Below are positions 1 to 31,645 of a DNA stretch of 31,645 bases, piece after piece; positions within the stretch are counted from its first letter, which is position 1, and each line of letters begins with the position of its first letter. The stretch comes from an uncultured Mageeibacillus sp. GTDB taxonomy: Bacteria > Bacillota > Clostridia > Saccharofermentanales > DTU023. The translations under genes were made by a program, and so were the position numbers. Below the pieces are notes generated by a model, which saw only the letters and a list, made by a program, of their open reading frames with translations, searched no databases and had not been told where the DNA came from. The stretch lies in assembly GCA_964524395.1 (NCBI GenBank), contig CAZGCS010000003.1, positions 1-31,645 on the forward strand, in the 5' to 3' direction.

Positions 1-261
1 CGGATTGGAAAAATCCAGGGATTTGACCCGGATCAGGACACCATCCCGTTCGACAACGATTTCCTCCTCAATTGATTCATGGGTCACGGGCGGTTCAGCC
101 GGCAAAGCCGTCTCAACTGAACTTTCTGTTGTCTCCGGCACAGGGCGTTCTGCCGGTTCAGTTTCCCGTTTCCCGGAAGAACCACAAGCAACAAGAAACA
201 AACTGCCGAGCGTTAACAGAATCAAGAGGAAAGATAAATATTTGCGATTAATGGGACCCAC
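1..261 (-). CDS. Putative lipoprotein, 3' end truncated by the window edge; start is GTG at 261 or ATT at 252
   Basis: Open minus-strand frame running off the edge: (MGP)INRKYLSFLLILLTLGSLFLVAC-GSSGKRETEPAERPVPETTESSVETALPAEPPVTHESIEEEIVVERDGVLIRVKSLDFSNP. Basic N-region, hydrophobic H-region, lipobox LVAC, then a Glu/Thr/Pro-rich linker. SD GGGAGGT just upstream. Absent from the ORF track because there is no stop in the window. Confidence 0.8.
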   Translation of the reverse strand, partial: MGPINRKYLSFLLILLTLGSLFLVACGSSGKRETEPAERPVPETTESSVETALPAEPPVTHESIEEEIVVERDGVLIRVKSLDFSNP

Positions 262-378
262 CTCCCGTCGGGCAAGCCCGGAAGGCTGCCGGTTTTTTCA
301 TGCTTAAGCTAGCACCGAAGTGTGGTCTCATGCAGGCGGGATGTTACGTCCGGCATGACAATCGGATCATGCGGAGGA

Positions 379-663
379 TCAAGTTTTATTCTCTGTCTTT
401 TCCGCCCGGGGTCTTTTTTCCACTTGTTTATGAATGAAAAGATCATTTTGTGAGCGCAGCTTCATGCTGCCCTCACGGACATACTGATTGGCCATCTGTT
501 GCTTTCTGACCGACTTGAGTTTGCCCTTCATGCCGCTGACCCCGATCCAGGCGATCAGAAGAGCAATCACCAGGGCGATGGCGGCTGCAGTCAGTCTTGA
601 CCCCAGGGCAGGTGATCCGGAGGCCTGGAGGATGAAAGCTGTCAGGGTGATGAGTGTGTTCAT
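379..663 (-). CDS. Small membrane protein resembling the C-terminal TM plus cytoplasmic tail of YdjH/TPM-domain proteins, without the TPM domain
   Basis: 94 aa with strong SD (TAAGGAG, 5 nt, ATG) fused to the upstream stop. TM helix LTAAAIALVIALLIAWIGV, then tail MKGKLKSVRKQQMANQYVREGSMKLRSQNDLFIHKQVEKRPR, matching the pattern I recall for the tail of clostridial TPM proteins encoded next to YdjG homologues. Confidence 0.7.
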   Translation of the reverse strand: MNTLITLTAFILQASGSPALGSRLTAAAIALVIALLIAWIGVSGMKGKLKSVRKQQMANQYVREGSMKLRSQNDLFIHKQVEKRPRAEKTENKT

Positions 664-672
664 GTATTCTCC

Positions 673-1746
673 TTAACGCACCAGAAGCTGGGAAATCGCC
701 ACCAGGATGAGGGCGGCAATGCCGAAGATCTTTAAGAACCAAGCCCGGCAGGCTTTCTTGTCCAGGGGGAGATCCCCCACGAATTTACCTGTCTGCCCAT
801 TCATGGCGAAAAGATAATTTTCGTTATCCCAGCTGGTCGAAAGCAGGTAAACGGGAAGCAGCGCGTAGCGGACCCTGCTTTTTGTCAAGGCGATGTCCTC
901 GCGTTTGGGGGAGACAGTGTGATAGCCCTTGACCGTATTGCGGAAAGCCTGGCTGGCGCTCCTTTGGATCCGTTCGTTAGCCCTGGGATAGCAGGACTCG
1001 GCTTCCACATCGTACTTGTTGGCGAAGTAGCCTGCCAGGTAGGCTGTCTGGAAATCCACGGCGTCTTCCAGGTGGAAGGGTTCCAGGGATTCCATCAGGG
1101 TGTCGTCTATGGCCTGGGAGCCATCAACAGGGACCTGGTCAAAGCCCATATCACCTGATCGATGGACATGGTAATGGGAGGTTTCGGTGTAATGGAAGTG
1201 GCTGTCACTCCACCGCCTGACCTTGGTGGCCCCGTAGTCCGCCTTGACATCCGCCTCAGCGTCAAAGAGCCAGAATGGCACGTAGACCCCCTTGATCTCG
1301 TCCAGATGGTTCTTGTCCCGGAAAATCCCGGGGAGTAGTTTCTTGCCTTCGTAATGTCGCATGAGAGCTTGCCTGGCCTCTTCTTTATTGAGCTTGAAAG
1401 GGACGACCAGGTCAGGTTTCAGAGTGCCTGAAAACTTGGAAGGGATGACAACCCTGTTGCCGCAAAAAGGACAGCTGGTGGAGCCCAGGCTCTCCTCGCC
1501 AATGATTTCCCCCCCGCAGGAATTACAAGTATACAGAGCCATGCCATCCTCACCCGCCTGCCATTGGCTGCCCTCGTAGGACCAGCCGGCAGATTCGGTT
1601 GTTTCCTCTTCCAGCAAGGCGTCCATGGCCTCCAGTGCCTCAATGCTGACGGCCGAATCGCAGTAGGGGCAGACCATGTCCCGGGTACCCGGTTCGTAGT
1701 TGAGGGGCCCCGCGCAATTGGGGCATTTGTATTCCATCAGTGCCAT
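673..1746 (-). CDS. ydjG: YdjG-like double zinc-ribbon membrane protein (Firmicute phage-shock-associated; often labelled TFIIB-type zinc ribbon protein)
   Basis: Two zinc ribbons (CPNC...CPYC and CNSC...CPFC); motifs GVYVPFWLFD, DFQTAYLAGYFANKY and FAMNGQTGKFVG, as recalled for B. subtilis YdjG; single C-terminal TM; SD AAAGGA 7 nt before ATG. Confidence 0.85.
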   Translation of the reverse strand: MALMEYKCPNCAGPLNYEPGTRDMVCPYCDSAVSIEALEAMDALLEEETTESAGWSYEGSQWQAGEDGMALYTCNSCGGEIIGEESLGSTSCPFCGNRVVIPSKFSGTLKPDLVVPFKLNKEEARQALMRHYEGKKLLPGIFRDKNHLDEIKGVYVPFWLFDAEADVKADYGATKVRRWSDSHFHYTETSHYHVHRSGDMGFDQVPVDGSQAIDDTLMESLEPFHLEDAVDFQTAYLAGYFANKYDVEAESCYPRANERIQRSASQAFRNTVKGYHTVSPKREDIALTKSRVRYALLPVYLLSTSWDNENYLFAMNGQTGKFVGDLPLDKKACRAWFLKIFGIAALILVAISQLLVR

Positions 1747-1819
1747 GTTTTTTTCCTTTCTTTCAGGTCGGAATACATACAGCTTACAACACTTGATCCC
1801 CGCCTGTAAGTCCCCATCC

Positions 1820-1847
1820 TTGACCCCTCGTTAAAACCTGCTATAAT
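1820..1847 (+). promoter_or_regulatory. Sigma-A promoter of the rimP-nusA-infB operon
   Basis: TTGACC (1820-1825), 16-nt spacer, extended -10 TG-C-TATAAT (TATAAT at 1842-1847). Confidence 0.85.
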
Positions 1848-1871
1848 GTCCTCACGGCGAATTTTGTAGCA

Positions 1872-1897
1872 AAAAGAGCGGGGCTTCCCGCTCTTTT
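1872..1897 (+). terminator. rimP leader hairpin, probable attenuator
   Basis: Perfect 11-bp stem AAAAGAGCGGG-GCTT-CCCGCTCTTTT ending in a U-run, located between the promoter and the rimP start. Confidence 0.75.
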
Positions 1898-1922
1898 CAT
1901 CGTAAGGCCCGTCAGGTGAAAA

Positions 1923-2387
1923 GTGAGTGATCAAAAAACAAATAAAAAGATGATCTTCGAGAATCTGGCTCCGGTAGCCCAGGGAATGGACCTGGCTCTT
2001 TTGGATGTCCTCTACGTTCATGAGGGCGGCCGCACTGTACTGCGCCTCATTATTGATAAGAAGGGCGGTGTGGGGATCGAGGACTGCGAGCGTTTGAGCA
2101 CCGTGGCCGATTCCTTGATTTCCGATCAAATGGGTCTGGACGATTTTGATGTCTTTGAAGTGTCATCGCCCGGCATGGACCGGCCCCTGAATACATTGGA
2201 AGACTGCCTGCGCCACGAGGGCGAGTGGGTCCGGATGAGTTTGTACCGGGCGGTGGACGGGGAGAAACGCTTCTTCGGCCAGCTGATGGTCCGGGACGGG
2301 CAGGTCGGGATACGGACGGAAAAAGGAGATGAAAAATTCTTTCCTTTAGAGGAAGTGGCTCGTATTAAACGGGAAGTTGTCTTCTAA
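1923..2387 (+). CDS. rimP: Ribosome maturation factor RimP
   Basis: LRLIIDKKGGVGIEDCERLS and FEVSSPGMDRPL motifs; first gene of the nusA operon; GTG start with AGGTG SD. Confidence 0.97.
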   Translation: MSDQKTNKKMIFENLAPVAQGMDLALLDVLYVHEGGRTVLRLIIDKKGGVGIEDCERLSTVADSLISDQMGLDDFDVFEVSSPGMDRPLNTLEDCLRHEGEWVRMSLYRAVDGEKRFFGQLMVRDGQVGIRTEKGDEKFFPLEEVARIKREVVF

Positions 2388-2408
2388 TCGATTGTGTAAG
2401 GAGCAGAC

Positions 2409-3713
2409 ATGAACCAGGAATTTATCGAAGCGCTGAAGATGCTGGAAAAAGAGCGCGGCGTCGAAATGGAAACCCTGATTGAAGCCATCGAGGACGCTCT
2501 GGTCGCGGCTTATCGCCGCGAATTTGAGATTCGTTCCAAAGACCGCGAAAAAGGGCGGGAGCGTGAAGGCATGCCGGTGCAGGAAACGGAACCCAAGCCG
2601 GTTGAGAACGATGGTATCACCGCCCACATCGACCGGCGCACCGGTGAGATGCGGGTTTACCAGCCCATGGCCGTGGTCGAGGAAGTACGGGATCCCAACA
2701 GTGAGCTGTCACTTGAACAGGCTCACGCCCTGTCCGAGGATTTGGAGCTTGGTGACCAGCTGGTCCGTGAAGTTGATCCCTCGCATTTCGGGCGCCTGGC
2801 GGCCCAGACTGCCAAGAGTGTCATTAACCAGAAACTGGCTCAAGCTGAGAAGATCCGTATTCACGACGAGTTTTCAGGCCGTGTCGGGGGCCTGGCCAGT
2901 GGCATCGTCCAGCGGCGGGACCGCAACGAAGTGCTGGTCGACATCGGACGTGCCCAGGCCATTCTTCCTTACAATCAACAGTCAAGGCTTGACAATTACA
3001 CCTTCAAAAAGCACATGCGTTTCTTTATTCTAAAAGTGGATCAGCGGGACCACCGTCCGATCATCATGGTGTCCAGGAGTCACCCGGGCCTGGTGCGCCG
3101 CCTGTTCGAGCAGGAAGTGCCTGAGATCGGGGCGGGGATTGTGGAGATCGTCAACATTGCCCGGGAGGCGGGGTCACGGACCAAGATGGCTGTGACCAGC
3201 CACGATTCCAATATTGATCCGGTGGGTGCCTGTGTCGGCCAGCGGGGAACCCGGGTCCAGTCCGTCATTACCGAACTGAACGGCGAGAAGATCGACATCA
3301 TTGAGTGGGATCCGGATATCACAGAGTTCATCTCCAGTGCGCTGTCGCCCGCTCGTGTCATCCGGGTTGTTCTGGATGAGGAAGAACAAAGCGCACGGGT
3401 GATTGTGGCAGATCACCAGCTGTCGCTTGCCATCGGCAAGGAAGGTCAAAATGCCAGGTTGGCCGCCAAATTGACTGAGTGGAAAATTGATATCAAAAGC
3501 GAAAGCCAGTATCGGGAGATGCTGGAGGCAGCTTGGATGTCTGACTTTGATGAAGCCGTGGCAGCCGATGAAGCTGAGCGCGGTGAGCTTCCGGACGATG
3601 CTGCGGAACAAGTCGAAGCGGATGAGGTGCTGGTCAACAACGAAGAGTCGGCGGCAAGCTACCTTGACAGGTTGGAAAGCACCATCGATTCGCTGGAGGA
3701 ACCGGAAGCTTGA
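2409..3713 (+). CDS. nusA: Transcription termination/antitermination factor NusA
   Basis: N-terminus MNQEFIEALKMLEKERG; FGRLAAQTAKSVI; S1 domain; KH domains (AREAGSRTKMAV, DPVGACVGQRGTRV, SLAIGKEGQNARLAAKLT). Confidence 0.99.
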   Translation: MNQEFIEALKMLEKERGVEMETLIEAIEDALVAAYRREFEIRSKDREKGREREGMPVQETEPKPVENDGITAHIDRRTGEMRVYQPMAVVEEVRDPNSELSLEQAHALSEDLELGDQLVREVDPSHFGRLAAQTAKSVINQKLAQAEKIRIHDEFSGRVGGLASGIVQRRDRNEVLVDIGRAQAILPYNQQSRLDNYTFKKHMRFFILKVDQRDHRPIIMVSRSHPGLVRRLFEQEVPEIGAGIVEIVNIAREAGSRTKMAVTSHDSNIDPVGACVGQRGTRVQSVITELNGEKIDIIEWDPDITEFISSALSPARVIRVVLDEEEQSARVIVADHQLSLAIGKEGQNARLAAKLTEWKIDIKSESQYREMLEAAWMSDFDEAVAADEAERGELPDDAAEQVEADEVLVNNEESAASYLDRLESTIDSLEEPEA

Positions 3714-3979
3714 AAAAAGAGCCCTTGAGAATGTGCGTCGGATGCCGGGAATCCTTCCCGCAAAGGGACTTGATCCGTCTTGTTGCGTCGGAAGGGAATC
3801 CGGTGATCGATGACCGGCAGAAGCTGCCGGGCAGGGGCGCCTATTTGTGCTGCCGGCCGGCTTGCGTGGAACGGGCTAAAAAAAGACAATCGTTGCAGCG
3901 GGCTTTGAAGTGCCCGGTGCCGGAACAGATATGGATCGGGATTGATCAAGCGGTTGCGGCCGCGAAAGTGGAGGAATGA
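3710..3979 (+). CDS. ylxR: YlxR/RnpM family RNA-binding protein (DUF448)
   Basis: [10 protein letters not shown]...GRGAYLC motif; TTGA overlap with the nusA stop; conserved position. Confidence 0.93.
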
Positions 3980-3986
3980 GCTGAGT

Positions 3987-6716
3987 ATGGCAAAAAGAGA
4001 AGAAGCAAATTCAGGGCTCATGTCAGGGTTTATAACAGAAGAAGAACTGCTTCGGCGACAAAAGGAACTCGAGACCCACGACCTGGCTGTCGAGCCGGAG
4101 GAAGCGGTTATTGCGGTTGCCTCTCAAGAAGAGCCGGAGCCGGATCTTCCGTCACCTGAACAAGATCTCAAAGACCTCCCGGTGCCGTCTACCATCGACA
4201 TGCAGGGCATTTCAGGCAAGGTAATTCCTGGGGTCATCAAGATCGTCAAAAAGCCAAAAGTGGCCCCTGAGCCGGAAGTACCGGAACCGGAAGCGTCCGA
4301 ACCGGACATGCCTGTTGCGGATGTGGCGCAGGAAACGGCCGTTGAACCGGAAGTAAAACCTGAAATAGTGCCGGAACCCGTGAAAACCAAAGTGCCGGTT
4401 AAAAAAGAAATTGAAAAAGCGGTGGAAGAAAAACCGGCGCCGCCGGTCGAAAAACGCGAAAGACCCAAACCGGTCAAAAAAGAGCGTAAACCATTGAGTG
4501 TGGCCGAACGGTCCCTGCCCATCACGGAGCGGGCGACCGTGCCGGAGCCGGTGGTGGCGGCTGCGCCGCCACCCTCCAGGCCGCGACCTCTGATCACGGA
4601 AGACGGCAAACCTTTGCGCGCCCAGCGTGGCAGCTACGTAGGCGCCGACCGCGATACACCGGCAGTTGAACGCCAACCCCAGCGGCCCGCGAGGGAGGAC
4701 CGCCGTTCACCACGTCCGGCGGCAGCGCCCCGGCGTCCACAGGAGGCAGCGGCCCCTGCGGTCCAGCCGGTCGTGGAAGCCGAAGTTCAGAAGCCGGGTG
4801 TGGCCAGCCGCCGCAGCCAAAAGGGCAGGGACAGGCGGGCCGAGGACTACCGGGACCGCAGCCGGCGCGAACAGCAGGAAGCTGCCGGGCGCGGAAGCCG
4901 TCGCCGCCGGCCGCGTGCCAGTGATTCTGCGGCGGAACAGCCCAAACGCCCCGTTGCGCAATTGACGAAAGTAACCTTACCTTCCACCTTGACCGTCAAG
5001 GAGTTGGCGGAAGCCATCAAGAAGACCACCGCCGATGTCATCATGAAGCTGATGACCCTGGGCATGATGGCTACCATCAACCAGGAGATTGATTTCGAGA
5101 CAGCTGAGATCATTGCCTCCGAGTTCGGCATCACCAGCGAACGGCTGGTAGAGATCACGGAAGAGGATATTCTCTTTGATGATACAGCTGACAGTGAAGA
5201 GGATCTGATCCCGCGGCCGCCGGTCGTTGTGGTCATGGGCCACGTCGACCACGGCAAGACCTCCATCCTGGACTATATCCGCCACTCCTCGGTCACCGAG
5301 GGCGAGGCGGGCGGCATCACCCAGCATATCGGGGCTTACTCGGTCAATGTCGACGGCCGGACGATCACCTTTTTGGATACACCCGGCCATGAGGCTTTCA
5401 CCACCCTGCGCGCCCGGGGCGCCCAGGTGACTGACATCGCCATTCTGGTTGTGGCGGCTGACGACGGCGTCATGCCACAGACGGTCGAAGCCATCAACCA
5501 TGCCCGGGCAGCTGACACGGAAATCATTGTAGCCATCAACAAGATTGACAAGCCGCAAGGCGATGTCGAGCGGGTCAAACGGGAGCTTTCCCAGTACAGC
5601 CTCATGGATTCCGACTGGGGCGGCCAGACCACCATCGTACCTGTTTCCGCCAAGACCGGTCAGAACATGGACGAGCTTCTGGAGATGATACTCCTTACCG
5701 CTGACGTGCTGGATCTGCGCGCCAATCCCTCACGCCAGGCCAAGGGTACGGTGATCGAGGCCAAGCTGGATCCGACACGCGGACCCCTGGCCACCGTTTT
5801 GATCCAACGCGGCACTCTGCACCAGGGCGACGCGGTTGTGGTGGGCAGCACAGTTGGCCGGATCCGGGTCATGTACAACGATCGCGGCCAGCAGATTGAT
5901 GAGGCGGGACCCTCAACCCCGGTCGAAATTGTTGGCTTGGGGGGTGTGCCGGAAGGCGGGGACATTCTCTACCAGGTAGAAAACGAGCGGATTGCCCGCG
6001 ACCTGGTCGACCGCCGCCGGGAGGAGGATCGCGAGACGGCGCTCCGCCAGACCTCACGGATGTCCCTTGAGACCCTCTTTGACCGTATGGGTGATGAGGA
6101 ACTGATCGATCTCAACATTATCGTCAAGGCCGACACGCAAGGCTCGGTGGAGGCCATGACCTCCTCCATGGAGAATCTGTCCACCGACAAGATCCAGGTC
6201 AAGGTCATCCACGGTGCAGTGGGTGCCATCACCGAATCAGATATCCGCCTGGCCGAGGTGGCCGATGCCATCATCCTGGGCTTTAACGTGAGGCCGGCCG
6301 CAACGGCGGCGCAGATCGCCGCGGCTTCCAACGTCGATATCCACACCTACCGGGTCATCTATGAAGCCATCGAAGAAGTCGAAAATGCCATGCGCGGCCT
6401 TCTGGGTCCTGTCTACCGTGAAGTGACTGTAGGCCACCTGGAAGTGCGGGATGTCTTTCACGCCTCCAGCGTCGGAACCATTGCTGGCTGCTATGTTACA
6501 GACGGTCGTGTCAACCGCAACGACAGCGCCAGGCTCTTACGCGACGGTGTGGTGATTTACGAGACTAAACTCGCCTCGCTGCGCCGCTTCAAGGATGACG
6601 TGCGGGAAGTCGCCGCCGGCTATGAATGCGGGCTCAGCCTGGAAAAGTTCAACGATATCAAGGTGGGAGATACCATCGAGGTCTACACCATGAAGGAGGA
6701 ACAAGCGGATGTTTAA
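3987..6716 (+). CDS. infB: Translation initiation factor IF-2 (909 aa from ATG 3987)
   Basis: G-domain [30 protein letters not shown]; IF2_N motif LTVKELAE; C-terminal [19 protein letters not shown]. Start moved from the track's 3942 to ATG 3987, downstream of GGAGG. Confidence 0.99.
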
Positions 6717-7128
6717 TCGATCGGAGCGGATGGGCGATGAAATCCGCCGGATCCTTGCGGCCTTAATCCAGCGCAGGCTGCGCGATCCGCGCATCACCGA
6801 GAAGGTTTCCCTCACGGGTGTCAACCTTTCCAGAGACCTGGCGGTGGCCCGCGTCTACTACAGCGTCTATGGCGACGATGAAGACCGAAAGGGAGCCGCG
6901 GAGGCCTTTGAAAAGGCAGGGTCCTTTTTGCGTCGCGAACTGGCCTCGCAACTCCGGTCCCGCAAGGTCCCGCGCTTGCTCTTTGTCGAGGACTCCAGCA
7001 TCCGCGACGGGGAAGCCATGGATGAACTGATCCGGCGGGTACGCCAGCAGGATGAGGCAGCCGCCTTGCTGCGAATGGAGGAAGAAGAGCATGAAGAAAC
7101 CCAGGGAGGCGGGGAACCGACTGCTTGA
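6709..7128 (+). CDS. rbfA: Ribosome-binding factor A
   Basis: [46 protein letters not shown]; overlaps the infB stop. Confidence 0.97.
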
Positions 7129-8128
7129 GGTCGCACTTGACCTGGCCGCCGATGCAGGACACGTCGGCCTTTTTCCGCACGAACGCTATGATGCTGACGC
7201 CATCGGCGCCGCGGTCGCGCTCGCCAGAGCCCTTCGCTCGCTGGGCTGTGTGACCCAAGTTGTGGTTGACGAACCGGTACCCGAATCCTTACAGCACCTG
7301 CCAGGACTGGAGGAATTGCTTCTTTTCAATTCTGCCGCCTGCCCTGTATTCGATCTGGCCCTGGCCCTTGACTGCCACGAGGCGGAACGGTTGGGCGCGC
7401 GGGCTGCCTGTTTTCTGCAGACTCCGCTTCGCGGCGCCATCGACCATCATGTCTATGAGGTGGAGCCCGGCGATCTGGAGCTGATTGACCCGGATGCCTC
7501 TTCGACCAGTGAACTTGTTTTTGAAATGGTCTGGGATCTGGAGCTGCACCTGGGCCGGCCGGTCTTTGACGCGACCATGGCCGTCCTGCTTCTGGCCGGA
7601 ACCATCACCGATACAGGTCGATTTTCCTACAGCAATACCACCCCTCTGGCCCTGCGGCAGGCAGCAGCCATGCTGGAGCGGTTCGACATCGATTTGAGTG
7701 AGCTCAATTACAATCTTTATGAGCGCACTACGGTCGAGCGCCTTCAAATCAAGGGTGATATCCTGTCGACCATCCGGACGGCAGCAAAGGGCCGCATCCT
7801 GTTGGCTCACGCCAGCCGGGCCATGCTGGACCGGCGGGGCGCCCCGGATGATGAACTGTCCAACCTGGCTTCAGAGATTCGGGCGGCTGAAGGATCCGCT
7901 GCCGTCTTCCTGCTGGTTGAAGGGGAGGACGGATCCATCCGGGTCAGCATCCGCTCCAACAGCTGCTTTGACTCGGCTGCCTTCGCCGCCCGCTTCGGGG
8001 GCGGAGGTCATGTCAAGGCCGCCGGCATGACCCTCCAGGGGCTGACCATGAATGAGGCGGAGCGGTTGCTGGCGAGTGAATCGGAAGCCCAGCTTGAGGC
8101 TTGCCTGAACGAAGGCAGAAAAAAATGA
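7091..8128 (+). CDS. nrnA: DHH/DHHA1 phosphoesterase (NrnA-like oligoribonuclease / pAp phosphatase)
   Basis: HERYDADAIG, ALDC, IDHH, ITDTGRFSY and GGGGHVKAAG motifs; conserved position between rbfA and truB. Start set at ATG 7091. Confidence 0.9.
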   Translation: MKKPREAGNRLLEVALDLAADAGHVGLFPHERYDADAIGAAVALARALRSLGCVTQVVVDEPVPESLQHLPGLEELLLFNSAACPVFDLALALDCHEAERLGARAACFLQTPLRGAIDHHVYEVEPGDLELIDPDASSTSELVFEMVWDLELHLGRPVFDATMAVLLLAGTITDTGRFSYSNTTPLALRQAAAMLERFDIDLSELNYNLYERTTVERLQIKGDILSTIRTAAKGRILLAHASRAMLDRRGAPDDELSNLASEIRAAEGSAAVFLLVEGEDGSIRVSIRSNSCFDSAAFAARFGGGGHVKAAGMTLQGLTMNEAERLLASESEAQLEACLNEGRKK

Positions 8129-9099
8129 TGGACCCGCCTGAGGGTATCCTTCTGATTGACAAAGAGGCCTGGATGACTTCAGCCGCTGTGGTGTCACGTG
8201 TCCGGCGCCTTTTCGGCATCCGGCGCGTGGGGCACACCGGCACCCTGGATCCTTTCGCTACGGGACTTCTGCCTGTTTGCCTGGGCCGGGCCACGGCAGC
8301 GGCTGCCTATATGCTCAACTGGAGCAAACGCTATCGCTGTGAGGTCAGGCTGGGCTATGCCACCTCGACCATGGATTCCGAAGGGGAAGTGACTGAGAGA
8401 GCCGCCCATCCTTCTTTATGGCAACCTTTCCTTGATCAGGGAGACAGCCTGGCAGCAGATGCTCTTAAAAAGGCCGTCGCCTCCCTGACTGCTGTCACCT
8501 GGCAGCAGGCTCCCCTCTATTCAGCCGTCAAGGTTCAGGGCAAGCCCCTTTACCGCTACGCCCGCGAGGGGCGGGAAGTTGAGCGCCCGGTACGGCAGGT
8601 CAAGGTTTTCGCAGCGGATTTTCTGGGGCTGAGGGCTGACGATTCCGGCTATCCCCTGGTGGAGATCGAGTTTCTGGTCAGCTCGGGAACTTATATCCGC
8701 TCACTGGCCTCTCAGCTGGGAGAGGAGCTCAGCTGCCCCAGCCACGCGGCCTCACTGGTGCGTCTGGCGGCAGGCCATTTCGAGCTTTCCAGCGCCTGGC
8801 GGCTGGAACAGCTGACGGACGATCCGCTTTCCCGTTTGCTGCCGGTCGGCAGCGCTTTTTGCGGTTGGCCGGGCTTGCCCTTGACCAGGGAGCAGGCCCT
8901 GGATTTAGCCTATGGCCGTTCCATTGCCTGTGACGAGTCAGTTGCTGTGGAACCGGACAGGGAAGCAGGACGGCTGTCGCCGCCGCCCGGAGACAACTGG
9001 CGGGCCTGTTGGCAGGAAGGCCGCCTGTTCGCCACCGCCACAATCGAAGAAGGAAGATGTCGTGCCCGGCGTGTCTTTGTGCGGCCGGAAGAATTGTAG
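8125..9099 (+). CDS. truB: tRNA pseudouridine(55) synthase
   Basis: GILLIDK, VGHTGTLDPFATGLL (catalytic Asp), PLYSAVKVQGKPLY, SSGTYIRSLA; ATGA overlap with the nrnA stop. Confidence 0.97.
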   Translation: MMDPPEGILLIDKEAWMTSAAVVSRVRRLFGIRRVGHTGTLDPFATGLLPVCLGRATAAAAYMLNWSKRYRCEVRLGYATSTMDSEGEVTERAAHPSLWQPFLDQGDSLAADALKKAVASLTAVTWQQAPLYSAVKVQGKPLYRYAREGREVERPVRQVKVFAADFLGLRADDSGYPLVEIEFLVSSGTYIRSLASQLGEELSCPSHAASLVRLAAGHFELSSAWRLEQLTDDPLSRLLPVGSAFCGWPGLPLTREQALDLAYGRSIACDESVAVEPDREAGRLSPPPGDNWRACWQEGRLFATATIEEGRCRARRVFVRPEEL

Positions 9100-9113
9100 A
9101 AGGCAGGGTCATT

Positions 9114-10046
9114 GTGACAAAGGTATTTCGTGGACTGGAAGGCGGGGAGAAGGAGCAGCGGGGGATTGCCCTGGGTGTGTTTGACGGGGTTCATTTGGGC
9201 CATCAGGCCTTGATCCGTACCCTGCTTGCAGCATGCAGGAAGGATGGCTTGGTCCCGGCCGCCCTGACCTTCTCCTACGAGGATGGTCTGGGCTTTGATC
9301 GTAAACCGCTCAACCACTCTTTTATCATGTCGGAGGAGGAAAAATTGGAGGCCCTGGGTCAGGCCGGAGTGGAGGAGATTTTCCTGGTGTCCCTGACCGA
9401 TGATTTTCTGCATCTGTCTCCCACCGAATTTTTGAACAGCCTTGTGGTCAGCCGTCTCGGCGGGCAGTTGCTTGCCATCGGACAGGATGGACATTTTGGC
9501 TGGCGTGGCCAGGGTGACGCGGACTTCCTTGAGGCATACGCTTTGACCCATCCACTCCGGTCCCTGGTCGTCGAGGATATCAGTTGGCAGGGTGCCAAGG
9601 TTTCCAGTTCCAGGATCCGTCTCCTGCTGGCAACGGGGGAGATGGAAGAGGCTGCGGCCATGATGACCCGGCCCTTCCGCCTGTCTGGCAGGGTCATCGG
9701 CGGCAGGCGGCTCGGTTCCTCAATCGGATTCCCCACTGCCAACATCCGGTATCCGGCCCTGACAACCCTGATCCGTCGCGGAGTCTACATGACCCGGGTG
9801 CGGGTCGGTCAGGCGGAATTTCCTGCAGTGACCAGTGTGGGAGTCGCGCCCTCCGTCCACCGCGAACACAGAGAACTGCTGGCCGAGTCCTTTCTTTATA
9901 ACTTTGATCAGGATCTGTATGGGCAGGAAGTGGAGGTTTCTTTTCTGTCCTTTGTGCGGGATGAACAGCGCTTTGCATCGCTTGAGGAGTTGAGCGCCCA
10001 GATGAGCCGCGACATCGAAGGCGTCCGTGCCCGGCACGCCTTGTGA
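9114..10046 (+). CDS. ribF: Bifunctional riboflavin kinase / FAD synthetase
   Basis: ALGVFDGVHLGHQ, VSSSRIR, GRRLG...GFPTANI, DLYGQ. Start set at GTG 9114. Confidence 0.96.
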   Translation: MTKVFRGLEGGEKEQRGIALGVFDGVHLGHQALIRTLLAACRKDGLVPAALTFSYEDGLGFDRKPLNHSFIMSEEEKLEALGQAGVEEIFLVSLTDDFLHLSPTEFLNSLVVSRLGGQLLAIGQDGHFGWRGQGDADFLEAYALTHPLRSLVVEDISWQGAKVSSSRIRLLLATGEMEEAAAMMTRPFRLSGRVIGGRRLGSSIGFPTANIRYPALTTLIRRGVYMTRVRVGQAEFPAVTSVGVAPSVHREHRELLAESFLYNFDQDLYGQEVEVSFLSFVRDEQRFASLEELSAQMSRDIEGVRARHAL

Positions 10047-10076
10047 TAAAATGAGCCTACTTCGGAGGTAGAATAC

Positions 10077-11045
10077 ATGCTCTGCGATTTGAGTTATCAC
10101 GTCTCTTTTCCCGGCTTGGGTATCGAAAACCTGGCCGTCAACCGCGAAGCCTTTACTTTCAGCCTGTTCGGGCATCAGTTGACGGTCTTCTGGTACGGTT
10201 TGATTTTTACCATTGCCATGGTGACTTGCATCGTCATCGCCATGCTTCGCGCCAAAAAATACGGCTTCTCCCGGGATGACATCCTGGATTATTTTCTTTG
10301 GATGATTCCCCTGATCCTGATCGGATCCAGGATCTATTACGTCATTTTCGAGTGGGATCAGTTCAAGGGTTCTCTTTCTTCCATCTTTGATCTGCGCCAG
10401 GGCGGCCTTGCCTTTTACGGAGGCGTCCTGGGCGGTATGCTTGCCGTCGCTGTGGCCGCGAGGGTCAAGCGGATCAAGCTCCATCGCATCTTCGACTACC
10501 TGGCCGTCCTGATCCCCCTGGGACAGGGCATCGGACGCTGGGGAAATTTTTTCAACCAGGAGGCCTTCGGAACCAACACCTCCCTGCCCTGGGGCATGAT
10601 CAGCGAGGGAACGGCCCAGGGCCTTGCTGCCCTGAATCCCGATCCGGCCAATCCCTTGCCGGGCCTCAACCCCGGCCTGCCTGTCCATCCCACCTTCTTT
10701 TACGAATTTGCGGCTAACATGGTCATCTTTGCGATCCTGCTGGTGGTCCACAGGAGGCAGAAGCGTCCCTGGACCACTGTCCTGACCTATTTCTTCCTCT
10801 ATGGGATTGTGCGCTTCTTTGTTGAAGGGGTGCGCACCGATTCTTTGGTTTTCGAGGCCTTCGGGCATACCCTGCGGATCTCGCAGATCCTGTCGGCCGT
10901 CCTGGTTGTCGGTTCGGCCCTCCTGTTCGCCCTGGCATGGTTCAGCGCCTCAAAGCGCGAGCGCCTGGTGGCGGAAATGAACACCATGCCGGATCAGGTT
11001 CCGGAATTTGCGGCTGCCGGTGATGCGGATCCGGATGAGGCCTGA
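10077..11045 (+). CDS. lgt: Prolipoprotein diacylglyceryl transferase
   Basis: WYGL, GGLAFYGG, IGRWGNFFNQEAFG, HPTFFYE and RFFVEGVRTD motifs; multiple TMs; SD GGAGGT. Confidence 0.97.
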   Translation: MLCDLSYHVSFPGLGIENLAVNREAFTFSLFGHQLTVFWYGLIFTIAMVTCIVIAMLRAKKYGFSRDDILDYFLWMIPLILIGSRIYYVIFEWDQFKGSLSSIFDLRQGGLAFYGGVLGGMLAVAVAARVKRIKLHRIFDYLAVLIPLGQGIGRWGNFFNQEAFGTNTSLPWGMISEGTAQGLAALNPDPANPLPGLNPGLPVHPTFFYEFAANMVIFAILLVVHRRQKRPWTTVLTYFFLYGIVRFFVEGVRTDSLVFEAFGHTLRISQILSAVLVVGSALLFALAWFSASKRERLVAEMNTMPDQVPEFAAAGDADPDEA

Positions 11046-11056
11046 GCTCCAGTCTG

Positions 11057-12226
11057 ATGAAGTGGACCGATGAAGCCATCCGGCGAACCGGCAAAGACCT
11101 GAAACAATCGCGCGCTGATATTTTCTTCCAGGTGCTTGATTACCGCATGCTGGTTCCGATCCTGGCTTTGGTCATCATCGGCCTGGTAGTTCTGAATACT
11201 GTCCTGGCCAAGGGCTACGGGGCGGTCATTTTCGACTACCCCATGAATTTCTATAAACAGATCGCAGCTGTTCTCCTGGGCCTGGTAGCCGCCTTTACCC
11301 TTTGTGTTTTCGAGCCACCCACCATGCGGCTGATCGGAGGGGGGCTCTACATCATCAGCCTGATCCTGCTTCTGCTTGTCAAGGTGGATGGCTACCGTCC
11401 CGTTGCCGGTGCGGACAGCTGGATACGGATTCCACTTTTTGGTTCTTTCCAGCCTTCGGAGCTGTCCAAGATCGGTGTTGCCATGACGACAGGGCCCGTC
11501 TTTGCCGCCATGAAACGCGGTGAGATGTCCGCGAGTCAAGGGTTTTTACGGATTGGCCTGCTCTACGGCCTGCCCTTTCTCTTCATTGTCACTGAACCGG
11601 ATCTGGGTACCAGCCTGGTTTTAATCTTCATGTTTCTTACGACCACCTTCGTCTGGGGAGTTCGCTGGCGCACCATTATCCTGTCTGTGACCGGCACCGT
11701 CTTTGTTGTCCTGCCTGTTTCCTGGCTGTTTATTCTCAACCCCGCTCAAAAAGAACGCATCATGACTTTTCTCTTCCGCGGCTATGATAAATCCGCCTCC
11801 TACCACATCGAGCAATCCCTGGCTGCCGTCACTTCAGGAGGCTTGGCGGGGAACCGGACGGGTGCCACCGTCAGTGTGCCTGTCAAGGAGTCGGACTTCA
11901 TCTTCACAGCTATCTCGGAGCAGCTGGGGCTGATCGGTACCAGCCTGGTCATTTTGCTGGCGGTGTATTTCATCGCCCACACGCTGCGGGTGGCGGGAAA
12001 AGTGTCGGGACGGTCACCGGATGAATCTTTTATCATGGTAGCCCTGATCGCCAGCGTTGCTTTCCATTTCATTGAAAACATCGGGATGACAGTTGGCCTG
12101 CTTCCTATTACGGGCATTCCGCTTCCCTTCATCAGTTATGGCGGATCCGCCATGATCTCCAATTTCCTTTTATTGGGCGTCCTGCTCAATTATTCTCTCA
12201 ACCACACGGCTAATCTTTCACTGTAG
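11057..12226 (+). CDS. rodA: SEDS-family peptidoglycan glycosyltransferase, RodA-like
   Basis: GADSWI, FQPSELSKI, EPDLGT, QKERI, ESDFIF (catalytic Asp position), PITGIPLPFISYGGS. Called RodA because a separate FtsW sits in the dcw cluster. Confidence 0.85.
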   Translation: MKWTDEAIRRTGKDLKQSRADIFFQVLDYRMLVPILALVIIGLVVLNTVLAKGYGAVIFDYPMNFYKQIAAVLLGLVAAFTLCVFEPPTMRLIGGGLYIISLILLLLVKVDGYRPVAGADSWIRIPLFGSFQPSELSKIGVAMTTGPVFAAMKRGEMSASQGFLRIGLLYGLPFLFIVTEPDLGTSLVLIFMFLTTTFVWGVRWRTIILSVTGTVFVVLPVSWLFILNPAQKERIMTFLFRGYDKSASYHIEQSLAAVTSGGLAGNRTGATVSVPVKESDFIFTAISEQLGLIGTSLVILLAVYFIAHTLRVAGKVSGRSPDESFIMVALIASVAFHFIENIGMTVGLLPITGIPLPFISYGGSAMISNFLLLGVLLNYSLNHTANLSL

Positions 12227-12275
12227 CCTCTCCCCGGAGCCCTGCCCGGCTTATTAAAGTGCGGATTTCAGACTG

Positions 12276-12302
12276 GCAGCCGGCGCTAATCCGGTGCTTT
12301 TT
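12276..12302 (+). terminator. Intrinsic terminator after rodA
   Basis: GCA(G)CCGG-CGCTAAT-CCGGTGC, a 7-bp stem with one bulge, followed by TTTTT; separates the first operon from the dcw promoter. Confidence 0.65.
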
Positions 12303-12321
12303 GGCGGTAATTGAACAAATA

Positions 12322-12372
12322 GTGGGTAAAAGTGGTACCTATTGACATAATAGTGGTGTTTTGTGGTAGAAT
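12322..12372 (+). promoter_or_regulatory. dcw promoter with MraZ-binding GTGG repeats
   Basis: GTGG at 12322, 12332, 12353 and 12363 (about 10-bp phasing); TTGACA at 12342-12347; extended -10 TG-G-TAGAAT (TAGAAT at 12367-12372). Tandem GTGG boxes upstream of mraZ are the established MraZ operator. Confidence 0.8.
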
Positions 12373-12399
12373 AGCCAACAAAGTAGGAGGAGTCTTGTC

Positions 12400-12834
12400 G
12401 TGGCGCGCTATACCCATACCGTCGATAACAAAGGGCGAGTGATTGTCCCTGCCAGGCTCCGTGAAAAATTGGACGGCGTCCTGATCGTGACCCAGGGGAT
12501 TGACCAGGGTTATCTGGCCGCATACACACCGGAGCAGTTTGACTCCATCAAGCAGCAAATTCTCAACAATTCGAGTACAGGTTATGAAATCCGGAAGTTG
12601 AAGCGCGATGTCCTGGGCGCTTCGACTGTCTGCGAATTTGACGGACAGGGCCGCATGTCGGTTCCTGCCTTTTTATGGAAACACATTGAGGTTGACCCGG
12701 GGGAGGACATTTGTTTCATTGATGTCTTCGACAAGATTGAGATCTGTTCACAGGCCTTTTTCGACCGGATTAACGAGAGCCAGCCATCTTTGGCAGAAAT
12801 GGATCTGTCCGACTATGACATCCGCGGATTATGA
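12400..12834 (+). CDS. mraZ: Division/cell wall cluster transcriptional repressor MraZ
   Basis: Two DxxxR motifs (DNKGR, DGQGR); 144 aa; SD AGGAGG; first gene of the dcw cluster. Confidence 0.95.
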   Translation: MARYTHTVDNKGRVIVPARLREKLDGVLIVTQGIDQGYLAAYTPEQFDSIKQQILNNSSTGYEIRKLKRDVLGASTVCEFDGQGRMSVPAFLWKHIEVDPGEDICFIDVFDKIEICSQAFFDRINESQPSLAEMDLSDYDIRGL

Positions 12835-13795
12835 TGCCTGGCATTTGCCTGTCCTGGCCCATGAGGCGGTGGAAGCCCTTGCTGTCAAGCCGGGAGGGCT
12901 CTACCTTGACCTGACGGCGGGCGGCGGCGGTCACAGCGCACGGATCCTGGAGTCCCTGGAAGAGGGCGGGCGCCTTTTTGCGGCCGATCGGGATGGTGAG
13001 GCTTTGAAAATCTGTGAAACCAGGCTGGCAGGGGTCAGAACCAGAGGGACCTACCAGGTGATTGCTTCAACATTCTCGCAATTTCCTTCATGGCTCCAGG
13101 CCGGGGACAGGGGGCAGGTCGACGGTCTCCTTGCCGATCTGGGTGTAAGTTCTCATCAACTCGACCGCGGTGAACGCGGTTTTTCCTACTTGAAGGACGG
13201 GCCGCTTGACATGCGCATGAACCAGCAGCAAGGGGAGACAGCGGCCCAGTTGCTGGCTTCCCTTTCCCAGGAGGAACTGATGACTCTCCTGCGGATCTAC
13301 GGCGAGGAGCCCCAGGCTGCCTCCATCGCGGCCGCGATCGTCCGCCGCAGGAAAGAGAAGCCTGTTACCGAAACCCTGGACCTGGCGCAAATTGTGGCTT
13401 CCGCCGTACCGGCGCGTCAGCGCAGGGACGGCAATCCCGCCAGGAAGACATTCCAGGCCCTGCGTATGGCTGTCAACCGTGAGCAGGAGGAGCTGGCCCA
13501 TTTACTTTCTGAAATTCCCGCCGTCATGGCGGACGGGGGCCGGGCTGTCCTGATCAGTTTCCATTCCCTGGAGGACCGGATGGTCAAACAGGCCATGCGA
13601 TCCTGGCAGTCACCTTGCCAATGCCCGCGCGATTTTCCCCAATGCATCTGCGGGAGAAAGCCACTGGGGATAAGCCTGACACCCAGGCCGGTGACGGCCT
13701 CGGACAAGGAAACGGCAGACAATCCAAGGTCAAGAAGCGCCAAGCTTCGCGCCTTTGAATTCCATAAGGAAGTGTTCCATGAGTTACTACGATGA
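12815..13795 (+). CDS. rsmH: 16S rRNA m4C1402 methyltransferase
   Basis: HLPVL, DLTAGGGGHS, DLGVSSHQLD...RGFSY, DGPLDMRM, TFQALR, SFHSLEDRMVK, NPRSRSAKLR. Start set at ATG 12815, a 20-nt overlap with mraZ. Confidence 0.97.
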   Translation: MTSADYDAWHLPVLAHEAVEALAVKPGGLYLDLTAGGGGHSARILESLEEGGRLFAADRDGEALKICETRLAGVRTRGTYQVIASTFSQFPSWLQAGDRGQVDGLLADLGVSSHQLDRGERGFSYLKDGPLDMRMNQQQGETAAQLLASLSQEELMTLLRIYGEEPQAASIAAAIVRRRKEKPVTETLDLAQIVASAVPARQRRDGNPARKTFQALRMAVNREQEELAHLLSEIPAVMADGGRAVLISFHSLEDRMVKQAMRSWQSPCQCPRDFPQCICGRKPLGISLTPRPVTASDKETADNPRSRSAKLRAFEFHKEVFHELLR

Positions 13796-14327
13796 CGGAA
13801 ACCTGGCCAGACAGCTGGTAAGTCCCGCGCCCTCTCCCATCCCTCTCACGCAACCCCGCGACAGGGAGGCGGAAAAAAGGGCCAGGCAGAAGCAATTGGT
13901 CCGGGAGGCTGCCATCCGCAGGCAATACAAAGTGGCAGGCCGGACCCACGCCAAGGCGGTCTTGCGTCTGATGACCGTATTTGTCCTGGTGGCCCTGGCG
14001 GCCGGCTTCATCGTCTGGCGCAGTGCGAAGATTACCGAAATGAGTTTTGTTAACGCGGGTCTGCGCCGCCAGATTGCCGAACTGGACAAGGAGAATAGCC
14101 TGCTCCAGGATAAGATCGCGAAAAAGGCTTCACTGCAGACAACCCGGCAGGAAGCAGCGGAGCAGCTGGGCATGCAAAAAGCCACTTCCGATCAAATTCA
14201 CTATGTCTCATCCATCCATTTCCAAGGGGGAGAGGAGCAGGACCGAAGCAGCTCGCAGGGATATCGCGAAATGACGGCGGACAGCGAATGGCTGACCATG
14301 ATTGAAGCGTGGGTCAAGAACCACTGA
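13779..14327 (+). CDS. ftsL: Cell division protein FtsL-like
   Basis: Cytoplasmic N-terminus (MSYYDDGNLA), one TM, then a coiled coil (LRRQIAELDKENSLLQDKI) and AAEQLGM motif; position between rsmH and the PBP; SD AAGGAAGT before ATG 13779. Confidence 0.8.
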   Translation: MSYYDDGNLARQLVSPAPSPIPLTQPRDREAEKRARQKQLVREAAIRRQYKVAGRTHAKAVLRLMTVFVLVALAAGFIVWRSAKITEMSFVNAGLRRQIAELDKENSLLQDKIAKKASLQTTRQEAAEQLGMQKATSDQIHYVSSIHFQGGEEQDRSSSQGYREMTADSEWLTMIEAWVKNH

Positions 14328-14364
14328 GGAAGGGGACGGGGGAGGCACCCTGTCCGGACAAAAA

Positions 14365-16761
14365 ATGAGGCAGCGACATCAGACAGCATCAGCCGGGAAT
14401 CCTCCAAGGAGAACCCGGTGGTTCTTTGAAGCCAAGGTGGCTCTGATTATCACGGCCTTCTTTGTCGCGGCATCTGCGGTGATGACAGGTTTTTACCGGC
14501 TGCAGATTACGGAGAGCGAGGTTCTGGCTGCCAAAGCTGCCGAGCAGCAGTTTGTAACCCAGCAGGCCCACGCGCGCCGCGGTAGTATCCTGGATAAAAA
14601 CGGCTACCCGCTTGCCTTTTCAACCTACCTTTTCCGTGTCGGAATTACGCCCGGCGATGTCTACACCAAGGTCAAGGGTATTGACGAGGCCATGATCGTT
14701 GACAAAATCGGCTATTTTTTGAAGCTGGATGACCAGGCCTGTGCGGACATCCTGGAAAAGATCAAAACTGACCGGGCCACCGGTTGGACAGGACTTGAAA
14801 AAAATCTGGCCGGCCATGAGCCCACCACCTATGTCACCATCGCCAGCGAGGTGGAAGAAGCCGATGCCATGGCGCTCAAGGAATGGCTCTCTGAAAACCG
14901 GGTGGGAGGTGTCCGCTTCGACGCCGAAGAGAGGCGGGTCTACAATAACGGCTTGCTGGCTTCCTCCGTCCTGGGACTGACCAAGACGGACGGTGGCAGG
15001 ATCAAGGGAGTCTCGGGTCTGGAAGCGACCTACAATGATCTCCTGACAGGCCAGGCGGGTCACAGCTTCGCCAAGCAAAATAATTACACCACCAGGGGGA
15101 TCACTCCATTCTCCCGCCCCGTGGTCAGCCCCGCTGAAAAAAGCCGCCACCTGGTCACTACCCTGGACATGGAGGTCCAGGCTGTCTTACAGGAGGAATT
15201 GATGTCGGTAGCCGCGGCCGCCGGCCTCATTGCCGGTGTCAACGGCTTGGTTATGGATGTAAAAACGGGCGATATCCTGGCCATGGCCCAGATGGCTCCC
15301 TTTGATCTCTCCCGGCCGGATGCCGTCCCGCTGGGTTTTTCCCAGGCGTCCTGGGACGAGCTGAGTGCCACGGAGAAGAATGCCTATCTTTCATCCAATC
15401 TATGGAATAACATCAACATTACGGATATCTACGAACCGGGCTCAGTCTTCAAAGCCATCACCCTGGCCATTGCCCTGGAGGAGGGGGTGGCATGGGAAGA
15501 GTCCGTCTTCAACGATGATCCGCTGGAAATCCAAGGTGAGTCGATCAGCTGTCATACCGGGTACGGCCACGGCGATGAGACACTGCGCCAAGCCTTTTAC
15601 AGATCCTGCAACCCGGTTTTTGTCCAGCTTGGCGACCGGATCGGCAAAGGCCTCTATTATGAATGGATGGGCCGGCTGGGTCTCCACGACAAAACGGGGA
15701 TCGATCTGCCTGTGGAATCCGCGGGCTACCTGCACACCGATCCCATGTCCATCGACTTTGCCAACCTTACTTTCGGCGAATCGTCCTCCCTCACGGCCAT
15801 CCAGCTTGCCCAGCTTTTTGCTGCCATCGGCAACGGTGGCTACATGGTGACCCCGCGTGTGGGTGCCGCGTCAACCGAGGAAGGTTTGGAGGTCATGGTT
15901 CCATTTGATCTTGAGCAGGCAAACCGGGTGCTTTCAGAAGAGACCTGCGCGCGCGTCCGGTCCATGATGGCTGATGTGGTGACCCGGGGAACGGCAGCGG
16001 GGACATTCGGAGCCATGGGCTTGACCCTGGGCGGCAAAACCGGAACCGCTGTCGATTCTCAGGATAACCGGCAGACTCTGTCCTTTGTCGGATTAGCCCC
16101 CTGCGATGATCCGCAATACGTTGTTCTCGTGTCGGTTCATAAGCCGGAGACGACAGATACCCTGGGCGCTGCTGCCGCCCGGACCGCCAATCGTGTCGCG
16201 GCCAGAATCCTGAACCGCGGCGGGTTGAGCCAGCGTTACTCCGGTGACGAGCTTGCCCTGCTCGGGCAAGCGGTCGAGATTCCCGACTTGAGTGGAATGA
16301 CGGTGGGAGAGGCTGCTTTGACCCTGTCCCGATTGCAGCTGGCACCCCAGCTTCCGGCTGACCGTTTTTACCCGGATAGCAGGTTGTCGCACACTGAGCC
16401 GGCAGCCGGATCACTGGTGGGAATGGGAACAAGCGTATGGCTTTACCCGGAGGGCGAAAATGAAGTAGAATGGGTAACTGTGCCGGACTTTCTCGGGCGT
16501 AATTACCACGAAAGCGTCTGGCTGGCCGCTGAATACGGTGTGTCAATCCTTCCGGCAGGACCGCCTGGCGGGCAGGTTGCGGAACAGAGCATTCCTGCCA
16601 GGTCTGTAACGTCTGCCGGAGTGCCCGCCTTTTGTATTGACGAAGCGGGTTCGCCCTGTGACCCTGAAGCGGGTGGGGGATTGCCGGAAGGCAAGGTGAG
16701 AAAGGGAACCATCATAACCCTCGAATTCTCACCTGCAGCCTCTGCGGGCGGCGGCAATTAA
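14365..16761 (+). CDS. Class B penicillin-binding transpeptidase (FtsI/SpoVD family) with two C-terminal PASTA domains
   Basis: N-terminal TM; dimerisation domain (ARRGSILDKNG); intact SxxK (EPGSVFK), SxN (SCN) and KTG (GKTGTA); PASTA repeats VEIPDLSG and VTVPDFLG. Exact start uncertain. Confidence 0.93.
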   Translation: MRQRHQTASAGNPPRRTRWFFEAKVALIITAFFVAASAVMTGFYRLQITESEVLAAKAAEQQFVTQQAHARRGSILDKNGYPLAFSTYLFRVGITPGDVYTKVKGIDEAMIVDKIGYFLKLDDQACADILEKIKTDRATGWTGLEKNLAGHEPTTYVTIASEVEEADAMALKEWLSENRVGGVRFDAEERRVYNNGLLASSVLGLTKTDGGRIKGVSGLEATYNDLLTGQAGHSFAKQNNYTTRGITPFSRPVVSPAEKSRHLVTTLDMEVQAVLQEELMSVAAAAGLIAGVNGLVMDVKTGDILAMAQMAPFDLSRPDAVPLGFSQASWDELSATEKNAYLSSNLWNNINITDIYEPGSVFKAITLAIALEEGVAWEESVFNDDPLEIQGESISCHTGYGHGDETLRQAFYRSCNPVFVQLGDRIGKGLYYEWMGRLGLHDKTGIDLPVESAGYLHTDPMSIDFANLTFGESSSLTAIQLAQLFAAIGNGGYMVTPRVGAASTEEGLEVMVPFDLEQANRVLSEETCARVRSMMADVVTRGTAAGTFGAMGLTLGGKTGTAVDSQDNRQTLSFVGLAPCDDPQYVVLVSVHKPETTDTLGAAAARTANRVAARILNRGGLSQRYSGDELALLGQAVEIPDLSGMTVGEAALTLSRLQLAPQLPADRFYPDSRLSHTEPAAGSLVGMGTSVWLYPEGENEVEWVTVPDFLGRNYHESVWLAAEYGVSILPAGPPGGQVAEQSIPARSVTSAGVPAFCIDEAGSPCDPEAGGGLPEGKVRKGTIITLEFSPAASAGGGN

Positions 16762-16781
16762 TTTTTGAAAGACGCGCGATA

Positions 16782-18269
16782 ATGACACGATTTTTGCCGA
16801 TGCAACTTAAGCACTGGACCGATGGCGAGCTCTGGCAGACCCCCGGGCACACCACCGATTCGGAACGGTTTTATCCCTCTGTTTCAACCGATACACGGAC
16901 CCTGAGCCCCGGAGAGATTTTTGTTCCCCTGCGGGGCGATCTCTACGATGGCCACCATTTTCTGGATATGGCAGCGGAGCGGGGGGCCGGTATGCTGGTC
17001 GTTGAGCGCCAGGCATCGCAGCTTGCAGACTGGCTTGACCGCCTGCGAACGGATGAAAACACACCGGATCTGCTGGTCGTTGAAGACGCCGGAGACGCCT
17101 ACCGTGACATTGCCAGGGGCTTTCGCGCTACCTTGGCGGCCACGGTAATCGGGGTGACGGGAAGTGTTGGGAAAACCACAACCCGCAGGATGATCTGTCA
17201 AATGATCGAATCCCAGGTCAGGGCGGAACAATCCGCCAAAAATTTCAATAATCAGGTAGGACTGCCCCGCACCATTCTGTCGACCCGGCTGGATACCCAG
17301 GCCCTGGTTGCTGAACTGGGCATGTCACGCCGCGGCGAGATCCGTATCCTGTCAAAGATTTCCCTGCCGGATATTGCCATTATTACCCAGATTGGCATGT
17401 CACACGCCGAATCGCTGGGTTCCATGTCGGAAATCCTGGCCGAAAAAACCTCCATCACAGAAGGAATGAAAGAAAATGGGCTCCTGATCGTCAACGGGGA
17501 CGATCCCCTGCTGGAAGGCTGGATCCTGCGTGAACGACCTTCAGTGCCGGTCTGGTATATCGCAAGCGAGTCAAACGCTGGTCGTCTGGAACGTGATGGC
17601 ATCCCTGTGTTTTGGGCGGAGCATGTCCGGTTGGACCGGGAAGGTGTCTCCTTCGTCGGCCGGTCCAACCTGACTCCTGATGAACGTTGGCCCGTTTACC
17701 TCAAAGCTCCTGTAATGCATTTGGTGCCGGCCGCCCTTTTCGGCCTTGCGGTCGTTTATGCCATGGGGCTCAATATGCAGGAGGCAGCTGCCTCAGCCCG
17801 GCGTTTCACCATGTCCGACAGCAGGCAGGAACTGATCCATGTCGGCTCCATTGATGTCATGGACGATTCCTACAACGCTTCCCCCGAGTCGCTCCATTCC
17901 GCCCTCAAGACAGCTTCCTTTTTGGCAGAGGATAAAGGGCGCCTGGTCGCAGTTCTTGGCGGCTTGAGGGAACTTGGCCGCTATTCGGCTGAAGTACATG
18001 AGAATGCGGCACTTGAGTTGCTGGATGCCGGGGTGGACCGGGTCTTTTTGGTGGGTGAAGAGACAATCAGGACCCGCGACCAGCTCTTGACAGACCACCG
18101 GGGCGCTGCCATGGTGGCCGGCTGGTACGCGACGTGTCAGGAGGCGATTCCTGCGGTACTTGCAGAACTCAGGCCCGATGATTTCCTCTTGCTCAAGGCT
18201 TCGCGATTTTACGAGCTTGAAAAGATTGGCGAAGCCATGCAAAACACGGGGCTGTTGGGGGAGGCTTAG
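16782..18269 (+). CDS. murF: UDP-N-acetylmuramoyl-tripeptide--D-alanyl-D-alanine ligase
   Basis: STDTRTL, P-loop GVTGSVGKTT, NFNNQVGLP, ELGMS, DDSYNASPES, LKASR. Confidence 0.95.
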   Translation: MTRFLPMQLKHWTDGELWQTPGHTTDSERFYPSVSTDTRTLSPGEIFVPLRGDLYDGHHFLDMAAERGAGMLVVERQASQLADWLDRLRTDENTPDLLVVEDAGDAYRDIARGFRATLAATVIGVTGSVGKTTTRRMICQMIESQVRAEQSAKNFNNQVGLPRTILSTRLDTQALVAELGMSRRGEIRILSKISLPDIAIITQIGMSHAESLGSMSEILAEKTSITEGMKENGLLIVNGDDPLLEGWILRERPSVPVWYIASESNAGRLERDGIPVFWAEHVRLDREGVSFVGRSNLTPDERWPVYLKAPVMHLVPAALFGLAVVYAMGLNMQEAAASARRFTMSDSRQELIHVGSIDVMDDSYNASPESLHSALKTASFLAEDKGRLVAVLGGLRELGRYSAEVHENAALELLDAGVDRVFLVGEETIRTRDQLLTDHRGAAMVAGWYATCQEAIPAVLAELRPDDFLLLKASRFYELEKIGEAMQNTGLLGEA

Positions 18270-18271
18270 CC

Positions 18272-19300
18272 ATGTTTCCGAAAGAAGCGCTTTCCTGCTC
18301 TCTCTATGCCGCACTTGCTGTTTTTGCCGCCACCATCCTGGCGGGTCTTACCGGCATGCCTTTGATCCGAAAGAGAGTATCCGCCCAGCCCATCCGTGAC
18401 GACGGTCCAAAGACGCACAAGGTCAAGGAGGGAACGCCGACCTTTGGTGGTCTTTTCTTCCTTGTTCCTCTCCTGGTACTTGCCGCAGTTCTGCCCTGGG
18501 TCAGCAAAACCTTCCTGCAACTGTCCATTGTGATTCTTTTCATGGCCATCTTCGGCGCCATTGGGTTCGCAGACGATTATGTCAAGGTCAAGATCACGCG
18601 CAGAGGCCTGAGTGTCAAGCAAAAAACGATTCTGATCGGGGTGGCCTCCCTGGCGGCAGCTTCATACTTTCTTTGGTTGTCACCGGTTCCGCCCTTCATC
18701 CTGGCTCCCTTGTCGGCCCGGCTGATTGAAATCACAGGTGCCTGGAAAGTCCTTTACCTTATTATCCTGGTACCCTTCCTGTTCTATATGAGCAACTCCA
18801 TCAATATCACCGATGGCGTGGATGGCCTGCTGGCCAATCTGATGACCATGGCGTCCCTCGGCTTGTTCGCTGTCGCCGGCCTTCTTTACACCACCCTGCC
18901 CCAGGCCCTGTCCATCATGGTCCTGTCCGCGGCCATGGCAGCTGGATGTCTTGGTTTTCTCCATTTCAACCGTTACCCCGCCAGGATCTTCATGGGGGAC
19001 ACGGGATCCCAGGCTCTGGGTATCGGCTTCACCCTGCTGACTGTCGTGGCGGGCATGCCATACCTTGCATTGATCACCGGCTTTGTTTTCTTTTTTGAAG
19101 GTCTGTCGGTGGTTCTGCAGGTTGCCTATTTCAAGGCAACCGGGGGCAAGCGGATCTTTCGCATGTCGCCTGTCCATCATCATTTCGAGTTGAGCGGCTG
19201 GCCTGAGACCAAGGTGGTTTTCGTTTTCAGCCTGGCTGGCGTGTTCTGTGCCCTTGCCGGTTTCCTGCTCATGTCGGGGCAGCTCTTCAGCGGGAGATAG
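18272..19300 (+). CDS. mraY: Phospho-N-acetylmuramoyl-pentapeptide transferase
   Basis: KEGTPTFGG, GFADDY, NSINITDGVDGL, IFMGDTGS, PVHHHFEL. Confidence 0.97.
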   Translation: MFPKEALSCSLYAALAVFAATILAGLTGMPLIRKRVSAQPIRDDGPKTHKVKEGTPTFGGLFFLVPLLVLAAVLPWVSKTFLQLSIVILFMAIFGAIGFADDYVKVKITRRGLSVKQKTILIGVASLAAASYFLWLSPVPPFILAPLSARLIEITGAWKVLYLIILVPFLFYMSNSINITDGVDGLLANLMTMASLGLFAVAGLLYTTLPQALSIMVLSAAMAAGCLGFLHFNRYPARIFMGDTGSQALGIGFTLLTVVAGMPYLALITGFVFFFEGLSVVLQVAYFKATGGKRIFRMSPVHHHFELSGWPETKVVFVFSLAGVFCALAGFLLMSGQLFSGR

Positions 19301-19302
19301 GC

Positions 19303-20751
19303 ATGTCGGGACGAGCAGGCAGAGCACAAAACAGGAAAGAGCGCGAGCTCGTGAGCAGTCATCGCATTGCCGCCTCCCACCGCCACATGTCCATGGCCTA
19401 TCTGCTGGTGTGGCTGATCCTGATCAGTTTCGGCCTTCTCATGATGTTCAGTTCCAGTTACGGAATCAGCTTCATCCAGTCCAGCGATGAAATGAAAAAT
19501 CAGCTGGCAGACACCGATGAATCCTTGCCTGTCCGCGCAGTCTACGAAGCCGACGCCACTGCCCTTGCCCGTAAGCAGATTTTTCTGACTCTTGTGGGCG
19601 CCAGCCTTGCGATTATGCTGGGCTCACTGATGCAATTCCGCCAATTGACCCGGCCCGCCTTCCGCTATATTATTTACGGCCTGGTGACGGCCAGTCTGCT
19701 CTACTGCGCGGTGGGGGGTCTGATCATCAACGGGGCAAGGCGCTGGGTTGATCTGGGAATTGTCAGCTTCCAGCCTTCGGAGCTGGCCAAGATAGGAGCG
19801 GTATTTTTTCTGGCCAGCTATTTCTCCCGCCGCCAGAAGGTGCGGAGACAGGAGGCTTTCAGCACTTCCAGAGGTGGCCCGGCGGTGTCTTTGTCCAAGC
19901 AGGCCTTCCTCGATGTCACCTGGCCCGCGCTTTTGATCGGTGTCTGGATTATCCTGACCCTGGTTCAGCCCCACCTGTCGGGCGCTCTCATCATCAGCCT
20001 GATCAGCCTGCTGGTTTTCTTTCTGGCAGACATCCCGCTCAAATCGCGGTTGACCGGTCTTTTCCAGCTGATTGTCATCCTGATCCTTGTCGCCCTGGTT
20101 CTGGGTGCAGGCTACCAGGCCATCACCAGGCAGTCTTCCGTCGAGTACGTAAACGAACGCTTTGCCCACGCCTTCAAACGGGTCGGAACTTTCCGTGACC
20201 GTGACGGCGCCAGCCTGGATGACCGCATGCAAATTGAGCAGGCGGAGCTGGCATTGGGTTCAGGCGGTTTGATGGGCAAGGGGCTTGGCAGAAGTGTCGC
20301 AAAGCTCAACTGGCTGTCCGAAGCACATAACGATTTTATCCTGCCTGTCATCGGTGAGGAACTGGGTTTTATCGGGGTCGCAAGCGTCATTGTTCTCTTC
20401 TTTTCTTTTCTGGTAGTTGGCATCCTGATTGCCCGTAAGGCCTCCTCCCACATGGCAATGCTGGTCGCCGCCGGCAATACCGTCCTGATCGCTGTCCAAG
20501 CCTTCCTCAATATGGCGGTGTCCGTGAGCCTGGTTCCGACGACCGGTATTTCCCTGCCATTTTTCAGCTACGGTGGAACGGCCAATTTCTTTTTCGCCCT
20601 TGCATCGGGTCTGGTACTCTGTGTGTCCAAATCGGCGGTTCGCACTGATCCCGCACTGGAGCGGATTGTCGAAAAAACCAGACCGGTGACAAGAAAAACA
20701 GCTGGCCATGATTCGCTTGATGAAGAAGAGGGGATGGGTTACGCTGTATAA
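19303..20751 (+). CDS. ftsW: SEDS peptidoglycan polymerase FtsW
   Basis: NGARRW, FQPSELAK, QPHLS, GSGGLMGKGLG, EAHNDFI, PTTGISLPFFSYGG; located directly before murG. Confidence 0.93.
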   Translation: MSGRAGRAQNRKERELVSSHRIAASHRHMSMAYLLVWLILISFGLLMMFSSSYGISFIQSSDEMKNQLADTDESLPVRAVYEADATALARKQIFLTLVGASLAIMLGSLMQFRQLTRPAFRYIIYGLVTASLLYCAVGGLIINGARRWVDLGIVSFQPSELAKIGAVFFLASYFSRRQKVRRQEAFSTSRGGPAVSLSKQAFLDVTWPALLIGVWIILTLVQPHLSGALIISLISLLVFFLADIPLKSRLTGLFQLIVILILVALVLGAGYQAITRQSSVEYVNERFAHAFKRVGTFRDRDGASLDDRMQIEQAELALGSGGLMGKGLGRSVAKLNWLSEAHNDFILPVIGEELGFIGVASVIVLFFSFLVVGILIARKASSHMAMLVAAGNTVLIAVQAFLNMAVSVSLVPTTGISLPFFSYGGTANFFFALASGLVLCVSKSAVRTDPALERIVEKTRPVTRKTAGHDSLDEEEGMGYAV

Positions 20752-20789
20752 GTGTAAAAATAAGAACGGATTACTGATCTGAGACGGAA

Positions 20790-21941
20790 ATGAACCCACA
20801 AGCGCGCTCCCAAACCATCATCATCGCAGCGGGCGGTACAAGCGGCCATATTTATCCCGCCTTTGCCATCGCTACGGGCATCCGGAAAGTACTGCCGGCT
20901 GTCCGTTTTATTTTCTGTGGCGCCCCGGGCGGCCTGGAACAAGCCATGGTCGAAGCGGAGGGTTATGATTTTCAGCCCATTCCCGCCCAAAACATGCCTA
21001 ATCGCAGGGACAGGCGCTACTTCAGCTGGGCATGGAACAATGTCAGAGGTGTGCTCCGAAGCAGGGCACTGCTGAAGAAGGAGGCCCCACAGCTGGTTAT
21101 TGGAACGGGCGGCTTTGTCTCGGCCCCCTTGATCGCTGCCGCACGTTGCCTGAAGATTCCTTTCCTCCTGCACGAACAAAACGCGGTCCCCGGCAGGGCC
21201 AACCGTCTGTTTGCCCGCTGGGCGCGGGCCATCTTCATCAGCTACGAATCGAGCCGGTCCTACTTTCCCGCCAACGACCGCGTAATTTTCAGCGGAAATC
21301 CGGTGCGACCGCTCTTTTTCGAGCTTGACCGGACCGGAGCCAGAGAAGCGCTGGGTGTTGACAAGGATGCTTTTCTGGTCATGGCCATGGGCGGCAGCCT
21401 GGGTTCCAGAACCATCAATACCGCCATCGCCCGCCTGGATGAGTCTGGTGGCTGGACAGCCTTCCTGGAAAAATATCCCCGGCTGCGGCTGGTAGTCAGT
21501 ACCGGCGTTCAAAGCTCTGTCGATTTCGCAAGAGAAATTTCGGCGTTGCCAGGGGTGCTGGCTGCGGAACCTTTCCTGCATGACGCCCCCTACTGGATTG
21601 CCGCCTGTGATCTTTTTATCGGCCGGGCGGGTGCCATGACTTGCGCGGAAATCTCCTCACAGGGAAAGCCTTCAGTCCTTATTCCCTTTCCGCATGCGGT
21701 TGATGACCATCAGAAAGAAAACGCCCGGGCCATGGAAGAGGCCGGTGCGTCCCTGGTTTTCAGTGACGGGGATTTCAACAGCCGCCAGCTGCTCGAAACG
21801 CTGGATCATCTGATCGCAAGGCCAGACCTGCTGGCAGCCATGAGCGAAAGCGCCCGCCGCTGGGCGACACCCGACGCGGCTGGTACCATCGCCGGCATGG
21901 TCGCAAGTGTGATCGAACAAAATGAAACGGTCAACGCCTAA
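20790..21941 (+). CDS. murG: Undecaprenyl-PP-MurNAc-pentapeptide GlcNAc transferase
   Basis: GGTSGHIYP, GTGGFVS, HEQNAVPGRAN, GNPVR, GGSLGS, GRAGA, HQKENA. Confidence 0.97.
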   Translation: MNPQARSQTIIIAAGGTSGHIYPAFAIATGIRKVLPAVRFIFCGAPGGLEQAMVEAEGYDFQPIPAQNMPNRRDRRYFSWAWNNVRGVLRSRALLKKEAPQLVIGTGGFVSAPLIAAARCLKIPFLLHEQNAVPGRANRLFARWARAIFISYESSRSYFPANDRVIFSGNPVRPLFFELDRTGAREALGVDKDAFLVMAMGGSLGSRTINTAIARLDESGGWTAFLEKYPRLRLVVSTGVQSSVDFAREISALPGVLAAEPFLHDAPYWIAACDLFIGRAGAMTCAEISSQGKPSVLIPFPHAVDDHQKENARAMEEAGASLVFSDGDFNSRQLLETLDHLIARPDLLAAMSESARRWATPDAAGTIAGMVASVIEQNETVNA

Positions 21942-22917
21942 AAACTCCCGCCAGAAGAAGGCAGGTTCAAATCACCACGATTACCCCTTGCGAAACAAGG
22001 GCCGGTCCGATCCCTATCCCTCCATTTTCCAGCCATCCCCCTTTACGGACGAAAGCCGGAAAAAGAGGGCCAAAGAGAGAAGACGCCACCGCTTCGCTGG
22101 CTGGCCTTCGAGGTTTTTGCTCCTTTTGGCCCTGCTGCTGTCCTTGTCCATCCTGCTTGCTTTCCTGCCCCAGTTCACCATCGAAACCATCACGGTGTCC
22201 GGTACCCGTCTGGCCGATCAGGCAACAATAAAAGCCCTGGCAGGGATCAAGCAGGGCCAGCATTTCCTTCCCCGGTTGGGGGGTACCCCGGGCAGGTTCC
22301 TGACCCTGCGCTATGGCAGCCTTGAAGAGGAGATTCTGGCGGCCTGTCCCCTCATCCGCCAGGTCCGGGTGCGTTTCCGTTTTCCCTCAACTCTGGCCAT
22401 TACAGTGGAAGAAAAGGTGGAGATACTGGCCGTTCGCATATCCGGCGGCTACGCCCTGATTGACCGTGACCATGAAATCCTGAGGATTGCGGAGGATATT
22501 GACTTTGCCCTGCCTGTCCTGGAGGGCGTGACTGTCCAGGCCCGGGCGGTGGCGGGTGAATCACTAGAGGTGGAAGACCCCTCCCAGCTGACCGCGGCCT
22601 CAAAGCTGATTGCCGGACTGATCCAGCATGACCGGACGGACATGACAGGTCTGCAGTTGATGTCACTGGTCCGGCAGTTCAGGCAGATTGAGGGTCCCCT
22701 CTTTTTGCTCTTTATCCCTTTGTCGCAAGGTGGGGAGATACGTGTTAGACTTGAGGACAACAGATTACTGCAGGAAAAATTATCCTTGCTCGGCTACCTG
22801 CTTACCGGTGAGGACCTGATCCCTAAGGCGGCAGGAGAACTGGATTTAAGCGGTGAGACCGCCTATTTCCGCCCCGATGCGGGCGGTAGCAGTGCAAGCG
22901 ATTATTTCTTGCCCTGA
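21922..22917 (+). CDS. divIB: Cell division protein DivIB/FtsQ
   Basis: Basic cytoplasmic N-terminus, one TM, POTRA-like segment (FTIETITVSG...VRVRFRFPSTLAITVEE); position after murG. Confidence 0.85.
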   Translation: MKRSTPKNSRQKKAGSNHHDYPLRNKGRSDPYPSIFQPSPFTDESRKKRAKERRRHRFAGWPSRFLLLLALLLSLSILLAFLPQFTIETITVSGTRLADQATIKALAGIKQGQHFLPRLGGTPGRFLTLRYGSLEEEILAACPLIRQVRVRFRFPSTLAITVEEKVEILAVRISGGYALIDRDHEILRIAEDIDFALPVLEGVTVQARAVAGESLEVEDPSQLTAASKLIAGLIQHDRTDMTGLQLMSLVRQFRQIEGPLFLLFIPLSQGGEIRVRLEDNRLLQEKLSLLGYLLTGEDLIPKAAGELDLSGETAYFRPDAGGSSASDYFLP

Positions 22918-22947
22918 AGCAGGCCAGGATAGCTCGGAGGCGCATCC

Positions 22948-23349
22948 ATGCTGATAATTATCGGTCTTCTGATCGGTTTACTCTTAGGTCTATTTGCCAA
23001 TATCCCCCTCCCTGCCAGTATGGTGCCCTATCTGGCTGTCTTTACCCTGGTCGGCGCAGAAGCCTTGACCGGGTCATGGAATGCGTTGCAGGCAGGTGAT
23101 TTCGAACCGGGCAAATTTCTGATCGAGTTTGCGGCCAATGTGATCATTGCGGCTCTCATCACGGCTCTGGGCAATCAGATGAAATACGATTTTTCCCTGA
23201 TCGTCTCCTTCATTTTTGCCTACAGACTTTTTCGCAATATCAGTTTTATGTCCCGCAAGCTTCACAAAGACATCCAGACACGACGCCTGAACCGGAGCCG
23301 CAAAAAGGAAGAGGGCTTGCAGGAGAAACCGGAAAGGCCGGCTCAATGA
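22948..23349 (+). CDS. sbp: Small basic protein Sbp (DUF1290) membrane protein
   Basis: GLLIGLLLG...PYLAVFTL...FAANVIIAALITALG...RLFRNIS follows the recalled B. subtilis Sbp pattern; conserved position between divIB and ftsZ. Confidence 0.8.
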   Translation: MLIIIGLLIGLLLGLFANIPLPASMVPYLAVFTLVGAEALTGSWNALQAGDFEPGKFLIEFAANVIIAALITALGNQMKYDFSLIVSFIFAYRLFRNISFMSRKLHKDIQTRRLNRSRKKEEGLQEKPERPAQ

Positions 23350-23380
23350 GTGGGAGAGTCCCTGCAGACCGCGCTTTTGC

Positions 23381-23409
23381 TTGCGCGGTCCAGCGTGTTA
23401 ATGTAGAAT
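23381..23409 (+). promoter_or_regulatory. Candidate sigma-A promoter for ftsZ
   Basis: TTGCGC (23381-23386), 17 nt, TAGAAT (23404-23409); the -35 overlaps inverted repeat GACCGCGC-N8-GCGCGGTC (23367-23390). Confidence 0.55.
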
Positions 23410-23534
23410 ACTACGCGTGTAGCCGTCTCTTTGTTCAGGCTGACAGCAGGGCTATTCCCGCGGTATAAGCCAGTCTTGGCGGCGGATACAAAAGGCAACT
23501 GCTTTGTATGAAAAGATGAAAGGAGTTGCAGAAC

Positions 23535-24911
23535 GTGGCGGATTATGATTACAACATGGGGTTAGGTGATGGCCTTTACGCGACGATCCGGGTCATCGGG
23601 ATCGGCGGAGGTGGTTGCAATGCTGTCAACCGAATGATTGAGGGCGGTGTCCAGGGCATTGAATTCATCGCGGTCAATACCGACCATCAGTCCCTGCGGC
23701 ATTCGAAAGCAGGCGAAACCATCCGGATCGGTGAAAAAGTGACCCGCGGTCTGGGCGCCGGTGCACAGCCGGAGCTGGGCCAGAAAGCGGCCGAGGAGAA
23801 TATCGAGGAAATATCCAAGGCACTGGAAGGATCTGACATGCTCTTCATCACGGCCGGCATGGGAGGCGGTACCGGTACCGGGGGGGCACCCGTCATCGCA
23901 CAAGTAGCCGAAAGGCTTGGGATCCTGACTGTTGCTGTGGTGACCACGCCCTTCCGCTTCGAGGGCTCGCGCCGGCGGCAGAATGCCGAGAAGGGGGTTC
24001 GTGAACTCCAGCAACATGTTGATTCACTGATCGTGGTTCCCAACGACAAGCTGCTTGAGATCGCCAGCGATGACACGACTCTTGACGAGGCTTTTAACCT
24101 GGCCGACCGGGTTCTCCAGTATGGTGTTTCCAGCATTTCCGATCTGGTGGCCGTACCCGGTTTGATCAACCTGGACCTGGCGGATGTCAGACGGGTTATG
24201 ACCAATGCCGGCGTCTGCCATATGGGCATCGGGCGGGGAAATGGGGAGAGCAGGGCAGCCACAGCTGTTAAACAGGCCATGACCAGCCCACTGCTTGATA
24301 CCACGATTGACGGCGCCCAAAGCATCATCATCAACTTCACCGGCGGCCATGATATGAAGATGAAGGAAGTCAATGAGGCCGCTTCCCAGGTCCGCGAAGC
24401 CGTTTCTCCCGATGCAGAGATTATCTTCGGTGCGGTAATCGACGAGAATATGCAGGACGACCTGGTTATTACCATCATTGCGAGCCGCTTTGGCGGTGAC
24501 AGCATGCCGGCCCGCGCTGCTCGCGCAGGACACGTCCAGGCGCCGGCCCAACCGGCTTTCAGCTTACCGTCCAGACAGGCACAGCCAACCGGGTCGCGGT
24601 CGGCCATTGATGATTTGCCCGAATTCCTGAGACCTCCACGCGGCGGGCAGCTGAGGGGCCGCGAAACCGGCCAGGCAATGCAGGGAACCGGGTTCAGCCG
24701 GTCCAGTCAGCGGCACGACGACCAGGCCATGTCCGACATGATTGACCGGGCAACGGAAAACGCGGCCAGACATAACCGCAACATCCCCCGCGTGCTTGAT
24801 GAGGCTCCTCTTGACGGGACAGGCCCCACTCCCGAAAGACCGCGGACGGGGGGTAAACAGGAAGGCAGGGTCCTGCCCTGGTTCCTGCGGGATGATGACA
24901 TGGATCGCTGA
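23535..24911 (+). CDS. ftsZ: Cell division GTPase FtsZ with an extended C-terminal region
   Basis: VIGIGGGGCNAVNRM, AVNTD, GLGAGAQP, tubulin signature GGGTGTG, T7 loop INLDLAD. Start set at GTG 23535, 9 nt after AAGGAG. Confidence 0.99.
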   Translation: MADYDYNMGLGDGLYATIRVIGIGGGGCNAVNRMIEGGVQGIEFIAVNTDHQSLRHSKAGETIRIGEKVTRGLGAGAQPELGQKAAEENIEEISKALEGSDMLFITAGMGGGTGTGGAPVIAQVAERLGILTVAVVTTPFRFEGSRRRQNAEKGVRELQQHVDSLIVVPNDKLLEIASDDTTLDEAFNLADRVLQYGVSSISDLVAVPGLINLDLADVRRVMTNAGVCHMGIGRGNGESRAATAVKQAMTSPLLDTTIDGAQSIIINFTGGHDMKMKEVNEAASQVREAVSPDAEIIFGAVIDENMQDDLVITIIASRFGGDSMPARAARAGHVQAPAQPAFSLPSRQAQPTGSRSAIDDLPEFLRPPRGGQLRGRETGQAMQGTGFSRSSQRHDDQAMSDMIDRATENAARHNRNIPRVLDEAPLDGTGPTPERPRTGGKQEGRVLPWFLRDDDMDR

Positions 24912-25042
24912 CAGGCAATTGCGTGATCAACCTGCCTCGGACAGCCGGCGGGGCCGAAGACATTTTACTTTCTGACAGGGTGCGGCCGGATCGATGATCC
25001 GGTCGTGCTGTCTGCCGCATCCGGGGGAAGGAGGCCAAACTT

Positions 25043-25567
25043 GTGAAATGCCCTAACTGTGAAGGCAATGACGACCGGGTCGTCGATTCCAGGCCTTCGG
25101 AGGATGGCAATACCATCCGCCGCAGGCGTGAGTGTCTGCTGTGCGGAAGTCGTTTTACCACTTATGAGAAACTTGAAAATATCCCTTTGATGGTCATCAA
25201 AAAAGACGGAAGCCGCCAACCTTTCGACCGGCAGAAGCTCCTGATCGGTATCATGAAAAGCTGTGAAAAAAGGCCGGTAACCACCCAGCAGATTGAGGAG
25301 CTGATTGACCAGGTGGAACGGGCGGCAGGTAACGCCTTGAAGAGGGAGATCAGCACTTCAGAAATCGGGGAATTAGTCCTGAAACAACTGAGAAAAATAG
25401 ATGAAGTCGCCTACATCCGTTTCGCGTCGGTGTACAGGGCTTTTGGAGATATACGCTCTTTTTTCAAGGAGATCTCCTCCCTGCTCCAGAATGATGGCGG
25501 GGAAAGCGGACAGGATCCTGAAGAAGGTGGTTTTCTTGATCAGGCCTGGGATGAAGAGCAGACATAA
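25043..25567 (+). CDS. nrdR: Transcriptional repressor NrdR
   Basis: Zinc ribbon MKCPNC...VVDSR...IRRRRECLLCGSRFTTYE, ATP-cone (VIKKDGSRQPFDRQK), AYIRFASVY; SD AAGGAGG. Confidence 0.98.
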   Translation: MKCPNCEGNDDRVVDSRPSEDGNTIRRRRECLLCGSRFTTYEKLENIPLMVIKKDGSRQPFDRQKLLIGIMKSCEKRPVTTQQIEELIDQVERAAGNALKREISTSEIGELVLKQLRKIDEVAYIRFASVYRAFGDIRSFFKEISSLLQNDGGESGQDPEEGGFLDQAWDEEQT

Positions 25568-25584
25568 ACGAAGAGGAGCCCAAG

Positions 25585-26313
25585 ATGGAAGAATCAAAAC
25601 ACGTATTGATCGTGGACGATGACAAGCATATCAGCGAACTGCTCAAGCTCTACTTTGAAAAAGACGGCTTTGAGGTTTCCTCCTGCTATACGGGGGACGC
25701 CGTCATGCCCATGGTTCGCGCTGTCATGCCCGATGTTATCATTTTGGATCTGATGCTGCCTGGCATGAGTGGCTTTGATATCATGCGGCAGTTGCGGCGC
25801 GAGTCGGATGTTCCTGTTTTGATGCTGACTGCACGCAGTGACACCCTGGACAAGATTATAGGTCTGGAGCTGGGCGCGGATGACTACATCCTGAAACCCT
25901 TCGAACCCAAGGAGCTCCTGGCCCGTGTCAAAGCAGTCCTGAGACGCTCCAACTTACCGGCGGCTGCTGTCCAGACTGGTGAAACAAACAAAAAGGAAGT
26001 GGTGACTTATCCCGATCTGGTCGTCGACCGTATCCGCTATGCCGTCCGGATCGGCAACCGGGAGATCGATATGCCGCCCAAGGAGCTGGAGCTTCTCTTT
26101 TTTCTCGCTTCACACCCCAACCGGGTATACACCCGGGATCAGATTCTGGAGCATATCTGGGGCATGGATTACTATGGTGAACAGCGTACCGTTGATGTTC
26201 ATATCAAACGGATCAGGGAAAAACTGGATGTGATTGAACATCCGCTGTGGCAGATCAAAACGGTCTGGAGCGTGGGCTACAAATTTGAATTGAAGGAGCA
26301 GCCCGAACCGTGA
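25585..26313 (+). CDS. OmpR/PhoB-family response regulator
   Basis: Receiver domain LIVDDD...ILDLMLP (phosphoacceptor Asp)...LTAR...GADDYILKPF; winged helix RTVDVHIKRIREKL, IKTVWSVGYKF. Confidence 0.96.
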   Translation: MEESKHVLIVDDDKHISELLKLYFEKDGFEVSSCYTGDAVMPMVRAVMPDVIILDLMLPGMSGFDIMRQLRRESDVPVLMLTARSDTLDKIIGLELGADDYILKPFEPKELLARVKAVLRRSNLPAAAVQTGETNKKEVVTYPDLVVDRIRYAVRIGNREIDMPPKELELLFFLASHPNRVYTRDQILEHIWGMDYYGEQRTVDVHIKRIREKLDVIEHPLWQIKTVWSVGYKFELKEQPEP

Positions 26314-27815
26314 GAAGGTTGTCGCTTTATACCCGCACCCTGCTTACAATTTCGGCCGCAATCCTGATTATCTTCCTGGCGCTTGCCCTGATTTACGGGA
26401 CCATTTACAGCTTTTCCTCCTGGCAACAACGGCAGGAGGAACTGAAGCGCAACGCCGCTGAGCTGGCCAGTCTCACTGAAAACAGGATGGATGCCGCCCA
26501 TACCACCTTTACCAGTACTGACATCACAGGGCATATTGCGTTTGCGGCCCGGTCGACAACGGCCTTTGTCTGGATTGTCAACGCCGGAGGCGAAATTATC
26601 TACCATACAGGAATACCGGCTGAAACCATGGCGCTTCTCGAACGCTCCGGCGGTGACGGAACCGGCGACCCGCTTTTACCTCCGCAAGCCCGCAACATGG
26701 AGCAGGCGGTCTTTTGTCTGGCAGGCGATCAGACCGGCTTTGCCGACCTGCTCCCCGAGGCGGCGGAATGGCTGGTGGCAAGCGCGCCAATCGGCAGGCA
26801 CGGTGATCTCTACACGGGGGAGGTGGTTCTGCTCAAGCGGCATCACACAGAGAATTTCAGCGCTTTCCTTTTGGAACACAATGTACCGATTTCTTTTACC
26901 ATGGCCTTTTTTCTTTCGCTGGCCATCATCATCTGGCTGTCCCGTAACATTACCAGGCCGATTTCCGCCCTGGCCAAGACGGCCAATTCCGTTTATGCCG
27001 GTGACCTTTCCGCCCGGGTCAGCATAGGCGGGGAGCCGGGAAATGACCGGGCTGTTCCGGTAGGTCGCGAAGATGACCTGACCCGGCTGGTCAGAACCTT
27101 CAATATGCTGATCGCGCAGTTTGAGGAGAGGGAACAGCAGCACTCGGAATTTCTGGGCAATGTATCCCACGATCTTCGAACGCCGGTCACTTCCATTGGC
27201 GGTTTCATCGAGGGGATGCGAGACGGTACAATCCCGGAGGAAAAATTTGATTACTATCTGGATATCATCAAGGTGGAGACCAACCGCCTGGAGGGCCTGA
27301 TCAACACCTTATTCGATCAAACGGACCAGGGGGGCCAAGCCGCGTTGAAGCAGGATGTCTTCGATCTCAATGCCTTGATCCGCCAGGTCAAACAATCCTT
27401 CGAACCCATGCTGGCGGAGAAAAAGATTGAGCTGGAAACGGTCTTTGATCACCGCCACGAGGAACCTGTCCGGGCTGTCGGTGATGTGGGCCAGCTGACC
27501 CGGGTTCTTAACAATGTAGTTGCCAACGCCATCCGCTTTACCCCGGATGGAGGCATCATCCTCATCCGCACCAAGGCAGGTGAGCGGTCAATCCGTGTCT
27601 CGGTTGAGGATAACGGGCCCGGTATCGCGGAGGAAGATTTACCCCGGATTTTTGATCGCTTTTACAAGGCGGACAAGTCACGCCACGGTGAGGGGTCCGG
27701 TTTGGGCCTTTACATCGCGCGCGCCTTGATTCAACGCCACGGCCAGCAGATTGAGGCTGGCAGGTCGGCCGATCTGGGCGGCGCCCGTATCCGCTTCACA
27801 GTGGCCAGGCCCTGA
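26310..27815 (+). CDS. Membrane sensor histidine kinase (2 TM, extracytoplasmic domain, HAMP, HisKA, HATPase)
   Basis: Two TMs flanking an extracellular region of about 150 aa; HAMP (ITRPISALA); H-box VSHDLRTP; N-box NVVANAIRFT; G1 DNGPGI; F-box IFDRFYK; G2 GSGLGL. GTGA overlap with the regulator. Confidence 0.96.
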   Translation: MRRLSLYTRTLLTISAAILIIFLALALIYGTIYSFSSWQQRQEELKRNAAELASLTENRMDAAHTTFTSTDITGHIAFAARSTTAFVWIVNAGGEIIYHTGIPAETMALLERSGGDGTGDPLLPPQARNMEQAVFCLAGDQTGFADLLPEAAEWLVASAPIGRHGDLYTGEVVLLKRHHTENFSAFLLEHNVPISFTMAFFLSLAIIIWLSRNITRPISALAKTANSVYAGDLSARVSIGGEPGNDRAVPVGREDDLTRLVRTFNMLIAQFEEREQQHSEFLGNVSHDLRTPVTSIGGFIEGMRDGTIPEEKFDYYLDIIKVETNRLEGLINTLFDQTDQGGQAALKQDVFDLNALIRQVKQSFEPMLAEKKIELETVFDHRHEEPVRAVGDVGQLTRVLNNVVANAIRFTPDGGIILIRTKAGERSIRVSVEDNGPGIAEEDLPRIFDRFYKADKSRHGEGSGLGLYIARALIQRHGQQIEAGRSADLGGARIRFTVARP

Positions 27816-27896
27816 TCCCGGGCAGAAACCGGATGTTCATAAAAAGGTTATATGTGGTCGATAAACTGCTTTTAAGACCAGGCGAGGGGGTAAGTT

Positions 27897-29114
27897 GTGA
27901 CAAAAGATAAAACCCGGCTCATCATCCTGATTGTAGTCTTTTGCCTTGCGGTTCTATTAATCCCCCTGTCATGTCCGGGGCAGAAGCCGGCTGTAACTGA
28001 ACCGGCAACGGAAATGACATCCACGCCCCTTACTACAGAAAGAACTACGACGACGAGTACCACAAGCACGACCTCCAGGACTGAGCCGCACAGTGTTCCG
28101 CCGGAGACGGAAGGGGATCCCCCCCTGCAAGACCCCGGCACTCCGTTGTCGGAACTGTTTGCTGAGGTGGCGCCTTCTGTGGTGTCGGTTCATGTTTCCA
28201 TCCCGGCTTCCTCGCTTTACGCCAAACGGGAAGAATTCTTCTCAGGTCTGATTGTCGATGAATCCGGCATCATTGTCACCACTTACAGCCTCTTGGAACG
28301 GGCTCTCGACTACCGTGGAAACCTTCTGGCGGATGCTTCAATCCACCTTTACGTCCGCGGCTTCGACCAGTCCTTTGAGGCCATGCTTGTAGGCTTCCAG
28401 GCGACGGTTGATTTGGCCCTGCTCAAAGTAAAGGAACCGGGAGACGCGGTTTTCAAGGCTCAGCCCCTGTCCCGGGAACCGGAGCTGGCAGTCGGAACCC
28501 CTGTCTACAGCATTGGCTACCCGCCTGTCCTGATCAAGGAGGGTGGTCTCTCCCCCGGTTATATCATTTCGCTTTACCGCACCTCTTATGAAGAGGACGG
28601 TTCCCCCGTAGGCCTGATCGAAACCAGTATCCCAACCATGACTGTGTACGCAGGCAGCCCCTTGATCAACGAGCAGGGCCAGGTCGTCGCCATTGCCAGC
28701 GGCTATCTCAAGCGGATTTATGTCCAGCATCTGGGTTATGCGGTGCCTTCGCCGATCGTGGCGGATGTGATCAACCGGATCCTGGACAGCCCCGACCAGT
28801 TGCCTGAAGCCAAAGCCACCCTCGGCATCACGGTGCTGGGGGACGGGGAAACCGACAGCCTCCGCCGGATGTTCGGTTATCCCGCAGGGCTGTACATCAA
28901 TCTGGTAAAACCTGAAAGCGCGGCGTACACCTCAGGCTTGAACGCAGGTGATATCCTGCTCAGCATCAACGGCCAGGCCATGGAGGCTGTCAGAGACCTG
29001 ATGACTTTCCTGGGAGGTCAGGCCGTCGGGACCCTGGTTGAGATGACGGTCTACCGGCCGGGGGACGACAGGACCCTGACCCTGACCTGTTACCTGCTTG
29101 AGGAGACACCGTGA
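27897..29114 (+). CDS. HtrA/DegS-like S1C trypsin-fold plus PDZ membrane protein, predicted catalytically inactive
   Basis: N-terminal TM, Thr/Pro linker, APSVVSV, FSGLIVDESGIIVT, DLALLKV, GTPVYSIGYP, AGSPLINEQGQVVAI, PDZ (LGITV...GLNAGDILLSING). The His and Ser triad positions are substituted (TTYSLL, VYAGSPL). Confidence 0.88.
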   Translation: MTKDKTRLIILIVVFCLAVLLIPLSCPGQKPAVTEPATEMTSTPLTTERTTTTSTTSTTSRTEPHSVPPETEGDPPLQDPGTPLSELFAEVAPSVVSVHVSIPASSLYAKREEFFSGLIVDESGIIVTTYSLLERALDYRGNLLADASIHLYVRGFDQSFEAMLVGFQATVDLALLKVKEPGDAVFKAQPLSREPELAVGTPVYSIGYPPVLIKEGGLSPGYIISLYRTSYEEDGSPVGLIETSIPTMTVYAGSPLINEQGQVVAIASGYLKRIYVQHLGYAVPSPIVADVINRILDSPDQLPEAKATLGITVLGDGETDSLRRMFGYPAGLYINLVKPESAAYTSGLNAGDILLSINGQAMEAVRDLMTFLGGQAVGTLVEMTVYRPGDDRTLTLTCYLLEETP

Positions 29115-29782
29115 CCGATTCCCTGCGTGACCGCGCCCACCGGGTAACAGCTGTTTTGACCCGGCATTACCCCGAAGCCACGGTGACCTTGAACCACCAG
29201 GCCCCCTGGGAACTTCTGGTTGGCGCCATCCTGGCTTCCCAGTGTACTGACGCGCGTGTGAATCAGGTTACACCCGCGCTTTTTGACCGTTTCCCCGGCC
29301 CGCAAGCCATGATGGGGGCGGATCAGGACGAGCTGGAAAGCCTGATCAGGACCTGTGGCCTCTTTCGTTCCAAGGCCAGGGCGCTCCGGGGGACTGCCCG
29401 TCTCGTGGTGGAGGAACATGCGGGCCAGGTACCTTCAAGCCAGAAGGAATTGATGGAGCTTCCCGGCGTGGGAAGAAAGATCGCCAACCTGATCATGGGC
29501 GACGCTTTCGGCGCCCAGGCCATCGTCGTCGACACACACTGCGCGCGCATCAGCAACTTGCTTGGCTTCACCGACAGCGACAAGCCGGACCGGATTGAGC
29601 GTGACTTGATAAAACTGATCCCTGAGGAGGCGTGGACACGCTGGGGCCACCTCATGGTGGCGCACGGACGGACTCTTTGCCGGGCCCGGTGCCGCTCTTG
29701 CTTTGAGTGCCCTGTCCGCCTACAGTGCCGCTACGGCATGGCCCTTGACGCTTCAGCGGAAGTGGAGGGTGGTTGTGTCTGA
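29111..29782 (+). CDS. nth: Endonuclease III
   Basis: ELLVGAILASQCTDARVN, HhH motif LPGVGRKIAN (catalytic Lys), VDTH (catalytic Asp), [4Fe-4S] motif C-X6-C-X2-C-X5-C. Confidence 0.96.
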   Translation: MTDSLRDRAHRVTAVLTRHYPEATVTLNHQAPWELLVGAILASQCTDARVNQVTPALFDRFPGPQAMMGADQDELESLIRTCGLFRSKARALRGTARLVVEEHAGQVPSSQKELMELPGVGRKIANLIMGDAFGAQAIVVDTHCARISNLLGFTDSDKPDRIERDLIKLIPEEAWTRWGHLMVAHGRTLCRARCRSCFECPVRLQCRYGMALDASAEVEGGCV

Positions 29783-31645
29783 CAAGGTGGAACCCGGATG
29801 GCTTGAAAACAAACTTTCGGTACTTCCCGGCATCTCGGATAAAAGACAAAAAATGTTCGCCAAGCTGGGAGTGGAAACGCTGCATGACCTGCTTTGGCTT
29901 CTGCCGCGGTCTTACGAGGACTGGCAGGAAAGAGTTCCCGTCGGCAAGCTCCAGGAGGGGGATTTCTTATCCTTCGAAGCTGCCGTTGAGAGTATGCCTT
30001 CCATGGTCCGGCGGGGTAAGCTGACCTGCACGCGTGCCCTTTTGTCAGATGGGAGCGGCTCCATCCAGGGGATTTGGTTCAACCAGCCCTGGCTGGCCGA
30101 TCGTATCCGGCGTGGCGGCAAGTATCTCTTCCGCGGCAGAATTGAGGGGAGAGGGCGGGGGCGCCAGGTCGTCAATCCCGATTTCCGGCCGCTGGACGCG
30201 GGCGGCCTGCCGGTTTTCCTGCCCGTCTATCCACTGACCGCCGGCCTATACCAATGGAATATCCGGCAGGCGGTACAGGCGGTGCTTGACAGGGCTGACC
30301 CCGTCGCGGAGGAATCCCTGCCCCAGCGCGTAAGGACGGAGGCAAAACTGGCGACAGCCGATTTCGCCATGCGCCGTATCCATTTTCCTGCCAGCAAACG
30401 TGACATGGAGGTGGCACGTCGGAGGCTTGCCTTTGAGGAACTCTTTCTGGTCATGGCCGGCCTGCGCGCACTGAAGTCGGGCCGGCACCGGCAAAAGGGG
30501 CCAGTCATGGAAGTTGGCCGGGCAAGCGAAAACTGGCTTGGCGGTCTGATCTCCAGGCTCCCCTTTGAACTGACGGCGTCCCAGCAAGCTGCTTTGCAAA
30601 CCATCTTGGACGATTTCAGGAAAGATGAACCTGCCAACCGGCTTCTTCAAGGCGATGTCGGTTCCGGTAAGACAGTGGTTGCCGCTCTGGCCATGGCAGC
30701 AGCCTGCAAGGAGGGCTACCAGTCGGTCATGATGGCGCCCACTACCATTCTGGCCGGTCAACATGCGAATACTCTGTCCAGACTCCTGGAAGGGAGCGGC
30801 CTTGAAATCGCTCTCTTGACAGGGGCAGTGACAGCAGCCCGGAGAAAAGCCCTGCTTGCCGGACTCAAGGACGGCTCCATCGATATCCTGATAGGTACCC
30901 ACGCGGTACTGGAGACGGATGTTGCTTTCTCCAACCTTGGTTGCTGCGTGACCGATGAACAGCACCGGTTCGGCGTCAGGCAACGTGTTTTGCTGTCGGG
31001 CAGGGGCGACTTGGTGCCCCATGTTCTGGTCATGTCGGCGACCCCCATCCCCAGAACCCTGGCCATGATCCTGTACGGTGATCTGGATATCTCGGAAATC
31101 AGGGATATGCCGGCCGGCAGGCTGGCTGTCAAAACCTATACAGCGACCGGGAAAGATCGACCGCGCCTTGACCGCATGATTGAGAAGCAGATTGAGGAGG
31201 GTCATAAAGTTTACGTGGTCTGCCCCCTGATCGAAGATTCGGAGGCGATGGCTGCCCATTCTGCAGAAGCCGTTTATCAAAGACTGTCAGAAGAGGTCCT
31301 GCCAGGCCGGCGTGTGGCTTTGATGCATGGAAGACTTAAGCCCGGGGAGAAGCTGGCTGTCATGGAGGCTTTCGGGCGCGGCGAGATCGATCTTCTGGTT
31401 TCGACCACGGTGATTGAAGTCGGCATTGACCAGCCGGACGCGACCCTGCTTGTGATTGAAAATGCGGAGCGGTTCGGCCTGTCTCAACTTCATCAGTTGC
31501 GGGGGCGTGTCGGCCGCTCTTCCCGTCAATCCTACTGTATCCTGGTCAGTGACAGCCAGGATCCGCTGATTCGCAAGCGCCTTCAGGTGCTTTGCCGCAA
31601 CCACAGCGGTTTTGCCATCGCGGATCAGGATTTGTTGCTCCGGGG
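29775..31645 (+). CDS. recG: ATP-dependent DNA helicase RecG, 3' end truncated by the window edge
   Basis: GTG 29775 after GGAGGG: MSDKVEPGWLENKLSVLPGISDKRQKMFAKLGVETLHDLLWLLPRSYED; LLQGDVGSGKT, DEQHRFG, MSATPIPRTL, TTVIEVGID, ERFGLSQLHQLRGRVGR. Absent from the ORF track because there is no stop. Confidence 0.97.
   Translation, partial: MSDKVEPGWLENKLSVLPGISDKRQKMFAKLGVETLHDLLWLLPRSYEDWQERVPVGKLQEGDFLSFEAAVESMPSMVRRGKLTCTRALLSDGSGSIQGIWFNQPWLADRIRRGGKYLFRGRIEGRGRGRQVVNPDFRPLDAGGLPVFLPVYPLTAGLYQWNIRQAVQAVLDRADPVAEESLPQRVRTEAKLATADFAMRRIHFPASKRDMEVARRRLAFEELFLVMAGLRALKSGRHRQKGPVMEVGRASENWLGGLISRLPFELTASQQAALQTILDDFRKDEPANRLLQGDVGSGKTVVAALAMAAACKEGYQSVMMAPTTILAGQHANTLSRLLEGSGLEIALLTGAVTAARRKALLAGLKDGSIDILIGTHAVLETDVAFSNLGCCVTDEQHRFGVRQRVLLSGRGDLVPHVLVMSATPIPRTLAMILYGDLDISEIRDMPAGRLAVKTYTATGKDRPRLDRMIEKQIEEGHKVYVVCPLIEDSEAMAAHSAEAVYQRLSEEVLPGRRVALMHGRLKPGEKLAVMEAFGRGEIDLLVSTTVIEVGIDQPDATLLVIENAERFGLSQLHQLRGRVGRSSRQSYCILVSDSQDPLIRKRLQVLCRNHSGFAIADQDLLLR

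Follow-up and report, generated by a model that had tools for sequence, protein, structure and literature searches.

The conserved peptide (CTP) of FtsZ is among the most conserved docking codes in bacteria and is treated as a single terminal pad shared by all partners. In Bacillus subtilis the FtsZ tail consists of a disordered linker, the conserved peptide DDTLDIPTFLRNR and the short basic end NKRG, and the C-terminal variable region (CTV) of FtsZ is usually basic. For Corynebacterium glutamicum it was described that each SepF dimer accommodates two FtsZ C-terminal domains (Kd about 15 uM), and that residue K125 of SepF contacts FtsZ, its mutation together with F131A abolishing the binding (PMC7118173). 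In a comparative study of Firmicutes Mageeibacillus indolicus was found to be apparently devoid of both Z-ring anchors (PMC8136486).

The window analyzed here, a stretch of 31,645 nucleotides, comes from the genome (G000) of an uncultured digester Clostridium belonging to the order Saccharofermentanales of the class Clostridia. It carries a dcw cluster with the gene order mraZ, rsmH, PBP, Mur ligase, mraY, ftsW, murG, divIB, sbp and ftsZ, the single-copy ftsZ being the last gene (Table 1). The start codon of ftsZ is TTG at position 23526, and the database gene call (458 aa) begins 3 codons downstream. Pfam searches identified the Tubulin domain PF00091 (7.6e-52, residues 21-180) and the FtsZ_C domain PF12327 (8.5e-32, residues 229-320), and the translation contains the signature GGGTGTG. 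In the AF2 model the core includes a low-confidence stretch at about residues 175-215.

Table 1. Coordinates of ftsZ, the segments of its product and the neighboring genes in the window.
Feature	Position	Strand	Remarks
divIB/ftsQ (POTRA_1)	21922..22917	+	Pfam; context gene
sbp (DUF1290)	22948..23349	+	immediately 5' of ftsZ; ftsA not between
ftsZ	23526..24911	+	461 aa ORF, stop 24909-24911; sole copy of the genome (one match in G000)
FtsZ globular core (GTPase domain + FtsZ_C)	23586..24485	+	Pfam; AF2 pLDDT mostly 80-97
Linker 1, residues 323-357	24492..24596	+	genus mean column conservation 0.54; pLDDT <50
CTP-1, residues 358-372, RSAIDDLPEFLRPPR	24597..24641	+	ancestral canonical CTP, now internal; genus conservation 0.88
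Island TGFSRSSQR, residues 388-396	24687..24713	+	conservation 0.87; order-wide form sGFH.VG or GGFGL
Predicted alpha-helix, residues 394-419, core AMSDMIDRATENAAR	24705..24782	+	AF2; block pLDDT up to 81
Island PRVLDEAP, residues 421-428	24786..24809	+	conserved in tail alignments
CTP-2, residues 447-458, GRVLPWFLRDDD	24864..24899	+	order-specific terminal Trp peptide; basic before, acidic after
Acidic end DDDMDR, residues 456-461	24891..24908	+	occupies the place of the CTV
nrdR	25043..25567	+	immediately 3' of ftsZ

An earlier note on this DNA had reported two CTP-like motifs in the FtsZ tail, IDDLPEFLR at 24606-24632 and VLPWFLR at 24870-24890. Translation of the open reading frame placed both exactly there, at residues 361-369 and 449-455, the second one followed by DDDMDR. 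The spacing given also holds, as the core and the first motif are about 40 aa apart and the two motifs 79 aa. The sequence between the motifs, described there as further disordered, has the claimed length, but it is not featureless, since it contains three conserved islands, one of which is a predicted helix with the family-conserved form AMADLIQKVSESTRR. These three additional islands show that the tail has further interactions beyond those of the two peptides. CTP-1 (SRSAIDDLPEFLRPPR) follows the canonical sequence rule D-[ILV]-P-x-F-[LM]-[RK], reading D363-L-P365-E-F367-L368-R369, but it departs from the canonical position at the extreme C-terminus, with 92 residues after R369. CTP-2 (KQEGRVLPWFLRDDDMDR) departs from the sequence rule itself. 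Its core L-P-W-F-L is present, with Val or Ile at P-2, Arg upstream, and acidic instead of basic residues downstream. In the AF2 model of the full-length protein the tail mostly remained below a pLDDT of 50.

Using [ILVM]P.F[LM][RKQ] as motif, 200,000 shuffling trials of the 139-aa tail yielded at least one motif in 0.12% and two or more in none (<5e-6). Two motifs by chance are excluded. An assembly or frameshift artefact was ruled out as well, as an uninterrupted frame encoding both motifs was found in 21 independent genomes of the genus and in more than 150 sequences of the order. When the tails of relatives were aligned, both motifs were kept in 21 of 22 same-genus genomes, i.e., in all 21 readable ones, the frame of the 22nd being broken by a stop. 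The CTP-1 residues D-D-L-P-x-F-L were invariant in these 21 genomes, while the flanking linker was only 0.33-0.54 conserved. Synonymous codon turnover was heavy, with 3-6 different codons per invariant Leu or Pro and up to 6 codons for Leu. Purifying selection on both CTP-1 and CTP-2 is thus strong within the genus. A recent tandem duplication of the peptide found no support, as the flanks beyond LP.FLR share nothing; the similarity of the two motifs at the DNA level (12 of 18 bases, counted by eye) corresponds to the level expected from the shared amino acids.

All 34 readable tails from outgroup Clostridia carried a single terminal D-I-P-x-F-L-R-basic peptide with 6-12 residues after F-L to the end of the protein. 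This outgroup CTP lies 29-52 aa past the core in the main sample, and outgroup FtsZ alignments to the window protein end at residues 369-375, exactly where the first motif was claimed to occupy its normal position. By sequence and position, CTP-1 is therefore the ancestral canonical CTP. In the common ancestor of the Saccharofermentanales the tail grew by about 90 residues, which end in a second peptide of similar core. The distance between the core and the canonical peptide did not change, so that the latter became internal after the extension. The extension of about 90 residues, ending (K/R)xGR[IV]LPWF[LM]QD-acidic, is specific for the order and was found in 154 of 157 unique tails. In 80 order sequences P451 and W452 were invariant, and R448, L450, F453 and D456 were at least 90% conserved; the same degree of conservation was observed for P365 and L368 of CTP-1, whose consensus in the order reads DD-[LVI]-P-[DE]-F-L-[RS]. 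The residue two before Pro in CTP-2 was Ile in 85 and Val in 46 of the 154 tails and never Asp, and the consensus of the acidic end has D at +5 (96%), N/D at +6 and D at +7 (73%). The FtsZ proteins of the order form one clade (support 100) containing every FtsZ retrieved by a motif scan of the genomes of 185,579 species, in which non-FtsZ matches were due to chance only. Mageeibacillus is a genus name that occurs within this clade.

The two peptides differ in their persistence. CTP-1 was kept in 113 of the 157 unique order tails (0.77 expected by chance) and decayed in about 28%. It was lost or decayed at least 5-6 times, the tree shows at least 6 state changes, and its remains can still be recognized in sequences such as DDLDFVMPQ and DDGFPNLL. 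The earlier note had treated the internal copy as the norm and the Trp copy as the extra one, and these roles have to be reversed, as the Trp peptide is near-invariant and the internal one dispensable. A phmmer search with the tail alone against 1.84 billion representative proteins matched only 2 fragments and was uninformative. The DNA pattern for PWFxQD gave 5 matches at the class level, none of them at ftsZ, and it is too strict for the six order genomes of this class sample, which have R, E, T or N variants. In the literature searched, a description of a double or internal FtsZ CTP was not found, nor was a paper naming both Saccharofermentans and FtsZ.

Next to the peptides we considered their receptors. 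Among 41 genomes of the order none encoded FtsA, MinC or EzrA, and SepF was found in 39; weak FtsA matches in these genomes were MreB. The lack of ftsA in the cluster, already pointed out in the earlier note, was thus confirmed and extends to the whole genome and to all 41 order genomes sampled, and SepF is the only one of the partners proposed there that remains, FtsA, MinC and EzrA not being encoded in the order. A link between the FtsA loss and the two-motif tail is not explanatory, since 87 of 150 sampled Clostridia also lacked a match to the FtsA model at E<=1e-20. FtsA is patchy across the Clostridia, and among the families without FtsA match whose FtsZ tail was read, f9 has an ordinary single-CTP tail, so that the loss of FtsA was rejected as the cause. 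Sbp had been suggested as a further partner and found no support, as outgroups with a canonical FtsZ tail have sbp 5' of ftsZ, too. A pairing of a basic Sbp tail with the acidic end of FtsZ was equally unsupported, since the C-terminal tail of Sbp is not conserved in the order. The neighbors of sepF, encoding a YlmE-like protein, an HlyD_2-like membrane protein and a Fumble-type pantothenate kinase, were discarded as partner genes, as none of them is order-specific.

The SepF of the source genome matches PF04472 with 54.6 bits at a cut-off of 27 and can be aligned to 3ZIH of B. subtilis (6e-9). Throughout the order the Pfam score of SepF is low, with 55-83 bits versus 85-114 elsewhere in the class. 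Its N-terminus, MSNFLNKLFGR, has a hydrophobic moment of 0.64, and the amphipathic M.NFLNKLFG is kept across the order. SepF is also kept where CTP-1 was lost (G023, G024, G026, G029, G038 and genus g4). The position equivalent to K125 of C. glutamicum SepF is Lys in 27 of 28 outgroups and A, P, T or Q in 25 of 27 order sequences, with Ala in this genus (Ala124 in the source genome) and Pro in most of the order, while the equivalent of F131 is kept in the source genome (F130). Two order genomes, G032 and G035, have retained Lys or Arg at this position together with the same terminal peptide. SepF has diverged generally in the order, many outgroup-conserved columns being altered, and the lost Lys is for this reason not a specific proof of co-evolution. 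Taken together, these data suggest a divergent rather than a missing SepF and a rebuilt interface on the part of FtsZ.

The explanation we favor, tentatively and with somewhat less than even confidence, is docking of SepF by both peptides, with the terminal one as the essential anchor and the internal one as an avidity site. CTP-1 and CTP-2 would both be short linear docking motifs for SepF, proposed as the receptor because it is the sole known FtsZ-CTP receptor encoded by the order. SepF itself would be attached to the membrane by the amphipathic helix at its N-terminus. The terminal Trp peptide would be the essential anchor site, because it is kept order-wide and lineages devoid of the internal peptide still have SepF, and the internal canonical peptide would serve as an auxiliary second site. 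As the SepF dimer has two identical pockets, one two-ligand tail could fill both of them or bridge neighboring dimers, and ligands about 80 residues apart may increase avidity and bundling in a divisome without FtsA, MinC and EzrA. The acidic end would be part of the recognized epitope and would not cause bundling of the basic-CTV kind. The change of the SepF pocket co-occurs with the change of the tail in the order, which we counted for docking to SepF. We counted against it that SepF-only Actinobacteria and FtsA-less Clostridia (family f9) manage with one CTP, and likewise the further interactions indicated by the three conserved islands of the tail. Moreover, CTP-2 may not fit a SepF-type pocket, because it has no Asp at P-2 and its flank charges are inverted.

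That the Trp peptide has a separate partner is an alternative to be taken seriously. It would imply a division of labor, with CTP-1 docking SepF and CTP-2 docking another partner that is specific for the order, be it a new regulator or a new membrane anchor. CTP-2 is unlike every canonical CTP in lacking Asp at P-2, in having Trp at the variable position and in being basic before and acidic after the core, and its extremely residue-specific conservation is typical of a dedicated protein-peptide interface. A second docking motif past the CTP has a precedent in Staphylococcus aureus, where the CTV of FtsZ binds GpsB (PMC11062636). Moreover, Garcia et al. (2021; PMC8136486) found the fewest division proteins among 304 Firmicutes in M. 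indolicus and proposed "yet unidentified components". However, SepF persists in the lineages without CTP-1, where a division of labor would leave it without an FtsZ ligand. A candidate partner was found neither beside ftsZ (DivIB, Sbp, NrdR) nor beside sepF (YlmE, pantothenate kinase, HlyD-like), and the contact lysine of SepF is altered in the same order in which CTP-2 occurs. With these points weighed, we regard two separate partners as less likely than docking of SepF by both peptides.

An action of the terminal peptide in cis or on lipid appears improbable. The peptide could make an autoinhibitory contact of the tail to the core, its acidic end could modulate lateral association of filaments, or Trp, Phe and Leu beside the basic stretch could anchor it directly at the membrane interface. 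The charge of the CTV reportedly tunes bundling, as stated by Buske and Levin in 2012, and an interfacial position in the membrane is conceivable for ILPWFL with the basic cluster before it. Mycoplasma FtsZs without a CTP bind membranes by a terminal amphipathic helix (bioRxiv 10.1101/2023.08.29.555414), and for B. subtilis FtsZ the tail is reported to bind the core (PMC12747378). The helical hydrophobic moment of CTP-2 is nevertheless 0.14-0.38, compared to 0.64 for the membrane helix of SepF, and the peptide carries a net charge of -1 and has 4-5 acidic residues right after the hydrophobic core. Lipid binding does not demand that single residues (R, L, P, W, D) be invariant. Direct binding of the Trp copy to the membrane, one of the options raised in the earlier note, is on these grounds unlikely. 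Confident docking of the tail to the core was not readable from the AF2 model of full-length FtsZ, in which the pLDDT is about 50 at residues 451-453. Finally, the decay of CTP-1 in about 28% of the unique order tails, in several independent lineages, indicates that it is dispensable in some backgrounds, but that the internal motif of the source genome is a functionless evolutionary relic of the old C-terminus is very improbable, given its invariance in 21 genus genomes amid a weakly conserved linker with codons turned over and its presence in 113 order tails.

With docking of SepF by both peptides as the preferred explanation, the tail may represent a natural rewiring of division-ring anchoring. 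A more far-reaching version, which we consider possible rather than likely, is that the new terminal Trp peptide and a remodelled SepF pocket (or a wholly new anchor) form an orthogonal pair, with D-I-P-x-F-L being phased out. If true, it would document how an otherwise near-universal FtsZ docking code is replaced in nature, the old peptide being seen as intact in this genus, then as a relic and then as absent. It would also explain Z-ring anchoring in a lineage reported to be without both FtsA and SepF. In the whole order the canonical peptide is internal and a different one is added at the end, with the canonical one decaying in several lineages. This provides a natural series for studying what a peptide code must keep and how receptor and peptide co-evolve, and for asking whether tail multivalency can compensate for a divisome stripped of FtsA, MinC and EzrA.

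Compared to FtsZ of other Firmicutes, the protein has the same core, a linker of about 40 aa and, as far from the core as usual, an acidic-D-[LIV]-P-x-F-L-R-basic peptide. In contrast to these, the peptide is internal and is followed by about 90 more residues with three islands, a second P-x-F-L and an acidic end. The FtsZ-SepF pair of C. glutamicum (PDB 6SAT/6SCP; Sogues et al., 2020; PMC7118173) is similar in that SepF is the sole known CTP receptor and membrane anchor, and the SepF of the order shares with it the N-terminal amphipathic helix, the dimeric core and, in the source genome, the Phe equivalent to F131. It differs in the replaced K125 equivalent and in the two candidate ligands per FtsZ, the terminal one without the conserved Asp. 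The CTV of S. aureus FtsZ with its repeated GpsB motif (PMC11062636) likewise provides a lineage-specific extra docking motif C-terminal to the canonical peptide, and an extra motif of this type after the CTP makes the tail multivalent. The S. aureus motif is, however, Arg-rich, directly follows the CTP and binds GpsB, whereas the motif found here is CTP-like and hydrophobic, lies about 80 residues off and is followed by an acidic end. FtsZ of Mycoplasma group 1E (bioRxiv 10.1101/2023.08.29.555414) also represents a lineage-specific replacement or supplement of the C-terminal anchoring peptide. There the membrane is bound directly by an amphipathic helix, while CTP-2 is non-amphipathic with acidic residues after it.

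The ftsZ gene closes the dcw (division and cell wall) cluster of the window, which runs mraZ, rsmH, class B PBP, Mur ligase, mraY, ftsW, murG, divIB, sbp (DUF1290), ftsZ, with nrdR next downstream; no ftsA was found between sbp and ftsZ. FtsZ is single-copy in this genome (1.53 Mb, 81% complete). Its start is ambiguous (23526-23535): the longest frame, from the TTG at 23526, gives 461 aa, and the public annotation of the identical protein begins three codons later, giving 458 aa. Translation of the frame returned exactly the coordinates and sequences that the earlier note had given for the two C-terminal peptides (CTPs), the internal canonical CTP-1 and the terminal, Trp-containing CTP-2, which are spaced by 79 residues.

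Positions of the FtsZ features, of SepF and of variant CTPs outside the order
Feature	Location	FtsZ residues	Strand	Description
ftsZ	23526..24911		+	461-aa ORF; Pfam Tubulin residues 21-180, FtsZ_C residues 229-320
CTP-1, IDDLPEFLR	24606-24632	361-369	+	ORF translation; tail stretch SRSAIDDLPEFLRPPR
CTP-2, VLPWFLR	24870-24890	449-455	+	ORF translation; protein end KQEGRVLPWFLRDDDMDR, then stop
Island TGFSRSSQR		388-396		Order-wide sGFH.VG or GGFGL
AlphaFold2-predicted helix		394-419		25 residues; block pLDDT up to ~81; family-wide form AMADLIQKVSESTRR
Island PRVLDEAP		421-428		Conserved
SepF of the same genome	contig C70:2863-3387			174 aa; outside the window
CTP with Trp in Phe position	locus L251 (genome G102, family f34)			FEIPPWMSSDR
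CTP with Trp in Phe position	locus L257 (genome G177, family f52)			LSLPPWLSTLK

When the 139-residue tail was shuffled 200,000 times, 0.12% of the shuffles had one or more occurrences of [ILVM]P.F[LM][RKQ], and none had two. The earlier note had suggested aligning the tails of relatives; both motifs were conserved in 21 of 21 readable genomes of the same genus, as S[TA]IDDLP[DEY]FL[RQK]P and GR[VT]LPWFL[RQK]D[DE][DE], with a mean column conservation of 0.88 for CTP-1 and 0.89 for CTP-2 versus 0.33-0.54 for the linkers. Since the invariant motif residues are encoded by many synonymous codons (5-6 for Leu, 3-4 for Pro), the codon usage reflects purifying selection and not recent common descent. 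Across the order Saccharofermentanales, the terminal peptide follows the consensus [KR][KRQ]xG-R-[IV]-L-P-W-F-[LM]-Q-D-[ND]-D (P and W invariant, R 94%, L 97%, D at +5 96%) and the internal one DD-[LVI]-P-[DE]-F-L-[RS]-[PG], whose median distance from the end of the core is 43 residues. The proposal of two conserved CTP-like peptides of the same core type on one FtsZ tail was borne out, while the roles assigned to them have to be reversed: the terminal P-W-[FI] peptide, present in 154 of 157 unique tails (the other three appear truncated or aberrant), is order-specific and indispensable, and the canonical [ILVM]P.[FY][LMI] peptide, present in 113 of 157 versus 0.77 expected by shuffling, is the internal one, which some lineages can do without.

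For the outgroup comparison, FtsZ frame lengths from 150 sampled Clostridia genomes were compared, yielding 450-613 aa for the order versus mostly 340-430 aa outside it. Alignments of outgroup FtsZs with the window protein often ended at residues 369-375, at the internal motif. Thirty-five outgroup tails were inspected, with the longest frames deliberately included, and one was unreadable (a run of X). All 34 readable tails carried a single D-[LI]-[DE]-I-P-[TPS]-F-L-R-[RK]-N-R, placed at the very C-terminus with a short, mostly basic end after it. Because the internal IDDLPEFLRPPR of the window matches this outgroup CTP in its distance from the core and in its flanks (acidic before, basic after), CTP-1 is the canonical, ancestral CTP; the 92 residues that follow form an order-specific extension. 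Another departure from the canonical code was seen in two other Clostridia families, whose single terminal CTP has Trp in the Phe position.

A motif scan with a DNA pattern coding for R-x-L-P-W-F-L-Q-D covered 185,579 species, each represented by a single genome, and gave at least 120 matches. Among the matches listed, 47 fell in complete FtsZ frames and about 8 in FtsZ ends at a locus edge, the remaining ones being chance matches in short frames. The FtsZ matches listed came from records titled Saccharofermentans, Mageeibacillus or Fastidiosipila and from MAGs labelled 'Saccharofermentanales' or Clostridia/Oscillospiraceae, mostly from digesters, which places the window in Saccharofermentanales (class Clostridia). 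Near-identical short frames SRFLPWFFQDIRVCPFPSP, matched repeatedly in unrelated phyla (loci L092, L109, L130, L043, L120), bear no relation to FtsZ and are probably a conserved RNA gene in a false frame. In a tree of the FtsZ core the order formed one clade (support 100) against 25 outgroups, and every FtsZ among the matches listed grouped inside it. The state with both peptides occurred in all three major subclades, and at least six changes between 'both' and 'terminal only' were required. As the canonical CTP is ancestral, it is simplest to assume that the order began with both peptides and lost the internal one repeatedly, a view supported by relics at its old position (DDLDFVMPQ, EDIDFVMPQ, ADEFPELLRP, DDGFPNLL, NDGFNFLK). 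The terminal peptide was never lost; its most reduced form, KPWFMFGKDGQ, was found in one genus.

The sequence between the peptides, described as disordered in the earlier note, is so only in part. Most of the tail has a pLDDT below 50 (AlphaFold2), rising outside the helix at residues 361-370 and slightly at 451-453; three further conserved elements, among them the predicted helix, span 24687-24809 of the window (FtsZ residues 388-428). These islands are likely further interaction sites.

Among 41 genomes of the order, neither FtsA (TIGR01174) nor EzrA was found above cut-off and MinC_C was found in none, while SepF, the membrane-bound FtsZ partner, was found in 39. Weak matches to the FtsA model were MreB, in the genome under study a 336-aa MreB on contig C65. 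Since FtsA is patchy throughout the class (a match at E<=1e-20 in only 63 of 150 Clostridia genomes) and family f9, which has no match at this threshold, shows a normal single-CTP tail in the FtsZ sequences inspected, loss of FtsA alone was ruled out as the cause of the new tail. Many Clostridia of the sample encode an FtsA-like protein of 580-770 aa far away from ftsZ (e.g. G125:C13:230202-231236), which scores 90-118 bits with the FtsA model and occurs besides or instead of the normal ftsZ-adjacent FtsA.

Of the known CTP receptors, SepF alone occurs in the order, altered at a known contact residue. In the genome under study its N-terminus, MSNFLNKLFGR, is amphipathic, its linker is very acidic, and its core aligns to B. 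subtilis SepF (3ZIH, 6e-9). The N-terminal amphipathic helix is retained across the order, where the linker is extremely acidic and Tyr-rich; the Pfam domain scores 55-83 bits versus 85-114 in most other Clostridia. In C. glutamicum SepF, K125 and F131 touch the peptide, and K125E/F131A abolishes binding (Sogues et al., PMC7118173). By alignment via the C. glutamicum chain 3P04 these residues correspond to Ala124 and Phe130 of the SepF under study. Of 28 outgroup SepFs, 27 have Lys in the K125 column (motif IQKVS); the order has Pro (12), Ala (11), Thr or Gln there, with Lys/Arg only in two genomes (G032, G035). As other outgroup-invariant columns have changed too, for example the Pro at residue 91, which is replaced in all 27 order sequences, the lost Lys is part of a wider divergence of SepF. 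In genus g4 of family f2 (loci L161, L162, L245-L247) FtsZ ends in a strongly reduced KSAKPWFMFGKDGQ without internal CTP, and these genomes show the most altered SepF pocket region, RVEPTPVKTTFVCTP; co-variation of the two is possible.

Intact SepF is kept in lineages without the internal peptide (genomes G023, G024, G026, G029, G038 and genus g4); if it still anchors FtsZ there, the terminal peptide has to be what SepF recognises. Chiefly on this ground we tentatively favour the reading that each of the two peptides docks SepF and that the terminal one is the main site. In C. glutamicum, a SepF dimer binds the FtsZ C-terminal domain in two identical pockets, with 2:2 stoichiometry and a Kd of about 15 uM (Sogues et al., PMC7118173). 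One bivalent tail could fill both pockets of a dimer, or those of neighbouring dimers, which would add avidity and cross-links to a divisome in which FtsZ has very few other partners. Lacking the conserved Asp, containing Trp and having its flanks inverted, the terminal peptide might instead serve a different partner, which we consider the main alternative, less likely but serious. That it regulates in cis or binds lipid is improbable in view of its low hydrophobic moment (0.14-0.38 versus 0.64 for the SepF N-terminus), its acidic flank and its residue-specific conservation. Least credible, given the strict conservation of the internal peptide in the genus, is that it is a functionless relic in this genome.

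Mageeibacillus indolicus was reported to have the fewest division proteins of 304 Firmicutes and to lack FtsA and SepF, for which unidentified compensating components were proposed (Garcia et al. 2021, PMC8136486). The genus name occurs on record titles inside the FtsZ clade of the order, a tie at genus level only, and a divergent SepF (SepF-domain ORFs in 39 of 41 order genomes) may have caused the report of its absence. The FtsZ side of the FtsZ-SepF interface is rebuilt too. Only one order of Clostridia, most of them uncultured, has the two-peptide tail, and the idea is directly testable with peptides and one small protein. Our literature search turned up neither a second peptide of CTP type nor a canonical CTP turned internal. 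The two-peptide tail represents a variant form of the usual FtsZ tail of linker, CTP and short variable end, and precedents for additional tail sites exist: S. aureus FtsZ repeats a GpsB motif in the variable region right after the CTP (PMC11062636), the linker of E. coli FtsZ is reported to have secondary sites for ZipA and ClpXP, and some Mycoplasma FtsZs carry a membrane-binding helix in place of the CTP (bioRxiv 10.1101/2023.08.29.555414).

Follow-up and report, generated by a model that had tools for sequence, protein, structure and literature searches.

A two-component system followed by a catalytically dead HtrA-like protein and a conserved candidate regulator box in uncultured Clostridia

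The window analysed here, a 31,645-nt (31.6-kb) stretch of DNA, comes from an abundant lineage of uncultured anaerobic-digester Clostridia and contains, adjoining the dcw/ftsZ cluster of cell-division genes, a two-component system followed by an HtrA-like gene that is kept across the entire lineage. All of the features described lie on the + strand. Upstream of the pair is nrdR (25043–25567), recognised by its Pfam Zn_ribbon_NrdR and ATP-cone domains and found in the same gene order in all loci; its stop codon lies only 17 nt before the start of the response regulator gene (25585–26313), so the two-component genes probably share a transcript with nrdR. The response regulator gene overlaps the start of the sensor kinase gene (26310–27815) by the four nucleotides GTGA at 26310–26313. 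A preliminary description of the region had proposed an intact regulator and kinase coupled in this way, and the ORFs, domains, key residues and overlap, read directly, bear this out. It had also placed an 81-nt AT-rich gap after the kinase gene; the length (27816–27896) was correct but at 45.7% GC, against about 52–58% in the flanks, the AT-richness is only modest. Beyond the gap lies the HtrA-like ORF (27897–29114), the stop codon of which overlaps the start of nth (endonuclease III, 29111–29782), again as GTGA (29111–29114), with recG following after a further 8-nt overlap. The overlap with nth is present in most loci compared, and nth is predicted to be translationally coupled to the HtrA-like gene. 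Overlaps on one side and a gap of 60–280 nt across loci on the other mean that the HtrA-like gene is tied more tightly to nth–recG than to the kinase gene.

The response regulator is an intact 242 amino acid protein of the OmpR/PhoB class, with Response_reg and Trans_reg_C domains and the residues D11, D12, D55, T82 and K104 all present. Its nearest relatives are MtrA, RegX3, WalR (YycF) and PhoB, although all of these matches fall under the NCBIfam equivalog cut-offs; the best is to MtrA, at 236 bits against a cut-off of 300, and MtrA is also approximately tied with RegX3 as the best match in the PDB. Within the block, the regulator gene shows the highest conservation, with 64–94% identity across loci and dN/dS of 0.02–0.07. 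The 501 amino acid kinase has the order TM1, ectodomain, TM2, HAMP, HisKA and HATPase, with H287 and the N, G1, F and G2 boxes present, a variable insert in the HAMP domain and no cytoplasmic PAS domain. Its ectodomain (~155 amino acids, residues ~35–190) lies between TM1 and TM2 and is modelled with confidence (pLDDT 85–92) as a mixed alpha/beta fold. On the strength of this model the fold may be PAS/Cache-like; searches against Pfam gave no match to the ectodomain, Cache families included. Compared over its full length, the kinase is closest in fold to WalK in the WalK–YycH model 9a5d.

The HtrA-like protein combines a trypsin-like and a PDZ domain (Pfam Trypsin_2, E = 1.1e-15; PDZ_2, E = 3.4e-11). 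It begins with a signal or anchor sequence running to a conserved cysteine, Cys26 (27897–27974), within an imperfect lipobox (IPLSC); sister lineages have either good lipoboxes (VSGC or VSSC) or a plain TM anchor at this position. There follows a Thr/Ser/Pro-rich stalk (residues ~27–85, 27975–28151) that both the alignment and AlphaFold2 (pLDDT <50 at residues 25–80) indicate to be disordered, then the HtrA protease-like domain with its trypsin fold (28152–28796; Pfam, alignments, AlphaFold2 and Foldseek) and finally the PDZ domain and C-terminal tail (28809–29114), in which the carboxylate-binding loop reads T-L-G-I, Gly310 is invariant and the tail motif YLLEExP is conserved. The core is modelled at pLDDT 85–95 and in Foldseek searches of the PDB matches DegP, DegQ, DegS, Mycobacterium tuberculosis HtrA and PepD (including structures 1y8t and 2z9i) with E values of 1e-23 to 1e-20 and probability 1.0. 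Alignment to canonical HtrAs places Ser131 (codon 28287–28289) in the catalytic His column, where VTTYSLL stands in place of VTNxHVV, and Ala252 (codon 28650–28652) in the catalytic Ser column, where VYAGSPL stands in place of GNSGGPL. The catalytic Asp172 (codon 28410–28412) is kept, in the motif DLALLK, and the preliminary description of a protein lacking its catalytic residues thus holds for two of the three. The protein also scores well below the curated NCBIfam cut-offs (TIGR02037, 89 bits against 416; SerProtHtrA, 75 bits against 470). Of the features that mark HtrA/DegP proteins (MEROPS S1C), then, it has the trypsin fold and the PDZ domain but neither the His-Asp-Ser triad nor the NCBIfam score, and is predicted to be an HtrA homologue unable to act as a serine protease.

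The loss of catalysis extends across the family. The His is absent from all 30 proteins encoded at this locus and from ~20 clusters at 50% identity, its column being occupied by S, T, A, G, D, Y or E, and the dead positions carry different residues in different sub-lineages. The catalytic Ser is missing in the window's clade, whilst several deep sub-lineages retain it in a CSGGPL motif, and the nearest canonical H-D-S relative sits at a different locus. Retention of this Ser, together with the presence in the window's clade of another Ser two residues past Ala252 (YAGSPL), might be taken to mean that the protein still cuts by way of non-canonical catalytic residues. This is scarcely credible, however: the His is missing from every family member, the Ser-keeping lineages have Gly in place of the Asp, and sister species replace Ser254 by Gly, Cys or Ala (YAGGPL, YAGCPL and YAGAPL), which leaves no conserved residue to stand in as nucleophile or base. 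At the same time, dN/dS for the gene is 0.10–0.18, similar to that of nth, and many residues are invariant in the family alignments, Gly310 of the PDZ loop among them. These comparisons indicate that the loss of catalysis is ancient and that the gene is under purifying selection. The suggestion made earlier that the dead HtrA is not a degrader agrees with both the family-wide absence of the His and this selection.

The dead HtrA gene lies directly behind the regulator–kinase pair in every locus examined. The order ftsZ–nrdR–regulator–kinase–dead HtrA–nth–recG was found in 28/28 loci long enough to judge and in three further loci (L110, L111 and L113), giving 31/31. The conservation of the triad, which a synteny survey had been proposed to check, is therefore real but is not specific to the triad, as synteny spans the whole block from ftsQ to ddl; with the entire ~10-kb neighbourhood syntenic, conservation of the triad by itself says little.

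More is to be learnt from the 81-nt intergenic region (27816–27896), where sequence and multi-locus alignment point to a promoter for the dead HtrA gene. A consensus scan found no intrinsic terminator in this region. Anchored alignment of 19 distinct loci revealed a candidate regulator box, TGTTCATAAAAAGGTTATAT (27834–27853), followed 10 bp later by a –10 hexamer, TAAACT (27862–27867), the two elements keeping a fixed spacing in all 19 loci whilst the flanking intergenic sequence is otherwise unalignable. This phylogenetic footprint is newly found here. The first half-site of the box, TGTTCAYA, is near-invariant, and a weaker second half-site lies about 11–12 bp, or one helical turn, downstream; in the window's clade the box reads TGTTCA-N6-GGTTAT, whilst L114 and L008/L010 show a clean direct repeat, (G/A)TTCAY-N5-ATTCAY, whose period is 11 bp. 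The –10 element takes the form TAnnnT in all box-carrying lineages, with high information content at positions 29, 30, 32 and 34 of the anchored alignment, and no –35 element is recognisable upstream of it. A Shine–Dalgarno sequence, GAGGGGG (27884–27890), lies 6 nt before the GTG start codon. Scanning the window with a position weight matrix returned the box as the sole strong match (30.2 bits, the runner-up scoring 12.5), and a scan of 326 kb of related loci gave one match per locus, always on the + strand in the gap between the kinase and dead HtrA genes. The box was also recovered in three of four held-out deep lineages (L110, L113 and L114); the fourth, L111, has an extended –10 promoter in its place. 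A box paired with a –10 element that lacks a –35 has the predicted layout of a PhoB/WalR-type (class II) activator site. No second box was found upstream of nrdR or the response regulator gene, so the locus offers no autoregulatory site against which to cross-check the assignment.

Several features of the locus recall the WalRK (YycFG) systems of cell-wall homeostasis, which are marked by essentiality, a peptidoglycan hydrolase regulon and being the sole pair of their kind in a genome, and whose operons are arranged walR–walK–yycH–yycI–walJ–htrC in Bacillus subtilis and Listeria and walA–walR–walK–truA2 in Clostridium difficile. In each case, an OmpR-class regulator gene overlaps or abuts that of a kinase with an extracellular Cache/PAS-like domain (here read from the model) and a HAMP domain, and a neighbouring gene encodes an extracytoplasmic protein with a membrane or lipid anchor. 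Like C. difficile WalK, the kinase described here lacks a cytoplasmic PAS domain (PMC9210968); like the Bacillus and Listeria operons, the locus has an HtrA-family gene downstream of the pair (PMC12826053). The wal operons are likewise not autoregulated, and the half-sites of the box resemble the WalR consensus half-site TGTWAH (PMC9210968), whilst cell-division genes adjoin the locus and, as with truA2 in C. difficile, unrelated housekeeping genes (here nth–recG) are carried in the unit. The resemblance is not exact, however. The HtrA protein is dead and is encoded directly after the kinase, there is no homologue of YycH, YycI, YycJ or WalA, and in the window's clade the box departs from TGTWAH-N5-TGTWAH at position 5, which is C, and in its spacing, about 12 bp where the consensus has 11. 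The (G/A)TTCAY-N5-ATTCAY half-sites of the deep clades, though similar, likewise fall short of an exact match. NCBIfam equivalog scores are far under the cut-offs (HK_WalK, 196 bits against 725, with the kinase core as the best-scoring stretch; resp_reg_YycF, 225 bits against 340), although these models may not fit clostridial versions of WalR and WalK, such as the C. difficile WalK without cytoplasmic PAS.

A second point of comparison is provided by the stress modules MprAB–PepD of M. tuberculosis (gene order mprA–mprB–pepD), MprAB–HtrA of Corynebacterium glutamicum and CssRS–HtrA/HtrB of B. subtilis, where an OmpR-class regulator and a membrane kinase are also encoded beside an HtrA-family gene. 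In these, the envelope- or secretion-stress regulator directly activates the adjacent HtrA-family gene (PMC12113857, PMC12826053), but the HtrAs are proteolytically active and degrade misfolded proteins, whereas the triad here is dead family-wide, and the systems are autoregulated, whereas no box precedes the regulator operon here. The actinobacterial MtrAB–LpqB system shares the order of regulator, kinase and anchored protein, a WalK-like kinase without cytoplasmic PAS, a link to cell division and, as the best NCBIfam match of the regulator, MtrA itself (though under the equivalog cut-off). The lipoprotein LpqB binds the ectodomain of MtrB to form a three-component system (PMC12757749, PMC9210968) but is not an HtrA/PDZ protein. 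Finally, MamO of magnetotactic bacteria combines an HtrA/trypsin fold with a degenerate triad and is retained for a function other than proteolysis (PMC4794232). MamO binds metal and is encoded in the magnetosome island, however, in contrast to the two-component context seen here; the dead HtrA scores 21 bits against the NCBIfam MamO cut-off of 800, and the family alignments show no conserved His pair such as would form the metal-binding di-His site of MamO-type proteins.

Taking these comparisons together, we lean towards a WalRK/MtrAB/MprAB-type envelope module that drives a catalytically dead, membrane-tethered HtrA acting as a non-cutting binder or holdase. The conserved Cache/PAS-like ectodomain would let the kinase sense a cue from the cell envelope, and the phosphorylated regulator would bind the box and activate transcription of the dead HtrA gene and, by read-through, of nth–recG. 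Held outside the membrane on its long flexible stalk, the dead HtrA would serve as a holdase or adaptor, its PDZ domain and dead cleft binding but not cutting either polypeptides that are exported or unfolded or a single specific client in the wall or membrane; with the stress signal thereby removed or masked, the kinase would be damped indirectly. That the protein probably binds rather than cuts is suggested by the whole lineage keeping it behind a regulator-type promoter, the binding or holdase role being read from the features it retains. The earlier proposal that the dead HtrA belongs to the system fits both its invariable position behind the pair and a promoter with an OmpR/PhoB-type direct repeat in place of a –35. 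In Gram-positives, htrA is commonly preceded and controlled by a two-component system (PMC12826053), and the htrA promoter is bound by MprA (PMC12113857); in B. subtilis, a protease-inactive HtrA has been reported to improve both the fitness of the bacteria and the yields of enzymes (PMC10715036; PMC12826053). Replacement of the box by an extended –10 promoter in L111 speaks against the module. So do the coupling to nth–recG, the gap from the kinase gene and the block-wide synteny, given which adjacency could be historical.

Were this so, the dead HtrA would belong with nth–recG, the box would serve an unrelated regulator and the targets of the two-component system would be other genes, much as the walRK operon of C. 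difficile carries the unrelated passenger truA2 (PMC9210968). The overlaps with nth and recG and the syntenic ftsQ–ddl block are in keeping with such a history, but we think it decidedly improbable: the promoter lacks a –35 and has an OmpR-family-type direct repeat at the class II activator position, the adjacent regulator is the block's most conserved gene, matching the near-invariance of the box, and no functional connection is apparent between a protein exported to the wall side and DNA repair in the cytoplasm. Equally non-catalytic would be a role as an enzyme partner, the dead HtrA assembling with an active HtrA paralogue into mixed oligomers, or activating or targeting a peptidoglycan hydrolase or another protease. 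HtrAs function in trimers and larger assemblies, and the fold that forms such oligomers is kept; the dead LytM factors EnvC and NlpD are non-catalytic enzyme partners of this kind. The lipoprotein LbcA serves CtpA similarly (PMC8764530), and the locus lies beside the dcw/ftsZ cluster, with WalRK/MtrAB-type systems controlling wall hydrolases (PMC9210968). No candidate partner gene is found nearby in any of 30+ loci, however, and we regard this role as improbable.

Beside a holdase role, the preliminary description had raised that of a co-sensor or kinase modulator, in a possible three-component unit. Here, the dead HtrA would be an extracytoplasmic accessory protein directly touching the kinase ectodomain or TM helices and setting the balance of kinase and phosphatase activity, perhaps through ligands that its PDZ domain binds and presents, in the manner of YycH/YycI with WalK, WalA with C. 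difficile WalK or LpqB with MtrB. The protein has the signal or anchor, Cys26, stalk and position behind the kinase expected of an accessory factor; it co-occurs with the lineage-specific kinase ectodomain in every locus examined, and the kinase shares the domain layout of C. difficile WalK (extracellular sensor, HAMP, no cytoplasmic PAS) and has the WalK of a WalK–YycH model as its best full-length fold match. LpqB does bind the MtrB ectodomain (PMC12757749), and the lack of a terminator between the kinase and dead HtrA genes makes basal co-transcription likely. Against this, the dead HtrA gene has its own putatively regulated promoter, which is more usual for an output than for a stoichiometric partner, and the ~55-residue stalk sets the folded domains away from the membrane. 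In a mirror-tree test, moreover, the residual distance correlation between kinase ectodomain and dead HtrA, taken after controlling for species divergence, was ~0.3 and no higher than that of the recG control. With these results and the tighter coupling to nth–recG, the co-sensor claim finds no specific support, and we consider it unlikely, although the precedents of YycH/I, WalA and LpqB keep it alive as a minority reading. A fuller version, a little harder still to credit, would make the dead HtrA a lineage-specific accessory sensor of a WalRK-like essential wall system, its PDZ domain and dead cleft capturing a wall-derived or exported-protein ligand and docking on the kinase ectodomain, such that the kinase reads occupancy of the pseudo-protease and not the ligand itself.

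HtrA proteins are both proteases and chaperones. If the dead HtrA does contact the kinase, it would represent a new class of accessory sensor for WalRK/MtrAB-type systems; as an accessory sensor it would form part of an HtrA-based three-component sensor of a sort not described before, and would join a broader group of dead HtrAs that are paired with signalling proteins in other phyla. For the envelope module that we favour, the candidate operator (the TGTTCAYA box and –10) and the regulator pair are sharply defined and can be tested in vitro without culturing. In this lineage the protease half of the protein was lost early and throughout, whilst the regulatory wiring, PDZ domain and fold were kept, a separation of function made by evolution, and the dead HtrA could thus reveal a non-proteolytic HtrA role in an envelope-stress or wall-homeostasis circuit.

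Beyond 22.9 kb, all of the window's genes are on the + strand, in the order DUF1290 (sbp-like), ftsZ, nrdR (25043-25567), a gene for an OmpR-class response regulator (25585-26313), a histidine kinase gene (26310-27815), an HtrA-like gene (27897-29114), nth (29111-29782) and recG. The coupling of regulator and kinase reported in the preliminary description is real, with the kinase start overlapping the regulator stop (GTGA), and both proteins are, as it stated, intact: the regulator has its acidic pocket (D11/D12), phospho-acceptor D55, T82 and K104, and the kinase comprises TM1, an ectodomain of ~155 residues, TM2, HAMP, HisKA (H287) and a HATPase domain with N, G1, F and G2 boxes. Only 17 nt, SD sequence included (25568-25584), separate nrdR from the regulator gene, here and in every related locus, making co-transcription with this ribonucleotide-reductase repressor probable; the promoter for nrdR and the two-component genes probably lies in the 131-nt gap between ftsZ and nrdR (24912-25042). 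The pairing is an odd one, of a nucleotide-pool regulator with envelope regulators. The kinase and HtrA-like genes are 81 nt apart (45.7% GC). Downstream, the HtrA-like gene ends and nth begins in a shared GTGA (29111-29114), and nth overlaps recG by 8 nt (29775-29782), a chain of 4-nt and 8-nt overlaps that is kept in most loci. An Rfam search of 24800-29900 returned no RNA family, and the sequencing runs containing the stretch are all DNA runs, from bioreactors and digesters, with no RNA run among them.

The HtrA-like protein has Trypsin_2 and PDZ domains (Pfam) and scores far under the cut-offs of the NCBIfam HtrA models. Modelled by AF2 from 13 family members (pLDDT 85-95 over the folded part), the protein matches DegP, DegQ, DegS, M. 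tuberculosis HtrA and PepD, with Foldseek E-values of 1e-23 to 1e-20. Its anchor ends in a conserved Cys26 and leads into a disordered Thr/Ser/Pro stalk (residues 25-80); in sister lineages the anchor has a good lipobox (VSGC/VSSC) or is a simple TM helix. The protein had been described as lacking its catalytic residues, which holds for His and Ser, replaced by Ser131 and Ala252, but not for Asp, whose column is occupied by Asp172 (phmmer against PDB; MAFFT alignments). Across the locus the catalytic His is absent from 30/30 proteins and the Ser from 29/30, the single Ser-keeping lineage having neither His nor Asp. An exhaustive profile search over 1.84 billion representatives yielded ~20 clusters (50% identity) above the canonical plateau, none of them with the His, whose 'triads' include S-D-A, S-D-P, T-D-S, G-G-S, S-G-S and A-G-A as well as D-G-Q, Y-D-S, E-S-E and E-D-T. 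Such scatter is what a single, early loss of catalysis, followed by drift at the freed positions, would be expected to produce. The nearest placeable canonical H-D-S relative is encoded at another locus, beside a metal ATPase. With dN/dS at 0.10-0.18, similar to nth (dS being close to saturation), and numerous invariant residues, among them the PDZ carboxylate-binding loop, the protein is a pseudo-enzyme rather than a pseudogene. On these sequence comparisons, the HtrA homologue is catalytically dead, has been so since ancient times and is under selection.

Two further features of the dead protein were considered and set aside. Ser254 (in YAGSPL) might have served as an alternative nucleophile, but sister species have Gly, Cys or Ala there, so it is not a conserved replacement. 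An 11-residue longer His-to-Asp segment (ALDYRGxLxxxASI) was first taken as a family-specific LA-loop insert, a reading dropped because canonical Firmicute-type HtrAs share the His-Asp spacing of 41.

Public assemblies and 19 species-level MAGs supplied the 29 related loci; their labels are Mageeibacillus sp., Fastidiosipila sp., Saccharofermentanales or Clostridiaceae bacterium, and most come from digesters or bioreactors. In a tblastn survey the order ftsZ-nrdR-regulator-kinase-dead HtrA-nth-recG was found in 28/28 loci of sufficient length, and the same ftsZ-to-recG order recurs in the three deeper representatives whose sequence was long enough (L110, L111 and L113); the related contig L114 carries dead HtrA-nth-recG and then ends. 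The triad of regulator, kinase and dead HtrA is thus perfectly conserved in the loci judged. Conservation of order extends from ftsQ to ddl, however, so that synteny alone fails to mark the three genes as a unit. Detectable homologues of the kinase sensor region are confined to this set of loci.

New in this analysis is a putative conserved operator-promoter in the gap between the kinase and dead HtrA genes (27816-27896). When gap sequences, otherwise unalignable between sub-lineages, were anchored on a common GTTCA motif, a single architecture emerged in 19 distinct loci: a near-invariant TGTTCAYA, a weaker second half-site 11-12 bp 3' of it and, a further 10 bp on, a TAnnnT -10, with no -35 element in the architecture conserved among these loci. 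In the window the box (TGTTCAYA plus half-site) lies at 27834-27853 and the -10 at 27862-27867, both on the + strand. Activator-dependent PhoB-type promoters are laid out in this way, a direct repeat with a one-turn helical period replacing the -35 and ending 10 bp before the -10. The operator octamer of CssR is reportedly TTTTCACA. A PWM derived from the sites has a single strong match in the 31.6-kb window (30.2 bits; runner-up 12.5) and, in 326 kb of related DNA, one strong match per locus, always on the + strand in this gap, several of the matched sites lying outside the training set. Of four held-out deep lineages, fetched afterwards, three have the box at the same spacing; the L114 site reads GTTCAC-N5-ATTCAC, then TAAAGT.

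Several loci vary on this layout. In the fourth of the held-out deep lineages, L111, whose dead HtrA reads S-D-S, the 60-nt gap (L111:4941-5000) has an extended -10, TTGTATAAT, instead of TGTTCAYA, which suggests, from the sequence, a change from regulated to constitutive expression. One sub-clade (L005:5755-6000, with L027-L029) has a leader of 110-170 nt 3' of the box, containing a conserved hairpin, CATCGCGATCATTGCGATG, which could be placed in no known RNA family. The long kinase-to-HtrA gap of another related locus (L010:5218-5350) opens with three tandem GC-rich palindromic units (...CAGCGCCTTAGCGCTG...) that look like a small repeat-element insertion 5' of the box.

Other readings of the gap were rejected. 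The presence of nrdR upstream raised the possibility of an NrdR operator, but the box is not palindromic and its ATATGTG part is conserved in the close clade only. The same is true of the 'CGATAA' that would point to a sigma-28 or ECF promoter, the conserved element being TAnnnT, and GTTCAY lies 20-21 nt from the -10, too far to be a -35. There is no copy of the box upstream of nrdR or the regulator gene, hence autoregulation is not seen; a terminator scan from the kinase to the box found none, making read-through from the nrdR-regulator-kinase unit likely as well. Given the overlaps that chain dead HtrA, nth and recG, an inducible box promoter would co-induce DNA-repair genes with an envelope protein.

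A metagenome-wide scan for box plus -10 gave at least 80 matches; those listed include four orthologous loci, most of the others being chance occurrences in unrelated contigs of low GC. On one unrelated 1.36-kb contig a box-like TGTTCATATTTTGGTTATAAT...TACAAT (L039:892-925) stands 42 nt upstream of a regulator gene that shares 55% identity with the window's regulator in the receiver domain, a weak hint of autoregulation in a related system, or merely an AT-rich ordinary promoter. Unrelated mid-GC contigs also carry box-plus-TAnAAT matches (L053:1684 / L059:2437 and L063:195), one of them ahead of a lipoprotein paired with an RND pump and another ahead of an ABC transporter; these could be sites for related regulators or could have arisen by chance.

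To which class does the two-component system belong? The best NCBIfam models for the regulator are MtrA, PhoB and YycF, each under cut-off; among solved structures RegX3 and MtrA score highest, and among receiver-only structures MtrA and YycF stand slightly above B. subtilis PhoP and E. coli PhoB. For the kinase ectodomain, Pfam gives no match even at E<=10; its confident model has a mixed alpha/beta fold that we read as PAS/Cache-like. Over its full length the kinase is matched best in fold by WalK of the WalK-YycH integrative model, and its layout is shared by C. difficile WalK, which combines an extracellular sensor domain with HAMP and lacks a cytoplasmic PAS. The HAMP connector (27021-27075; kinase residues ~238-255) contains a variable, low-confidence, charged insert of 15-35 residues, its length varying among sub-lineages, which is unusual for HAMP domains. 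Besides the gene for WalA, a lipoprotein specific to its lineage, the C. difficile wal operon holds an unrelated passenger gene; wal operons are not autoregulated and contain accessory membrane proteins in all cases studied so far (PMC9210968). The half-sites of the box resemble the WalR consensus TGTWAH (PMC9210968), an HtrA gene lies downstream of the wal operon in Bacillus and Listeria (PMC12826053) and MtrAB-LpqB is the actinobacterial analogue (PMC12757749). These remain resemblances, the equivalog scores lying below cut-off.

In the mechanism we propose, an envelope cue would be sensed by the kinase and the phosphorylated regulator would activate the box promoter, giving a stalk-tethered, non-cutting HtrA that would bind clients via its PDZ domain and dead cleft; feedback on the kinase, if any, would be indirect. 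HtrA is still useful without proteolysis in B. subtilis (PMC10715036; PMC12826053), and MamO is a precedent for a repurposed HtrA pseudoprotease (PMC4794232). The preliminary description had gone further, proposing that the dead HtrA may be a direct co-sensor of the kinase, and we keep this idea alive, WalK and MtrB offering precedents. Nothing specific was found in its favour, however: a mirror-tree analysis was seemingly positive at first pass (r=0.70), but the correlation dropped to ~0.3, not above the recG control, once saturation was modelled by a quadratic background term. Evolutionary distances of regulator and dead HtrA across 20 loci, with species divergence removed, correlate at r 0.6-0.7, above every control pair, joining a cytoplasmic to an extracytoplasmic protein.

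The underlying observation, a regulator-kinase pair accompanied by a pseudo-protease, is confirmed, and its interpretation partly supported. A two-component system with an HtrA is a known module, and what is new here is that the HtrA is an anciently dead, conserved pseudo-protease placed behind a conserved regulator-type promoter. Direct interaction between kinase and pseudoprotease, if shown, would make the case markedly more interesting.

What the first reader, a model, noticed from the sequence alone, without database searches (positions are those of the whole stretch)
28260..28670. HtrA-like protein has lost catalytic His and Ser (predicted pseudoprotease)
Seen: canonical IVTNAHVV aligns to IVTTYSLL (His to Ser, AGC at 28287). 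IQTDAAINPGNSGGPLVN aligns without gaps to IETSIPTMTVYAGSPLIN (Ser to Ala, GCA at 28650; oxyanion-hole Gly to Val). The Asp is kept (VDLALLK, 28410). The frame is intact and the fold motifs and PDZ are preserved, which argues against decay. Established: the His-Asp-Ser triad is required for S1C proteolysis, and DegP S-to-A variants keep chaperone activity. Inference: a naturally evolved chaperone, sensor or scaffold.
Basis: partly seen in the sequence, partly recalled or inferred. Interest (0 to 1): 0.72.

Follow-up and report, generated by a model that had tools for sequence, protein, structure and literature searches.

The report
Conserved protease-dead HtrA beside a two-component system
This gene encodes a membrane-tethered HtrA-type protein that has lost the residues needed to cut proteins yet is kept under strong selection across a whole group of anaerobic-digester Clostridia, so it is a real natural "dead protease" whose new, non-cutting job is still unknown.

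Summary
ORF 27897-29114 (+, 405 aa) has an HtrA fold (Trypsin_2 plus one PDZ). Ser131 stands where the catalytic His should be, Asp172 is kept, and Ala252 stands where the nucleophile Ser should be. The oxyanion motif GNSGG reads VYAGS.

It is not decay. All 31 close relatives (48-100% identity; 19 species-level MAGs) carry the same S-D-A pattern. dN/dS of the folded part is 0.10-0.14. Four independent public assemblies reproduce the gene.

New findings:
- The S-D-A clade is one branch of a larger His-less group (113 of 479 proteins scored) that forms one clade (299/300 NJ bootstraps). The other two triad positions vary across it (GGS, SGS, AGS, ESE and others).
- Every locus examined sits in the same slot: ftsZ-nrdR-response regulator-histidine kinase-X-nth-recG.
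- In sister lineages that slot holds a normal H-D-S HtrA. The triad was therefore lost in place in an orthologue, not in a spare duplicate.
- The former cleft loops are the most conserved parts of the protein.

Most likely it is a non-catalytic extracytoplasmic peptide binder working with the adjacent two-component system. The exact role is untested, and I could not check whether an active HtrA paralogue exists in the same genomes.

The parts
25585..26313 (+). OmpR-family response regulator (242 aa), first gene of the conserved RR-HK-HtrA* trio
   Evidence: Pfam Response_reg + Trans_reg_C. Best NCBIfam models are MtrA/PhoB/YycF, all below cut-off. Present upstream of the HtrA* gene in every related locus that has upstream sequence.
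26310..27815 (+). Sensor histidine kinase (501 aa): TM1 ~10-30, ~155-aa extracytoplasmic domain, TM2 ~190-210, HAMP, HisKA, HATPase_c. Its start overlaps the RR stop.
   Evidence: Pfam. Hydropathy and per-region conservation: the extracytoplasmic domain at 0.99 bits is about as conserved as the ATPase domain at 0.90. dN/dS 0.07.
27884..27890 (+). Shine-Dalgarno-like GAGGGGG, 6 nt before the GTG start. The 81-nt HK-HtrA* gap holds no terminator-like site.
   Evidence: Read. The terminator scan found nothing in 27816-27896.
27897..29114 (+). HtrA-family pseudoprotease gene (405 aa), the subject of the finding
27897..27974 (+). N-terminal signal sequence ending in the invariant Cys26 (PLSC): probable lipoprotein signal, with an atypical Pro at -3
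   Evidence: Cys26 is invariant in 31/31. The strict PROSITE-style lipobox rule is met in 7/31 and a loose rule in 30/31. Nearest relatives have LMGC/VSGC/LTGC. The model shows a helix at residues 4-25.
27975..28148 (+). Thr/Ser/Pro-rich disordered linker (residues 27-84)
   Evidence: pLDDT <50 for residues 34-62. Highest entropy in the protein, 2.09 bits. dN/dS 0.14-0.33.
28149..28793 (+). Chymotrypsin-fold (Trypsin_2) domain without a catalytic triad (residues 85-299)
   Evidence: Pfam PF13365. pLDDT mostly >90. Foldseek matches DegP/DegQ/Deg1/DegS/MucD at E 1e-20 to 6e-23.
28287..28289 (+). AGC = Ser131 at the catalytic His position
   Evidence: Invariant in the clade.
28410..28412 (+). GAT = Asp172, the retained triad Asp
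28644..28658 (+). Val250-Tyr251-Ala252-Gly253-Ser254 in place of the G-N-S-G-G oxyanion/nucleophile motif. Ala252 (28650-28652) is at the Ser position.
   Evidence: Y251, A252 and G253 are invariant. Position 250 is always bulky (V/I/L/H/Y). Position 254 varies (S/G/C/A), so it is not a substitute nucleophile.
28815..29090 (+). PDZ domain (residues 307-398) with a retained carboxylate-binding loop Leu309-Gly310-Ile311 (28821-28829)
   Evidence: Pfam PDZ_2/PDZ/PDZ_6. G310 and I311 are invariant. pLDDT >90.
29111..29782 (+). Endonuclease III (nth) homologue. Its GTG start overlaps the HtrA* stop by 4 nt. It follows HtrA* directly in all seven related loci with gene tables (start overlapping the stop in most).
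   Evidence: Pfam HhH-GPD + HHH. Synteny.
29775..31645 (+). 5' part of recG, open to the end of the window (context only)
   Evidence: 623 codons without a stop and with helicase motifs. recG follows nth in all related loci.

Best explanation
The gene encodes an extracytoplasmic, membrane-tethered HtrA orthologue that can no longer hydrolyse peptide bonds by the serine-protease mechanism. It is kept because it binds something. A signal sequence ending in a conserved Cys (probably lipid-modified) and a ~58-residue disordered Thr/Ser/Pro linker hold a protease-fold domain plus one PDZ domain outside the membrane. The ancestor was an active HtrA encoded directly after an OmpR-type response regulator and a HAMP histidine kinase. 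The catalytic His was lost once, the other catalytic positions then drifted, and the protein diverged rapidly while keeping its fold, its PDZ peptide-binding loop and, most strongly, the remodelled loops of the old substrate cleft. The most likely working mode is inferred, not shown. The PDZ and the dead cleft capture exposed C-termini or unfolded segments of envelope or secreted proteins without cutting them. This binding acts within the pathway of the neighbouring two-component system, either by holding or sequestering its inducing clients (a holdase-type effector) or by reporting them to the kinase's ~155-residue outer domain. Shown: loss of the triad, conservation, purifying selection, fold, orthology with active HtrAs, fixed gene neighbourhood. 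Inferred: lipid anchoring, co-transcription, peptide binding, link to kinase signalling.
For: Triad loss. Invariance of S131/D172/A252 in 31/31 relatives, with no invariant His or Lys anywhere. Present in 19 GTDB species representatives, all MAGs from digesters or bioreactors. Purifying selection: dN/dS of the folded part is 0.10-0.14 at dS 0.8-1.2, against 0.07 for the kinase and 0.035 for the regulator in the same genome pairs. Fold: AlphaFold2 pLDDT 84.8, pTM 0.74; Foldseek top hits are DegP/DegQ/Deg1/DegS/MucD. Single origin: His-less proteins form one clade in 299/300 NJ bootstraps with the motif columns removed. The triad positions vary across that clade: SDA 46, SGS 17, GGS 13, AGS 8, and singletons such as ESE, TDS, SDP. 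This is the pattern expected once chemistry no longer matters. Orthology with active enzymes: H-D-S proteins P0353 and P0359 occupy the same RR-HK-X-nth-recG-rsmD-coaD slot after the dcw/ftsZ genes, with nrdR called in P0353's locus only. His-less P0004, P0022, P0029, P0276, P0247 and P0104 occupy it as well, and RR and HK were found upstream in all loci with sequence there. Binding function: within the clade the lowest-entropy regions are loop LA (0.56 bits), the strand at the His position (0.62), L1 (0.63), L3 (0.73), L2 (0.79) and the C-tail (0.75), against 1.0 for the folded average. The PDZ carboxylate-binding loop LGI is invariant. Operon logic: a 4-nt overlap with nth, an 81-nt gap after the kinase with no terminator-like site. 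Precedent: proteolytically inactive B. subtilis HtrA still improves fitness under CssRS-sensed secretion stress (PMC10715036). From my own knowledge, the DegP S210A variant retains chaperone activity.
Against: No biochemical or expression data exist; no RNA run holds the gene. The gene neighbourhood is ancestral and shared with the active orthologues, so it does not by itself point to a new signalling role for the dead form. Very high conservation of specific charged and aromatic cleft residues (Y108, R111, E113, Y227, E233, E242, Y251, R273, Y275) fits a single dedicated partner better than a general holdase, and I cannot name that partner. The lipobox is atypical (Pro at -3; only 7/31 pass the strict rule). 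No atomic coordinates were available, so the geometry of the dead cleft was not inspected. I could not establish whether the same genomes keep an active HtrA.
Confidence: 0.55

Rival explanations
1. Dedicated third component of the two-component system. The dead HtrA is a co-receptor or inhibitor that binds the kinase's extracytoplasmic domain directly and sets its activity. LpqB does this for MtrB, YycH/YycI for WalK, and CpxP for CpxA.
For: The RR-HK-HtrA* order is kept across the whole His-less group, down to 29-35% protein identity. Both the kinase's 155-residue sensor domain and HtrA* lie outside the membrane, and the sensor domain is conserved. The regulator scores best with MtrA/YycF-type models. 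Fast divergence after His loss followed by tight conservation of the cleft loops suggests a new specific partner.
Against: Active orthologues sit in the same slot, so the linkage predates the loss of activity. It is also explained by the common 'TCS controls its own htrA' arrangement seen in other digester Clostridia. One active orthologue is paired with a kinase that lacks any outer domain. No interaction test was possible.
Confidence: 0.25
2. Non-catalytic partner of a still-active HtrA paralogue. It would form mixed oligomers or otherwise activate or restrain a real protease, as MamO promotes MamE-dependent proteolysis.
For: HtrAs work as trimers and higher oligomers. MamO, a degenerate HtrA-like protein, is required for MamE activity independently of its own triad (PMC4794232). 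Active HtrAs in other RR-HK-HtrA operons are common in digester MAGs carrying the same NCBI label 'Clostridiaceae bacterium' that many dead-clade MAGs carry.
Against: The dead copy did not arise by duplication beside an active copy; it is the orthologue of the active enzyme. No second HtrA lies in the window or in the +/-10 kb of the seven related loci whose gene tables were listed. The active HtrAs I traced belong to other assemblies.
Confidence: 0.1
3. Still a hydrolase that uses a non-canonical catalytic arrangement, for example Ser131 with Asp172, or a Ser/Lys pair.
For: Ser131 and Asp172 are invariant in the S-D-A clade and would lie side by side in the old active site. The old cleft is the most conserved region.
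Against: No His is invariant. The only nearby Lys (K272) is Arg in several members. The oxyanion Gly is replaced by bulky residues and the nucleophile by Ala. Across the wider His-less clade the residue at position 131 is S/T/G/A/Y/E/D and Asp172 is often Gly, so no shared chemistry is conserved. I know of no such mechanism in the chymotrypsin fold.
Confidence: 0.04
4. A neutral relic: a recently inactivated gene on its way to being lost.
For: Two of three catalytic residues are gone, and all HtrA NCBIfam models score far below their cut-offs.
Against: The frame is intact in 31 clusters and 19 species representatives. dN/dS is 0.10-0.14. The catalytic-site substitutions themselves are invariant. 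The model is confident. Four independent assemblies give the same sequence.
Confidence: 0.01

Closest known systems
HtrA/DegP/DegQ/DegS serine endopeptidases (MEROPS S1C), especially the membrane-anchored single-PDZ HtrAs of Gram-positive bacteria
   Same: Same fold and domain order (anchor, linker, chymotrypsin-fold domain, one PDZ) and same extracytoplasmic placement. Clear sequence and structure homology. It is the positional orthologue of active H-D-S HtrAs in sister lineages.
   Different: No catalytic His, no nucleophile Ser, no oxyanion Gly. Scores 89 bits against a 416-bit cut-off for the Do-family model. Probable lipoprotein anchor instead of a TM anchor. Evolves much faster: 26% identity to the active orthologues against 51% among them.
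MamO and the degenerate MamE paralogues of magnetotactic bacteria (PMC4794232)
   Same: HtrA/trypsin-2-family proteins with a degenerate triad, a non-Gly residue at position 193 and a bulky aromatic in loop L1. They are retained by selection for non-catalytic roles.
   Different: MamO binds transition metals through a di-His motif and carries a TauE transporter domain. Here no His is conserved and there is no extra domain. The magnetosome pseudoproteases arose by duplication or acquisition beside an active protease. Here the single orthologue itself lost activity in place. The phylum and cellular context also differ.
CssRS-HtrA/HtrB secretion-stress module of Bacillus subtilis, with its engineered protease-dead HtrA, and related TCS-htrA pairings (CutRS/CssRS in Streptomyces)
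   Same: A two-component system paired with a membrane-anchored HtrA that deals with misfolded exported proteins. A protease-dead HtrA still benefits cells (PMC10715036; PMC12802291). RR-HK-HtrA operons are common in digester Clostridia.
   Different: Those HtrAs are naturally active; the dead form is a laboratory mutant. The regulon of the TCS in this window is unknown, and its regulator resembles MtrA/PhoB/YycF-type models equally well.
Extracytoplasmic accessory proteins of essential cell-envelope TCSs: LpqB with MtrAB (Actinobacteria), YycH/YycI with WalRK (Bacilli)
   Same: A membrane-tethered, outward-facing protein encoded directly after the kinase gene and conserved with it. Here the location is next to cell-division and cell-wall genes.
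   Different: No homology to LpqB or YycH/I. No evidence here of binding to the kinase. The linkage is inherited from an active protease ancestor.

Membership tests
HtrA / S1C serine endopeptidase | Chymotrypsin-fold (Trypsin_2) protease domain | tested here: met
   Pfam PF13365, E 1.1e-15. AlphaFold model pLDDT 84.8. Foldseek to DegP/DegQ/DegS, E down to 6e-23.
HtrA / S1C serine endopeptidase | At least one C-terminal PDZ domain | tested here: met
   PDZ_2, PDZ and PDZ_6 all above cut-off, residues 308-396. The LGI carboxylate-binding loop is invariant.
HtrA / S1C serine endopeptidase | His-Asp-Ser catalytic triad | tested here: not met
   Ser131 / Asp172 / Ala252.
HtrA / S1C serine endopeptidase | Oxyanion-hole / L1 motif G-N-S-G-G | tested here: not met
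   V-Y-A-G-S in the window. Position 193 is never Gly in the clade.
HtrA / S1C serine endopeptidase | Score above the curated NCBIfam cut-offs (Do family, HtrA, DegS and others) | tested here: not met
   Best is TIGR02037 at 89.3 bits against a cut-off of 416.2.
HtrA / S1C serine endopeptidase | Trimer-based oligomer | not testable with these tools
   Only monomer prediction was available.
HtrA-family pseudoprotease (MamO type) | Degenerate triad, non-Gly at position 193 and a bulky L1 residue, conserved across a clade | tested here: met
   The criteria are as described in PMC4794232.
HtrA-family pseudoprotease (MamO type) | Surface di-His metal-binding motif and fused TauE domain | tested here: not met
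   No invariant His in the clade. Only Trypsin_2 and PDZ domains are present.
HtrA-family pseudoprotease (MamO type) | Arose as a duplicate or second copy beside an active protease | tested here: not met
   Active orthologues occupy the same syntenic slot in sister lineages. No second HtrA lies in the window or in the loci with gene tables.
Accessory 'third component' of a two-component system (LpqB / YycHI type) | Gene conserved directly after the kinase gene; product faces outward and is membrane-tethered | tested here: met
   Synteny. Signal/anchor sequence.
Accessory 'third component' of a two-component system (LpqB / YycHI type) | Physical and functional interaction with the kinase sensor domain | not testable with these tools
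   No complex prediction or experiment was possible.
Bacterial lipoprotein | Signal peptide with lipobox [LVI][ASTVI][GAS]C | tested here: inconclusive
   Cys26 is invariant (31/31), but the window has P-L-S-C with Pro at -3. The strict rule is met in 7/31. Relatives have LMGC, VSGC, LTGC, AAGC.

The most novel reading that the evidence does not exclude
In a group of Clostridia that includes Saccharofermentanales-labelled MAGs (taxonomic extent not formally established), the HtrA encoded in a two-component-system operon was converted, once and in place, from a quality-control protease into a ligand-binding co-receptor for its own histidine kinase. That would make a protease-derived 'three-component' envelope-sensing system, with the dead substrate cleft and the PDZ as the signal-recognition site.
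Probability: 0.2. Interest if true: 0.72.

Novelty: new variant of a known kind. Interest (0 to 1): 0.5.

Why it matters
Natural pseudoproteases of the HtrA family have so far been characterised in bacteria mainly in magnetosome formation (MamO), where they arose from spare copies.

- **A different route.** Here the single HtrA orthologue tied to a two-component system lost its chemistry, yet stayed under strong selection across many species. That gives a natural experiment separating the non-proteolytic functions of HtrA (binding, holdase, signalling) from proteolysis in Gram-positive envelopes. These functions have mostly been studied with engineered Ser-to-Ala mutants.
- **An annotation problem.** The source names shown for these proteins are 'serine protease', 'S1C family serine protease' or 'serine protease Do', although 113 of the 479 proteins scored lack the catalytic His.
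- **Limits.** All carriers identified here are metagenome-assembled genomes (cultured relatives were not examined), no function is demonstrated, and dead enzymes are a well-known general phenomenon.

Tried and rejected
1. Searching for a second, active HtrA in the same genomes did not succeed.
   - The window has none.
   - Active HtrAs P0374, P0393 and P0458, named '[Clostridiaceae bacterium]' like many dead-clade MAGs, were traced to assemblies JAAYLX01, DUNT01 and others. None of these match the WGS prefixes of the dead-clade loci.
   - NCBI protein accession blocks also differ.
2. Expression evidence: no RNA run holds the gene. Only DNA metagenomes do.
3. Promoter and terminator scans gave only chance-level consensus hits. 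Co-transcription is inferred from spacing alone.
4. Literature searches found no description of this clade. The 'WalK' query was swamped by the word 'walk'.
5. A Biopython bootstrap timed out. A first numpy version produced NaN distances and was discarded. The corrected run is.
6. YN00 dN/dS failed for most pairs because of saturation. NG86 on closer pairs was used instead.
7. Predicting a complex between the kinase outer domain and HtrA* with a fused sequence was considered but not attempted.
8. A rebuilt triad was rejected on sequence grounds only. No coordinates were returned, so the cleft geometry was not inspected.
9. Metal binding as in MamO was considered and rejected, because the clade has no conserved His or Cys cluster in the folded part.
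Full report
**1. The observation**

The window holds one intact ORF at 27897-29114 on the + strand. It has a GTG start, encodes 405 aa, and is preceded by GAGGGGG. Pfam finds a Trypsin_2 domain (residues 116-266, E 1e-15) and a PDZ domain (310-396).

phmmer alignments to solved DegP, DegQ and MucD structures lay 'IQTDVAINPGNSGGPL' on 'IETSIPTMTVYAGSPL' without gaps. Read directly from the DNA:

- codon 131 is AGC at 28287 (Ser where HtrAs have the catalytic His, TNxHV -> TTYSLL);
- codon 172 is GAT at 28410 (Asp kept);
- codon 252 is GCA at 28650 (Ala where the nucleophile Ser should be);
- the oxyanion-hole Gly two residues earlier is Val250.

All curated HtrA/DegP/DegS NCBIfam models score far below their cut-offs; the best is 89 bits against 416. 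Contigs assembled independently from four public metagenome runs of three studies reproduce the ORF. They show one substitution in the linker (28068 A>G), no indels, and no change at the triad codons. The sequence is therefore not an assembly artefact.

**2. It is a conserved protein, not a decaying gene**

A search of 5.8 billion proteins returned a tight clade of 31 clusters at 48-100% identity, then a gap to ordinary HtrAs at 30% identity or less.

- In the alignment all 31 carry Ser/Asp/Ala at the three triad positions. Tyr251-Ala252-Gly253 is invariant and position 250 is always bulky. The active outgroups carry TNxHV / DLA / GNSGG.
- No His and no Lys is invariant anywhere in the clade. 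Ser254 is replaced by G/C/A in some members. On sequence grounds, neither a classical triad nor a Ser/Lys dyad can be rebuilt.
- A scan of one genome per GTDB species found the clade in 19 species representatives. All are MAGs from digesters, anaerobic membrane bioreactors and similar sources, labelled Mageeibacillus sp., Clostridiaceae bacterium or Saccharofermentanales bacterium. The best match is 78% identical to the window.
- Runs that hold the window sequence are bioreactor, digester, landfill and wastewater metagenomes.

| Gene (window vs three closest loci) | dN/dS | Note |
|---|---|---|
| HtrA*, folded part | 0.10-0.14 | dS 0.8-1.2 |
| HtrA*, linker | 0.14-0.33 | |
| Histidine kinase | 0.07 | same genome pairs |
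| Response regulator | 0.035 | same genome pairs |

These values are; one search gave the same picture. An AlphaFold2 model built on 85 sequences is confident (pLDDT 84.8, pTM 0.74; residues 84-405 mostly above 90). Its best PDB matches are DegP, DegQ, Deg1, DegS and MucD, with E values from 1e-20 to 6e-23.

**3. Anatomy**

- **Residues 1-26:** a hydrophobic signal sequence ending in Cys26. This Cys is invariant in 31/31. The motif in the window, P-L-S-C, has an atypical Pro at -3, and only 7/31 pass a strict lipobox rule. The nearest relatives have LMGC, VSGC, LTGC or AAGC. A lipoprotein anchor is probable but not proven.
- **Residues 27-84:** a Thr/Ser/Pro-rich segment that is disordered (pLDDT <50) and fast-evolving. 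It is plausibly a spacer that lets the folded part reach into the wall zone.
- **Residues 85-299:** the protease-fold domain.
- **Residues 307-398:** the PDZ domain, whose carboxylate-binding loop Leu-Gly-Ile is invariant.

Within the clade, the least variable segments are the loops that formed the substrate cleft in the active ancestor:

| Segment | Entropy (bits) |
|---|---|
| Loop LA (PASSLYAKREE) | 0.56 |
| Strand at the His position | 0.62 |
| L1 | 0.63 |
| L3 | 0.73 |
| C-terminal YLLEE tail | 0.75 |
| L2 | 0.79 |
| Folded-part average | 1.0 |

The chemistry is gone, yet the cleft is the most constrained part of the protein. That argues for binding rather than mere scaffolding.

**4.

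A profile of the clade was scored against 1.84 billion representative proteins. The hits just below the clade (160-450 bits) also lack the His. Many have lost the Asp as well (TGLAVL) while keeping the Ser motif (CSGGPLLN). Below about 150 bits the hits are normal H-D-S enzymes.

A second word-indexed search with these proteins added about 45 more. In an hmmalign read-out of 479 proteins, 113 are His-less: SDA 46, SGS 17, GGS 13, AGS 8, SDS 4, plus singletons such as TDS, SDP, ESE, AGA, TDA, DGQ and EDT.

In a neighbour-joining analysis with the motif columns removed, all His-less proteins form one clade in 299 of 300 bootstraps. That clade is sister to a group of active HtrAs. NJ on divergent sequences can suffer long-branch attraction, so this needs a likelihood analysis. 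Synteny, however, points independently the same way.

The pattern is one loss of the His followed by free variation at the other two catalytic positions between sub-branches. That is what is expected when catalysis is no longer selected. The His-less proteins are also much more diverged: 26-33% identity to the active syntenic group, against 51% within that group.

**5. Genomic context and orthology**

Upstream in the window lie the dcw genes checked with Pfam (murG, ftsQ and ftsZ), then nrdR, an OmpR-type response regulator (25585-26313) and a HAMP/HisKA/HATPase kinase (26310-27815). Downstream lies nth, whose start overlaps the HtrA* stop, and then recG, which is cut by the window end.

- The same order (ftsZ-nrdR-RR-HK-X-nth-recG-rsmD-coaD) was found for P0004 (76% identity), P0022 (52%) and P0029 (53%).
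- It was also found for distant His-less members: P0276 (AGS; on a 3.15-Mb contig), P0247 (GGS) and P0104 (ESE).
- RR and HK were detected upstream in every S-D-A locus that has upstream sequence.

Two proteins with a full H-D-S triad and GNSGG motif occupy the same slot. They are P0353, and P0359 from a MAG labelled Saccharofermentanales bacterium. They share the ~11-residue insertion after the His strand and the C-terminal LQE tail with the dead proteins.

So the window protein is the orthologue of an active HtrA linked to a two-component system, and it lost its triad in place. It is not a degenerate duplicate. Other active HtrAs in digester Clostridia sit in separate RR-HK-HtrA operons or elsewhere. 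This shows that TCS-htrA coupling is common in these organisms.

The kinase has two TM segments flanking a ~155-residue outer domain that is as conserved as its ATPase domain. The regulator scores best, but below cut-off, with MtrA, PhoB and YycF models.

**6. How it most likely works**

*Shown:*
- the protein cannot use the S1 mechanism;
- it is folded, exported or anchored by sequence criteria, and under purifying selection;
- its PDZ binding loop and old cleft are the most conserved features;
- its gene has stayed directly after the same kinase gene since before the activity was lost.

*Inferred:*
- it binds exposed C-termini or unfolded stretches of envelope or secreted proteins without cleaving them;
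- it acts within the adjacent two-component pathway, either as a holdase-type effector or feedback element, or as a reporter to the kinase's outer domain.

Precedents: protease-dead B. subtilis HtrA still improves fitness under CssRS-sensed secretion stress (PMC10715036). TCSs controlling htrA genes are also conserved in Streptomyces (PMC12802291). From my own knowledge, DegP S210A keeps chaperone activity.

I put about 0.55 on this general model. About 0.25 goes to the sharper co-receptor version and about 0.1 to a MamO-like role as partner of an active paralogue. A non-canonical hydrolase and a neutral relic are each well below 0.05.

**7. Comparison with known systems**

- **HtrA/S1C.** The protein is a homologue and structural member of the HtrA/S1C fold family. 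It fails the family's defining catalytic features, so it should not be filed as an S1C peptidase.
- **MamO.** This is the closest characterised analogue, together with the degenerate MamE paralogues (PMC4794232). They share a degenerate triad, a non-Gly at position 193 and a bulky L1 residue. The window protein differs in lacking the di-His metal site and the TauE domain, in keeping a PDZ, and in its origin (orthologous conversion rather than duplication).
- **LpqB and YycH/I.** It resembles these accessory proteins only in gene position and topology, not in fold.

My literature searches found no description of this clade. No curated NCBIfam model covers it.

**8. What could not be done**

- I could not determine whether carriers also keep an active HtrA, because there was no whole-genome access.
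- No transcript data exist.
- I had no coordinates to inspect the dead cleft.
- No complex prediction with the kinase was possible.

**9. Verdict**

The added value is the order-level picture: a single ancient loss of the catalytic His in a TCS-linked HtrA orthologue, followed by divergence and strong re-stabilisation of a remodelled cleft. It is a new variant of a known kind (bacterial HtrA-family pseudoprotease). Interest is moderate (0.5). It is a well-supported natural case for studying the non-proteolytic functions of HtrA, but the carriers are uncultured and no function has been demonstrated.

Noticed in passing
related proteins P0092-P0107, P0239-P0278 (for example locus L007 10001-11245, L008 10001-11299): Sister branches of the His-less clade have also lost the triad Asp (TGLAVL) but keep an intact-looking Ser motif (CSGGPLLN): GGS, SGS or AGS patterns, about 45 proteins. 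They sit in the same RR-HK-X-nth slot.
   Followed up: partly
window 27897-27974; P0090, P0091, P0104 and other relatives: Change of anchor type inside the His-less clade. The S-D-A branch and its nearest relatives have a signal peptide ending in Cys (PLSC, LMGC, VSGC, LTGC). The other His-less proteins and the active orthologues have a plain uncleaved TM anchor.
   Followed up: partly
L033-L042 (gene 4001-5353 in L038), L043, L044-L053: Separate RR-HK-HtrA operons with fully active H-D-S HtrAs (P0374, P0393, P0458) occur in other digester MAGs labelled 'Clostridiaceae bacterium'. One lies next to an agrB / LytTR quorum-sensing cluster. No link to genomes carrying the dead copy could be shown.
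   Followed up: partly
L032 8992-9984: In the MAG with the active syntenic orthologue P0359, the kinase is only about 330 aa and has no TM segments or outer domain. Elsewhere the kinases are 491-514 aa. ftsZ is present there (ORF from about 6285) although no gene was called.
   Followed up: partly
window 30246-31280 (- strand): A 344-aa ORF with no Pfam hit lies antisense inside the recG reading frame (29775 to the window end, 623 codons open). It is most likely a spurious ORF of GC-rich DNA.
   Followed up: yes
P0090 (433 aa, T-D-S): This protein keeps the Ser (ICSGGPVIN) yet groups with the S-D-A clade in 280/300 NJ bootstraps. The Ser-to-Ala change is therefore later than the His loss and may not be strictly single.
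   Followed up: no
window 28068: The only difference inside the ORF between the window and four independent public assemblies is A>G at 28068, in the Thr/Ser/Pro linker. All four runs carry G.
   Followed up: yes
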